Source: Octopus vulgaris
Taxonomy: Eukaryota
Length of the DNA stretch: 64,000 bases
Direction of reading: 5' to 3'
Assembly: GCA_951406725.2 (NCBI GenBank)
Contig: OX597821.1
Span: 60,698,001-60,762,000 of the forward strand
The translations under genes were made by a program, and so were the position numbers. Of this stretch, positions 1-64,000 are shown piece after piece. Below the pieces are notes generated by a model that worked only from the letters and a program-made list of their open reading frames with translations, made no database searches and had not been told where the DNA came from. Each line of letters starts with the position of its first letter. The first letter of the stretch is position 1.

Positions 1-319
1 ACGCTGCTGATGACAAAGAAGAGATAACTCGTTGTAGATGGTATACAATGGATTCAGAAGATGACTGACGATAAACTTGGTTGGGAAACATGCGACCAGG
101 CAATTATAAAGACAGAATTATGAAAAACCAGGAATATATGAGATAAAGAATCAGAGATAGGAGAATTATACGTAAAACACCTGGAAGACAGAAAATTTTT
201 AAATAAATTAGTAATATTGCAACAGATAAACAATAGAAGATAAGAAAATTATACCTAAAATCATGTTAACATTTATTTAAGAACGAATTCTTTAGAATGA
301 ATAAACCAGACAGAAAGCA

Positions 320-320
<1 letters not shown>

Positions 321-408
<88 letters not shown>

Positions 409-420
409 CATATATATATA

Positions 421-474
<54 letters not shown>

Positions 475-547
475 TAAAATATATATGTATATATATATAT
501 ACATATATATATGTATATATATACATATATATATATATATATGATAT

Positions 548-615
<68 letters not shown>

Positions 616-687
616 TATATAAATATATATATATATATGTAAATATAAATATATATATGTATATATATATATACATATATATATATG

Positions 688-720
<33 letters not shown>

Positions 721-743
721 GAATATAAATATATATATGTATA

Positions 744-807
<64 letters not shown>
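321..807. repeat. (TA)n compound microsatellite
   Basis: About 490 bp of near-pure TA with TG/CA variants; explains the YIYI ORFs. Confidence 0.97.
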
Positions 808-808
<1 letters not shown>

Positions 809-1125
809 ACAAGAAAAATGGTTAGGAGCAATATTGAAAAGGAATTAGATAAAATATTTAAATTGAGCTAAATACCTACACTAAGCTAAACAATAACATT
901 ACTCTGACTGTCCAGTATTATACTGTAGGCATAATATTCTCAGGTTGAATTTAAGTAAATAAGAAAGCCTACCTAAAACAAGGGAAATAATGACAGATTT
1001 TAAACGTATTACCCAGAAGCTAACACAGAATATTGTATTTGCCATGAAAAGATTAGAAGTCTATTGTAACTTATTTACTGCAGCGACAAAACATTTATAA
1101 ATCTTTTATTATCATTTATCTTTTA

Positions 1126-1560
1126 CAGTAATCCCTCGACTATCGCGAGTGTTACGTTCCAACCCCACCTCGCGATAGGTGAAAATCCGCGAAGTAGAAA
1201 CAGTACTGTACTGTATATTTAAAAAATTATTTTTATAATTTGTATATATTTCTTTTTGGGATTTAGTTTGCAAGAAGATTCTTTATGTGAGTTCGTGTGT
1301 TGAGAGTCAAGACTATTGAAAAGGTTGCAAGACGCAATGAAAATTTTAGGAAAATGAAAATAAGAAATAATTGGAAATTTTACCTGTGAGTGTGTTAAAT
1401 TACAAGGCACAAAAAGAAAATGACTCTCCCCAGATACAACAGAATATTGTATATATTTATTTTACTATAAATGCAAAAAAAAAAAACACCACGGAGGAGT
1501 CGTCGTTAACTTAGATAATAAACCGCGATAAGTGAACCACGATATGGCGAGGGATTACTG
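1126..1560. mobile_element. pogo/Tigger-like MITE
   Basis: TIRs CAGTAATCCCTCG (1126) and CGAGGGATTACTG (1560), TA on the left and CA (probably mutated TA) on the right, no ORF. Confidence 0.8.
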
Positions 1561-1564
1561 CAAT

Positions 1565-1745
1565 TATTTCAGTGCAGGCATGCTGGCTGCAGGCATGCTG
1601 GTGCGCCACCTTGAAGGCGTTTGTCAAACAAATCGATCTCACTATTTACCATTTAAAAAAAAAAACTCTGGTACTTATTTGTTGTGTCATTTACCGAACC
1701 GCTAAGTTACGGGAACACAACTAAACCAACAAGCATACACACACA

Positions 1746-1792
<47 letters not shown>

Positions 1793-1828
1793 CTGTACGA
1801 CAGACTTGCTCATAGTTTCCATCTACCG
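1565..1828 (-). mobile_element. SINE family B fragment with internal (CA)n
   Basis: Matches the reverse complement of 21110-21555 (ccgaaccgctaagttacggg, agtttccatctacc). Confidence 0.7.
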
Positions 1829-1829
1829 A

Positions 1830-2145
1830 GCCGGGGTCGACTTTGCCTTTCATCCTTTCGGGGTCGATTAAATAAGTACCAGTTACGCACTGGGGTCTAT
1901 ATAATCGACTTAATCCCTTTGCCTGTCCTTGTTTGTCCTCTATGTGTTTAGCCCCTTGTGGGTAGTAAAGAAATAGGTATTTCGTCTGCCGCTACGTTCT
2001 GAGTTCAAATTCCGCCGAGGTTAACTTTGCCTTTCATCCTTTCGGGGTCGATTAAATAATTACCAGTTACGCACTGTCTTTCCTTGTTTGTCCCCTCTAT
2101 GTTTAGCCCCTTGTGGGCAATAAAGAAATAAGAAATAAGAAATAG
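1830..2145 (+). mobile_element. SINE family A, two tandem partial copies
   Basis: gactttgcctttcatcctttcggggtcgattaaataagtaccagttacgcactg twice, tail aataaagaaataagaaataag. Confidence 0.85.
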
Positions 2146-2949
2146 AATGATAACATTATCGCACCTCACCCTCTTAAAACTGAACAGTGTTCAATTAGAA
2201 ACTTCACGACCGGTTCAAATAATATGTTCCGCTAACACTAAGGATCTCTGTGGTCAAACGCACGTCCTCAGTAAAAATTGCATCTCAAAGACTGGTCTTC
2301 TGCAGATTCACTAATACGCCTTCCATCAACAACTACTAATCCTTCACAAAACTCACTTAAGACATGCAATAAAATATTGTTGCTTCCATTTACAAGACCA
2401 TCCTAGACAGCATCCACAAAAGATTCAAATAACTCGACTTACAGACGTGAAATAGTTCACAAACATACTCTGACTTCTGGTCTACATATGTTCTGTGTCC
2501 TTTCGCTTCTTTTTTATCTCAACTATAATTCCTCCTGCTTCTGTGAGTTGGTTAGTCTCTCGCTGCACTTCGGTCATTTCCGATTCCCTCGTCCCACTTT
2601 CTGTCTGTCACCTATGTTACGTCCGCCAAAAGCTTTGTGCTAAGCTTTTTGCCCAGCCATTCGTTCTAGGCCGACGGACCTCTGGAAAGTTTTTCTGCTT
2701 CTACCGATCTGCAGTCGTTCAAGAAAAATGCTACCGACATTAATCTAGGCCTAGCTAAAAAAATATTCTAAGACGATGGTAAATATTTCCTATATAAGCA
2801 ATATTAATTATACAGGACAAGCCGATATGGGTGTAGAACAAAGTTAGCCCTATCACAGAAGCCCAAAACTTAAAGCTGAGACGTAAGAAGTTTTAATTAG
2901 ATTCCCCAAAAAACTTACAATAAAGGTCATAAAGACGCAAAACAGAAGC

Positions 2950-3490
2950 AGGAAAACACTATTGCCGAATATGTGCAGGTTGCAAAGACACCATCTATCA
3001 CATTGTAGTGGTCGGAAAAAGAAGAATTATATAAATAGCCATATCCTACAAAAGTGCATGTTTATATACTGTTTATATAAGGTTTATACACGTAACAAAG
3101 TTATTATATTCTGGCTGATGCCGATTCTGAAATATTGAGAGATAAAAACAAATATCGCCTAACCAAATTTCAGTTCCAACCAAGAATTAATAAAGATATC
3201 GGAGTGTAAAAACCTAGAAATAATGATAACGAATAATGATAAACTGCATATGAGGGGTTGAAAAGAGAAGCTATTCACATAGTTTTAGAATAAGTGAAGC
3301 AGACAAGTACATAAGCAAAACGCTAGGATTTAAATACAAATACAATATATAGAAAATAACCCTATAAGGCATTTTGCGTATCATATATTGAATAACTGCA
3401 ATACAATAGAAAGCCACAACACTGCACTTATCCAAGGCCCAAGGAGTTATTCGTGGTTGAGCTTAGAAAGCATAGCATACAATAGCGGAT
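2950..3490 (+). mobile_element. Highly decayed R4/Dong-like LINE 3' relic
   Basis: Remnant of the CCHC knuckle (RICAGCKDTIYHIV) at 2965-3010; ends at a (GAT)n tract. Confidence 0.4.
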
Positions 3491-3493
3491 ATA

Positions 3494-3506
3494 ATGACGA
3501 CGACAG

Positions 3507-3603
<97 letters not shown>

Positions 3604-3663
3604 AATCGTACTGATAAGAACGAATGGAAGCAGAAAAAAGAAGACAGGAAGCAAAAATATTAG

Positions 3664-3717
<54 letters not shown>

Positions 3718-3743
3718 CATTATTATTATCATCGCCATCATCA

Positions 3744-3780
<37 letters not shown>

Positions 3781-3836
3781 CATTATTATTATTATTATTA
3801 TCATTATTATTATCATTATTATTATTATTATTATTA

Positions 3837-3871
<35 letters not shown>

Positions 3872-3962
3872 ATTATTATTATTATTACTATTATTATTAT
3901 CATCATCATCATCACCATTGCTATTGTTGTTGTTGTTGTTATTGTTATTATTGTAGTTGTAG
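3494..3962. repeat. (GAT)n and (TTA)n/(TCA)n trinucleotide arrays
   Basis: Direct reading; explains the poly-D/M/I/N/H ORFs. Confidence 0.95.
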
Positions 3963-4777
3963 TTAAGAAGCAGAAATTGTAGTTTGAATGTTAAATATTT
4001 CCCTCTTGTAATAAGAATTCGTGTGTGACAGCGGGTCAGGGTAAAGGTGACGTGTGTTTTACGTGATGAAATCTGTAAGATTTTTCGGAGACATTCGGTT
4101 GCCGAATACAAACATGAAAACATCCAGACGGACAAGTACTGAAAGCTAACCAGTAGTAAATTGACGTAAAAGAAAGCAGTTATAAGGGAAGATGAGATTG
4201 TGAAGTGTCTACACAAGGAAATTAACTTGATAGAAATAAATTATATGTACATATAGCAAACAGAAACCAAATATTTAAATATATAAATATAATTTATGAT
4301 TGTATGTTCTGCCTTTGTCCCTCTGTTTCTCTCTTCCCCAATATATATCTATCTGTAAATATGCGTTCAAGCATACACACACATATATTTATGGCTGTAT
4401 GCAGATATATCTACATATGTATATTATATTTGGCATATATATGCACACGTATATAAAATATGGAGTAGCTGTGTGGTAAGTAGCTTGCTTACCTTACTAC
4501 TGAAGAGTTCGCGTTGCTTGTAAGTCACGTCTTTTGACGTGAAATATTGAACGTTTGAAGCTCGACTACAGGTAGGCGTTTGTTTTATTTTTGGGGGCTT
4601 AGTGGGGTTTGCTGGTCTGTATTTAATAATTTTTGTTGAGCAACAGTCTCCACTCTGCTCCAGACATTTGCCTGCCGTTTTTGCTACGGAATTATGGAAT
4701 ATTGAAACCATTTTTTCGTTTTCTGAAAACGCAATGTCTTGGACTTACGACACTTTTGCATAATAGTGTATATATAA

Positions 4778-4856
<79 letters not shown>

Positions 4857-5759
4857 CATATATACATATATATAAAACAGTAAAGATGGCCAGGAGCAAT
4901 TTAAAACCAAAAAGGAAATAATTCATCGTGACTAAAAGTGACTAAAGGGTGCAGTTAGTACCAGTATTGCTAGAAATAGCAGTCAAAGGGTCCTTAACCA
5001 TGAAAAGTCACATGTTTTGTTTGGACTGTGTCAACCCCCACATCTCCCCACCGTGAGCAAGCTGTATTAGATTAACTTACTCGTTAGTAATGCTTACTTC
5101 ATCACGGGCGGTGGATCTGAAATCTCGCCTGTCATCCTTATAAAAATTGTCACAGGAAACAGTCACTGATTTCACGAAGTGGTAATATGATAATTATAAA
5201 ATAACACACACACACACATGTATATAGGTGAGTAGATGTGCTTTGTGCTTGTGTTCGTCTCCCTTCACTCTTTGACAACCGGTAATATTTTGTCTACGCC
5301 TCTGTGTAAAGACACAGAGAAAGAAAATAGTGCAAACTGCAATAAATTTAGTCATATTAAAATATTGTATCCGTCGTTGAGTATACAAACCTCGTATCGA
5401 AGGGGACAGATAATTATGGCGATGCAACCAATTAAAATAGCGGTGGATGAAAGATGAATTGACTACTTTCAAAATGGAGGCTTTATGCAGAGATAGGCGA
5501 ATGGAGTGATTTATAAAGTGCAATATGTTTGGTGGAAGAGAGGTTGGAAAAACGTGCCAGAAGTATGCGAAATGGAATGAGATATAAGAATGATTATAAT
5601 AAAAAAAAATAGTTTGTTTATTAAATAAAAGAATAAATGTCAAATAAGTGTCAAAGATGAGAAGCAAATAATCTGGGATTGAAAGAAGGACTGAAATTAG
5701 CGAGTGAATCAATCAATAAAAAGTAGAAATTAATTACAGAGGTAAGAGGAACCAGACAA

Positions 5760-6110
5760 CTGTATCAATCCTAGTATCCAAACAAGCTTAACTGAACGAA
5801 CTTTTAAAAGTAAATACGCCCAGCATTCATATTCCTTTAGATACCTCAAAGAAAAGAAACAAACACTTCTTTTTACAACACGTTTGGTGACTAAAGGACA
5901 AACCTACGACCAACTATAAAATTCGATGCTCAACAGTAACATACGCCATACCATTTTCTGAATGACCGGGTCCGTGTCACTCATGCATTAACGAAAAATT
6001 CTTGATATTAAGATTTGCAATAAATGTATTAAGTCCATTACATTTAAGCAACGAACGGCTCTCTAAATATTGCCACAAAAACGAATTAATTCTTAGAAAT
6101 CTTTTTATTA
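5760..6110 (+). pseudogene. Penelope-like element GIY-YIG endonuclease C-terminal relic
   Basis: Decayed frames TERTFKSKYAQHSYSFR, HVW*LKD, CHSCINEKFLIL and CHKN match the PLE pattern FKxRYxxHxxSF...IWxLK...CxLCxxEK...CRHK. Confidence 0.65.
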
Positions 6111-6263
6111 CAGGCAGATTATGCCGTAAATTCCATTAAACTTTGTCGATATTTTTGGAATTGTCATGAAAATCTTTCTTTCCTTTTAGAAAACACAGAT
6201 TCTATGTCGCATCGTCTCTCTCCCCCTCACTCTCTCACATGCAAACATACACATACACACACA

Positions 6264-6352
<89 letters not shown>

Positions 6353-6432
6353 GTCTGTAAGGTTTATTAAACTCTTACAAGTAGCGGGTCAGTGACTTCA
6401 GAAGTTTTGATCAGCTACCGTAGGTGTAAAAG

Positions 6433-6475
<43 letters not shown>

Positions 6476-6686
6476 GATACATACACTCACAAATACCCAA
6501 ACTAATTTCTAAGAGAACTTAGATTTTATATTCATATGATATTTTTTATCTCTTTGTTTCTTATTTGTCTGTTTTGAAACCATACCTAATTATCATATAT
6601 ATTCGAAGGTAAAACTTAAATGAGTCATTAGTCCAACGAATGTTGACTCTGTCCAGATCAATGTTTTAAAATCTAACCTGTTTAAC

Positions 6687-6783
6687 ATTTTGCCTGATGA
6701 CAGTGGATTATATATTATGATTATATATTATAATAGTAGAATACATACGATTATAGAATTCTACCGAAACAGCTGTCGTAAAT
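6687..6783 (+). ncRNA. Type I hammerhead ribozyme motif (PLE-associated)
   Basis: CTGATGA 6694-6700, GAAAC-AGCT-GTC 6766-6777, stem I tttgc/gtaaa. Confidence 0.65.
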
Positions 6784-7249
6784 TTTAAACACTATTTGTG
6801 ATTACTCCTTATATCTTCGCCACTCTAACAAGTCATCCTCCAGTCGGATTTATGGTTTAAATTGGATTTGATACTTGCATAACTATGGCATCCGAATATT
6901 TTACGCAATCAATGTTTTTAATTTCAATGAGAGCTCAATGTTATCGTACCTAGCCATTTCTGGCGTTCTACTAGTTGGTGTGCCTAGATTCTAACGAACC
7001 CACACAATAAAATCATATAACCCCGCCTCTCCTTACACTATTCTCTATTACTGCCACTACAACCACCCCACTGCTACCTTATTCAAATGTCACATTTATT
7101 TAATTATTTACCTTTATATTTGGATGACAGAATTTTTACAAGCTTCTAAAAGTGAAATGATTTGAAAAGCGGTGACGCGAAACTTAGGAAAAACAACTGC
7201 TGCAAACCCACTACCGCTGTTATTATTATATTAAATTCAAACTTATTGA

Positions 7250-7294
<45 letters not shown>

Positions 7295-8128
7295 CGATTG
7301 TGTGTGTGTGTGTATGCACACACACGTACAACAGGATACTGCAGTTATGCTCGTGCACATATATGTACACGCTTATTTGTATATGTATGTGTATACATGT
7401 ACACACACACACACACATATCTAAATCTATTAATCTCTATATCTCTTTTTCCTGCTCTCTCTCTTTCTTCACATACACACACACACACACATACACACAC
7501 ATATGTATATATATATATATGCGTGCATGTGTGTGTGTGGGGTCTATGTTTGTGTAGAGTGAAGTGTGCTCTTAGTGTAGATGTATTTAAACATGGTAAC
7601 ATAAAATATAGAGATAAAGAAACAGAATGAAAGATAGACAGAGAGAGAAAAAGAGAGAGTGAAAGAGAAGGTAATAGTATTAGCAAGAATAGAAAATGAT
7701 GGCAGAGAGAGGGAGGGATGTGTTTATTTTTCGATGTCTGAATTCACTCCAAAATAAGATGGAAAGTAGGAAAAAAAAGAAGCAAAAGACACACAAAAAA
7801 ACACACCCTACTTTAAAAAAAACACAAAAAACCCACTTTTAGTTTAAATGATTGTGTGTTAATTCATGTGTGTAAATATGGAAATGTATAGGTGTCTGCT
7901 GTGTAAGTAATGCGTGTGTTAATGCGTAGGTGATATATAAGTATATTAGTGTGTGTCAGTTTATGGTTTTTATGTGTAATATATATGTGGTGAGCGTGTT
8001 TTGTATGCTATATTTTATATATTGTGTGCATGTGTTGTTATGTGTGACGCACATGTGTGTGTGTGTGTGATATGTGGTTGTGAGGAGTGTATGAGTAATC
8101 GAGATGAGCAAAATGTGTTGGAGAACCA

Positions 8129-8201
<73 letters not shown>

Positions 8202-8204
8202 GTG

Positions 8205-8298
<94 letters not shown>

Positions 8299-8536
8299 CG
8301 TATGTATAAATGTGTGTATATAGTAGTATATGTGTTTTATGTTTAAATTTTCTATTCGTCAGAATTTGTGATGTGTGCGTGTTTACGCGCGTGTATGTGT
8401 ATGTATGTGTCTGCGCGTTTAATTTTATGTTTAATACATTTGCAACTACTATATGCGTATGATGTATGCGTGATATATGTATATAATACGTACAATACAT
8501 ACGTGACTTATGGGTAATACGAATTGTATGCTGGAT

Positions 8537-8634
<98 letters not shown>

Positions 8635-8968
8635 CATTAATGATTGTTATATATGAGGAAGATGGTGTGACTTATGTGTGGGTTTTATACGTATTATGTG
8701 TGTCACGTGTATTTTGTGGATGTGGAGAGAGAAAGAGAGAGAGAAAGGGAGAGAGAGACTGTGTGTGTGTTATGGTTAATATAACAGTAGGTACAATATA
8801 TATGAACTATGAGTCTGATGGGTGCGATATATGCGCGTATGTGTTTAGCTGTGTGTTTAAATGTGTTGCATGTGTGTTTGTGATGTATGCGCAACGCTTC
8901 AGTAAATTGTATTTAATGCGTTATGTGTGTATGTATGTCTGGCTATATGAGATATATGTGTGACATTT

Positions 8969-9024
<56 letters not shown>

Positions 9025-9902
9025 TGCATATGATGTATGTGCGATTATATTTTATGCCATGTGTATGATGTATGTGTCATGTGTCAGTAAAGAAAGGTTG
9101 AGCAGAAATTAATTCTAGAGTTTAGTGTAAGGTTTTGACGTCAACAACGATCGATCGATGTAAAAGTCAACTTCTGAACATTTTAAACATTTGCATCACA
9201 ATTCTTCTCACTTAAGATAACATCTTTTGTGACACTGTTGTGCGTTTGAACGGTGATATATCTCTATTTCCTTCTTTACTTACCAGCGTAACTTTAATAA
9301 TGGCTGTCAACTGCTCCTCATTGTCATGATTCTACTGATAAACGTTAATAACTAATAGAATGATTAATGAACACACTAAACAATTACCAGGTTATATCAA
9401 TTTCCTCTCTTTTGGTGTTCATTTAATAAAGAAATGAACTAGATTTATGAGGTCGCTGATACAGCTTGACTACAAGAAATTTATATGAAAGTGGCCATTT
9501 TTATTTGGATGTAGTAATACACGTAAATTATAATCATGTTAAGCCATGTCTTAAAGAATTTAATAAACTTACAGTTTGCATAATATAAGACTTTATTTAA
9601 TATTAATGCGTTCGAACTTTGTCCAAAGAAGGCCTTGCAGCCGAAGTTAGTTATTTCGTCTGAGGTTCATTACCACTGCATAACTTGTCGATCCAGGAGG
9701 GATGAAAACCGAAGTCGACACCGGCAGGATTCGAACTGGCAAAATTCCATGGTTATTTAATCAGGTACCTTACAATTTCTGCTACTCCTCCACCCTCAAA
9801 AGACTACACATCCAATAATTTCTCTTCCCATAGTGTTTATCCATTAATCTCGGATTAAAATTACTGTTAGATTTTATCTAGAACAGCTGCAACAACGCAT
9901 AT

Positions 9903-9979
<77 letters not shown>

Positions 9980-9980
<1 letters not shown>

Positions 9981-10590
9981 TAGCAGATAAGCCTGGTTTC
10001 CTCCGGTCGGTTTGGATGATGTAGCTGTAAAACCTACTCTGTGTTGGAGCATTCAACTTGTTTGGACACGCTTACGTTAAAAAACAATTTTAGAATGACT
10101 TTTTTTTGTCAAAATGCTAAAAATAACTGACCAACAAAAAAAAAAAGACAAGCCAAAATTCAACCAAATCAAAAAATAAACCAAAATACTAAGCGAACAA
10201 AGATGAACCATCCCACTTCCATTGCGTGCGCAAACACACACATTCGCATACCCCTCTTCTACAACATACACATATATTCACACAGAGTTGAAACGCTGTT
10301 TGATATATTTTTTCAGCGTACAATTCTCATAATCCCACTACCAAGTATGACATCACCCCTTCCTTCTTTATTCATCTATCACCTCTTCCTTTCTCATTCA
10401 TAAACAAAAGAGTATTATTATAGTAGATTATCTCGGTAACCATGGGAGCTATGAAAAAATACAAAACCCAGCAACTCCACGGGATCATTCTACACATCGA
10501 CGTAATTTTTCACGCAATTCCACTCAGCCGTTTGACTGTGAATCCCAAGACAAGAAAGAATCGCCCATATCAAATTGATATATATATATA
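9980..10590 (-). mobile_element. Non-autonomous Helitron-like element
   Basis: Minus-strand 3' end: imperfect GC hairpin (ccggaggaaaccagg) then CTAG|T at 9980-9983, next to (TA)n; the 5' boundary is approximate. Confidence 0.55.
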
Positions 10591-11821
10591 TATTATTAAG
10601 AGAAATATACAAAAAATGGATAAAATAGCTTAATGATAATGAGAACCCCCTCTAAATAGCGGTTGGCTTTATATTGAAGTGCAACGGCTTGTTTAGGTGT
10701 TTGCGACTTGGATATGTAAATTAACAACAAGGAGATATTTTCCAGTGCTGGTGTCATCTTAGGACCTACCGTTCTGAGATATTGAGGCAGCCATTACATA
10801 ATCCTTTAGCCTAGTAGAATTAGTAAACAAATCGCTCTCAAATCCAAACCTATCATCTTAAAAATAGAGGACACACATATACACACTTATATACGACAGG
10901 CTTCTATACAGTTTCCGTCTACCAAATTGACTCACAAAGTATTAGTCTGCGTGAAACTATAGCAGAAGATATTTGTCCAAGGTGCCTTGCAGTGGAACTG
11001 AATCCAAAACCATGTGAATACAATGTGAACGTCTCAATCACAGAATCACATCTGCATCTATGGTTATTTTTCATAGCCAACTTCTTAATTTACTTACTTA
11101 ACTAATAATGCACAACCATCTAAACCAAATTGTTCTTAAGGGCACTGTAAATTTATGGAAGAATTTGCAACATTTTCTGCGGTTATTCAATTATTTACTA
11201 AATTTTATGAAATTTAAAATAAATACGATGACCTCACTTCGGGAGATAGTTGACTGGTTCAATATTTTGGCATCAAATAGATTTTCTGGAACGACCTCGC
11301 AGCTGTTCACGAACGTCATTTAGAATGACTTGCAAAAATAGAAAAAAAGGTAAAAAAAAAAAAAAAAGAAAAAGAGAAAATCAATATTATCTTGTGTATG
11401 GCTTTTGGCAAAAAGTCAGAAATTCTGCAACTGTTCGATTAAATAAAACCCGCTCGTGCATGGTTGGCATGGTGATAACAAAAGTAGGAAAAATTGTGGT
11501 CTTTGAAGATGATAATGATGCTAATATTCAACATATAGATATTGATAATACATCTATGAAATACGATGTAAATGAAGTTGATAATGTCGATAAGTGTGAT
11601 AGTGTTGATAATGATGATGAAGGTGATGATGGCAATATTGATATTGATGATGATAATGGTGGTGGTAAGAGACGAAGAAAGTGCGGAAAAATCACGTCTA
11701 TCTTTACTGTTTGATTGTCACAGTTATTACAGGAATTGTCTCTGGGACATCTTGATTGGCTCATGCGTACAATCAAAGGCGCTCCAGATTAGGCCATCCT
11801 AGCGTTTTGTATATTCTATGA

Positions 11822-11962
11822 GTATTAGGTGCACGCATGACACCTGGTTTCGAGTCTAGTCACTCTGTGCCACAGTACTTGGGCAAGTGTCTTCTACTAC
11901 GGCCTCGGGTCGACCAATAGCTTGTGTGCGAATTTCGCTGACAGAAACTGCATGGAAGCCCG

Positions 11963-12003
<41 letters not shown>

Positions 12004-12250
12004 TGTGTGTGTACGTGTGTGCCTTAGTATTTAAGCTTGTCCTCCACTACTGCTTGACAACCGGTCTTCATTTGTTTACGCTCCCCGTAACTTAGCGGTC
12101 TGGCAAAAAACAAAAAAAAAAGAAGCATAAAACAACAAAATAAGTACCGGGCTTAAAAGGATATAAGTACTGTGTCAATTTGTTCGACTAAACTTTTCAA
12201 GACGGTGCCCCAGCATGGCCGCTGTCCAATGATTGAAACAATTAAAAAAT
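11822..12250 (+). mobile_element. SINE family B copy (diverged)
   Basis: cttgggcaagtgtcttctact...gaagcccgtcgta-(CA)n-...ccccgtaacttagcgg...cagcatggccg. Confidence 0.8.
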
Positions 12251-12367
12251 AAAATATATGTATACCCTTATAAATACTGTTTGATTTGAGGGAATAGGGT
12301 TTCTATTTGTAGCAGGTCAGGGGCAAGCATCTGTTGTTAATACAGTTCTATATTTAAGAGATGAGGA

Positions 12368-12549
12368 ATTATTTACATTATTTACATTTGACGGATATTT
12401 GTCCTCATCTTGTTTGTTGTAAACACAACGTTTCGGCTGATATACCCTCCAGCCTTCATCAGGTGTCTTGAGGAAATTTTGAACCTGGGTTCTCATTCCT
12501 AAGGTATTTTTCGATGTTGCTGTTGTTGTTGTTATTATTATTATTATTA

Positions 12550-12614
<65 letters not shown>

Positions 12615-12862
12615 GAACTCGGAATCTTGGGGTTAGTAGCTCTTAACCACTACGCCATATTCCCGTGGGCAATTATGGAATGAATTTTAGGGCTTATAAA
12701 TCTAATATTATCCTATCTTTCCTTAATACTGGTTCCCATATGCTATTCACATCTGCACCCGAAGAAGGCGGGAGGGTATATCAGCCGAAACGTTGTGTTA
12801 ACAACAAACAAGATGAGGACAAATATCTGTCAAATGTTAACAATATAAATAATGTAAATAAT
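12368..12862. mobile_element. Fold-back HHR cassette (arms 12368-12465 and 12756-12862)
   Basis: About 100-bp inverted repeat; each arm carries a hammerhead motif. Confidence 0.8.
12422..12467 (-). ncRNA. Minimal hammerhead ribozyme motif
   Basis: Minus strand gacac CTGATGA a ggctg gagggtatat cagcc GAAACGTT gtgtt; perfect stem II, stem I gacac/gtgtt, palindromic AACGTT. Confidence 0.8.
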
Positions 12863-13439
12863 GTTGTTGTTAAAGTTATCGATATTATTGTTGCTAATGT
12901 TGCAGCCACTGCTGCGGTTTTTACTGTTGCAGTTTTGGTTGGTGTTGTTGTTGTTTGGTGATGTTGCCGTTTCTATTGTTGTTGTTGTTTGATGATGTTG
13001 CCGTTATTGTTGTTGTTGATGCTGCAGCTGCTGCTGCCGCTGTTGTTGTTGTTGTTGTTGCAGCTTTGGTCGTTGTTGTTGTTACTGCTGTTGTTGTTGT
13101 AGCTGATGTTGCCGTTCCTGTTGCTGTTGTTGTTATTGTTGTTGTTGTTGATAATGATGATGGTGTTGTTGACGTCGTTATTGTTGTTGTTCATGTTGCA
13201 GCCGCTGTTGTTGTTGTTACTGGTGTTGTTGTTGTTGTTGATGTTACAGCCGCTGCTGCTGTTGTTGTTATTGTTGTTGTTGTTGTTGTTGATGATGATG
13301 ATGTTGTTGCTATTGACAGCGCTGATGGTTTCTCGTTGTTCTCATTATTGCATGCCTCTGGTCTTCGCTCATGTCTCAGTGTTTACATCAGTACTGAAAC
13401 GTACACGCACCAACCCAAACACACACACACACATACACA

Positions 13440-13494
<55 letters not shown>

Positions 13495-13519
13495 TTATTT
13501 ATGTATTGGGTAGTTGGTG

Positions 13520-13573
<54 letters not shown>

Positions 13574-14200
13574 AACGGCCAGCTGAGGAATTGGCGATTC
13601 ATGTCCAATTATCGATATGGGAATGTGACAAGATCAAGAGACGCAGATTTCATAGCAGCAGTCTACCTAGTAATAATTAATTAGGTATCATTATGATGAA
13701 TGCTTGAATGGATCACTGCCTCCTCTTCCTCCTCCTCCTCCTCCTCCTCCTCCTCCTCCTCCTCCTCATCATCATCATCATCATCATCATCGTCATCATC
13801 ACCGTGATTGTGATCGATGCCATGGTCTCAGTCGTCGTCGGCGTTGTCGTCGTCGTAGTCATCATCATCATCATCCTCATCATTATCGTCACAGCCACCG
13901 CCGCTCCAATCACCTCTGCCACCGTCTCCGCCACCGCCTCTGCCACCACCGCCATCAATACCGCAGTCGCCTCTAACGCCACCACCGACTCAACCGCCAC
14001 CACCGCCTCTACCACCATCACCGCTGCCACCACCACCGCCTCCACTTCTGTCGCCGTCGCAACCGCTGCCGTAGCCGCCACCATTGCCCCTGTCGTCTCT
14101 ACTGACTCCGCCATTGTCACCGTCGCTTTCACCGCCTCTTCTATCACCATTTCCACCATCATCTCTACTGCTGCAACCGCTGCCGTCGTCGGCCACCAGA
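12863..14200. repeat. Degenerate (GTT/GCT)n, (CA)n, (GA)n, (CCT)n, (CAT)n and (CCA/CCG)n low-complexity block
   Basis: Direct reading; source of the poly-V/A/T/P/H ORFs. Confidence 0.9.
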
Positions 14201-15149
14201 TGCAGTCCACAGTACCTCCATTCCTTATATAACTTGTCAGTGGTTTTTGGCTATATTTCATTTTCCAAACGTAGTAATTTATAGTAAAAGGTTCAATATA
14301 AAACTGCAGTTTAATCTATTTTTCTCTACTGCTGAGTTTATGTCCCTGTTCTTGTAGATAATAATCTTTTTTCAGGTGGGGAAGACAGACTCGGTTGAAA
14401 TACAACAGTTGCTCTCCCTCAACACGTCTTTCTTTGGTGTGCACCTTATCACATAATTTCTGGACGACGACATCATTGATACTAATGTTTTCTTTGTCTG
14501 CATGTGTTATTTTAATAACACATTTTTCTGGATTTATTGGGAGAGAGATAGTATTTTAAGGCATGCATTTTAGAAAGCATTTTGTAGAGAAAGGATTTGT
14601 GTAGGTTATAGTTTGTTGCGGAAACAAAGTGTGCAACTCATAAACACATGCAATATTACACTGTTTTGTGTTTTTTTTGTTTGAAAGTTTATTTTGAATA
14701 GTCTTAAAGAGATTAGGGGTCCAGGGAAGGCTAGCATAATATTGGATCTAATTTATTATTTGTGGGCTAAAGTTGTTTCTTTATGATGACCTATTGTGGC
14801 TTGTTATAGGAAAACAATAAACCATCTTTTGTGTATGTATGACTTCAGGTTCTGTATTGTAGATAATAGACTACGAGAAATATTGTTATAGAGAATATAA
14901 GGAATTACTAAAAGAATTCATAAGAAATTCAGGTTGGATAGAAATCCAAGGCAATTCTGAAGAGGAAAAAAATATTAATAGTACTTCTGTGTTGATAAAT
15001 AAAGAAATACAAATAAAAATTTAGACTAAATTTAGATTGACAAATATTTGCAATAAATAACAGTACAACAGACATAAATTTACTTAATGAACTAGGCAGA
15101 ATACAACACATAAACACACACCCAAGAAATTAATTAGAAGGAATATTAT

Positions 15150-16045
15150 ACATGCATTAGATTGATAGTTAAAACAGATATAAACATTTCCTGCCAGAAA
15201 CAACCAAAGCATATAATGAAGCAGTGACGACCGAAAGCACATAATGAAGCAGTAAGGAACTGCAGAAGAACAGAAGGTTAGGAAATAAACAGTTAATCAA
15301 TTTGTATCTGTTTGCCAAGTCTTCAGCAACAGAAATTGAATATACTGCGATGACAGAGTAAGAGCTTTTATGCATCGGAAATAGTGTCAGCATTATGAAT
15401 TGCCATAGAAACTAAGTATAATAGTTTGACTGTACTTTAGAAAAGGTCTTAGAAAATGACAAAGCAACCATACTCATTGCTATGCTAATTTGACATAAAT
15501 CGTTTACGTTCTAAGTTCAAATTCCGCTAAGGTCGACTTTGCCTTTCATCCTTTTGGGGTCGATAAATTAAGCACCAGTTGTGTACTGGGGTCGATCTAA
15601 TCGAGCGACCTCTTCCCCCAAAATTTCAGATCTTGTGCCTTGAGTAGAAAAGAATTTTACACAAATCAAGACAAAGTGACGAGATATTGTAGGCAAAGAT
15701 AGCTGAAATAAAAAATGCCTTCTATTTAAAGTACGAGTCCCAGTAAATGATAAAGCATCTGTATAAAAAAATATGGAAAAATTTATTCAAGTATAAAGAT
15801 CTGAAAACTGATGGCACAGAAGCAATCCCAGCAATATTAAGTACAGAGAGAATGATTTACAAAGATGCAGGAAAACGCACAACCAAGATATTAGTAGTTA
15901 CGTAACATATAGGCAACACAGAGTAAACAATACATCACATTGTACAGTTTACTTTCATTATAAGAAAAAAAAGTCTAAACAAAAACTGCACAATGTATCA
16001 GAACTGCACTCAGCGGTGCTGTGAATACATGAAAATTTAATTGAA
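15150..16045 (+). mobile_element. Decayed R4/Dong-like LINE 3' part, interrupted by a SINE A copy (15503-15655)
   Basis: EKVLENDKATIL and KLFKYKDLK remnants; 3' tail ctgcactcagcggtgctgtgaa resembles 46811-46832. Confidence 0.55.
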
Positions 16046-16724
16046 GGGTAAGCAGAAAATATCTCAGTAAATGACAAAGCGACCATGTGATGTAATTACA
16101 AGTAATACGTTCTGTATCTTGTGTATATCCTTAAGTCCTGGAGATTTTGTTGTGTTTTTTCTGCTTGTTTTTTTTTTAATTACTACCGCGGCACATGTCA
16201 TCAAGATTATTTCTGTTTTCAACCTTCACAGTTGGATATCTCTATTTTCATACATAGGTTCAATAGTGCAAAGAGGATGGATGGAATTCAAAAACATGAG
16301 TATAAATATTATATTATATTTTTACTCGGCAGAATTTACAACGTAACTCAATGGCTTACAGTTTCGCCCATGACGCTAATTATTACGAAACTTTTGGATT
16401 TTGACTTCGTAAGTTCTGCGGAAAAATGTTTCCATATATATATATACATATACATATATATATATATATGTATGTATAACTAATTTCGTTACGTGTGTGT
16501 ATGTGTGTGTGCGTGCGTGTGTGCCTTCGCGCGCACGTGTGTGGACGTGTGTGTGTGTGTGTGCGTGCGCGAGTGAACAGATGTGTGAATATACATCTAA
16601 GCATACATACACACACATATAAGTACGGATGCATACACGCAGATATATGGGTATATGCATGTACATAAATACATATATACCCCCACATTTCCCCCTCTTC
16701 CTGCTCCCCCCCCAACCGCACGAC

Positions 16725-16839
16725 CGATTTCCTGTCCACCACGCAGTCGATCTCTTGTTCACCATGCACTGGATTCCCTGTTCACCATACGGTCGATTTC
16801 CTGTTCACCATACGGTCGATTCCCTGTTCACCATACGGT
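16725..16839. repeat. 23-bp minisatellite, 5 copies
   Basis: Unit cgattYcctgttcaccatacggt at 16725, 16748, 16771, 16794, 16817. Confidence 0.9.
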
Positions 16840-17339
16840 ATTTTCTAAGTAATTGTTATCACTGAATTATCAACGTCAAACTGCTATACCGTGTGACTTT
16901 CTCGACAAGTCACAGGCTAACGTCTAGTAATAAACTTTGACTCTCTTCAATCGAACTTTCATTTTATTTTTCATATTCTACCCGCATTTATTTATAGCTT
17001 TATCTACTTCGAGTTCAACCGTTAGAAATAATTTATTTCATATCTTTATGATGTAAGCATTTTTCAACTCTCGTTGGTAAGAACAAAGCTTCTAAAATGA
17101 AGAAACAAATTCGGAGTGTTGCTTTAGGTCGTGTTTGCTGGAGATCTGGGTTCAAGTTCCATGGACAGTCTTCGACTATTTTTCCTATCAAATAAGTTTT
17201 TAGCACAATATTCTCCACGCTGTTATTTATAACCTTAGCTACTTGGAGTTCCAGTGTTAAAATAATTGACTTCACGTTTTACGATTAAAACCCCCCAGAG
17301 AACAAATTTGCTCTTCATCCTTCGATAAGAAAGTTCCAG

Positions 17340-17700
17340 GGACAACAAAACATTAGAAAAGACTTTATTGACGACAAATCACGATCTGGAGACCCTACAG
17401 CAGAACGATTTTCCATTTTGTTCTGGCAGTTCCTACTGAGATACAAGTATCAACACATGCAACAGCCTTTTCAGCATTGATATGGAAACTTAAGAATGAG
17501 AACATCAGTCACAACATCAAACATATAAAGCCAAACCCTATATTAATGAGTCAAAAAGATGTCTCATATGCTCGCTTGAAAAACTCTATCGTTTAAAAAA
17601 CTTAAGGACTTCCAGTGATTATGTAAATATCAGGAGTGAGATTTTGTTTTCCTTATGTCTGCCTTTTAAAATCTACATCTTAGTAGAAATTAAAGTTAAA
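17340..17700 (+). pseudogene. Penelope-like GIY-YIG C-terminal relic
   Basis: TAFSALIWKLKNENI, KAKPYINESKRCLICSLEKL, VNIRSEIL. Confidence 0.65.
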
Positions 17701-18242
17701 CCACCAGACCTATGATGGACTATTCCAGTGTTGGTTTATGCAACTTTTATATCTATAAGACACAGGTTGTTATATCTACTATGAAGTTCATCATCTCCTG
17801 TGTGTTTCTCTTTGTCATTTTCTAAATGTGCGTGCTTATTCAAACGTCGATTGCATCGAAAGCAGTTGCCAAACCGTTTTGTTGTTTTTAATAGCTGAAT
17901 AAATTGGCGAAATAAATTAATATTTCGGTCAGAAAACCCTAGGTAGCTGCATTTTACAAGATTTGTGGTTTTTACTATAATATTTTACTCTCTTAAGTGA
18001 TCGGGTGGTACACTACCTCTAGAAACCTTACCACACACACATACACACACATACACACACACATGTATGCATGTGTGTATCATATATGCATCCGCATTAA
18101 CACAGATAGATCGACAACAAAACACAAAGAGAGATAGACTACACATACATATACACACACATAAGAGGATATTTATGTACGGAAACACACAAATAACTAT
18201 ATATCAAGCTAAGAGAGAGGAAAGAGAAAGATATAGATAGAT

Positions 18243-18281
<39 letters not shown>

Positions 18282-19199
18282 AAAAGAGAGAAAGAAAGTA
18301 AGTGAGTGAGAGAAAGACAGAAAGATAAAGAGAAAGAGAGAAAGAGAGAAAGAAAGATTATGCATACTTGGTTATTCCTGTGTTGAAGTACGTTACTGTT
18401 TGTGCATATCATTAGAAATATTAGCAATATATTTATTTATGAGCTATATGAATATTAAATAACAATAATCAATATTATCTTTGTCATATCATCCAAAACA
18501 AGTTCTTTCATTTGGCTGTGTCATATTTAAGCCATTATCTTCTTTTAATTCTCTTTGTAAACATTCATCTAAGTCTAGTTATGCCTTATAGGTTAAACTC
18601 TTTATATATGTAAATAATGTCGCACATAAAAAAATGGTGACAATGAGCCAAGTTATACATTTACATAAGTTGTTAGTTAACTAATTAGTAACAAAATTAG
18701 TTAACATTTATATAATAAACTATATGTCGCTAATAAATATTGACTTAATTTTGTTAACGATTGGATAATATGCTGTCTGTATCGTTGTGTCGTTCGGAAT
18801 CTTGATCTGCAGCCACATCGTTCGGGTGTTCAATCCTTTTGCAGGTTACGTTGAGGAAGTGATTTCTGAGCAAAATTTGATAAATAACAGGAAGGACTTC
18901 AGCACAGAAACTGCATACATACATACATACATACATACATACATACATACATACATACATACATGCATACATACATACATACATACATACACACGTACAT
19001 ACATACATACATTCATACATACATACATACATACATACATACATACATACATACATACATACATACATACACACGTACATACATACATACATACATACAT
19101 ACACACGTACATACATTTTCAACTAAATATAAATTCTTTTATTTTCTTTCAGCCCAAAGGCTGTGGCCATGCTGGATCATCGCCAGTATTATCACCTTT

Positions 19200-19960
19200 T
19201 CAATAGCTATTCTTATGTGATTGGCTATTGGTGAAGGAGGGAGTCCGATGTTGCTGCCCTCTTTTGAGTTTCCGGCCTTGATGTAGGTTCGTTCGGAACC
19301 TTGGACGGCAGGAGGTGAAGTTGTTACTTGAAAGCATCCACCCCCACTACACGAAGATTTCGAAGATGTTTTGACAAGGTATAAAATAACCGTGAGGCCT
19401 TGAATACCAAACTATTGCAGTACATGGTCTTCACACTAAAAGGGATGACTGAGACCTTTGGAACCGTGTGGTAAGGTCCAGTTCGGATGCTGATGTGGCG
19501 CTTGATGCCAAAGTTTGCTGCCAATCCTTCCAGGATCTTCCGTACGTATATCATTGCATTTCTCTCTCGTTTTCGCTCCACGGAGTCATAACACTTTCAA
19601 TCCCTTCCCGTAGCTCAGTTGTTCCAACGATGTACTCTTCCTTGCGTACTACCGCTGAACTGACCCAAGTTCTGCTATTAATTTGACTTTGTTGGGTGAC
19701 CACAGTTGAGAGAACTAGTCCAGACAGCTGAGCACAAATATCTTCCGTAGAACCAGTATAGGTTCAGAAATTTGCCTGCACATTGCCACCATCTTGGTGT
19801 TATGCACGTGAAACGAGCTTTGTTGCTCAGATCAATTCCCTGATCATACAGTATACTTGGCTCTGGGATTGCCGCACCTTTTAGTTTAAAGTTTCTTTGT
19901 TGATAGCGGAAGGCTTGGAATTTTCCTGCATGAAATTGCATGCTTTTTACTTCAATCCAT
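19200..19960 (-). mobile_element. CR1/L2-group LINE 3' relic
   Basis: SQLWSPNKVKLIAELGSVQR, RERNAMIYVRKILEGL, RLFYTL...DAFK; frameshifted. Confidence 0.65.
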
Positions 19961-19964
19961 TTGT

Positions 19965-21010
19965 ATCCAGTCATTGAGAGTGAAATGTCCGATTTTGAAC
20001 TGAAAGTTTATCTCACTTTATCTTAACAAAAAACAATGTAGTTAACCAAAGTATGTACCTAAATTATCAACACTATTCTGCCATTGTATCCGCAGCTTAT
20101 TTATGCTGGCAGCAAAGAATTCTGGAGAGCAAGAGGTAATGAAATCACGAAAGGCTGTTTTTGCATCTTCTTCACACGTGAAGATTTTTCTTTGCAAAAA
20201 GTTGTCTAATGCCTGGAAAATGTGATAGTCAGTTGGTGTAAGATCTGGTGAATATGATGGGTGACAGTACTTCCAAGTTCAGTTCCTGTAACTTGAGTAG
20301 CGTTCTTTGTGCAACATGTGGTCGAGCATTGTCTTGCAAGAGAATTGGTCTGTCTCATCATTTCATCCAGCTGGTTGATATATACATCCTCTGTAATTGA
20401 CTTACCAGGTCTCATAGAGCTGTAGTGGATGACACCAGCGCTGGACCACCAAACAGACACCATTAACATTTTTTGGTGAATATTCTTTTTTGGATTGTGT
20501 TTTCGCATTTCGTCTCTATCCAACCAGCGTGCAGAACGCTTGCTATTGTTGAAAAGAATCCATTTTTCGTCACACGTCACAATACGATGCAAAAATGGTT
20601 CGCTTTTATGCCGTGACAGCAAAGAACAGCAAGTCTCAAGACCACGTGTCATTTGATGCTCGCTCGGTTCGTGTGGTACCCACTTGTCCAGCTTCTTTAC
20701 CTTGCCGATTTGTTTCAGATGGTCCAATACAGTTGAACTCGAAATATCAAATCTTGCTGCTAACTCACGTGTAGTTTGTATATCCTCTTCCGTTACAATT
20801 TCCAGCTCATCATTATCCACTTTGGTCACAGGCCTATTACGGGGATGATTTTCAAGAGTAAAGCCACCAGACCGGAACTTTTCAAACCATCGAAGTACAG
20901 TGCGCTCATTTGTTACATCACCACACTGATTTTTTCGAGCTGTCTGGGATGCATTGGTTCCACGACGGAACCAAGATATATTGATTATTTAGACTCCACT
21001 ATTATTTCTC
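19965..21010 (-). mobile_element. mariner (DD34D) transposon, decayed
   Basis: ORF 20206-20829 contains WVPHE, IVTCDEKWI and MVSVWWS; the shifted frame gives QDNARPH and YSPDLTPTDYHIF. Confidence 0.9.
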
Positions 21011-21109
21011 TTTTGAGAATTTTTCTTTCTTCTGTTTATACTTTATCTAATAAGAATAATATAATATACCTAATAATAATAATAATTGATTTCTTTGTAT
21101 GCATATACA

Positions 21110-21268
21110 AAGGAAGTGGCTGTGTGGTAAGTAGCTTGCATACCAACCACATGGTTCCGGGTTCAGTCTCACTGCGTGGTACCTTGGACAAGTATCTTCT
21201 ACTATAGTCTCGGGCCGACCAAAGCCTTGTGAGTGGATTTGGTAGACGGAAACTGAAAGAAGCCCATC

Positions 21269-21331
<63 letters not shown>

Positions 21332-21555
21332 TGTATGTATGTATGTGTGTGTGTGTGTGCCTGTGTTTGTCCCCCAATATCGCTTGACAACCGATGCTGG
21401 TGTGTTTATGTCCCCGTAACTTAGCGGTTCGGCAAAAGATACCGATAGAATAAGTACTAAGCTTACAAAGAATAAGTCCTGGGGTAGATTTGCTCGACTA
21501 AAGGTGGTGCTCCAACATGGCCGCAGTCAAATGACTGAAACAAGTAAAAGAGAGA
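21110..21555 (+). mobile_element. SINE family B, near full length
   Basis: tRNA-like head (gtggctgtgtggtaag...ggttcagtc), internal (TA)n(TATG)n, tail aaacaagtaaaagag; many related fragments in the window. Confidence 0.88.
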
Positions 21556-21620
21556 AAACATAAATGTATGGATATGTATTTATGTATATTTATGTATATT
21601 TAACCTTCTGAACTTTCTAA

Positions 21621-21746
21621 ACTCTCTGACGAAGCCCAGAGTCACACCCATGTACCTTAATCTTATCTACCAAATACTTCAGTTCACTGAAGGGATGAAA
21701 GTAAAGTGGAGTACTATGGCCACTTGACTGAAACAGCTGTAAGATA
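21621..21746 (+). ncRNA. Hammerhead ribozyme motif with long stem II
   Basis: CTGACGA 21626-21632, GAAAC-AGCT-GTA 21730-21741, stem I tct/aga. Confidence 0.55.
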
Positions 21747-21949
21747 CTACTCTACTTTCTATGCTCTACGTTATATATTTTAATAATTACTGGTATTTTT
21801 ATATTTCATATATTATATATGTAAAGCATAATATGTTATACATCTATGAATATTATTATAATTGTTTATTTTTAAATAAATAAATATACATAATATCATG
21901 TCTAAAAGTTGATGAATACCACCTCTTGATTCCCTCCATTTTCTTATTG

Positions 21950-22004
<55 letters not shown>

Positions 22005-22204
22005 GTATTGTTCCTGCTAAATATTTATAAATATATATCTATATGTATAAACACACATACTCACATTTATATATACACAAAATATTAGCTATAAGGATTA
22101 TTCAAAAATCAAAACTCATCAACTTGTAAGACGACAGAAAATGGCTTGATACAAACAATTAGAACTGATGGTGAAAGAAAACAATATTGTAGAATTCAAT
22201 TGCT

Positions 22205-22482
22205 GGTGGGATACCGTTGATGTAAGTACCAAATCCAATTTGTAACCAGCGATCCCACTCACCAGTGGATCCTTGGTGTAGCGTAGGTATAAAACAGTAA
22301 ACACGAATGGCGTTTAAAATTTACGACAGCTGTTTCGGAAGGATATTATTTAAGGGACTCGTAAAATATTACATAATAATATACAATACACCATCATCAG
22401 ATAAAATTTTAAACAGTCTGCTTGGATATAGCCAACATTTTACCGAAACAGCTGTCGTAAATTTCAATTGCCATTCGTGTTT
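22205..22482 (-). mobile_element. PLE pLTR-like HHR cassette with inverted half copy (arms 22299-22338 and 22443-22482)
   Basis: Minus-strand CTGATGA (22394-22400)...GAAAC AGCT GTC; 22210-22248 is the reverse-strand homologue of 6855-6893. Confidence 0.7.
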
Positions 22483-23364
22483 GATATTATATATATATAC
22501 ACACACACACACACGCATGCACACACACACATATACATGCATACATGCACACATGCGAGCATATATATGTTTCAAATTTACAGAAAATAAAAGACGAAAA
22601 CAAGTGAAGGAACAAAAAGCAGGTGTATTAGTTTGACACTCGGGAAGAATGGAAAAGTCTTTGACGTTTCGAACCCAGAAAGGTTGAGAGGAAAAAAATG
22701 GAGAAAAAACGAAGATAACGGAGCGAGAAAATAATGTGTTAGGCGATATATATATATAAACATATGCACGTGATCATATATTGAAAGGTGTGTGTATGTA
22801 TATGTGTAAATTTATTAAAATGTATGTAAGATATTTTTTTTGTGTTGTTATTATACTCATAAATATGAACAGTTTCCAATTTTGCTTTTTATGTTTTGTC
22901 TTTGCTTGCTTCGAGCCCCTCAAGGCATAGGAGTTTTGTCTGCTAAAATTGTTAGCCTGCATGAAGTGTCATAAAGTTCATGTTTGATGAAAAGCGAGGT
23001 ACACATTTTCGATCAACCAAAACTAGGCTTTAAGACATTTGAATTGCTTTATGGCTTCGTAGTCTTTCTATCATGTTAAGTTGTTTTTATCGTTCTTGTA
23101 GTCATCTTTGTTATTTTTTTCTTCCTCTCCAGTCGTAGTTGTAGTTATTTATGGTGTAAGGTAGGGTGGTTGGCTGGCTGGCTGGCTGGCTGGTTGGGTT
23201 GATGGAATCGACGGCCGTGTGTATAGTTTTATTTCTTTCAGCTTTCATTTTATTTTTATATTTTATATAGTATATTTTATATTCTTGCAGATATTATGTT
23301 TTTATGGTAATATCAGAAAAAATGCTCTTGTCATAACAGATGGTCTAAACAATTTTTTTGTGTT

Positions 23365-23425
<61 letters not shown>

Positions 23426-23619
23426 GCTACTACTACTACTACTACACAGACACATATACTATGTATGCGCATATTTGTATGGGTTTTGCGTTTGTTTTTT
23501 TCAATTTTAATTCATTAAAGAGATAAAAAATTGGCTGAAAGCCTGGGAAGCCTTTGATTTCTAATTCAAGAAGCGTTCATGATTTTTTTTCTATGGCACA
23601 TCTTTATATTTCTTCCGTC

Positions 23620-23689
<70 letters not shown>

Positions 23690-23967
23690 TTGCCAAATAT
23701 CTAGCTATTTATTTATGTATGTATCTGCCTCCTTAACAATTCTGCCTGGCTGTATATTCCACTATCAAGTTACCAGCTTATTTTTACTCACACACTCTCC
23801 CCCACATACATACATACACACATACATACACATACATGCATACATACATACATACATACATACATACATACATACATACATACATACATACATACATACA
23901 TACATACATACATACATACATACGTACGTACATACATACATACGTACATACATTCATACATACACAC

Positions 23968-23998
<31 letters not shown>

Positions 23999-24059
23999 GT
24001 GGCTGTCTACTCGCTACCGACTGAGAAAGACCATCACTCGTCATTATGGACATTGTGCA

Positions 24060-25270
24060 CTCAAACAAATTTATACTTAACATTTGTGGCTCCGCTGATG
24101 TCTAATGAGCCCAACCCTTGATAAATATACACGTCTGGAGATATTGTAGACCAAGCTTCCTTCGTTCACTATACTGGCGGTGCGTTTTCAAGCGGCTCGC
24201 TTGATTTCAGTATGAAAAATGCGTGTTTTTTAAGAAGCACCCACTCCATCTTTTACTTGTTTCCTCCATTGGTGGCGATAACATGCATTGTTTTCCAAAT
24301 TGATCTCCCATATAACATATTGTTTCAACGAATGTTTTATAGAATCGTAGTATTCGTTTCCTCTGGGGACGCATTCACAAAAAGGTCGCCATATTACATT
24401 TGCTTAGGGATCCTTCAATCATTCTTCTGAACAAAGTGTCCTGTCCAACATAGAAAGGTGCTCGTGCACCATCGAGCTAATACTCAAGATGTCAGCTTCT
24501 CTAAAAAATTTGTGTCTGAAGCCTGCGAAGACCAGCCAACGTTCAGAATGTGTCTCAGAGATTTCTGATGAAAGCGTTCAAGGTCCTCTATGTAATACCT
24601 CTAAAGGGTCTATATCTCACACGAGTAGATGAGGGACTTCAGCACACACAGACACAAACACTCACACACACGCACGCACAGTAATTTTTGTTCGCCTTTT
24701 GATGCTATGTTGAGGCTAAAATTGAGACTCAAGAGCCCTGAAAATGTCAGTTGCTTTGAAAAGTCTTAAGTGTATTTCATCATCCAAGAAGCACGAACGG
24801 CTGAATGTGCTGCCCAGTAGACAAACTTGTGCACGATTTCCAATGCTGTTCCTTTAACTAAGACATGGTTTCACATGTGTGTTTCCTGATGCAAGCTAGA
24901 ACATTATTAGAGAATTGTCCAGACTGCTGAATCCAAATGTCTTGCCAAAAATTGCATATCTTCAAAAAGATGAGCAGCTAAGTCGCAATCATCCGCATAA
25001 AGTAGATTACAAATAAGAGATTGATAAGCTTTCCTACTGGCAGCAAATCGATGCAAGTTGAAGAAATAACCAGAAGATTGGTATCTGACATATATCCCAG
25101 AAAAAATCCGCAAAAGAAAAAACACAAGAGCGAGAGTAGCAGCAAAATACATGGAAAAGAGACTTGGGGAAAGTATGTCACCTTGCTTGACAATATTCTC
25201 TACCAAAATGGGTATCGATATGTTACAACTGATCTTGACCTATGCATTTATCGTACCATGAAATGATTTA
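24060..25270 (-). mobile_element. RTE-clade LINE relic (RT C-terminal half)
   Basis: VKQGDILSPSLFSMYF, LLYADD, LGSTFS, ERFHQKSLRHILNV; frameshifts and stops. Confidence 0.8.
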
Positions 25271-25405
25271 ATTACCGATACAGAGTGACCCAGACAAACA
25301 CGTTTGTTCAATATTTTCCGCAGGAAGGCCCTCTGTATAGACATATATACATGATACGTACACAAACACATAATATACTTAAGGTTATAAATATATATAT
25401 ATATA

Positions 25406-26252
25406 CAGGGTGCGGTGAATAAACTGTCTTCTAAATTACGCAAAAACGAAAATAACACTGACATATCATTTTAACAGATATGTTTAGCAAAATTACATAA
25501 AAATATCTTGAAATACTAAACAGTAAATCTATTCAATAAAATCACCATCGGCTTCAACCACGTCCTCTAGACAACTTCGGAATCTTCTGCAATTCTTATT
25601 TGAGTTGGTGAATGCTACCTTAATCCTTGTCGTCAGTTCATCTTTGGCATTACAAGGAGTCTTGTTGGTCTCTCGTTCAACTACGTTCCACACATAATAA
25701 TCAAAGGGGTTGCACTCTGGGGAGTTAGGTCGTCAGATGTTACGGGTGATGTGGTCGCAGAAATTGTCTGACAACAGCCATGACTGAGTCCTGCTTAAAT
25801 GGCATGGCGTAGAGTCCTGTTGCCAGACACAGGCTCTTCCAGTAACCATCCTTTTGATGCAGGGCAGTACTACCTCCCCCAGGCACTTGATGTAGGCCTC
25901 CGTGTTGTGTCTCAGGCCGCATGGGAAGATGAATAGAGGAATAACGTAGCCATCACAAGTGATCACTCCAAAATCCATGATGTTGACTGGATGTTTGATT
26001 TTATCACTCTCGGTACATGTCCTCAGAGCGATACCTAATACTCTGAAATGTTCGAATTCGAACTCCCGACGCGAATGCCAAGCAGTACACCATATCTTTT
26101 CCAAATTACTGGCAGAATGAATTGAGTCATGGTGGTGTTTTTCCCACAGACGGTGCCCAACTATACTCTGTAGTCGACAAAATGAAAAACAAACAATGCA
26201 CATGAGTGAAATTAGAAACATAAAATGGTGACAATTTACTCATTGCACCCTG
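25406..26252 (-). mobile_element. Tc1/mariner-superfamily (maT/DD37D-like) internally deleted transposon
   Basis: TA-flanked TIRs CAGGGTGCGGTGAATAAACTGTC / GACAATTTACTCATTGCACCCTG; peptides WQQDSTPCH and PNSPECNPFDYYVW; inserted in (TA)n. Confidence 0.85.
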
Positions 26253-26464
<212 letters not shown>

Positions 26465-27511
26465 ATATATACATATATATACATATACATATACACATAC
26501 ATATATATACATACATACACATATATATACATACACATACTTCTATCCATACATATATACATATATTTCGACTCTTTCTCTCTCGTCTTCATATTCCTTT
26601 TCTAGCATCCCAACTTCCTTTGTCTCTCTCTCATCTTTTCATTCGTAATTATCAACTCCTCCCTTCCTTCCTTCCTTCCTTCCTTCCTTCCTTCCTTCCT
26701 TCCTTCCCTGTTCTCTCTACCGCTCTCTCTCCTTCTCTCTCATCCTCCTTCTCTTGTAACTACCGCTCACACGTGACCCGTGACTAATTTTCTCATCTCT
26801 CTGCCTTTACGCCACCGGACGCTTAGCTTGCCGGTCAACATTCATCTCTTCTCTTGCTATTTCTCTTTCTATATCCGTTCAGGATTACTTCTAGACTGTT
26901 TCTTTGAGAGGCTAGAGATGAAGTGTAAGGTGATATTTTATTATACTAGGCTTAGAAAAGTGGTAGCTGGGAGGGGACCGAGGTAAGGATAAAGGATAAA
27001 GAAAAGTAAAAAATGAAGAAATATATAAATACATAAATAAAGCAAATCAGGTATAAAGTCGGGGTTTAGGGTTCGCTAGTTAAGGCTAAAGGTCAAAGAA
27101 AGGATGGCAGAGATACTTTATAATTTAAGAGTATTCAGTAGATATAGATTGAATACCGGGGGAGGGTACAAAGGAAATCAAATGATTGGTTCTTGCTATT
27201 AGGAATTGTAGTGCTTTGTGCAATTGATTTATCTGGTAAAGGAGAAAGATGTAGGATGTTGTAATAGATACGAATATGCTATATGGGATATATAACACAC
27301 ACACACATACACACCCACACACCCACACACACACATACACACACACACATTATGCTTGTATTTCAGATATCAAGTTAAAATAACATAAACCTCCAATGGT
27401 CTATACAAATTCAGAGGCTGCCTAGGGAGGCCACTGGATTTAAATGTCATATGAAGTAAAAGATAACACCACAAGGATCAGTGAGGCAGAAGAATTTGGG
27501 CCCTAGTTTTA

Positions 27512-28198
27512 TTTATGCGCTTTCAGCCAAAGAACAAACGCAGCATCATGCTTTAACATTATATATCTTTGACGACAATCTTTTTGTCTTCGTCAGCTAT
27601 TTCTGATTAAGGTCAATCAATAGATGCTGCTTGTTACTAACACTATCTTGCTCCGTTCGCCTGACATATTACGGAAAAGAAAATATTTTGACCATTGTGT
27701 TGGTATCTGTTTGGCAGTCTACCATGCAATAAATACGAAGAATCTGTCTGTTTGTCTTCTAACACATGATTTAAGACAGTGGATAATGATATTAAGGAAA
27801 AATTGCCAAAGAAATTTCATTAAGCGGAAGATTAAAAAGATGCTGTCTCTAGAACTTGTATACATGTATGTTTTCTAGGATCGATTCCTGGCAATCAAAA
27901 ACCATGTGATTTTGGTAAAACAACCGTAAAAACAATTCGAAGAAAATAGGCTTCAAATTTCTAGAAAAGGTGAATGCTATGGCTATTCGCATGAAAGAAA
28001 AAAGAAGAAACAATACTAGTTGTGCAAAAGAAGAGAAAGAAGGAACTAAGATCTCATTATAGTTGGAGGAAAGAACAAGAATTAAGAAATGTTCAATCGA
28101 AAATACAGATTAGGATGAAGAAATTTGGAATGGCCACATCAGAGGTGGTAGCAATTGTTTTTGTCTTCGTCAGCTATTTCTGATTAAGGTCAATCAAT
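27512..28198 (-). mobile_element. Terminally redundant HHR-like cassette
   Basis: Exact 41-bp direct repeat (27581-27621 and 28158-28198) containing minus-strand CTGACGA; variant GAAAGCGC at 27517-27524. Confidence 0.55.
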
Positions 28199-28404
28199 TG
28201 TAAAACGGTAAGAAAGAGAAGAGGGTGTGTGAAAGAGAGAGTGTGAAAAAGAATCAAGAAGGGGACAGAAAGGAACGTGTGATGGGGAGAAAATAATACG
28301 GAGAACAAATATTAAATGAACTTGAGAACAAATGATAAAGATAAAGAGGGAACAAGAAAGAATGAGAAAATAAGAAATAGAGAGAATGGCAACAGCGAGA
28401 GAAT

Positions 28405-28698
28405 GTCACTTGGTTGGTTACGAAGACAAGTATTACAGTTGATCTGATTAACGGTGCAACTTGCTTGTGAAATTAGGGTGCAAGTGGCTGAGTACACCAC
28501 AAATATAGGTACCCTTAACGTAGTTCTCAAGGAGATTCAACATGACACAGAATGTGACAAGGCTGGCCCTTTAAAATACGGGTAAGACTCATGTTTGCCA
28601 ACTGTGTGGACTGGAGCAACATGAAATAAAGTGTCGCCGGGAATGGAACTCACGACACTATGATCGCGAACCGAATACCCAAACCACTAAGCCACGCG
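28405..28698 (-). mobile_element. SINE family C
   Basis: Homologous to 51103-51421; tRNA-like head cgcgtggcttagtgg. Confidence 0.8.
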
Positions 28699-29018
28699 AG
28701 AATGGTCACAGCGGGAGGGACACATATCGATTGTTGGGTGAAATTGTTAGGATGCTGTGTGTGCCACGAATCTAGTCATGAAAACTCAAAATGAAACACG
28801 GAAAGTATTAACGAAAAAGGAATGAAAAAAAACAACAAAGAACAAAAAACATGGAAATTCTATCATCGGCCAAGAAGACCAGATTCAAGCGTAGTTTTAG
28901 TATGCTGAGAGTACGGAGATTTTAGTTTAATTGTACCGATCATTTGGTTGCGTCAATGATAGAGGGAACGCCACTAAAGTGATGTAGAAACAAAGGCTAA
29001 ACGGGAAGAACAACAACA

Positions 29019-29049
<31 letters not shown>

Positions 29050-29257
29050 CATACATACATACATACATACATACATGCATACATATGTGTGTGTGTGTAT
29101 GTGTGTATGGTTTTACAAGAAGAGAACTGACAATGGCTTCGAATTTTCGGTAGTATAACGAAAATGTTTCATAAACATGTAGCACTAAAATTATTGAGCA
29201 ATCCTTCAATTTAATTTGTTTTTATATATATAACTTGACATAAAACCACATTAACGA

Positions 29258-29295
<38 letters not shown>

Positions 29296-29299
<4 letters not shown>

Positions 29300-29671
29300 G
29301 TTGTATACTGTCAACTTAACGTGACAATCCCGCAAGGGAATTACATCACCACTATTTAGCCCTAGAAAGCATCGACGCTTCCTGTCGGCCTTGACACATT
29401 TCCTGTGTCCTTATATATTTACGAAGGGGAGACAAACACCCCCAACAGCTAGGCCTGCATCAAGAGACATGCATGTTTCTGAGTCTTGCCCATCATCAGT
29501 CTAGAGTAGCAAGGCCTGCTAGCTGAAGATATTTTTCTAGACTTCGTAATATATAAGGACACAGGAAATGTGTCAAGGCCGACAGGAAGCGTCGATGCTT
29601 CCTAGGGCTAAATAGCGGTGGTGTAATTCCCTTACGGGACTGTCACGTTAAGTTGACTGTATACAACCACT
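29296..29671. mobile_element. Fold-back cassette (130-bp arms 29296-29426 and 29542-29671) with an HHR in the loop
   Basis: Near-perfect inverted repeat between (TA)n tracts. Confidence 0.88.
29456..29510 (-). ncRNA. Hammerhead ribozyme motif
   Basis: Minus strand ctactctaga CTGATGA tggg caaga ctca GAAAC ATGCAT GTC tcttgatgc; palindromic stem III ACATGCATGT. Confidence 0.8.
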
Positions 29672-29724
29672 CTATCGCTCCACCACCGCATATATCTCTA
29701 TGAGATATTTAGAAATTTAATATT

Positions 29725-29759
<35 letters not shown>

Positions 29760-29772
29760 CATTTATGCTTGT

Positions 29773-29842
<70 letters not shown>

Positions 29843-29913
29843 ATATTTAATTTTATTTGTTAGGGAATAAAACTTCCGGCATAACAGGGGTTCAAATTAT
29901 TCTGAATTAGGAA

Positions 29914-30084
29914 ATACATATTTTCGTTTAGAGATAGTAGGCCCCTTCATCTCACCATATAAAAGAATTAGAATTTAAATACTTGCTACTTTATAACTTG
30001 CCAAGTTATAAAGTAGTATTTAAATTTTAATTCTTTTATATGGTGAGATGAAGGGGCCTACTATCTCTAAACGAAAATATGTAT
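29914..30084. repeat. About 85-bp near-perfect palindrome (hairpin) centred on 30001
   Basis: ...ctttataacttg C caagttataaag...; arms identical except a 5-bp indel and one substitution. Confidence 0.9.
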
Positions 30085-30090
30085 GTATAT

Positions 30091-30695
30091 ATAATGATGA
30101 AACAAAAGATAGGTTACTAAAATATATTCTGTTGTAAAATTATAATGTGCACGAAATCATGTACTAAAATATATAGATGTATAAATATATAAATACACTT
30201 AAAAATATATTGATATAAATAATTAAATATGCTAAGAATATATTAAGAACATACAATATATAGTCCTACTTACAATAAAAACGGTATTGATATTATATAC
30301 ACAGAATGGGTTGAGTGCAGAGAATACTGTAAATCAATATAGGTGTTTGTAGTTCGTTAAAATCCGACAGCTGTTTCTAGGGGCACAGGGGTACAAAGAT
30401 GTAGTAATAGAATTTAAGTTCCATTAATCTAATATCACCGCCTCCTTCTTCAGGGAATTTGCCAACTGGTAAAGCTGCATTTGTCATGCAAAAAGTGCAT
30501 GGCAAACGTAGCTTTAATATATTCATAGCATATTTATATATATATATATCTATATATTTTAAATGTATTTTTGATACATTTTAAAGTGTATTTATATATT
30601 TATATATCTATATATTTCAGTACATGATTTTGTGCACATAATAATTTTACAACAGAATATGTTTTAGTAACCTGTCTTTGTTCTCTCATCATTAT
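30091..30695. mobile_element. Fold-back cassette (arms about 30091-30246 and 30514-30695) with an HHR in the spacer
   Basis: Diverged AT-rich inverted arms; minus-strand CTGAAGA (30447-30453)...GAAAC AGCT GTC (30366-30377). Confidence 0.75.
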
Positions 30696-31359
30696 TTTTC
30701 CTATTTTATTATGACACAAATATACTGAGTACTTCGATGTGTCCTATATATAGAGAAAATTTCATCTCTTGAAAATATTATATATATATATATTCTTTAT
30801 TTGTGAATTAACGCTCAATTTATAAATAAAGAAATTATTTATCCACCAACACGGTGTTGAGCACTCATTCTAACGCTCTACTGTTATGTATGTATATATA
30901 TATACGTATTGGAAAAATAGCAGTTGAAAATGCACTGAGAATAGTTAAAATTTTTTTTTTTGAAATATTTGATGCTTTAACCGGTTTCACTGTTTACACT
31001 GATTACAAAAAGTTCAAATAGAAAGACGTGGCTTGTGTCGCAGCTGTCTTGCTTCTGACTAGGGTTTGAAGTCTGTCCTATTTTTATAAGGAATTCATAT
31101 CTAAAATGAGTTTTTTTTATTAAGATTTGATTGGTAGAGACTGGTCACATGACTGGTCTTAGAAATTTTTGTATTTTCCCCACTACGTCCGTGTGTTAGT
31201 ATCAAGTGACAATGTTTGGCGTCTTAAGTTTAGGCTGACACGGTTGACTGAACAAGTCGAAACAATCAATGCTCTGAATGTTTTCTGTCAAGCGATTGTA
31301 GAGAATGAACACATGATTAAGTTTATAGACTTTTGTATGTTTCCCGCTGAACTCTACAA

Positions 31360-32915
31360 AAGAAATATATTATCTATGTTACAAGATGTGACCCACTACG
31401 AAAAGGTAAATAATTACCAAAAACCAAAGACAATGACTAAACTGAACATACTCATTCACAGATGTCAAAAAGGTTTAACAAATAAAGAATGTGACTGCCT
31501 AACCCACTTTGATTGCAAGACCAGCTACTTCTATGGTCTCCTCAAAATCCATAAGAACAAACTATTAAAAATGTATGTAAAGAACCAACTTCAAGTTGCA
31601 TAAGCGTACAATATCCCACCGACCTTAAATTTAGACCAATCGGAGCACAGAATAAGCAACTTTTTAGATATATTACTGAAACCTATTTTAAAATATATAC
31701 CAAGCCTTGTGAGGGATGATCCGGACCTGATAAACTACCTCTCAAAATCCATAAACAATGATACTACTATTGTATCTTATGATGTGGTAAACCTATATAC
31801 CACAATCCCACATCAATATGGACCAGAGGCAATAAATTTCTGAGTTGAGAAATTCCATCATGAAATTCCGGACAGAACTGAAAAGAATTTCATCACTGAA
31901 GGATTAAAGTTTATCTTCGAAAACAACTTGTTTGACTTCGAAGGTAATATTTACAAACAAATATCTAGGACTGTGATGGGGACAAAAGTTGCTCCGAAGT
32001 GCGTCAATCTAGTCATGGCATACATGGCGGTCCAGATATATGGACAATCTAAATTAATATATGGCTTGAACTTCCACAAATGCCTACTAGAAAACTGGAA
32101 ACAATTCTTAGATGACTGCCTAATCCGATAGACGTACACATTTGAACAACTTAAAGATTTCAAAAATCTAATCAACAGCATAAACAATAATATTAACTTG
32201 ACTATGGAATAGTAATACTTAAAAGACAATATTCATTAATGCTAACAGACAACGGAACAGAACGTGCCAAAGCAATAAATATCAAAGAACTGCGAAAATC
32301 GAAAAACGAACCAGATTCATCCAGTAATCTGCCCTTTATTACAACATAAAACCTAAGAAAGCCAGAGGTTTACAATATTATACACCAGAACATCCCACTA
32401 CTAAAGCAAGACTCAAGAATGAAACAAGATAATCAAAATTAAAAGACAATGAAAGTCTCTCAAAAGACCCTCACCAGTGCTAAATTACCTTCCACAATTC
32501 CTACACCAACAGTAAAAAAATGTGGCTGTCTAATTGCGGGACCTGCATCAACCTTGTTGAAGACACAACATACAAATTCAAAACAGGACAGACTTTTACC
32601 TTAAAAAATCACTTTACGTGTTCTTCAAAGGAATTTAATATACGCTATCCAATGTCAAAAATGTAATGAGAATTACGTAGGTTAAACAAAGCTTACTCTA
32701 AGAAATTGACTGACCATTCACCGACAACAAATACGAAACTCCAGTACTAGACAGAGCCACGGAGTGGTCGCATAGACATATGTGCAAAAACTAAGTCTCC
32801 CAAATTCCAGGTCTTCGCATTCTACTTGTGTTCAGCGAATACCACAGATGAAGCACGGATAAACAAAGAAAATACTTTCATACAAAAGTACAAACCAAGA
32901 CTTAACGAACTTTAA
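31360..32915 (+). pseudogene. Penelope-like retroelement RT + GIY-YIG (Neptune-like Cys linker), decayed
   Basis: YFYGLLKIHK, VSYDVVNLYTTIPH, FDFEGNIYKQ...MGTKVAP, WKQFLDD, Cys-rich linker (CG..NCGTC), IYAIQCQKCNENYVG, FIQKYKPRLN. Confidence 0.9.
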
Positions 32916-33055
32916 CAGAGTTAACTATTCACACACAAAGTTCATTCTGCCACTTATCACGAGAAAGCTACACAGTGAACAACCTAAACTTTAACCATTG
33001 GACTACATACAAACGAATCATGTCGATATATAAACACACATACACACACACACAC

Positions 33056-33097
<42 letters not shown>

Positions 33098-33126
33098 ATA
33101 TAAATATATATATATATATATGTGTA

Positions 33127-33160
<34 letters not shown>

Positions 33161-33703
33161 CATATATATGTATATATATGTATATATATGTATATATATG
33201 TATATATATGTATACATATGTATATATGCATGTACTTATACATACATTCATATGTACATATTCACACACACACGCTCACATGACACTAACATCAGTTCCA
33301 GTAACCTAGAAACACTGCCCCTCGTTAGCTACGAACGATCACAACATTCATTCCTCACAGAAAAAATATATAAATCTGTCGATTCAAAATATATAAATCT
33401 TTAGATTTAGAAGGGAGAGAAGAATGAGCGATATATATTATAACATCATGACGTACAAATTAGAGTTGAAAATTTATATTTAGCCAGATTAAATGGAAAC
33501 AATAGACTAAAATCCAGATATACTGAAGAAATATATATCTGTACACACAGATGTGTGTTTATGCGCGTGTGTATGAATGTATGCTTATGCGTATGTATCT
33601 ATGCGTTTGTGCGAGTGTATTTGTGTATGTTTGTGCGAGTTTGGTGTGTGTGAGCGTTTTATATTCCCATCCACGTAGAAGCTGTATTTAGTTACATATT
33701 TCT

Positions 33704-33938
33704 TATTTCTTTACTGCCCACAAGGGGCTACACAAAGAGGGGACAAACAAGGACAGACAAACGGATTAAGTCGATTATATCGAACCCAGTGCGTAACTGG
33801 TACTTAATTTAACGACCCCGAAAGGATGAAAGGCAAAATCGACCTCGGCGGAATTTGAACTCAGAACGAACGTAACGGCAGACGAAATACCGCTAAGCAT
33901 TTCGCCCGGCGTGCTAACGTTTCTGCCAGCTCGCCGCC
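33704..33938 (-). mobile_element. SINE family A, full length, with target-site duplication
   Basis: Head ggcggcgagctggcagaaacgttagc and B-box gagttcaaattcc; TSD tatttagttacatatttct (33685-33703) / tattagctacatatttct (33939-33956). Confidence 0.9.
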
Positions 33939-34610
33939 TATTAGCTACATATTTCTATTCAAGTGAGCCCTTATGCCCTGGCCGGACCGAAAATAGTCCA
34001 GTTCTAGCAGGCCTATGATCAAAGTCGTTCTAGACATGACCATCTTGTCTTTACGTTTATCTAAAGTTACATCGTGCAATATTTCGTTACGGATTTTAAA
34101 ACGCTAAAGTTTGTGATCCGAAGGAAATCTGGTTGCTGCTGATAGCATGTTGAGCATCTACATAAAAGTCCCCTCATTCATTCGTATACTTTTCAATTAG
34201 TTTTTGGTCTGCCTAACATTCTAACTCGCCCTTTAACATTCATGAGCCCTTGTAGTCCCAATATTTTAGGACTAAATCATACAAACAGGCTTTCTTGACT
34301 CGAAAAAGACCCTTGTTTTTATAATATTTTGCTTTGGTATATTGGTTTGAACATCTGTCATTTGTACAGAAGAACTGGGTTCAAGGCCCACGTGTAGGTT
34401 TCAACTTTCATTGTTTTTATAAAAGCGATGACATAACTGTGTGGTAAAGAATCTTGCAATACAACCATGTGGTGTCATATTCAATTCTACTGTGCTACAT
34501 TTTGGCCGAATTTTCTACTGTAGCCCCAGGCCGACTAGTGCCTTCTGAGAAGTGAACTTAGTAGACGGAAAATGGGTGTAAGCACGTTGCATGTATAAAT
34601 ATACATAATT

Positions 34611-34847
34611 AAAAAATGGGGAAGGCCGGTTTATAGGATTACCTTAGGTTTCCCGTACATAAAGGGTTTAGCTTTATGGCGTATCGTCAGATCCCAAAAA
34701 CCTGTTGGCCCATGACCTCTTCAAATTATGGAGAGTCATGGGCCAACAGGTTTTTGAGATTTGGGATCTGACGATACACCATAAAGATAAACCCTTTATG
34801 GACGGGAAACCTAAGGTAATCCCATAAACAGGCCTTCCCCATTTTTT
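34611..34847. mobile_element. Palindromic double-hammerhead cassette
   Basis: About 110-bp inverted arms with a 7-nt loop; each arm encodes a complete HHR. Confidence 0.88.
34763..34823 (+). ncRNA. Hammerhead ribozyme motif (mirror copy on the minus strand at 34636-34695)
   Basis: gggat CTGACGA ...ccataaag ataaacc ctttatgg... GAAAC CTAAG GTA atccc; perfect 5-bp stem I. Confidence 0.8.
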
Positions 34848-34929
34848 GATATATACTGCTCTGCATCTTAGAGTGTGCTTCTTCTTTCGGATTTATGTTG
34901 TCTGCAAACGATGTATACTAGCATATATA

Positions 34930-35330
34930 CTAGCAGTATCACCCGGTGTTGCTTGGGTTTGTTTCGACCCTTTAGAATTGGAATTTTTGAAAGGTAAAAA
35001 TTTTGCATTATGCAACTTGTTATTCTCTTCAAGTGAACATTTTTCCAGTTGAAATACACCGAAAAATGGTGACACAGCAGTCAAAAATCGTAAAAAATAG
35101 GGATAAGGCCTAGACAAACACATTATCGATTTTTGCACTTGCGAGATGAATTTCGGAACAGAAATAGCGCAGTTCAATTTTCATTCGCCTAAACTTTAAG
35201 TGACCCATTTTTGGTGGTCTACGATTTGTTGGCTAGGAGGAGATGTGCCGGGAAGTTAAACACACAGACACACACACAGACACACACACAGATACACACA
35301 CAGACACACAAGTTGAGATTTATATATATA
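34930..35330 (-). mobile_element. Non-autonomous Helitron-like element
   Basis: Minus-strand 3' end cccaagcaacaccggg hairpin + tgatactgCTAG|T; the 5' end has tatataaatctcaacttgtgtgtctg repeats. Confidence 0.65.
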
Positions 35331-35377
35331 AGGGTCGATTTCTTCCCTACAAGGCGGTGCTGCAGCATGACCACAGT

Positions 35378-35411
<34 letters not shown>

Positions 35412-35457
35412 GATACATATATATATATATATACACACAGACACATATATATATGTG

Positions 35458-35512
<55 letters not shown>

Positions 35513-36424
35513 TTGTCTTTGTGCTTGGGCCCAACTCCACCGCTTGAAAACCGGTTTGGGTTTGTTTACGCTCCCGTAATAATGCGGTTCGTAAAATCAG
35601 ACTGAAAAACTTACTCCCAGAGTAAAAAAAAAATCCTGTGGGCAATCTGTTCAAGTAAAAAAAGAAAAAAGAAAACTCTTTAAGGCGGTGCCCCTGTAAC
35701 AAGTAACAGATATGAGATAAAAAGATATGAAATAGTGTATATATAATATGAAATAGTGTGATAACAGTTTGGAACATAGAAGGAAAGAAATGATCACATT
35801 TAAACAAAAGAGAGAGTAGTCAGAACGGAATCAACAGACTCAGTCTATAAATTGAAAGATCGAACAACGTTTCATCCGTTCGATTTTTCCCCATATGAAT
35901 AACGGCCCGATTGCTTTATATGTCTTAACTTTATTAAAGTATAACGTCGACTTCAGAAGATTATGTGTTAACATACTACTTCTGAGATTATTTCTAAATA
36001 TATACTTTTTCAGATAATATAGATTTCTGTTAAACAAGTGGTCAATATATATCATCTCCAACGAAGATATGCCACAGCTTGAAAGAAACCAAAAAAAAAA
36101 GAAAGAAAAATGTAATTATGTATGTATGTATTTTTCTATCTCTCTATATCTACACACGCACACACACACACACACACACACATGTATGTAGGTATATATA
36201 TATATATTTATACATTTTACACAGGCAAACACACACATACGTGTGGTTATGTGTGTGCATAAATATATATATATGTACTCACCTTTGTTTGTATATGTAT
36301 ATGTATGTATATATATATGTGTGTGTGTGTGTGTATGTATATATATATATGTATGTATGTGTTTTGTGTGTGTAACATTACATGCATATATACATAACAA
36401 GTGTGCATATCTATCAATCAATCA

Positions 36425-36486
<62 letters not shown>

Positions 36487-36964
36487 ATATCTATCTATCG
36501 GTACATACATATAATATTAAATATATATGCCATACATTATCTCAATATACACGACATTGTATAATATTAATGTATACTATATATTCTTGCTTTTGTGAAA
36601 TATATTATATAGCAGCGTTATATTTCCTCTCTCTATGACCAAGGACAAGCCACTCAAGTATATAATAGATATTCAGATTGATTATAAAAATTTAATAACA
36701 GTCTGTCGTTTTCTGAATTTTTCCTACGTCATCCTCGTTTTCCTCGTCAGGCAAACACTCCCCCACGCTTGCTCGCATGTACATTACTTTTAACCAGTAA
36801 TATCTATTATTCCTAACCAACAGTGTAGCGGTGTGGCCTTTATGAGTCATAGTGCTATTGGCGTTGTATGTATATACACACACATATATGTATATACATA
36901 TACTATTTTACTTGTTTCAGTCATTTGACTGCGGCCATGCTGGAGCACCGCCTTTATATATATA

Positions 36965-37015
<51 letters not shown>

Positions 37016-37134
37016 TAATAAAACTGAGATAGTTATTTCAAAGCAAGTTTTAAAATAAAGATATTGTAAAATTCTTGTTGACTGTTGTGTGCATAGGCAT
37101 ATATGCATGTGTGTACACACACACGCACACACAT

Positions 37135-37167
<33 letters not shown>

Positions 37168-37188
37168 CACACACATACACACACACAA

Positions 37189-37222
<34 letters not shown>

Positions 37223-37291
37223 GTGTATATATATAAGCATATGCATAAATGTGTATAAATATATATGTATATGTGTGTGTTTACATACGTG

Positions 37292-37325
<34 letters not shown>

Positions 37326-37619
37326 ACTTACGTTTCATATCTACACTACACGAATAAAGATAATCTCGCTGGAAAAAGCTGAGTGATATCTTGAACAACG
37401 GCCTTTTCGAATAGGTGCCGGGCAGTTATCTCATCACGGTTAGGTAGTTTATATTTGCCACTGGTGCTGCATGTAATTCTGTAATTGTGGGCAATAAAGA
37501 AAAGTCTCACCGAATGAGTCAATAAGTGTTAATCTGTTGTTGGTATATTGCTCTAAGTAGATCTATGACGTTCTATCCATGACTGTCCTGTTTCTATATA
37601 TATACGCATACATACATAC

Positions 37620-37860
37620 ATTGGAGATTTATCCGGTATTTCTTGAAGGAATTTTTTCCAAAATCTTCTTGAAGTTTATGGGGTCTTTTTCTGCTTTAAT
37701 GTGTTTTGGTATAATGTTAAACAGAGCGGGACCAATTGAGGTGCGGTAATTATACCGTATTGTTGTTATGAGAGGCGAATGTGATTTATGTTGTGGGCGG
37801 ATAGCACGAGGCCTAAGTTTTGTGTGTATCTTAAAGGTGATGCCAACACCATTTGGACAA
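37620..37860 (-). mobile_element. CR1-group LINE extreme 3' fragment
   Basis: GPALFNIIPKHIKAEKDPINFKK...IPD. Confidence 0.6.
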
Positions 37861-37904
37861 TATATATATAATAAGTGTAGGTGGCATACGAGTGGATATA
37901 TATT

Positions 37905-38268
37905 TATAAAAAAGAAGTTTGAAAACGCCTCTATATAAGTTAAATTCTAATTTTCTTAGAGATTTTACATGTTTCGGTTCTTCTTGAAAAAACGAACCTT
38001 ATCAAAAACATTTTAAAAAGTTAAGTATAATAAAAAAGTTCACAATTGTTTCTTACTAGTCTCAACAGAATCCACATGGTGGTGTTTTGTGGTGGCTGAA
38101 ATTGTGGAAATGACCAGCGACCGAAATAGCACTGCTACTACTGCTATTTCGGTCGCTGGTTCGTTTTTTGAAGAAGGTTCGTTTTTTCAAGAAGAACCGA
38201 AACATGTAAAATCTCCAAGAAAATCAAAATTTAACTTATATAGAGGCGTTTTCAAACTTCTTTTATAT
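37905..38268. mobile_element. Fold-back cassette with a decayed HHR in each arm (37905-38008 and 38164-38268)
   Basis: Plus arm TTGAAGA a ggttc...gaacc GAAAC AT GTA; inverted arms of about 100 bp. Confidence 0.8.
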
Positions 38269-38497
38269 ATATATATGTGTGTACGAGGTGGTGTTATACT
38301 GGTCCAAACCTATCAAAGTTATACATACATACATACATACATACATACATACATACATACACATTTAACTATATATATATATATATATATATAGTTAATC
38401 CAAACAAGAAAATAAAAAAAACAAAAAAAAAACAACAACGCGAGGACGTGGAACAAATAAAGTATTATTGGACGCTCAGGAAAGAAGGGAAGAAGGA

Positions 38498-38535
38498 GGC
38501 TTTAACGTTTCGAGCGGAGCTCTTCGTCGGAATCA
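38498..38535 (-). ncRNA. Minimal HHR variant (CCGACGA core)
   Basis: Minus strand tt CCGACGA a gagc tcc gctc GAAACGTT aa; related context at 22570-22790 and 51515-51680. Confidence 0.6.
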
Positions 38536-38784
38536 TAGGAGAAGGAAAGATCCCGAGAAGGGAAGACGGAGGAAATAAATCGCCAGCGGTACTCACGAGG
38601 TCACATATTGAAAGACCGGAAGTAGAAAGGTGGAAGAATAATGTTTTTTAAAGACAGGAGAGTTTTCAAATACAGTAGGTAGTATGTCAAAGACAAGGAA
38701 AGTGATGGGGGGAATGTGTGTGGATGTGTGCGTGCGCGGAGGTCTGCGTGTGCGCGTGTGTGTGTATGTGTGCAATGATGACAC

Positions 38785-38816
<32 letters not shown>

Positions 38817-39346
38817 GTATGTGTGTATGGCGAACAACTGGCTAGTAGCTGGCCAGTTTGAAAGAATAAGCAGTGGTGTTTTTTGTGTCCAGTCACAGGT
38901 CAAAACAAAGGTTGTGTGCGTGTATGTATATGTATTGTGTGTTTGTTTTGTTTGTAGTGTGTGTGTGTGTGTATGTGTGTGTTCGTGTGTGTATGCGTAG
39001 AGTTTGGGTGTGTGGCGAGTAACTGTGCTTAACTTAGTGTATGTGTGCGTGTGTGCTTGTACGTGCGTGTGTGTGTATATATATGTATGTATAATTGTGT
39101 GCGTGTATGTATAATTGTGTGCGTGTATGTATAATTGTATGCCGTGTGTATAGGATGTATGTGTGGGTGTGTATGTGTGTGTGTGTGTGTGTGTATGTGT
39201 GTGTAGTTGTGTGTGCGTGTATGTGTGCGTTTGTATGTGTGTGTGTGTGTAAGCGTATATGGATGTATATGTGTATCCGTGGGGTTGTGAGTTTTGGGTG
39301 TGTGCATTAGTGTGCGTGTGTGCGTGCGTATGTGTGCGCATGTTTT

Positions 39347-39389
<43 letters not shown>

Positions 39390-39390
<1 letters not shown>

Positions 39391-40426
39391 TCATAAGGGC
39401 ACGCGAATGCGCCTGCCTGCGTGAGATAAGAGTTAAAATCCTCATTCAGACCACCAAGAATAACACTGAAAATAAAAACAGAAGCAACAACATTCGGGCG
39501 AGCGAAACGAAAAATTCTTTCACATACCTATATAGCATAATGCTATATATTTCTTAATATTAGTATACATGTGGATCGGTTTCTGGTTTGATATAACAAC
39601 TTCATCAGCACGCATCAACCATTTGAAAAAATTTCCCAACCTACTACGTTGAAATCTGCTGGCACTCTGAATTGTTTTGCGCCAAATCAGGATAGCTTCA
39701 GTGTGAAAAGTACCTAATTCTTTACTACCCACATGGGGCTAAACACAGAGAGGACAAACAAGGACTGACAAACGGCTAAAGTCGATTATATCGACCCCAG
39801 TGCGTAACTGGTACTTATTTAATCGACCCCGAAAGGATGAAATGCAAAGTCGAACTCTGCGGAATGTGAACTCAGAACGTCGCGGCAGACGAAATACCGC
39901 TAAGCATTTCACCCGGCGTGCTAACGTTTCTGCCAGATCGCTTGCCTTTTTCAGTGTGAAAAATACCAATCAAGAGCAAATATACATGAGTGAATATTTA
40001 TATAGATATTAATATTGCTATTATTATCGAAGGCAATATAAATAGTTGATAATAACTGCAACATTAATATATTGGTTGCAGGCCTGAAATAGCATTATAT
40101 AGCTATAGAATTAAAATTATATCAATCATAAGGACACACAAATGCGCCTGCCTGCTACATTTTTTTCGATCTATTCGCCCAAGTATTGTTAATACTGTTG
40201 TTATTTTCAGTGTTATTTTTGGTGCTTTGACGAGAGTTTTAACTCTTATGTCTAGCAGACAGGCGCATTCGTGTGCCCGTATGATTGATATATTTTTAAT
40301 TCTGCAGCTATATAATGCTGATTGAGGCCTGCAACCAGCTATATTAATGTTCCTGTTATTAACAAATATTTATATTGCCTTCGATAATAATAGCAATATT
40401 AATATATATATAAATATTCACTCCTG
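39390..40426. mobile_element. Permuted HHR cassette plus inverted copy, with a SINE A inserted at about 39720-39945
   Basis: Direct repeat 39390-39420/40125-40154; 40162-40426 is the reverse complement of 39985-40157 joined to 39390-39515; minus-strand CTGATGA...GAAACCGATC at 39571-39611. Confidence 0.75.
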
Positions 40427-40449
40427 ATACATATATACATACACACACA

Positions 40450-40525
<76 letters not shown>

Positions 40526-40611
40526 CATACATACACAAAAACACACACATATATGTACGAGTATGTATGCATATATATATGCATATATATGTACATATAT
40601 ATGTACATACA

Positions 40612-40682
<71 letters not shown>

Positions 40683-40850
40683 GCATACATACTCGTAATT
40701 TTTCTAAATGGTATAATTTGTAAATTTTCATTATTGAATTGATAAAAGGTGGTTTTTTTCTAATTTATATATATATGTTGTAATTTGTGAAATTTGATTT
40801 AGTATTTCTAAATTGAATTTTTCCATGTAAGTTTGGAATATTCCCTCATC

Positions 40851-40948
<98 letters not shown>

Positions 40949-40949
<1 letters not shown>

Positions 40950-42549
40950 TATGTTTGACTTTTGCTTTATATTTGTACAAGTTGGCTCCAAGTCTCACCC
41001 AGAGACCTCAAGAGACAACAGGGTTGGAAGTTCATGTTGTTGTTATGCCTAGTGTGCCATATATTTGGGGGGTGGGGATGTTGTACTAATGAATGTCTAA
41101 AAAAAAAGGTTTTTTTTTTTTTTTAAACCGAAAATTATGTTTGTTTTAAACCTTGAGATTACATAGAGAGTATTTTGCGTAGGATATGAGCAGTTCCCAT
41201 GAGCACTATCTTTTGAACTTCTGCCATTTTTGGGTTTCCTGGTATCTGAGTTAGGTAGCTATCAGCCCCTTTTGCTATCATTCCCAGGGCACCTATGACA
41301 ACAGGTATTGTTTTAGTCTTCAGCTTCCACATTTTGCTGATTTCTATTTCAAGATCTTTATATTTGCTCAGTTTTTGGTAGGTCTTGACAGATACGTTTA
41401 TATCGATTGGGACAGTCATATCAATGAGGAGGCATGTTCTTTGTTTGAAGTCTTTCAATATGATGTCTGGCCTATTTGCATCTATCTTCCTGTCAGTTTG
41501 AATGGTGAAGTTCCAGAGGAGTGAGATGTGGTCATTTTCAAGCACCGGGGGTGGTTTGTGTTCCCACCAGTTTTTTTCATGGGGCAAATCCAGGTTTTTA
41601 CAGATTACCCAGTGAATATATTGTGCAGCTCTATCGTGCCTGTTGAGATACTCTGTAGGCGCTAGAAGACTGCACTTGGAGACCACATGGTCAATGGTTT
41701 CATTTTGTTGCTTGCATACACGACACGTTGGACTGCTTCTGATCTTTAATATGTTGGCCTGGTAGTTTCTTGTTGGTAGGCATTGATCTTGAGCTGCTAT
41801 GATAAACCCCTCTGTTTCAGATTTTAAGCCAGAGGCCATTAGCCATTGATGGGTCAGGGCTTTGTCGATATCTGCATTATTCGCTCTCTTTGGGTATTTG
41901 CCATAGAGAGGTTTTTCTTGCCATTTATTATTCAGAATATCTAAGGCCGCAGTTTTGGCACGGGTTTTCATGCGCCTAGCTTTTTCTGTGCTTGTTTCTT
42001 TTATATCTATCTCTAATTCCGAAATTGGTTGTATTCGGAATTCACTTAGTTATTCCTTTGCCTGTTTTGTGACTGAGTATGATGCTTTCTTGTTTTCATG
42101 TTTTGAGACAAGTTTTAGCATCCAGTCCTCAGAGTTTTTCAGGTAGGTGTCTAGGCCAATTGTAGCAATCTTCATTGTTATTGCCAGTTGCAAAAGACCA
42201 CGGCCTCCCTCTTTTCTTGGCAGATAGAGTCGTTCTGTATCTGCCTTAGGGTGGTGCATTCTATGCATTGTCAACAGTTTCCTTATTTTTCTGTCGAGCT
42301 GACATATTTCAGTAATTGACCAGTTAGCAATATTGAAACTGTAAGTCACGACTGGTATAGCTAATGCATTGATTGCTTCGATCCTGTTTCATGCATTCAG
42401 CTCTGTCTTGAGTATTGCTCTCACTCTTCGATAGCATTCTCTCCTGATCCTTTCCTTCATCTCTGAATGCCTTATTCCGTTCCCTTCAATTACCCCTAGG
42501 TACTTGTAGCTCTCCGCTGGGTCTAGTTCTTTTATGACATTCTGTTGGT
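40949..42549 (-). mobile_element. Young R4/Dong-clade (RLE) non-LTR retrotransposon, 5'-truncated
   Basis: RT thumb (YKYLG, HPKADTERLYLPRKEGGRGL), ETEGFIIAAQDQ, CRVC..ETIDHVVSKC knuckle, RHD, RPDI..D, KLSKYKDL endonuclease; (TAA)n tail at 40851-40948. Confidence 0.93.
41159..41971 (-). CDS. R4/Dong ORF C-terminus: CCHC zinc knuckle + restriction-like endonuclease (fragment)
   Basis: 270-aa open frame with the RLE motifs; upstream in-frame stop at about 42050. Confidence 0.8.
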   Translation of the reverse strand: MKTRAKTAALDILNNKWQEKPLYGKYPKRANNADIDKALTHQWLMASGLKSETEGFIIAAQDQCLPTRNYQANILKIRSSPTCRVCKQQNETIDHVVSKCSLLAPTEYLNRHDRAAQYIHWVICKNLDLPHEKNWWEHKPPPVLENDHISLLWNFTIQTDRKIDANRPDIILKDFKQRTCLLIDMTVPIDINVSVKTYQKLSKYKDLEIEISKMWKLKTKTIPVVIGALGMIAKGADSYLTQIPGNPKMAEVQKIVLMGTAHILRKILSM

Positions 42550-42557
42550 CATGGTTA

Positions 42558-43065
42558 ACCAACAGAATGTCATAAAAGAACTAGACCCAGCGGAGAGCTA
42601 CAAGTACCTAGGGGTAATTGAGGGAACGAATAAGGCATTCAGAGATGAAGGAAAGGATCAGAGAGAATGCTATCTAAGAGTGAGAGCAATACTCAAGACA
42701 GAGCTGAATGCAAGAAACAGGATCGAAGCAATCAATGCATTAGCTATACCAGTCGTGACTTACAGTTTCAATATTGCTAACTGGTCAATTACTGAAATAT
42801 GTCAGCTCGACAGAAAAATAAGGAAACTGTTGACAATGCATAGAATGCACCACCCTAAGGCAGATACAGAACGACTCTATCTGCCAGAAAAGAGGAGGCC
42901 GTGGTCTTTTGCAACTGGCAATAACAATGAAGATTGCCAATTGGCCTAGACACCTACCTGAAAAACTCTGAGGACTGGATGCTAAAACTTGTCTCAAAAC
43001 ATGAAAACAAGAAAGCATCATACTCAGTCACAAAACAGGCAAAAGAATAACTAAGTGAATTCCGA
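42558..43065 (+). mobile_element. Inverted duplicate of R4 segment 42035-42549
   Basis: Same peptide on the + strand (ORF 42545-42949), same AKE* stop, several 1-2 nt deletions. Confidence 0.9.
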
Positions 43066-43727
<662 letters not shown>

Positions 43728-43774
43728 TATTATTATTATTATTATTATTATTATCATTTTTATTATTATTATCA

Positions 43775-43880
<106 letters not shown>

Positions 43881-44080
43881 GATTATTATTATATATATAT
43901 ACAAAAATTCTATAATTATGAGCATAATTATAATTAGGGTTCAGCAAAATTTGCTTCACCACATATCGAAATTTAGAAATAGCAGTTAAAATACTATTCA
44001 ACTATCATAAGATATCTTCCAGCAATACTCAACAACTCATGCAGGTAAAGACAAAAAAATAACGAATCCATCCGGCTTTG

Positions 44081-44170
44081 ATTAACTATATACGCGTTTC
44101 GGGGTTAGAAAGATGTAAAAAATGTAAAATCATATTACTACTCACTCATTCCCTTCGTCAGTACATTAAT
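44081..44170 (-). ncRNA. Hammerhead ribozyme motif
   Basis: Minus strand attaatgta CTGACGA a ggg...ccc GAAAC GC GTA tatagttaat; 9-bp bulged stem I, palindromic ACGCGT. Confidence 0.75.
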
Positions 44171-44966
44171 TCAAATTTTCAATTTGAGAGTAGTGATAAT
44201 TAATATACGTATTCGACCAAGCTGAAAGTATATATACAAGCCTTCTTAACTGCGATTTTTGCCCCGAGAAAGCATATCTTATAGACGTATGATGTTAAAG
44301 AGCACAGAAGCCTGTGAAGACTTTAAACAGCTTATATGCATCCATTCGTCCACACACTCACACACACGCACACACGCACGCATACACATACATACACATG
44401 CACACACATACACACACATATATCCTAATTCTCAAATGCGTGAACGTGTTCTGTTTCATTGCAATAGGGCTAGATATGAGGAAGATTTAGCTACTCTTTC
44501 TAGTGAGTCGAACTACTCCCTTCTCTGTCGGCTTTAAGTACACACCATCGGTAGTACCATGTGGCCTATTTAGAATTAATAAAGGATTCATTGTTTGTTG
44601 TACAACGTCGAAAGTTCTCACTAGAAAAAGCATTATATAACATACCAGTGTGTTGTTCATTTGAACAGAGGAGGAGACGTATTCTAAACGTAGCATTGTT
44701 TATATATATATAGATTATTGTAATAAATACATACCATCCTAACGATACATAGATAATTATAAGTCCATTAATTCATCTATACACACACACACAACGACAC
44801 AAGCACACAAACGCAAAAGATTATTTAAAATATTTCACTTGGCATAGGATTGCTTAAGTATACACATGTCTTAAAATTGAAATGCGTGACGATCAGGCAT
44901 TTCTGCAAAGAATAACTCTCTTGAATTATATAATGAATATTCCAGTGCAGTAATAATAATAATAAC

Positions 44967-45048
<82 letters not shown>

Positions 45049-46361
45049 GTGCTTGATACATTACGATTCATCAACACCAGACCATCCCTGGCCCCAAACA
45101 CCATGTACAAAAAAACTCCAAATAAATTAAATAATACCGGTATTATTCAACCCAAGAATAACAATCGGGAAGTGTGTACTTTAAACTTGTTACACAAATA
45201 GTACGAAAGACTACACGTGCAAATCAATGTGACAACAGAAATGAAAGGAACGGTACCCTACGAAAATGACGACCGTCAAAATAAAGGGCCGGACGTAGTT
45301 CCCCATGTCCCGCAAATAAAACCAAAAAGGCATAAATGGACACGTGAGGAATATATTTTCAGTCTTTAAGGATGCTGACAAATACAAAAAATGTCATAGT
45401 ACCCAACAATTATGAAGAAAAAAAAAAAGAAACAACGAAAGCTGTAAAGCAACTGAAATCTAAACCCAAACTGGAACAGCAATGGATCATGACAAAACGA
45501 TGGCAAGAAAAACCCCTTCACGGTAAATACTGGGTTAAACTAAACGCAAAAGAAATAGACAAAGCAAAATCCCAACAATGGCTGAGAAGCCCAGGATTCA
45601 AAACAGAGACTGAAGGATTTTTAATTGCAGCACAAGACCAAAGCCTCCCCATTAAAATTGCCAAAAGCATATAATGAAAAAAAACATAACAAGTAACTGC
45701 AGAACATGTGGAGATGGATAGGAAACAAAAAACCATATTGTCTCTCGCTGCCCAGTCCTGGCTAAGAAGTAATATATTCACAGACACGACAGAATTGGGG
45801 CCTATATACACTGGGAGCTATGCCAACACTATGGAATAACAACAGAAAATAGATGGTATAGGCACACGCCAGAAAAGGCCACAGAAAACGAGAAAGCAAC
45901 TATATTCTGGGATATGCCAATACACATAGATAGAGAAATTAAGGCCAGATATAGTTGTCAGAGATCATGAAGAAAAAAATGCTTATTGATTGATGTATCA
46001 ATACCAGCAGATGACAACGTTTCTCTAAAAGAAATGGAGAAACTTTCAAAATACAAAGACCTGGAAATAGAGGTAACTGGAATGTGGAGTCTAAAAAGAG
46101 AAACAATTCTTCTCATAATAGGCGCATTAGGAATGCTAAAAAATATTCAAACAAATATATAACAATAACACCAGGACTAACAAATATATATATATATAAC
46201 ATAAAGAAAATAGCACTACTAGGCACCGCACACATCCTTCGTAAAACACTTTCAATATAATGAGAATAAGAGCACCAAAACAAACCCCAGCCCATACCCA
46301 AGACACACAGGGTTGCGCTTGGTAGTGGAGTAATAGCACGAGATAAAAATAAGACTACTGA
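45049..46361 (+). mobile_element. Internally deleted R4/Dong LINE (5' end joined to 3' third)
   Basis: Starts right after (AAT)n; KRHKWTREEY N-terminal motif at about 45325, then WQEKPLHGKY, ETEGFLIAAQDQ, PDIV and KYKDL; ends in (GAT/GAC/AAT)n. Confidence 0.8.
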
Positions 46362-46418
46362 ATGATGATGATGATGATGACGACGACGACGACGACGACG
46401 ACGATGATGATGATAATG

Positions 46419-46479
<61 letters not shown>

Positions 46480-46482
<3 letters not shown>

Positions 46483-46872
46483 TCAGTCAACACTGACAGA
46501 ACGATCTACCAGACATAATTATTAAAGACAAGGAAGAAAATATTTGTAGACTAATATATGTGTTCCACTGATAAAAATATATCTCTAAAGGAATTTGACA
46601 AATTAAGTATATATAAAGACCTGGGAATTGAAATACAAAAGATGTGGCATCTTAAAGCGAGAACTGTTCTTGTTATTGTAGATGCACTAGGTATGATAAA
46701 AAGATCCCAGGAGAACCATGACTCAGAGAAATCCAAAAGATTGTGCTGACAAGTATTGGCCACATCCTTAGAAAAACCCTATCGGCAGCACATACCCAAG
46801 GCACACAGAGCTGCGCTCGGTAGTGCAGTGAAAGCATGTGATAAAAATAAGACTACTGAAAAATAATAATAA
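46480..46872 (+). mobile_element. R4/Dong 3' fragment
   Basis: PDIIIKDKEE, KEFDKLSIYKDLGIEIQKMW; 3' tail similar to 46290-46361. Confidence 0.8.
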
Positions 46873-46917
46873 TGATTTCATTTATTTGCCACCAGGGTGA
46901 AATATGACTGAGACATA

Positions 46918-47472
46918 TCCTGACGTAGTACCAGACCCTGGCTCTCATGGCTTCTGATCTTAACTAATTGGAAGTGTTATCATATATATGTTTTATATTG
47001 GCATGAAAGATGGGCTACAGTAAATATTCTGCTCAATACCACAAACTTACTTGTCAGTTATTTGACCATAACCACTTGAGCATGTCCCTTTGTGACTAAC
47101 AACATGTGCATCTCTGATCATGAGCAGAAGTAGTGGGGGAGAATCATAGGCATGTGTTGAGAGGAATTCTGTGGGGTTTGAATAATTCATCTCTGGAAAC
47201 ATGGGTGTTTCATTCAACATCCTTAAACAACCCTTATTCAGGGACCTTTTGAGTAGGATGGGCTACTCGATCTGAAGAAAATTATAACTGGGCCCCACCA
47301 GTAAGGTCATGCGCTATTTATCTTGATATGAGATCATCATGCTTTTCACATATGGTTGTGATGCATGCGCCTGGTGTACCCTTATCAGACTGTTAGTCAT
47401 GATGGGTATACTGGGCTTAGTATATTTTACCCCAGTGTCACTGTGATGGCATGCGCTGCTTCTCTCACTCAA
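46918..47472 (+). mobile_element. Second copy of the 560-bp non-coding repeat
   Basis: Homologous to the reverse complement of 43168-43727; followed by aat/gat/gac/(GAA)n. Confidence 0.8.
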
Positions 47473-48367
47473 TAATAGTAATAATGATGATGATGATGAC
47501 GACGACGACGACGACGACGACGAAGAAGAAGAAGAAGAAGAAGAAGAAGAAGAAGAAGAAGAAGAAGAAGAAGAAGAAGAAGAAGAAGAAGAAGAAGAAG
47601 AAGAAGAAGAAGAAGAAGAAGAAGAAGAAGAAGAAGAAGAAGAAGAAGAAGAAGAAACAGTTGGTATTGGTATTATTAGACGCGGTACAAGTCCACCTTT
47701 CATAATGATTATCATAATAGCTATTATCTGTTTGTGTAACTCTGGATAAAAGGAATAGAGGAAACTAAACTAAGCACTGAATGGTATATAGTTCGGCGCT
47801 GTCGCACTTCTGTCAAACTTTTGTGGGGGAACCCTCCTCCATACATACAATAATAACATACGGGTCGGTTGAGTGCGTAACTGACAGCACTTCTCAAAAC
47901 GAGAAGCGGCTTCTTTTAGAGTACTAATTTATGATATTTATAATATTTCATACACGCATATGACTGTCATTGTTTAAAACCTTAATGCGCAAGAGCGTCA
48001 TATTATATTTCGGATTAACCCTCTTTCCGTTTTCTTGTCAAATGGCGCTTAAAATCTTCTATTATCTTTTGAATTCATCTAAGATCTATTTGATGTATGT
48101 TGCAGAAATTGAGATTCTCTGACATACACACATAAATGCTTTGTATATATGAATTGCACACACACACACAAGCACACACATGTATGTACGTGTTCATGTA
48201 TTTATGTATGTATTTATAAATGCATATACGATTGTAGCGAGTGGTAAGAATGTGTGCTTAAAACTGCATTCTTAAGCGGTGTGTTTGATATTTGCAGGAT
48301 TTCCCCCACAAAATCATTGGTAGCATTGTTAAACCAAACGCAAAGAATATACATTTATATCTACATT

Positions 48368-48435
<68 letters not shown>

Positions 48436-48549
48436 TCCTTCTTGCTTTCTTTCTTTCCTTCTTTCCTTCTTCCTTTCTCACTTTCTTTGTTTCTTTGTTT
48501 CTTTTTTCTGTCTGTCTAACTATCTGTCTGTCTGTCTGTCTGTCTGTCC

Positions 48550-49878
48550 ATCTTGGGCATGCCGTGGTTGATGCTGCGCAGACACGCGCTGAGACTGCGA
48601 CATCTCAGGCTCTTCGTAGACGACGGTGAACAGGTGTGGTCGCCGTTTGTGAGGCACGCTTTCCCGCAGCTCGTCTCCATGACCGAACTGCAGTCGTGGA
48701 TCAAAAAGAGGCCGAGGAAGGGCGAATGGCACCGCGAGTGTCGCATTGCTCTCAAGCAACTCTGCCGTCCTGGGTCGACCTTGAGTGACTTCATCACAAC
48801 CAAAGCATTCTATAGGGGATTAGTGGAGGGGAGGTACGACGACGAGCTCGGGGCGAACCTGGACGTCGACGAGGAGTACCTGACCCGCCTATTCGGGACG
48901 ACTTTCGGGCCAGGGCCCATGGACAACTTCCAGAGATCCCTGGCCTGGCAGTGCTACCGAGAAGCGCTACCCGTTCGGGATAAGCTCTACAGACACGGCT
49001 CGAGAAACACGGGGCCGACTTGCCCGAGATGCGGTCAGAGCGACGAAACCGTTCTGCACGCACTCGTGCAGTGTCCAACAATTTCCGACCTGTGGGCTTA
49101 TGTCGAACAACTGCTGTCACGTGTGGGACGAGTCGGTTTATCAGCTGAGTCTATCGTCAATATTGTCACGCCTCCTTCCTTCAAACGGGAAGGAAGAGCT
49201 ATTTTCATCATCATTGTGGCTATGGCGAAAGAATGTATCTGGTGGACGCGTCTGAAAGGATTGGAGACAAACACTTTCCTCTCTGGTCAATCTCTCATCA
49301 ACTTCTTCAAGTACCACTTGAAAAGGAAAGTGAGAGTAGAGAGGCAAGTTTTGTCTAGCGAATGTTTAAAAAAAAGATGGGTGAATGTAGCAAGGATGGC
49401 ACGTATGAATGACGAAGCCACCTTGAGCATAATCCTATGAACCCAGAAATTGAAAACAGAGGGTTACCCACTTGCAAACAAATGTGGTAACATATAACAA
49501 TATTGACAAAGGTTACCGTGGTCTTTTTCGTAGGCTTTTCTTCCCACGGATAAACCTTACTTGCTTTCCCCTTTACACCATATATCATAACACTGTGATA
49601 CACGATCCTTATTGATCGTTTTTTTTCCTCTTCCCCTTTTTTCCCCTTTTTTTCTTCTTTTTTTATTTCTCTTTTCTTTTGTTCCTTTTCCGTTTTTAAT
49701 TTTTTTAATTTTTATTTTTTTAATTTTTAATTTAATTTTTTTTGTTCTTTTCTTCCCTTTTACGCCACCCCCTTTTTTTTGTTTCTTTTGTTTTTTGTTT
49801 TTTTCATCCCCCAAAAGAAAAGCTCTACCTTGTAACTTGTCCCACCTGTGTGCAGCCCTGTGTGTTCAATAAAGAAAC
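48550..49878 (+). mobile_element. Tx1/L1-clade LINE, 5'-truncated, young
   Basis: GC-rich open ORF2 end, T-rich 3' UTR, AATAAA at 49868-49873; (TCTG)n on the left, (ATCT)n on the right. Confidence 0.85.
48553..49440 (+). CDS. Tx1/L1 ORF2 C-terminal fragment (zf-RVT CCHC)
   Basis: LGMP start; CPRCGQSDETVLHALVQC; AKECIWWTR; 295 aa with no stops. Confidence 0.8.
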   Translation: MGMPWLMLRRHALRLRHLRLFVDDGEQVWSPFVRHAFPQLVSMTELQSWIKKRPRKGEWHRECRIALKQLCRPGSTLSDFITTKAFYRGLVEGRYDDELGANLDVDEEYLTRLFGTTFGPGPMDNFQRSLAWQCYREALPVRDKLYRHGSRNTGPTCPRCGQSDETVLHALVQCPTISDLWAYVEQLLSRVGRVGLSAESIVNIVTPPSFKREGRAIFIIIVAMAKECIWWTRLKGLETNTFLSGQSLINFFKYHLKRKVRVERQVLSSECLKKRWVNVARMARMNDEATLSIIL

Positions 49879-49954
<76 letters not shown>

Positions 49955-50239
49955 GTATGTATGTATGTATGTATGTTTGTATGTATCTATCTATCTATCT
50001 GTCTGTCTGTCTATCTACTTTTCACAAGTTTCTTTATTTTACGGCTCTCACAATGAGTGGTAAAAAATTGCAATTAAAGTCATACGTTACACTGTTGTAA
50101 AAAAGACTTACTGCCAGTGCAGCGGGAGATGAAATTTATGATGCGGAAGGCTCAACAACTGTCAACGAACATCAAATCCAATGGCTTCAGAGAACGAGAG
50201 CTACTACTTTGTGTGTGTGTGTGCCTGTATGTGTGTGCG

Positions 50240-50389
<150 letters not shown>

Positions 50390-50844
50390 TTATTCAGAAT
50401 TATTTCAATCTCTACTATTATTCACAACGAGTCACTTTTAGGACACTTGACCATTTAAGAGGATTCCATCAACATTCTGCTAATGTCATACCACTCCCGC
50501 ATTCTTCTTCTTCTTCTTCTTCTTCTTCTTCTTCTTCTTCTTCTTCTTCTTCTTCTTCTTCTTCTTCTTCTTCTTCTTCTTCTTCTTCTTCTTCTTCTTC
50601 TTCTTCTTCTTCTTCTATATCTTCTTCTTCTTTGCTGCCTCTTATTTCTGCTACTGCTGCTACATAAGCAATCCAAGACAAGAATTCATATCAAACAGGA
50701 TGCTGCTAACTACCTAGAACCTGCAAGAGTCAAAAAGAGAGACTGAGACAAGCAGAAAAAGTAAAAAAAAAATTCGCTTGTTTTTGAAAACTATGGAAAT
50801 ATATATTTTTTAAAAAACATTTCATTGTTTTTCATACTTTAATC

Positions 50845-50885
50845 TAAATTGAAAAAGTCAGCAATGACTGAAACCGGTACTAAAG
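50845..50885 (+). ncRNA. Decayed hammerhead motif
   Basis: TTGAAAA agtca gcaa tgact GAAAC CG GTA; perfect stem II and palindrome, core mutated. Confidence 0.45.
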
Positions 50886-51064
50886 TGTTCTTCATGATAA
50901 AATTATTTTAGCATTTTCTACCTTGTTTTATTTTCATTATATATATTCTTTGTAATCCTAGTACTTATTCTATCAGTCACTTTTGCCGAACCTCTAAGTT
51001 ACGGGACGTAAACACATCAGCACCGGGTTCCTGAAAGAGGATCTGTGGTTGAAGAGGCGCTGCT

Positions 51065-51102
<38 letters not shown>

Positions 51103-51106
<4 letters not shown>

Positions 51107-51420
51107 AGCTCTCCGTCGGTTACAACGATGAAGGTCCCAGCTGATACGATCAACGGAACAACTTGCTCATGAAATTAACGTGCAAGTGACTGAGCAATCC
51201 GCAGACACGTGCACCCCTAACGTAGTTCTCATGGAGATTCAGCGTGACACAGTGTGACAAGGCCGGCCCTCTGAAATACAGGTAAAACTTATTTTTGCTA
51301 GCTTGGTGGACTGGAGTAACGTGAAATAAAGTGTCTTGCTCAAGGACAAAATGCGTCGCCAGGAATTGAACCCACGACCTTATGATCGTGAGCCCAATGC
51401 CCTATCCACTAACCCACGCG

Positions 51421-51421
<1 letters not shown>
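51103..51421 (-). mobile_element. SINE family C, near full length
   Basis: tRNA-like A box (gtgggttagtgg) and B box (ggttcaattcc); related copies at 28405, 54250 and 56985. Confidence 0.85.
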
Positions 51422-51486
<65 letters not shown>

Positions 51487-51605
51487 TATATATATGTATA
51501 TGTGTGTGTGTGTAAATCGAAAATAAAACAAAAAACAAAATGGTCAAAAGGATGTATATAACGAATATATTAGGTAGAGATTCAGTTTAAGAGGGAAAAG
51601 AGGTG

Positions 51606-51642
51606 GGTGTGACGTTTCAATTATGGCTCTTCATCAGAAAAA
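51606..51642 (-). ncRNA. Decayed minimal HHR (same family as 38498)
   Basis: Minus strand CTGATGA agagccataatt GAAACGTC; stem II eroded. Confidence 0.5.
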
Positions 51643-52419
51643 GGAAAGAGGAAAGGTTCAGAGTGAGGCACGTGTGTAGTTACATGGCTGAAGTGTCCGG
51701 AAGTGGAGAGAGACTGAATAAAGTGGTTTTTGAAGGCAGGAGGGAAATCGGAAAGGAAGCGAGAGAGGAGTAAGTGGAGTTGTTGGAGGAAGGAATGACG
51801 GTCGGCCATGGTGGTGAGGAAAAAGTGCTGGGAGGAGTGATGGAGATGAGGAGGAGGAAGGTAAGGAAGGAAAAAAGACAAGTGAGGCTATATACATATA
51901 TGCATACATACATACATAATACGTACATACATATATACACACATACATACATACACACACTCTCACACACATAAATTACAAACAATTGTTTGTAATTTGC
52001 ATTATACCTATATTTATGGGGGTATTCAATCGATGTACCAGTGAATTGGATGTTTTACACCCCGCTTTAAAGGAATTTTTCCTTTGTTACTTTATTTCTT
52101 TTTATTTATGCGCCCTTTTCAAGCCTAGCCAGGCTCATGGGTCCGGTTTCTGTGGCGTATGTGTTCCCCCCAGCTGGACGGGACACCAGTCCATCGCAGC
52201 GTTACACAAGAAACAGGAATAAAGACTGAGAGAAAGTTGGGGCGAAAGAGTATAACAGGGGTGGCCCGCATCACTGCCGGAGCCTCGTGGAGCTTTATGT
52301 GTTTTCGCTCAATAAACACACACAACGCCCAGTCTGGGAATCGAAACCGCGATCCTCCGCTGCCCTAACCACTGGGCCATTGCGCCCCCACTTGTTACCT
52401 TACATATATATATATACAG

Positions 52420-52485
<66 letters not shown>

Positions 52486-53384
52486 ATGTATGTATGTATG
52501 TATGTATGTATGTATGTATTACATATGCATGTATATGTCACTGAATTACTTCCAGTGCGTTGGTGATAGTTATTTTATCGACCAGAACGGTGATTTGAAC
52601 TAAGAATCTATAGCAATGTAGATAAGTGTCTCAAGGAATGTGGTAGACTCTACACAATCGCCAATTTTTTCACGTTATACTGAAAGTAGTTTTAGCAGAG
52701 GCTCAAATATTCAAATCCCTTACTACGTAGTTGAGCAGTATTCAATATAGTCAGCTGTTGATTGTGTTACACAAATATACGCAGCAAAAAAAAAACCCCA
52801 TTCATTAGTTTTGACTGCAACAATAATTTACTCCTTAGAAAACAAAGCAATATGCTGGCATCCAACCAAGCTTTTTTTTATTTTATATTTTCTAATATTT
52901 TCAAATATTTACCTAATTATTTAAGTAGCTTCATTTAAAAAAATCTAATAATGAATGTTAATAGTTTCATTGGCAAATTTTTATTACACAATTTTTCTGT
53001 ATTGATCTTCGCGATTAATATCTTCGTTTTAATATTTTTCTATTATTTATTTTTTCTTATTGTTGTGATAATGTGATACACTGTGCAAACAATGTATTTA
53101 ATTTTTTTTTGCATCTTCGTTAAAGTCTCTTGCCTTAAGCGCATTATTTTCTTTTAGTTTTTTTATTTCGTCAATATTTAAAAACAATTCCCAGTTTTGT
53201 CTTCAGTTTGTATTTTTTTCATTTGTAAATTTTTCAAAAAGCATATTTAGAAATTTTTTTTACCTGCCTCTTTCTTTATCATCGGTACCAACTGAGAAAC
53301 GATAGGAATCTTACCTAACAGAAAAGAATTAGCAATAATAGATACGCCGCTTTCTTAACTCTTGGGATTCTATCATCATATTGA

Positions 53385-53956
53385 TTTAAAATTTTGGCAC
53401 AAATTCACTAATTTTGTGTGAGATGGGGTGAGTCGATTCCCTCGACTCCAGTGCTCAGTTAGTACTTATTTTATTCACTCCAGAAGGATGAAAGGCAAAG
53501 TCGACCTCGGAGGAATTTAAACTCAGAACGTTGAGGCGGATGAAATGCCACTGAGCAACTTGCTTGGCCTTATTCTCTTATCATATTAATCAACAACAGA
53601 ATCAACTTAATTTATCTAATAACTCATTTAAAACATCGTTGGAGGATCTATTACTTACACCAAAATTGTGCTAAACGATTCAAAGCTACGAATTTGAAAG
53701 AATTCTTTTATACTAAATTATTTCACTGTCATGTACACATGACTCGACTTATACGTTCCTATTATGCACACATATTTACATCTTCTGTGTGTTAGAAATC
53801 ACACGATAAACAATCTTATTCCTTTATTGCCTACAAGGGGCTAAATATAGAGGGGACAAACAAGGACAGGCAAAGGGATAAAGTCGATTATATCGACCCC
53901 AGTGCATAACTAGTACTTAATTTATCGACCCCGAAAGGATGAAAGGCAAAGTCGAC
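53385..53956 (-). mobile_element. Two SINE family A fragments (53385-53570 and 53815-53956)
   Basis: gaaaggatgaaaggcaaagtcgac motif in both. Confidence 0.8.
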
Positions 53957-56900
53957 AATCTAAAAGCTGTAGTGATATTTTAAAACTTTATCAAGTCTTC
54001 TTCGCAGACAGTTCTCATTTGGTCTTCTGTATAACCTATAAATTAAAGTTCTAATATTATCAGACTCATTTCTATTTCAAATGCACTCTCTATTCACAGA
54101 GTATGTACAAACATGGTGAACAAGTTTGGAGTTGCGTCAGTAAAAAAGTAAATTAAGTCTCCTGTCGTCACGTATTTGACCTGATAGAGTCAGCTAGCCA
54201 GCTTCCATGGCATATGAGTAACCGAATCGCAAGGTTACTAATTTACAGTTGACTGGGCGGGAGCGACGTGAAATGAAGTTTTTAGCTCACGAACACAACT
54301 CACTGCTCGATCCGGGAATGGAAATGACGAACACAAGGCAATGCATCTTCACAAAGTTGTGTAGAGATCAAGTTAATTTTGGGGTGTTAGAAATACAGAA
54401 TTATGTAATCTACATATGGCCAGCAGGTGATATATGGTTTGAAGATAACGAGTTTTGTTATTGCATAGAAAGGAGAGAACAAAAATCGTTTCCATTATCT
54501 TCCATTAAACTGATGTTATATCATCAAGAAAGATAAAACTCGTAAATATGAATAAACTTGTATGTTGTCAAGGAAATCAGAATTCTAGCACCGCTTCGAG
54601 CAAAGTTCTTCTCCTTGAGAAAATAAAATGTTTTCATACAAAGCAGAATACAGAAAAAAACATATGCGATTATAGTTTTATATCCCATAATAACAAACAT
54701 TAGGACAACCATATGCTCGAGAATATGGTTTACCACGGTAAAGAGAGGTAGTTGTCGGAGCAGATTTCGAATTAGTAGTTTTTCGTGACAGTTGATCAGA
54801 AGAAATGATTGAAACAAAAATTAATAGATCTCCACCATAATAATTTAAAACATTTGAGAGTTACAATAAAATAGATTATGTGTCTCGTAGCGATTTATAG
54901 AAACTCGTAACTCTAACGTATCTAGACACAAACCACAAAAATGAGTCTATTCGCGAACTAATAAGTAATTCTGAGAATAATAATGTAATAATTTCTTACG
55001 TAGGTATAAGGCCAGAAATTTGGTGGGAGAGTAATTCGAATATATCGGCCCACAGTTCTTGACTGGCGCTTTAATTCAATAACACTAAGAAGATCAAAAG
55101 TGAACATCTGCCGGATTTGAATTTAGAAATCAAAGGGCTGTGAGTAAATACCGCTTAAACGATTCTGACATCACATCGACCTTAGCATAACAATTGTTTC
55201 TAATTTAGAAACATCGCCGACAATTTTGAAGTGAGGGCTATAGTCGATATCATTGACTCCAGGACTCGATTCAACTTTATTTTATGGACTCCGAAAGGAT
55301 GGAAGGCACAGTTGACATCGGTTGAATTTGAACTTCAGAACGTGCAGATCTAGAAGAGATACTGCATTATTCCGACGCGCTAACGAATTTGCCAATCCAT
55401 TATCCTTGAAAAAATCCTCATCATGAAATAAGATCTTTATTCTTTTGCACACTATCTTTTCATAAATATTCGGCATCGAACCCATACTCTGCAAGGTTCT
55501 CATTACGATTACTTGAGCTATTATCTTTTGTTATACTGAGTATATTTTGTTTTAATCTCTATCGCTACCAATTTCTATATCAGTTTCTAACGCAAAGTCA
55601 CAGGTCACACGTTTTCACAACTTCCCCCTCCCCACATCGCTTATTCACCATATCCTACGCCTTTCTTGTATTTCGTATAACGGTTCACATTCATCCATCA
55701 GGCGATGATAACTTCCTTGACATCATGATAGTAAGAAGGAGAAGTCTAAGAAAACTTAAAGGTATAAATAATGAATTAGGAAACCTCAAGTATACATAAA
55801 CAACATCTATAACTCTTCTTTGTCACCGATTCAATAGATAGAAGCCCCGTTGAGCGTCGTTAGAAAAGCAGCCTAATTATTGGGTGACTTTATCTCTGGA
55901 GTCATCTCAGCATAAATTTAATCAAAGATTTATCATAATATCCAACAGTTACTACATTGTTTCACTGAAAATAAAACTAATAAAATCATATCACAATATA
56001 ACAAGAGCCAAGAGTATCTTAGACCCTCAAAATTTAGTAATCATATATGAGAAGTAGTTATACCAGCTGTATATATGCATATTTATCTATCTATCAGTCT
56101 GTCTGTTTACCTGTCTATTCGTATCGTTCAGACTATAGGATATTGAGATCTCTGTTTGGTTGCCAATTTTTAATTTCTTCAATTTCTGTCCGACTTGATT
56201 TCATATTCGGTGTAACGATGTAGTTTTAAATGCCAATCAATGCATGAAATTCATTTTCGCCATAAATCAATAAGTAAAGAACTATTAGCTTTTAAAGGGT
56301 AATTTTAGCCAATCGTAAGCCACAGACACATTCATATCTGTCTCCATAGTAACAAGACAAACATAAGAACTCTTATGTCTTTGAAATAGCACGTGTTGAC
56401 AAATATATTTTACGAAAGATGTGCCCATCTACTGCTTGTACCCTTGTCGAGAGATGTGCTAAAAATAACAGCCCGATAGGCTTTAAATCTTTTTGGTTAT
56501 TACATAATCGTATCAATTTCAGAGTGAAGAATACGAATTTGCGAAAACTTTCTGAAAATTCCAAGAAGCAAAACGTTATGAGGGATTACATGTCATGTGT
56601 AAAGCAGACGTTGATTTATTTACAGTTTCATATTAAAACACGTGCTATCTTCAGAATGTTGACAACTCGTGCTGTCACGCACAAAATGATAACTTCCAAA
56701 TCCTGTTTTCGGAGTGGGTGAAAATAATTAAACTTTAAACCTCTATAACTTAAAAAAAATTTTCCTGGAAAAAGTGAAATATCTCTTGAGATTCAGCTTA
56801 GAAAATTACATTAATACACCGAATTAAGAAAATTTTCAATAAACTTTGAAATTTCCACAGCTATAGCTAAACAGAAAAAGATCCGGATATTGTTATAAAC

Positions 56901-57325
56901 AGCTGGTCCCAATGCACTTCTTCGCATTCTTAGACGTTCTGAATGATGCCATTCCATTGGCTAGGCGGGCTGACCAGCATTCCTCAGCCGCAGGACAGAA
57001 TGCCAGTCCGCCACAGGTTACCCAATTACAGTCGAGTGGACTGGAGTAATGTCAAATGAAGTGTTTTGCTCCAAAACACAACGCACTACCTGTCTTGGAA
57101 TCGAAACAAAGACTTTGCAATCTTGAGTGCAACTACCTAACCGCTAGACCACGTGCCTTCACACACACACATGCACGCACACACACATACTCACACACAC
57201 ATACACACACACAAAAACACGCACAAACACGCTCACATACGGATATATACATATATATGCAAATATATACGTATGTGTGTGTATATATATATAAATATAT
57301 TTATATATGCATGTATGTATGTACG

Positions 57326-57396
<71 letters not shown>

Positions 57397-57719
57397 ATCT
57401 CTCTCTCTCTATATATATATATATAAATTCTTACATATATAAGCATACACATCTTGTGTCTAGAGAGTCATTATGACATACAAAAACGAAGTAAACACAT
57501 ATATACGTATATTTATATGTATATATATATGTGTATGTGTGTATTTGTGTGTGTTTGTGTGTGTGTATCTCTCTATCAACCTCTGCACACAATAAAACTC
57601 TCTCTCACACACATACATATGCATATATATATTTGAATTTAGTTTCCTCAGAAAAGATATGATATATTATTTCATAAGCACATTATGCAATGTTTCTGTG
57701 ATATTTATAATCAACTTAC

Positions 57720-58148
57720 ATAAAAACAACAACAATCACAAAAAGAAACCTGACATTGTTGTGGTGAACAAAAAAGAAAAAAAAAGCTTGCATGATAATC
57801 GACATAGCATGTCCCGGTGACAACAGGATGAAAGGGAAAGAAGAAAAACTGGATATAAATGACGATTAGAAGTGGAAAATACGCAGGTTGTGGGCAATGA
57901 AGAAAGTGGATATGATACCATTTGTATCGTGCTCAGAAGTATCAGCACTCAACTACCAACATGGTTCAAAAAGACTGGTACAAATGTAAAAATAGAACAT
58001 CTACAAAAGTCATCATTGCTTGGAACTCTTAAAGTCCAACGTAGGGTTTTTGAAGCATCATCAGTAAACAAATATCACCTTAATATGCTGGCTGTGGTCA
58101 GCTGACACTTTCCATCATGCCCAGCAAAATAAGTTGAGAGCCTTAATC

Positions 58149-58150
<2 letters not shown>
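57720..58150 (+). mobile_element. R4/Dong-like 3' fragment with (AAT)n tail
   Basis: KKPDIVVVNK, LQKSSLLGT; followed by (AAT)n 58150-58232. Confidence 0.7.
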
Positions 58151-58233
<83 letters not shown>

Positions 58234-58244
58234 TATGATGATGA

Positions 58245-60750
58245 CGATAAATGCAGAAATCTCAGTTCCGCATGAATTGATTATTAAAAAGGCCTTTGAC
58301 AGCATACCGTGTTCATGGATTTTGAAATCAGTGGATAACTTCAAAATTTTTCCTATAATTTCAAACTTCTTGAAGCACATGTCAATGTCGAATACGAATT
58401 TCCAATTATACCAATCTAATGGAGTACTGACTTCAAGCAATATCATTAATATCAACTCTGGCATTTTCTATGGTGACTCACTTTCACTTATAATTTTTGC
58501 TTAGCCTTAATACCCCTGACAAGTGAACTTAACAGAATTGGAGTATGGGTACAAAACTAACAAGAAGAACATAAGTTGTCTATTTTATATGGATTATTTA
58601 AAACCCCGGGGCAAAGACAATAATGAGCTTAAAGGCCTCTTACGTATTGTGAAAGCATTCAGTGATGACATCGGGATGAAATTTCGTCTTGATAAATGTG
58701 CAAAGGCCACTTTCCAGAAAGGGAAATTGAAGACCTCACATTCAGTGGTGTTACATGTTGACACAGTTATAAAATGACTTAAGCGGGGACAAACTTACAA
58801 ATACCTCAGAATAAATGAGGGCTCTGGCATTCAGCATGCAAGCATGAAAGAGATCAAAAAGGAATGCTACAGGGGAGTTCGAAGAGTCCTGAAATTTGAG
58901 TGAAATGCACGTAACAAGGTGTTAGCCATAGATTCCTTAGCAGTTCCAGATGTTATCCATTGTTTCAATGTGTGGAACTAGAATACCAGCGAAATAAGGA
59001 AAATTGACAGGAAAATCCGTAAGCTGCTGACTTGCAATAAGATGCACTACCCAAAGACAGACGCAGATCGTCTTTACCTTCCAAGTGCCCAAGAATGTCG
59101 AGGCTTGATAAAGTTTGAAATCTTTTACAAAACCACCACAACTGCCTAAATATCTTGAAACATCTATGTTTCAAGTGCATACTAAAACTTGTTGAAAATC
59201 GCGAGAAACGTAAGGAGCTTCATTCTGTCTTGAGGGAAAGCAAAAAATTTACTAGTGAGTTCATGCACAATACCCAGGTTGAACAGCATGTTGCAAGTAC
59301 GGCAACTGTCTTTTTTCAAAGAAGGGGAAATCAATGGCAAAAGACAAAGCGTTTGAGCAATTGGTTAATAAGTGGGAACAAAAACATCTACATGGCAAAT
59401 ATGTAGCTTCTAGCTGATGCAGACTAAAAGCACATCCATCAGTTGCTACGGAGCTCAAGGGTAAAGGCAAGGAGCGAAGGCTTTATCGTAGATGCTTGAG
59501 ATCAGAACTCACTGACCCATAACTACGAAGCCAATGTGAGTAGACCCAAAGTGCCGATACTGCAAGGATGAGATTGAAACAGTGGATCACCTAATTTCTG
59601 ATTGTAAAGTTTTTGCACTTATAGAGTTTAAATCAAGACATGACAGAGTTGGTCAATATCTACACTGGTTAATATGTCGGTATCATATAATCAAAACTGC
59701 TGACAAATGGTACAAGCACCATCCTGAAGCTGTAACTGAGGGAGAAAATGCAACGATTCTTTGGAACTTTCAAATACATACAGACCAGACCACCAAAGCA
59801 AATAAACCCGATATTGTTTTGAAAGACCTAAAATAATAAAGTCAGTTTATTGATTGACATGAGCATATCTTGTGATCATAAAATATCGGTAGAAGAACTT
59901 GATAAACTAAAAAAAATATAAAGATTTGCTGTTGAAATCAGAAAAATGTGGCATCTCAAGATGGTTACTATACTAGTGATTGTAGGAGAACTTGGAATGA
60001 TAAAAAAAGGAATTCTTTTATTCTTTTACTGTTTTACTTGTTTCAGTCATTTGACTGCGGCCATGCTGGAGCACCGCCTTTAGTCGAGCAAATCGATCCC
60101 AGTACTTATTCTTTGTAAGCCTAGTACTTATTCTATCGGTCTCTTTTGCCGAAAATGTAACTATCCTTTTAGATGTCCTAGTATCTACAAACCGGACCAT
60201 CAAAGCAAATAAACCAGATATTGTTTTGAAAGACCAAAAGAACAAAGTCTGTTTATTGATTGACATGAGCATACTCAGTGACCAAAATATCTCGGCAAAA
60301 GAATTTGATAAGCTCAGAAAATATAAAGATTTGCTAATTAAACTCGAAAAGATGTGGCATCTCAAGACGGTTACTATACCAGTGATTGTAAGAGCACTTG
60401 AAATGATAAAATAAAGAACTGAAAATTATTTAAGAGTGATCCCTGGTTTACCATCCATGCAGGAAGTGCAAAAGATTGTCTTAACTGGTACGCCAAACGT
60501 TTTGAGAAGAGCATTATCACTGTGAAATTTCTTTCCTTTCCCCATTTATTTTATTTGTTTATTTGTTATTTTAATTTTTTTTCCTTTTTCCCTCTGTCTT
60601 CCCTATTTCTCTCTCACACGTCTTTGTAAATGAGCAACCCAGTGTATTTATTTTAATGGCCTACCGATGTATACAGTACATTTCTCTGCCCTAGGTGTCA
60701 GGAAGACACTCAGCAAGAAATGGAAACAGAATTGAAAGAAGGTGCTAATG
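58245..60750 (+). mobile_element. R4/Dong LINE, decayed (RT + RLE), between (TAA)n tracts
   Basis: KKAFDSIP, GIFYGDSLS, LFYMD, FRLDKCA, RHDRV, KPDIV, KYKDL; SINE B fragment at 60015-60152. Confidence 0.88.
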
Positions 60751-60752
60751 AA

Positions 60753-60818
<66 letters not shown>

Positions 60819-61169
60819 GATTATGGTGATGACGATGACGACAGCAACAATAACAACAAAAACAAAAGCAACAACAACAATAATGGTTTCATATTTTGAC
60901 CAAAGTTCATCAATTTCAGGGTAGAAGCTTAGTCGACTGCATCGATATCGCCGCCCCCGCCACAATGCGTGACTGAGACTTCTTTTATCGCACCCGAAAA
61001 GGTGAAACTCAATCGGATTTGAGCTCTGGTTTCTTTATTAAATCATTAAATCATTAAAGCCCAAAGAAAAAAGAGTCAATATAGCAAACAAGATATAAGA
61101 TATAAGAGAATGTACAAACATATATCATGTAGAAAAGGACTAACAAAAAAAGAACGAGTAATAAGGTTA

Positions 61170-61530
61170 TCTCTATAGCTATCAACGGAAAAATGTCTGT
61201 GTATCTGTCTGTGTGTCTGTGTGTCCTTTATACAAATCCACAGATTTTCACGTAAAAGGCTCGCATTTTCTATGGGATTTCAAAACTGTCTGAGGGTGGT
61301 CGTGAAGATCTTTTCATTTCCCCAGTCACCCCAGAAAGCCATTAGAAAAATTGATAAACTTATCCATTCAATGAATCTATTTAGGAAGGGCTTTACTTTT
61401 ATGCTTACGGTTGATTTAAGTTATCTAGCGAGAGCCCACGATGTTTTATTCAAGTAAGAAAAAAAATGAAAAATGGGTAAGTTGACCCCCGCCCTCAAGG
61501 GATTTCCATAAAAAACGTTTATTTGTTAGC
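61170..61530 (+). mobile_element. Probable Helitron-like 5' portion
   Basis: Begins with TC (tctctat), then (TGTC/TGTG) repeats typical of non-autonomous Helitron 5' ends; no CTAG end found. Confidence 0.35.
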
Positions 61531-61889
61531 ATTCAGCCTAAGATCGAATGATTTGCTACCTACATAGCAAGAGCATAGGGTTATCAGAGTGATCCTTTTG
61601 GTGCAAGAAACCTTGATTCGAGTTTATCAAAATTGCCAATCAATCAGTGGAAACTCAATAAAACTATTCCTTGCTGGTTTCCGCATTTAAATTGACAGCA
61701 ACCTTTTCTTTTAGCCCTAACTTGAGGTACGAATGATCTAAGATACAAATATTTTCTTAAGCGAAACTTCATGCTTTTGTGTTTTGAGATACGAGTGAAA
61801 ATTGAGATGCTAATTAATTTCGTCACATTTTCCCGATCGCTAGGAAATTTGAAAACTTATTATTCACTGATTATTCATTTCATTTTGTT

Positions 61890-62350
61890 GGTGAAGGTTA
61901 GCTTTCATGGTGGTCTTTATCGATTTTCTAACATGCTCCCCCCTCATCTCCAGCAAAGCCGCCAAACTTATCCTGTCTGTCAGTCCAACACCTCAGGAAT
62001 AATGGAATTTCTTTTCCAGGTACTGAACTGCAAGCCGAATGTCTTGTCCGGGTTTTGTTTTGGTATTGTCCTTATCTCATTTTCCTTTACAACGGCACCG
62101 ATCACTTCAAATATCATGGTGTCTGATACCATTACAGTGACATCATCAGCTTATGCCGACATAATTCCTTCGAGTCCCTGTTTGAACACCTCCAGTTTCC
62201 GCAGTAGTGGCTTGAGACTGAGTATATACAGCCAAAGCAAATAGTCAACGATTCCGATTCTTTGTCTACGATGATACACAGATCTGGAATGACACCGTCG
62301 TCTTAACGATCCTAAGGAATTGTAAGTGCATGCTGGTCTATCTCAACTAG
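61890..62350 (-). mobile_element. Decayed Tx1/L1-like RT relic
   Basis: SA*ADDVTVMVSD (YADD remnant) at 62125-62165. Confidence 0.5.
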
Positions 62351-63339
62351 ATGTAGTTCTTTGTCATTTCTAAGCATCCCTCCCGTCAATATTACTCTAT
62401 AAAGGTGACAATGAGTGATGAGATCAGCGTCTTTGTCAAAATTCTCGACCGTCACTTTTGTGTTACGTGGACCATGTACTAATGTATGTTCGCGAAAGTA
62501 TCGTAAGCATTGTCATGTCGATAGTATCGAAAGTATCGTAAGCATTGTCATGTTGCTAGGTCATAAGCCAGTCATAAAATCCTGTAAGTCAATATTCTGA
62601 GGATAAAGAGAAACTTTCGTTTACTTTGTAAAGAAAAAGAAATTAGCTAGTTTATTCTTTGTCGGCTCTTGAACAAGTACTTCGGGTAAGGATACAGACA
62701 CCATTTTACCACAACAAACTCGAACTGAACTCTGTCTCTATACAAAATTTTTCTGTTGTTTTGTGACAGAAGCAAAAGATAAATAATTGTTGTTATTGTG
62801 ATTCTCTCTGTTCGAATTTTATCTAGTACTTTTTGTGAGTGTTATGTCGCAATGTGTATTTTTCAGTGAAAATTCCTCTTTTTAAAAAGTGCAAACGGCT
62901 GCGTCAGTTTGTTTGCAAGACTTTTGCTTCTCTTTACTTTTCTGCTGAACATCATAAAATAATACAAAAGTAATCTTATTTTCTATTCTTTGACAAAATT
63001 GTATTGTGTAACTATTGTGAAGACAATATCACTGTTTGTACTTAGAATTCTATAACCTTTAAGGTTAAATGCGAGGGCACAAATCTTCACCTTTATTAGT
63101 TCATATTGCAATATGAACTGAAATAGTTATCTTCGCGTAGTTGATCTCGTGCTTGCTTTCTCTCATACAAAAATTTCAAACATCATAACGAATATTTGTT
63201 GCCGACAACCAAAACGACAAAATCGGTTTCTTTATCTTTCTCACTGTTAGACAAGTTCAAGGCTCGAAACGTTAGATATTCCCCACGGCAATGTGAATTA
63301 TCAAAGTCATAAAGTCATATCTGAACTCTCTCTCTCTCT

Positions 63340-63370
<31 letters not shown>

Positions 63371-63622
63371 TGACGTCATGATGGTGCGTGAATGAAATAT
63401 GTTATAAATAGTTTAATAGATTATAGAATTTCGTGTTAGACATATTTTTGATCTTTTAAAAAGAATTCGGTATTGTGCACTGCTCCGATCTCCGATAAAA
63501 TATTTGAGAATACTTTCTACTAAAATAAAGATACTTTCGATCTCTTGAAGCCAGTAGATAAATCGAGATTGCTATGTAATTGCGGGTAAGTGGTCCCTCA
63601 AGAAAAGATGAAAAAAAAAAGA

Positions 63623-63659
<37 letters not shown>

Positions 63660-63822
63660 TAAAAGTTGAATAACAGCACTAAATATCTGGAAATATTTAT
63701 TTTCACTAGGTATTTTCGTAATAGACAAATCGGAATTTTAAACTCTAAAGAGAACATCGTGCATCGCTTTTCAAGCGGTTCGATATTTCACAATCAAACT
63801 TAATATATTAAGTTATTATCAT

Positions 63823-64000
63823 GGCGGCGAGCTGGTAAAAGCGTTAGCCTCCAGACAAAATGCTTAGCGGTATTTCGTCTGCCGTTACGTTCTGAGTTCA
63901 AATTCCACCGAGGTTGACTTTGCCTTTCATACTTTCGATGTCGATTAAATAAGTACCAGTTACGCACTGGGGTCGATATAATCGACTTAATCCGTTTGTC
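63823..64000 (+). mobile_element. SINE family A (runs off the window end)
   Basis: ggcggcgagctgg head, gagttcaaattcc, gactttgcctttcat. Confidence 0.88.

What the first reader, a model, noticed from the sequence alone, without database searches (positions are those of the whole stretch)
29296..29671. 130-bp inverted arms enclosing a well-preserved hammerhead in the loop
Seen: MITE-like long inverted arms between (TA)n tracts. The 115-bp loop holds a complete minus-strand HHR with an intact core, a GUC site and a 10-nt palindromic stem III. Inference: this would be annotated as a MITE, but the ribozyme argues for an RNA-intermediate element.
Basis: partly seen in the sequence, partly recalled or inferred. 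Interest (0 to 1): 0.7.

Follow-up and report, generated by a model that had tools for sequence, protein, structure and literature searches.

The report
Two-armed hammerhead retrozyme, not a MITE
This hairpin is one copy of a 360-base non-coding repeat that carries a hammerhead ribozyme motif (predicted to self-cut) and often lands as two head-to-head arms, one ending at a short site and one 55 bases further, a footprint shared with this genome's protein-coding Penelope retrotransposons, whose enzyme likely pastes it from an uncut or circular RNA.

Summary
Observation holds, but the element runs 55 bp further (29292-29730), and it is not a MITE. It is one insertion of a 360-nt type I hammerhead repeat (non-LTR retrozyme) with thousands of candidate copies. 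A sense piece (minus strand) and an inverted piece meet at the RNA's own stem. Family ends fall at two sites 55 nt apart. In a structure-blind sample, 45 of 94 insertions are inverted, and 37 of 38 scorable ones have one short and one long end. Junctions vary, arms form no side-specific lineage, and flanks often carry 9-16-nt duplications. Four of four inverted pairs of coding Penelope-like elements here follow the same short/long rule. Arms do not stop at the cut site. Best reading: Penelope-type priming on both target strands from an uncut or circular RNA. Against: no Rfam hit, no excess core conservation in unselected copies, two stem defects in this copy, no partner found by sequence, cleavage untested. 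The scan noted this pattern before, apparently in other families of this genome. New member of a known kind.

The parts
29292..29730 (.). Whole insertion: two head-to-head pieces of a 360-nt hammerhead repeat unit
   Evidence: BLAST of a natural unit (L023:1451-1820) against the locus
29292..29555 (-). Sense piece, unit positions 51-315. It reads across the ribozyme and ends at the short (S) end next to (TA)n
   Evidence: 94.7% identity to L023
29542..29730 (+). Inverted piece, unit positions 181-370, ending at the long (L) end
   Evidence: 97.9% identity to L023
29676..29730 (+).
   Evidence: family ends cluster at unit positions about 315 and about 370
29542..29555 (.). Inversion junction: 14-nt overlap provided by the RNA's own long-range stem (unit 51-65 pairs with 181-195)
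29456..29511 (-). Type I hammerhead: 6-bp helix I (one U-U mismatch here) followed by a 3x1 internal loop, 4-position helix II with a 5-nt loop, short helix III with a palindromic loop
   Evidence: no Rfam hit
29493..29499 (-). Core CUGAUGA
29466..29479 (-). GAAA, 10-nt palindromic helix III and GUC; predicted cut after 29466
29259..29296 (.). Left (TA)n target tract (its last bases overlap the S end by microhomology)
29730..29755 (.). Right (TA)n target tract; a target duplication cannot be resolved inside TA

Best explanation
The hairpin is a single insertion of a non-coding 360-nt hammerhead repeat (non-LTR retrozyme), likely written into a (TA)n tract by a borrowed Penelope-like (PLE) reverse transcriptase-endonuclease that primed on both cut DNA strands. 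Shown: unit structure, two end sites 55 nt apart, one-short-one-long ends in inverted copies, variable junctions, 9-16-nt flank duplications in many copies, read-through of the cut site, and the same footprint in coding PLEs of this genome. Inferred steps: (1) a tandem copy is transcribed, and the hammerhead likely cuts it to unit RNA that is likely circularised; (2) a PLE protein, likely a dimer, makes a staggered cut of about 12-13 nt in AT-rich DNA; (3) one strand primes at the short site and the other at the long site of likely the same RNA; (4) both cDNAs run toward the RNA 5' side and are joined where their ends are complementary, here the stem that encloses the ribozyme, so the hammerhead ends up in the 'loop'. 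This copy itself is likely a dead end: it has one ribozyme and weakened stems.
For: Family: 3415 and 3661 first-look candidates; 47 of 206 held insertions cross a head-to-tail unit junction. Ends: 147 of 160 outer ends lie at S or L among 108 insertions with an exact mid-unit 38-mer. Asymmetry: 37 LS, 1 LL, 0 SS of 38 scorable among 45 inverted in the structure-blind sample; 67 of 72 in all held; direct-only copies use both ends (56 S, 45 L of 111). Flank duplication >=9 nt in 34 of 49 inverted insertions with non-microsatellite flanks, against 39 of 2207 shuffled pairings; mode 12-13 nt. Arms of one insertion are closer to each other (0.063) than to other loci (0.090/0.091) and share subfamily letters (41 of 49 against about 24 expected at two sites). 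Arm stops match within 25 nt in 19 of 36 (permutation mean 8.4). No excess of stops at the cut site: 8 of 57 against 0.14-0.20 in neighbouring bins. Positive control: two coding RT + GIY-YIG PLE families end at two sites in (TA)n, and 4 of 4 inverted pairs are one short, one long. Compensatory helix I changes between subfamilies. Literature: two internal RT start sites, both strands cut and extended, predicted dimer (PMC11167929); inverted 5'-truncated copy, one-sided tail, (TA)n targets (PMC8557442).
Against: No autonomous partner shares sequence with the unit among 50 GIY-YIG loci, 30 loci of a second coding family and 12 longer regions. The tails of the two coding families are about 27-35 nt, not 55. 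No Rfam hit. The base of helix II is U-A, U-U or C-A rather than G-C. The core is not better conserved in unselected copies; 19 of 39 are intact. Direct-only copies show duplications less often (15 of 62). Matched arm stops were not seen in the two other samples (3 of 12, 1 of 15), and hairpin-guided joining alone would also produce them. Shared letters between arms could come from later gene conversion. Cleavage, circles and transcription are untested.
Confidence: 0.8

Rival explanations
1. A MITE or foldback DNA transposon whose internal spacer happens to hold a hammerhead.
For: 128-nt arms at 95%, TA-rich target, about 20 top hits of similar overall shape; duplications of 9-11 nt also occur with Mutator-type elements (recalled).
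Against: The top hits were selected by the query. In the structure-blind sample 49 of 94 insertions are not inverted, junctions scatter over the unit, and ends are asymmetric. Among 13 stem-junction copies, same-side and opposite-side arm distances are equal (0.095 and 0.095), so the hairpin did not spread as a unit.
Confidence: 0.02
2. One cDNA folds back on its own stem and copies itself (self-priming hairpin), with no second priming on RNA.
For: Junctions sit on local hairpins and palindromes; arms of one insertion share letters and often stop near the same place.
Against: Here the piece that reaches furthest 5' (to 51) starts at S, yet the other arm carries 55 nt beyond S, which a fold-back could not copy. 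The S arm reaches further in 20 of 36 scored cases. Fold-back does not explain the fixed second end.
Confidence: 0.07
3. The copies are truncated pseudo-LTR ends of a still-unfound coding PLE, not a free-standing retrozyme.
For: PLE footprint; retrozymes are homologous to pLTRs in frogs (10.64898/2026.07.22.740005); only about 200 of thousands of loci were examined.
Against: Where copies run past the unit start they continue into another unit (47 of 206, including two-unit arrays L150, L164, L165, L283). No PLE-like ORF adjoins the unit in the 12 longer regions checked.
Confidence: 0.11

Closest known systems
Metazoan non-LTR retrozymes (Cervera and de la Pena 2020, PMC7229834, passages read; Li, Clavereau and Pollet 2026, 10.64898/2026.07.22.740005, parts 1-3 of 5 read)
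   Same: Non-coding unit of 360 nt (mussel units are about 350-390), type I hammerhead, dispersed monomers and short tandems, TSDs longer than 4 bp, co-occurs with PLEs.
   Different: About half of the sampled copies are head-to-head with PLE-type short/long ends, which the parts I read do not describe. No long arrays among the loci held. Circles and cleavage are not shown here, and no pLTR homologue was found.
EN+ Penelope-like elements (Craig et al. 2021, PMC8557442, passages; PAc/Poseidon, Frangieh et al. 2024, PMC11167929, parts 1-2 of 4)
   Same: 5' truncation, partial tandems, inverted 5'-truncated copy, one-sided tail between two RT start sites, AT-rich or (TA)n targets, hammerhead in the repeat.
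   Different: No ORF. The tail is 55 nt rather than 30-40. The ribozyme has canonical-size helices (6-bp I, 4-position II), not the minimal PLE type (PMC4209133, passages).
MITEs / foldback elements
   Same: Short, non-coding, long inverted arms, high copy number.
   Different: The arms are not terminal repeats, the ends are asymmetric, the junction varies, and many copies have no inversion.
L1 twin priming (recalled, not from a call)
   Same: Both target strands prime cDNA, and the two cDNAs are joined by microhomology.
   Different: L1 twin priming inverts without duplicating. Here both arms copy the same region from two fixed internal start sites.

Membership tests
Type I hammerhead ribozyme | Core CUGANGA, GAAA, NUH | tested here: met
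Type I hammerhead ribozyme | Helices I (6 bp), II (4 bp), short III with palindromic loop; open helix I | tested here: met
   (one U-U in helix I in this copy); compensatory changes between subfamilies, few independent events
Type I hammerhead ribozyme | G10.1-C11.1 closing pair of helix II | tested here: not met
   U-A here; U-A 43, U-U 41, C-A 36 of 122 pieces. A U-U at this place is described for axolotl HHR_Amex2 (PMC7229834)
Type I hammerhead ribozyme | Match to Rfam hammerhead models | tested here: not met
Type I hammerhead ribozyme | Self-cleavage | not testable with these tools
   needs in vitro transcription
Non-LTR retrozyme | Non-coding 150-450-nt unit with one type I HHR, in tandem and dispersed copies | tested here: met
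   360-nt unit; 47 of 206 insertions cross a head-to-tail junction
Non-LTR retrozyme | TSD longer than 4 bp when present | tested here: met
   49 of 111 with >=9 nt against 39 of 2207 controls; not resolvable for this copy
Non-LTR retrozyme | Expressed as linear and circular RNA | tested here: inconclusive
   no run on record as RNA; contigs only. Read-through of the cut site is indirect
PLE-type insertion | Two 3' end sites (tail), inverted 5'-truncated copy, AT-rich target | tested here: met
   control in coding PLEs
Autonomous PLE | RT + GIY-YIG ORF | tested here: not met
   no ORF of 150 aa or more at the element; none beside the unit in the longer regions
MITE | Fixed symmetric terminal inverted repeats and uniform size | tested here: not met
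MITE | Spreads as a whole DNA unit (side-specific arm lineages) | tested here: not met

The most novel reading that the evidence does not exclude
A PLE dimer holds one circular retrozyme RNA and primes both strands of a 12-13-nt staggered cut at once, one subunit at each of two fixed start sites. This gives the near-obligate one-short-one-long ends. It would explain the long-unexplained PLE inverted and tail structures, and show that circular ribozyme RNAs are direct templates for genomic integration.
Probability: 0.4. Interest if true: 0.7.

Novelty: new member of a known kind. Interest (0 to 1): 0.48.

Why it matters
The enzyme that moves animal retrozymes has been proposed to be a PLE from co-occurrence and pLTR homology, and the origin of PLE inverted and tail structures is still called undefined in the papers read. 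A short non-coding family with thousands of candidate copies gives countable footprints (37 of 38 asymmetric ends, read-through of the cut site) and a 360-nt template that can be put straight into the existing in vitro PLE assay. Practically, such copies would likely be mis-filed as MITEs by repeat pipelines.

Tried and rejected
Rfam: nothing relevant. Partner search: PF01541 loci (30 loci plus 20 longer regions), a second coding family and relaxed hammerhead patterns (12 regions) gave no element that joins the unit to an ORF; a same-strand pair 4 kb apart (L171) was two separate insertions. One search's comparison with PLE loci was swamped by TA hits and was redone. Expression: no RNA holder listed. 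Four runs guessed as RNA hold contigs of the family with more depth 3' of the cut site, but they are contigs and 5' truncation gives the same slope, so this was not used as evidence. Idea that direct-only copies hide tiny inverted arms: only 4 of 92, two of them one duplicated insertion (L028/L029); rejected as a general rule. Idea that linear cleaved monomers are the template: no pile-up of stops at the cut. A look-up by sequence in earlier findings gave nothing. Paper searches for Penelope + twin priming + inverted, octopus + hammerhead ribozyme and Penelope-like + tail + both strands + dimer + target-primed since 2024 listed no paper on this footprint in retrozymes. These were listings only; the library lacks most subscription papers, and supplements were not seen.

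Full report
OBSERVATION. On the minus strand the loop holds CUGAUGA (29499-29493), a four-position helix II, GAAA, the 10-nt palindrome and GUC (cut predicted after 29466), closed by a 6-bp helix I and a 3x1 internal loop. This is the canonical metazoan type I layout described in PMC4209133 (passages read). Rfam does not recognise it. This copy has a U-U in helix I and a G-U in helix II that the family majority lacks. Its hammerhead fold is 6.0 kcal/mol above the MFE, against a median of 3.9 in 100 relatives.

WHAT THE FAMILY IS. The window lies in a 2.8-Gb genome rich in microsatellites. DNA searches gave 3415 and 3661 first-look candidates, of which 40 were scored each time. Many hits matched only one arm plus the ribozyme and then ran on into a spacer and another unit. 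A natural unit was taken from L023 (360 nt; numbered 1-370 with a 10-nt overlap). Mapped on it, the window holds a sense piece 51-315 (29555-29292, minus strand) and an inverted piece 181-370 (29542-29730), overlapping by 14 nt at the stem that encloses the ribozyme.

MITE TEST. After removing duplicates, 206 insertions were held. To avoid selecting on shape I sampled with a mid-unit stretch (94 insertions not already held under earlier ids). Of these 45 are inverted and 49 are not. Junctions scatter over the unit. Among 49 inverted insertions with both arms covering 200-300, same-side and opposite-side distances between loci are equal (0.090 and 0.091; 0.095 and 0.095 in the 13 that share this copy's junction zone), while the arms within one locus are closer (0.063) and share subfamily letters. 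So the hairpin was made afresh many times and did not spread as a unit.

FOOTPRINT. Outer 3' ends fall at two sites, S (scored 303-321) and L (360-370): 147 of 160 ends among 108 insertions carrying the exact 38-mer (some of these came from shape-biased searches). Direct-only copies use both (56 S, 45 L, 10 other of 111). Inverted copies almost always have one of each: 37 LS, 1 LL, 0 SS, with 7 unscorable, of 45 in the blind sample; 67 of 72 scorable in all held. With non-microsatellite flanks, a shared stretch of 9 nt or more flanks 34 of 49 inverted and 15 of 62 direct insertions, against 39 of 2207 shuffled pairings, with a mode of 12-13 nt. A simple repeat lies on at least one side in 94 of 206. 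Arms do not stop preferentially at the ribozyme cut (8 of 57 that reach it; neighbouring bins 0.14-0.20), and 49 cross it, as this copy does. The template was therefore uncut or re-ligated. The two arms stop within 25 nt of each other in 19 of 36 cases (permutation mean 8.4), but not in the two other samples (3 of 12, 1 of 15), and joining at local hairpins would give this too.

CONTROL. The genome holds two young coding families with RT and GIY-YIG domains. By their CxxC linker they look Neptune-like (clade name from PMC8557442; no tree built). Both end at two sites in (TA)n (16 of 30 long in family 2), and all 4 inverted pairs checked are one short, one long. Neither shares sequence with the unit, and their tails are about 27-35 nt, so the actual partner is not identified.

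RIBOZYME UNDER SELECTION? Between subfamilies, three helix I pairs change on both sides (A-U to G-C in 10 and 20 of 122 pieces, U-A to C-G in 16). These are few independent events, and part of that set was selected on the ribozyme. In 39 pieces not selected on it, the core is no better kept than the rest (7.0% against 4.8% mismatches; 19 of 39 intact), as expected for copies that decay after insertion. The base of helix II varies (U-A, U-U, C-A), a departure from the canonical G-C.

MECHANISM. Frangieh et al. (PMC11167929, parts 1-2 of 4 read) showed that a PLE protein cuts and extends both strands of AT-rich DNA, starts at two internal RNA sites whose spacing is the genomic tail, is predicted to be a dimer, and uses uncleaved RNA. 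Craig et al. (PMC8557442, passages) describe the inverted 5'-truncated copy, the tail often at one end only, and (TA)n targets. The footprint here fits priming on both strands, one at S and one at L, with the two cDNAs joined by complementarity. A simple fold-back cannot make this copy, because the arm that reaches furthest starts at S while the other carries sequence beyond S. The footprint is shown. The enzyme, dimer, single template, cleavage and circle are inferred.

COMPARISON AND NOVELTY. The element works like, and meets the testable criteria of, a metazoan non-LTR retrozyme (PMC7229834, passages; 10.64898/2026.07.22.740005, parts 1-3 of 5). Both papers propose PLEs as the mobiliser, and the second found cleavage in only 1 of 9 tested dimers, so activity cannot be assumed. 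My three targeted searches listed no paper on the short/long rule in retrozymes. Earlier notes of this scan report the same pattern for what appear to be other families in this genome (units of 355-495 nt, one with ends 44 nt apart); the look-up by this sequence found none. My note set the retrozyme/PLE reading before that look-up, and the tests here are on this family only. Verdict: new member of a known kind, with a useful mechanistic footprint; interest 0.48.

Noticed in passing
window about 29845-30092: A second, unrelated two-armed insertion lies 120 bp away: 70-nt arms at 99% with a one-sided extension of about 60 nt. It belongs to another repeat family (784 candidates) whose longer copies carry, on the opposite strand, a hammerhead-like motif with a long insertion in helix II. 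This copy stops just short of that motif.
   Followed up: partly
window 30105-30679: AT-rich inverted arms of 106 nt, 92% complementary, 363 nt apart; not examined.
   Followed up: no
L121-L136, L139 (for example L124:768-2207 and 2126-4471): Young two-ORF PLE family (781-aa RT + GIY-YIG frame, upstream 479-aa frame, about 1-kb 3' repeat with internal tandem motifs). Near its 3' end sits a possible minimal hammerhead with U3-A8 in place of C3-G8, seen by eye.
   Followed up: partly
L313-L346: Second PLE family with 76 near-identical protein matches, so very recently active. It has two end sites about 27 nt apart, and its inverted pairs obey the short/long rule.
   Followed up: partly
L142, L179-L182: Hammerhead cores with the same palindromic helix III but no BLAST match to this unit: further ribozyme families.
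   Followed up: no
window 20206-20988 (-), 41159-42049 (-), 48520-49440 (+): Fragments that look like a mariner transposase and non-LTR retrotransposon ORFs, judged by eye.
   Followed up: no
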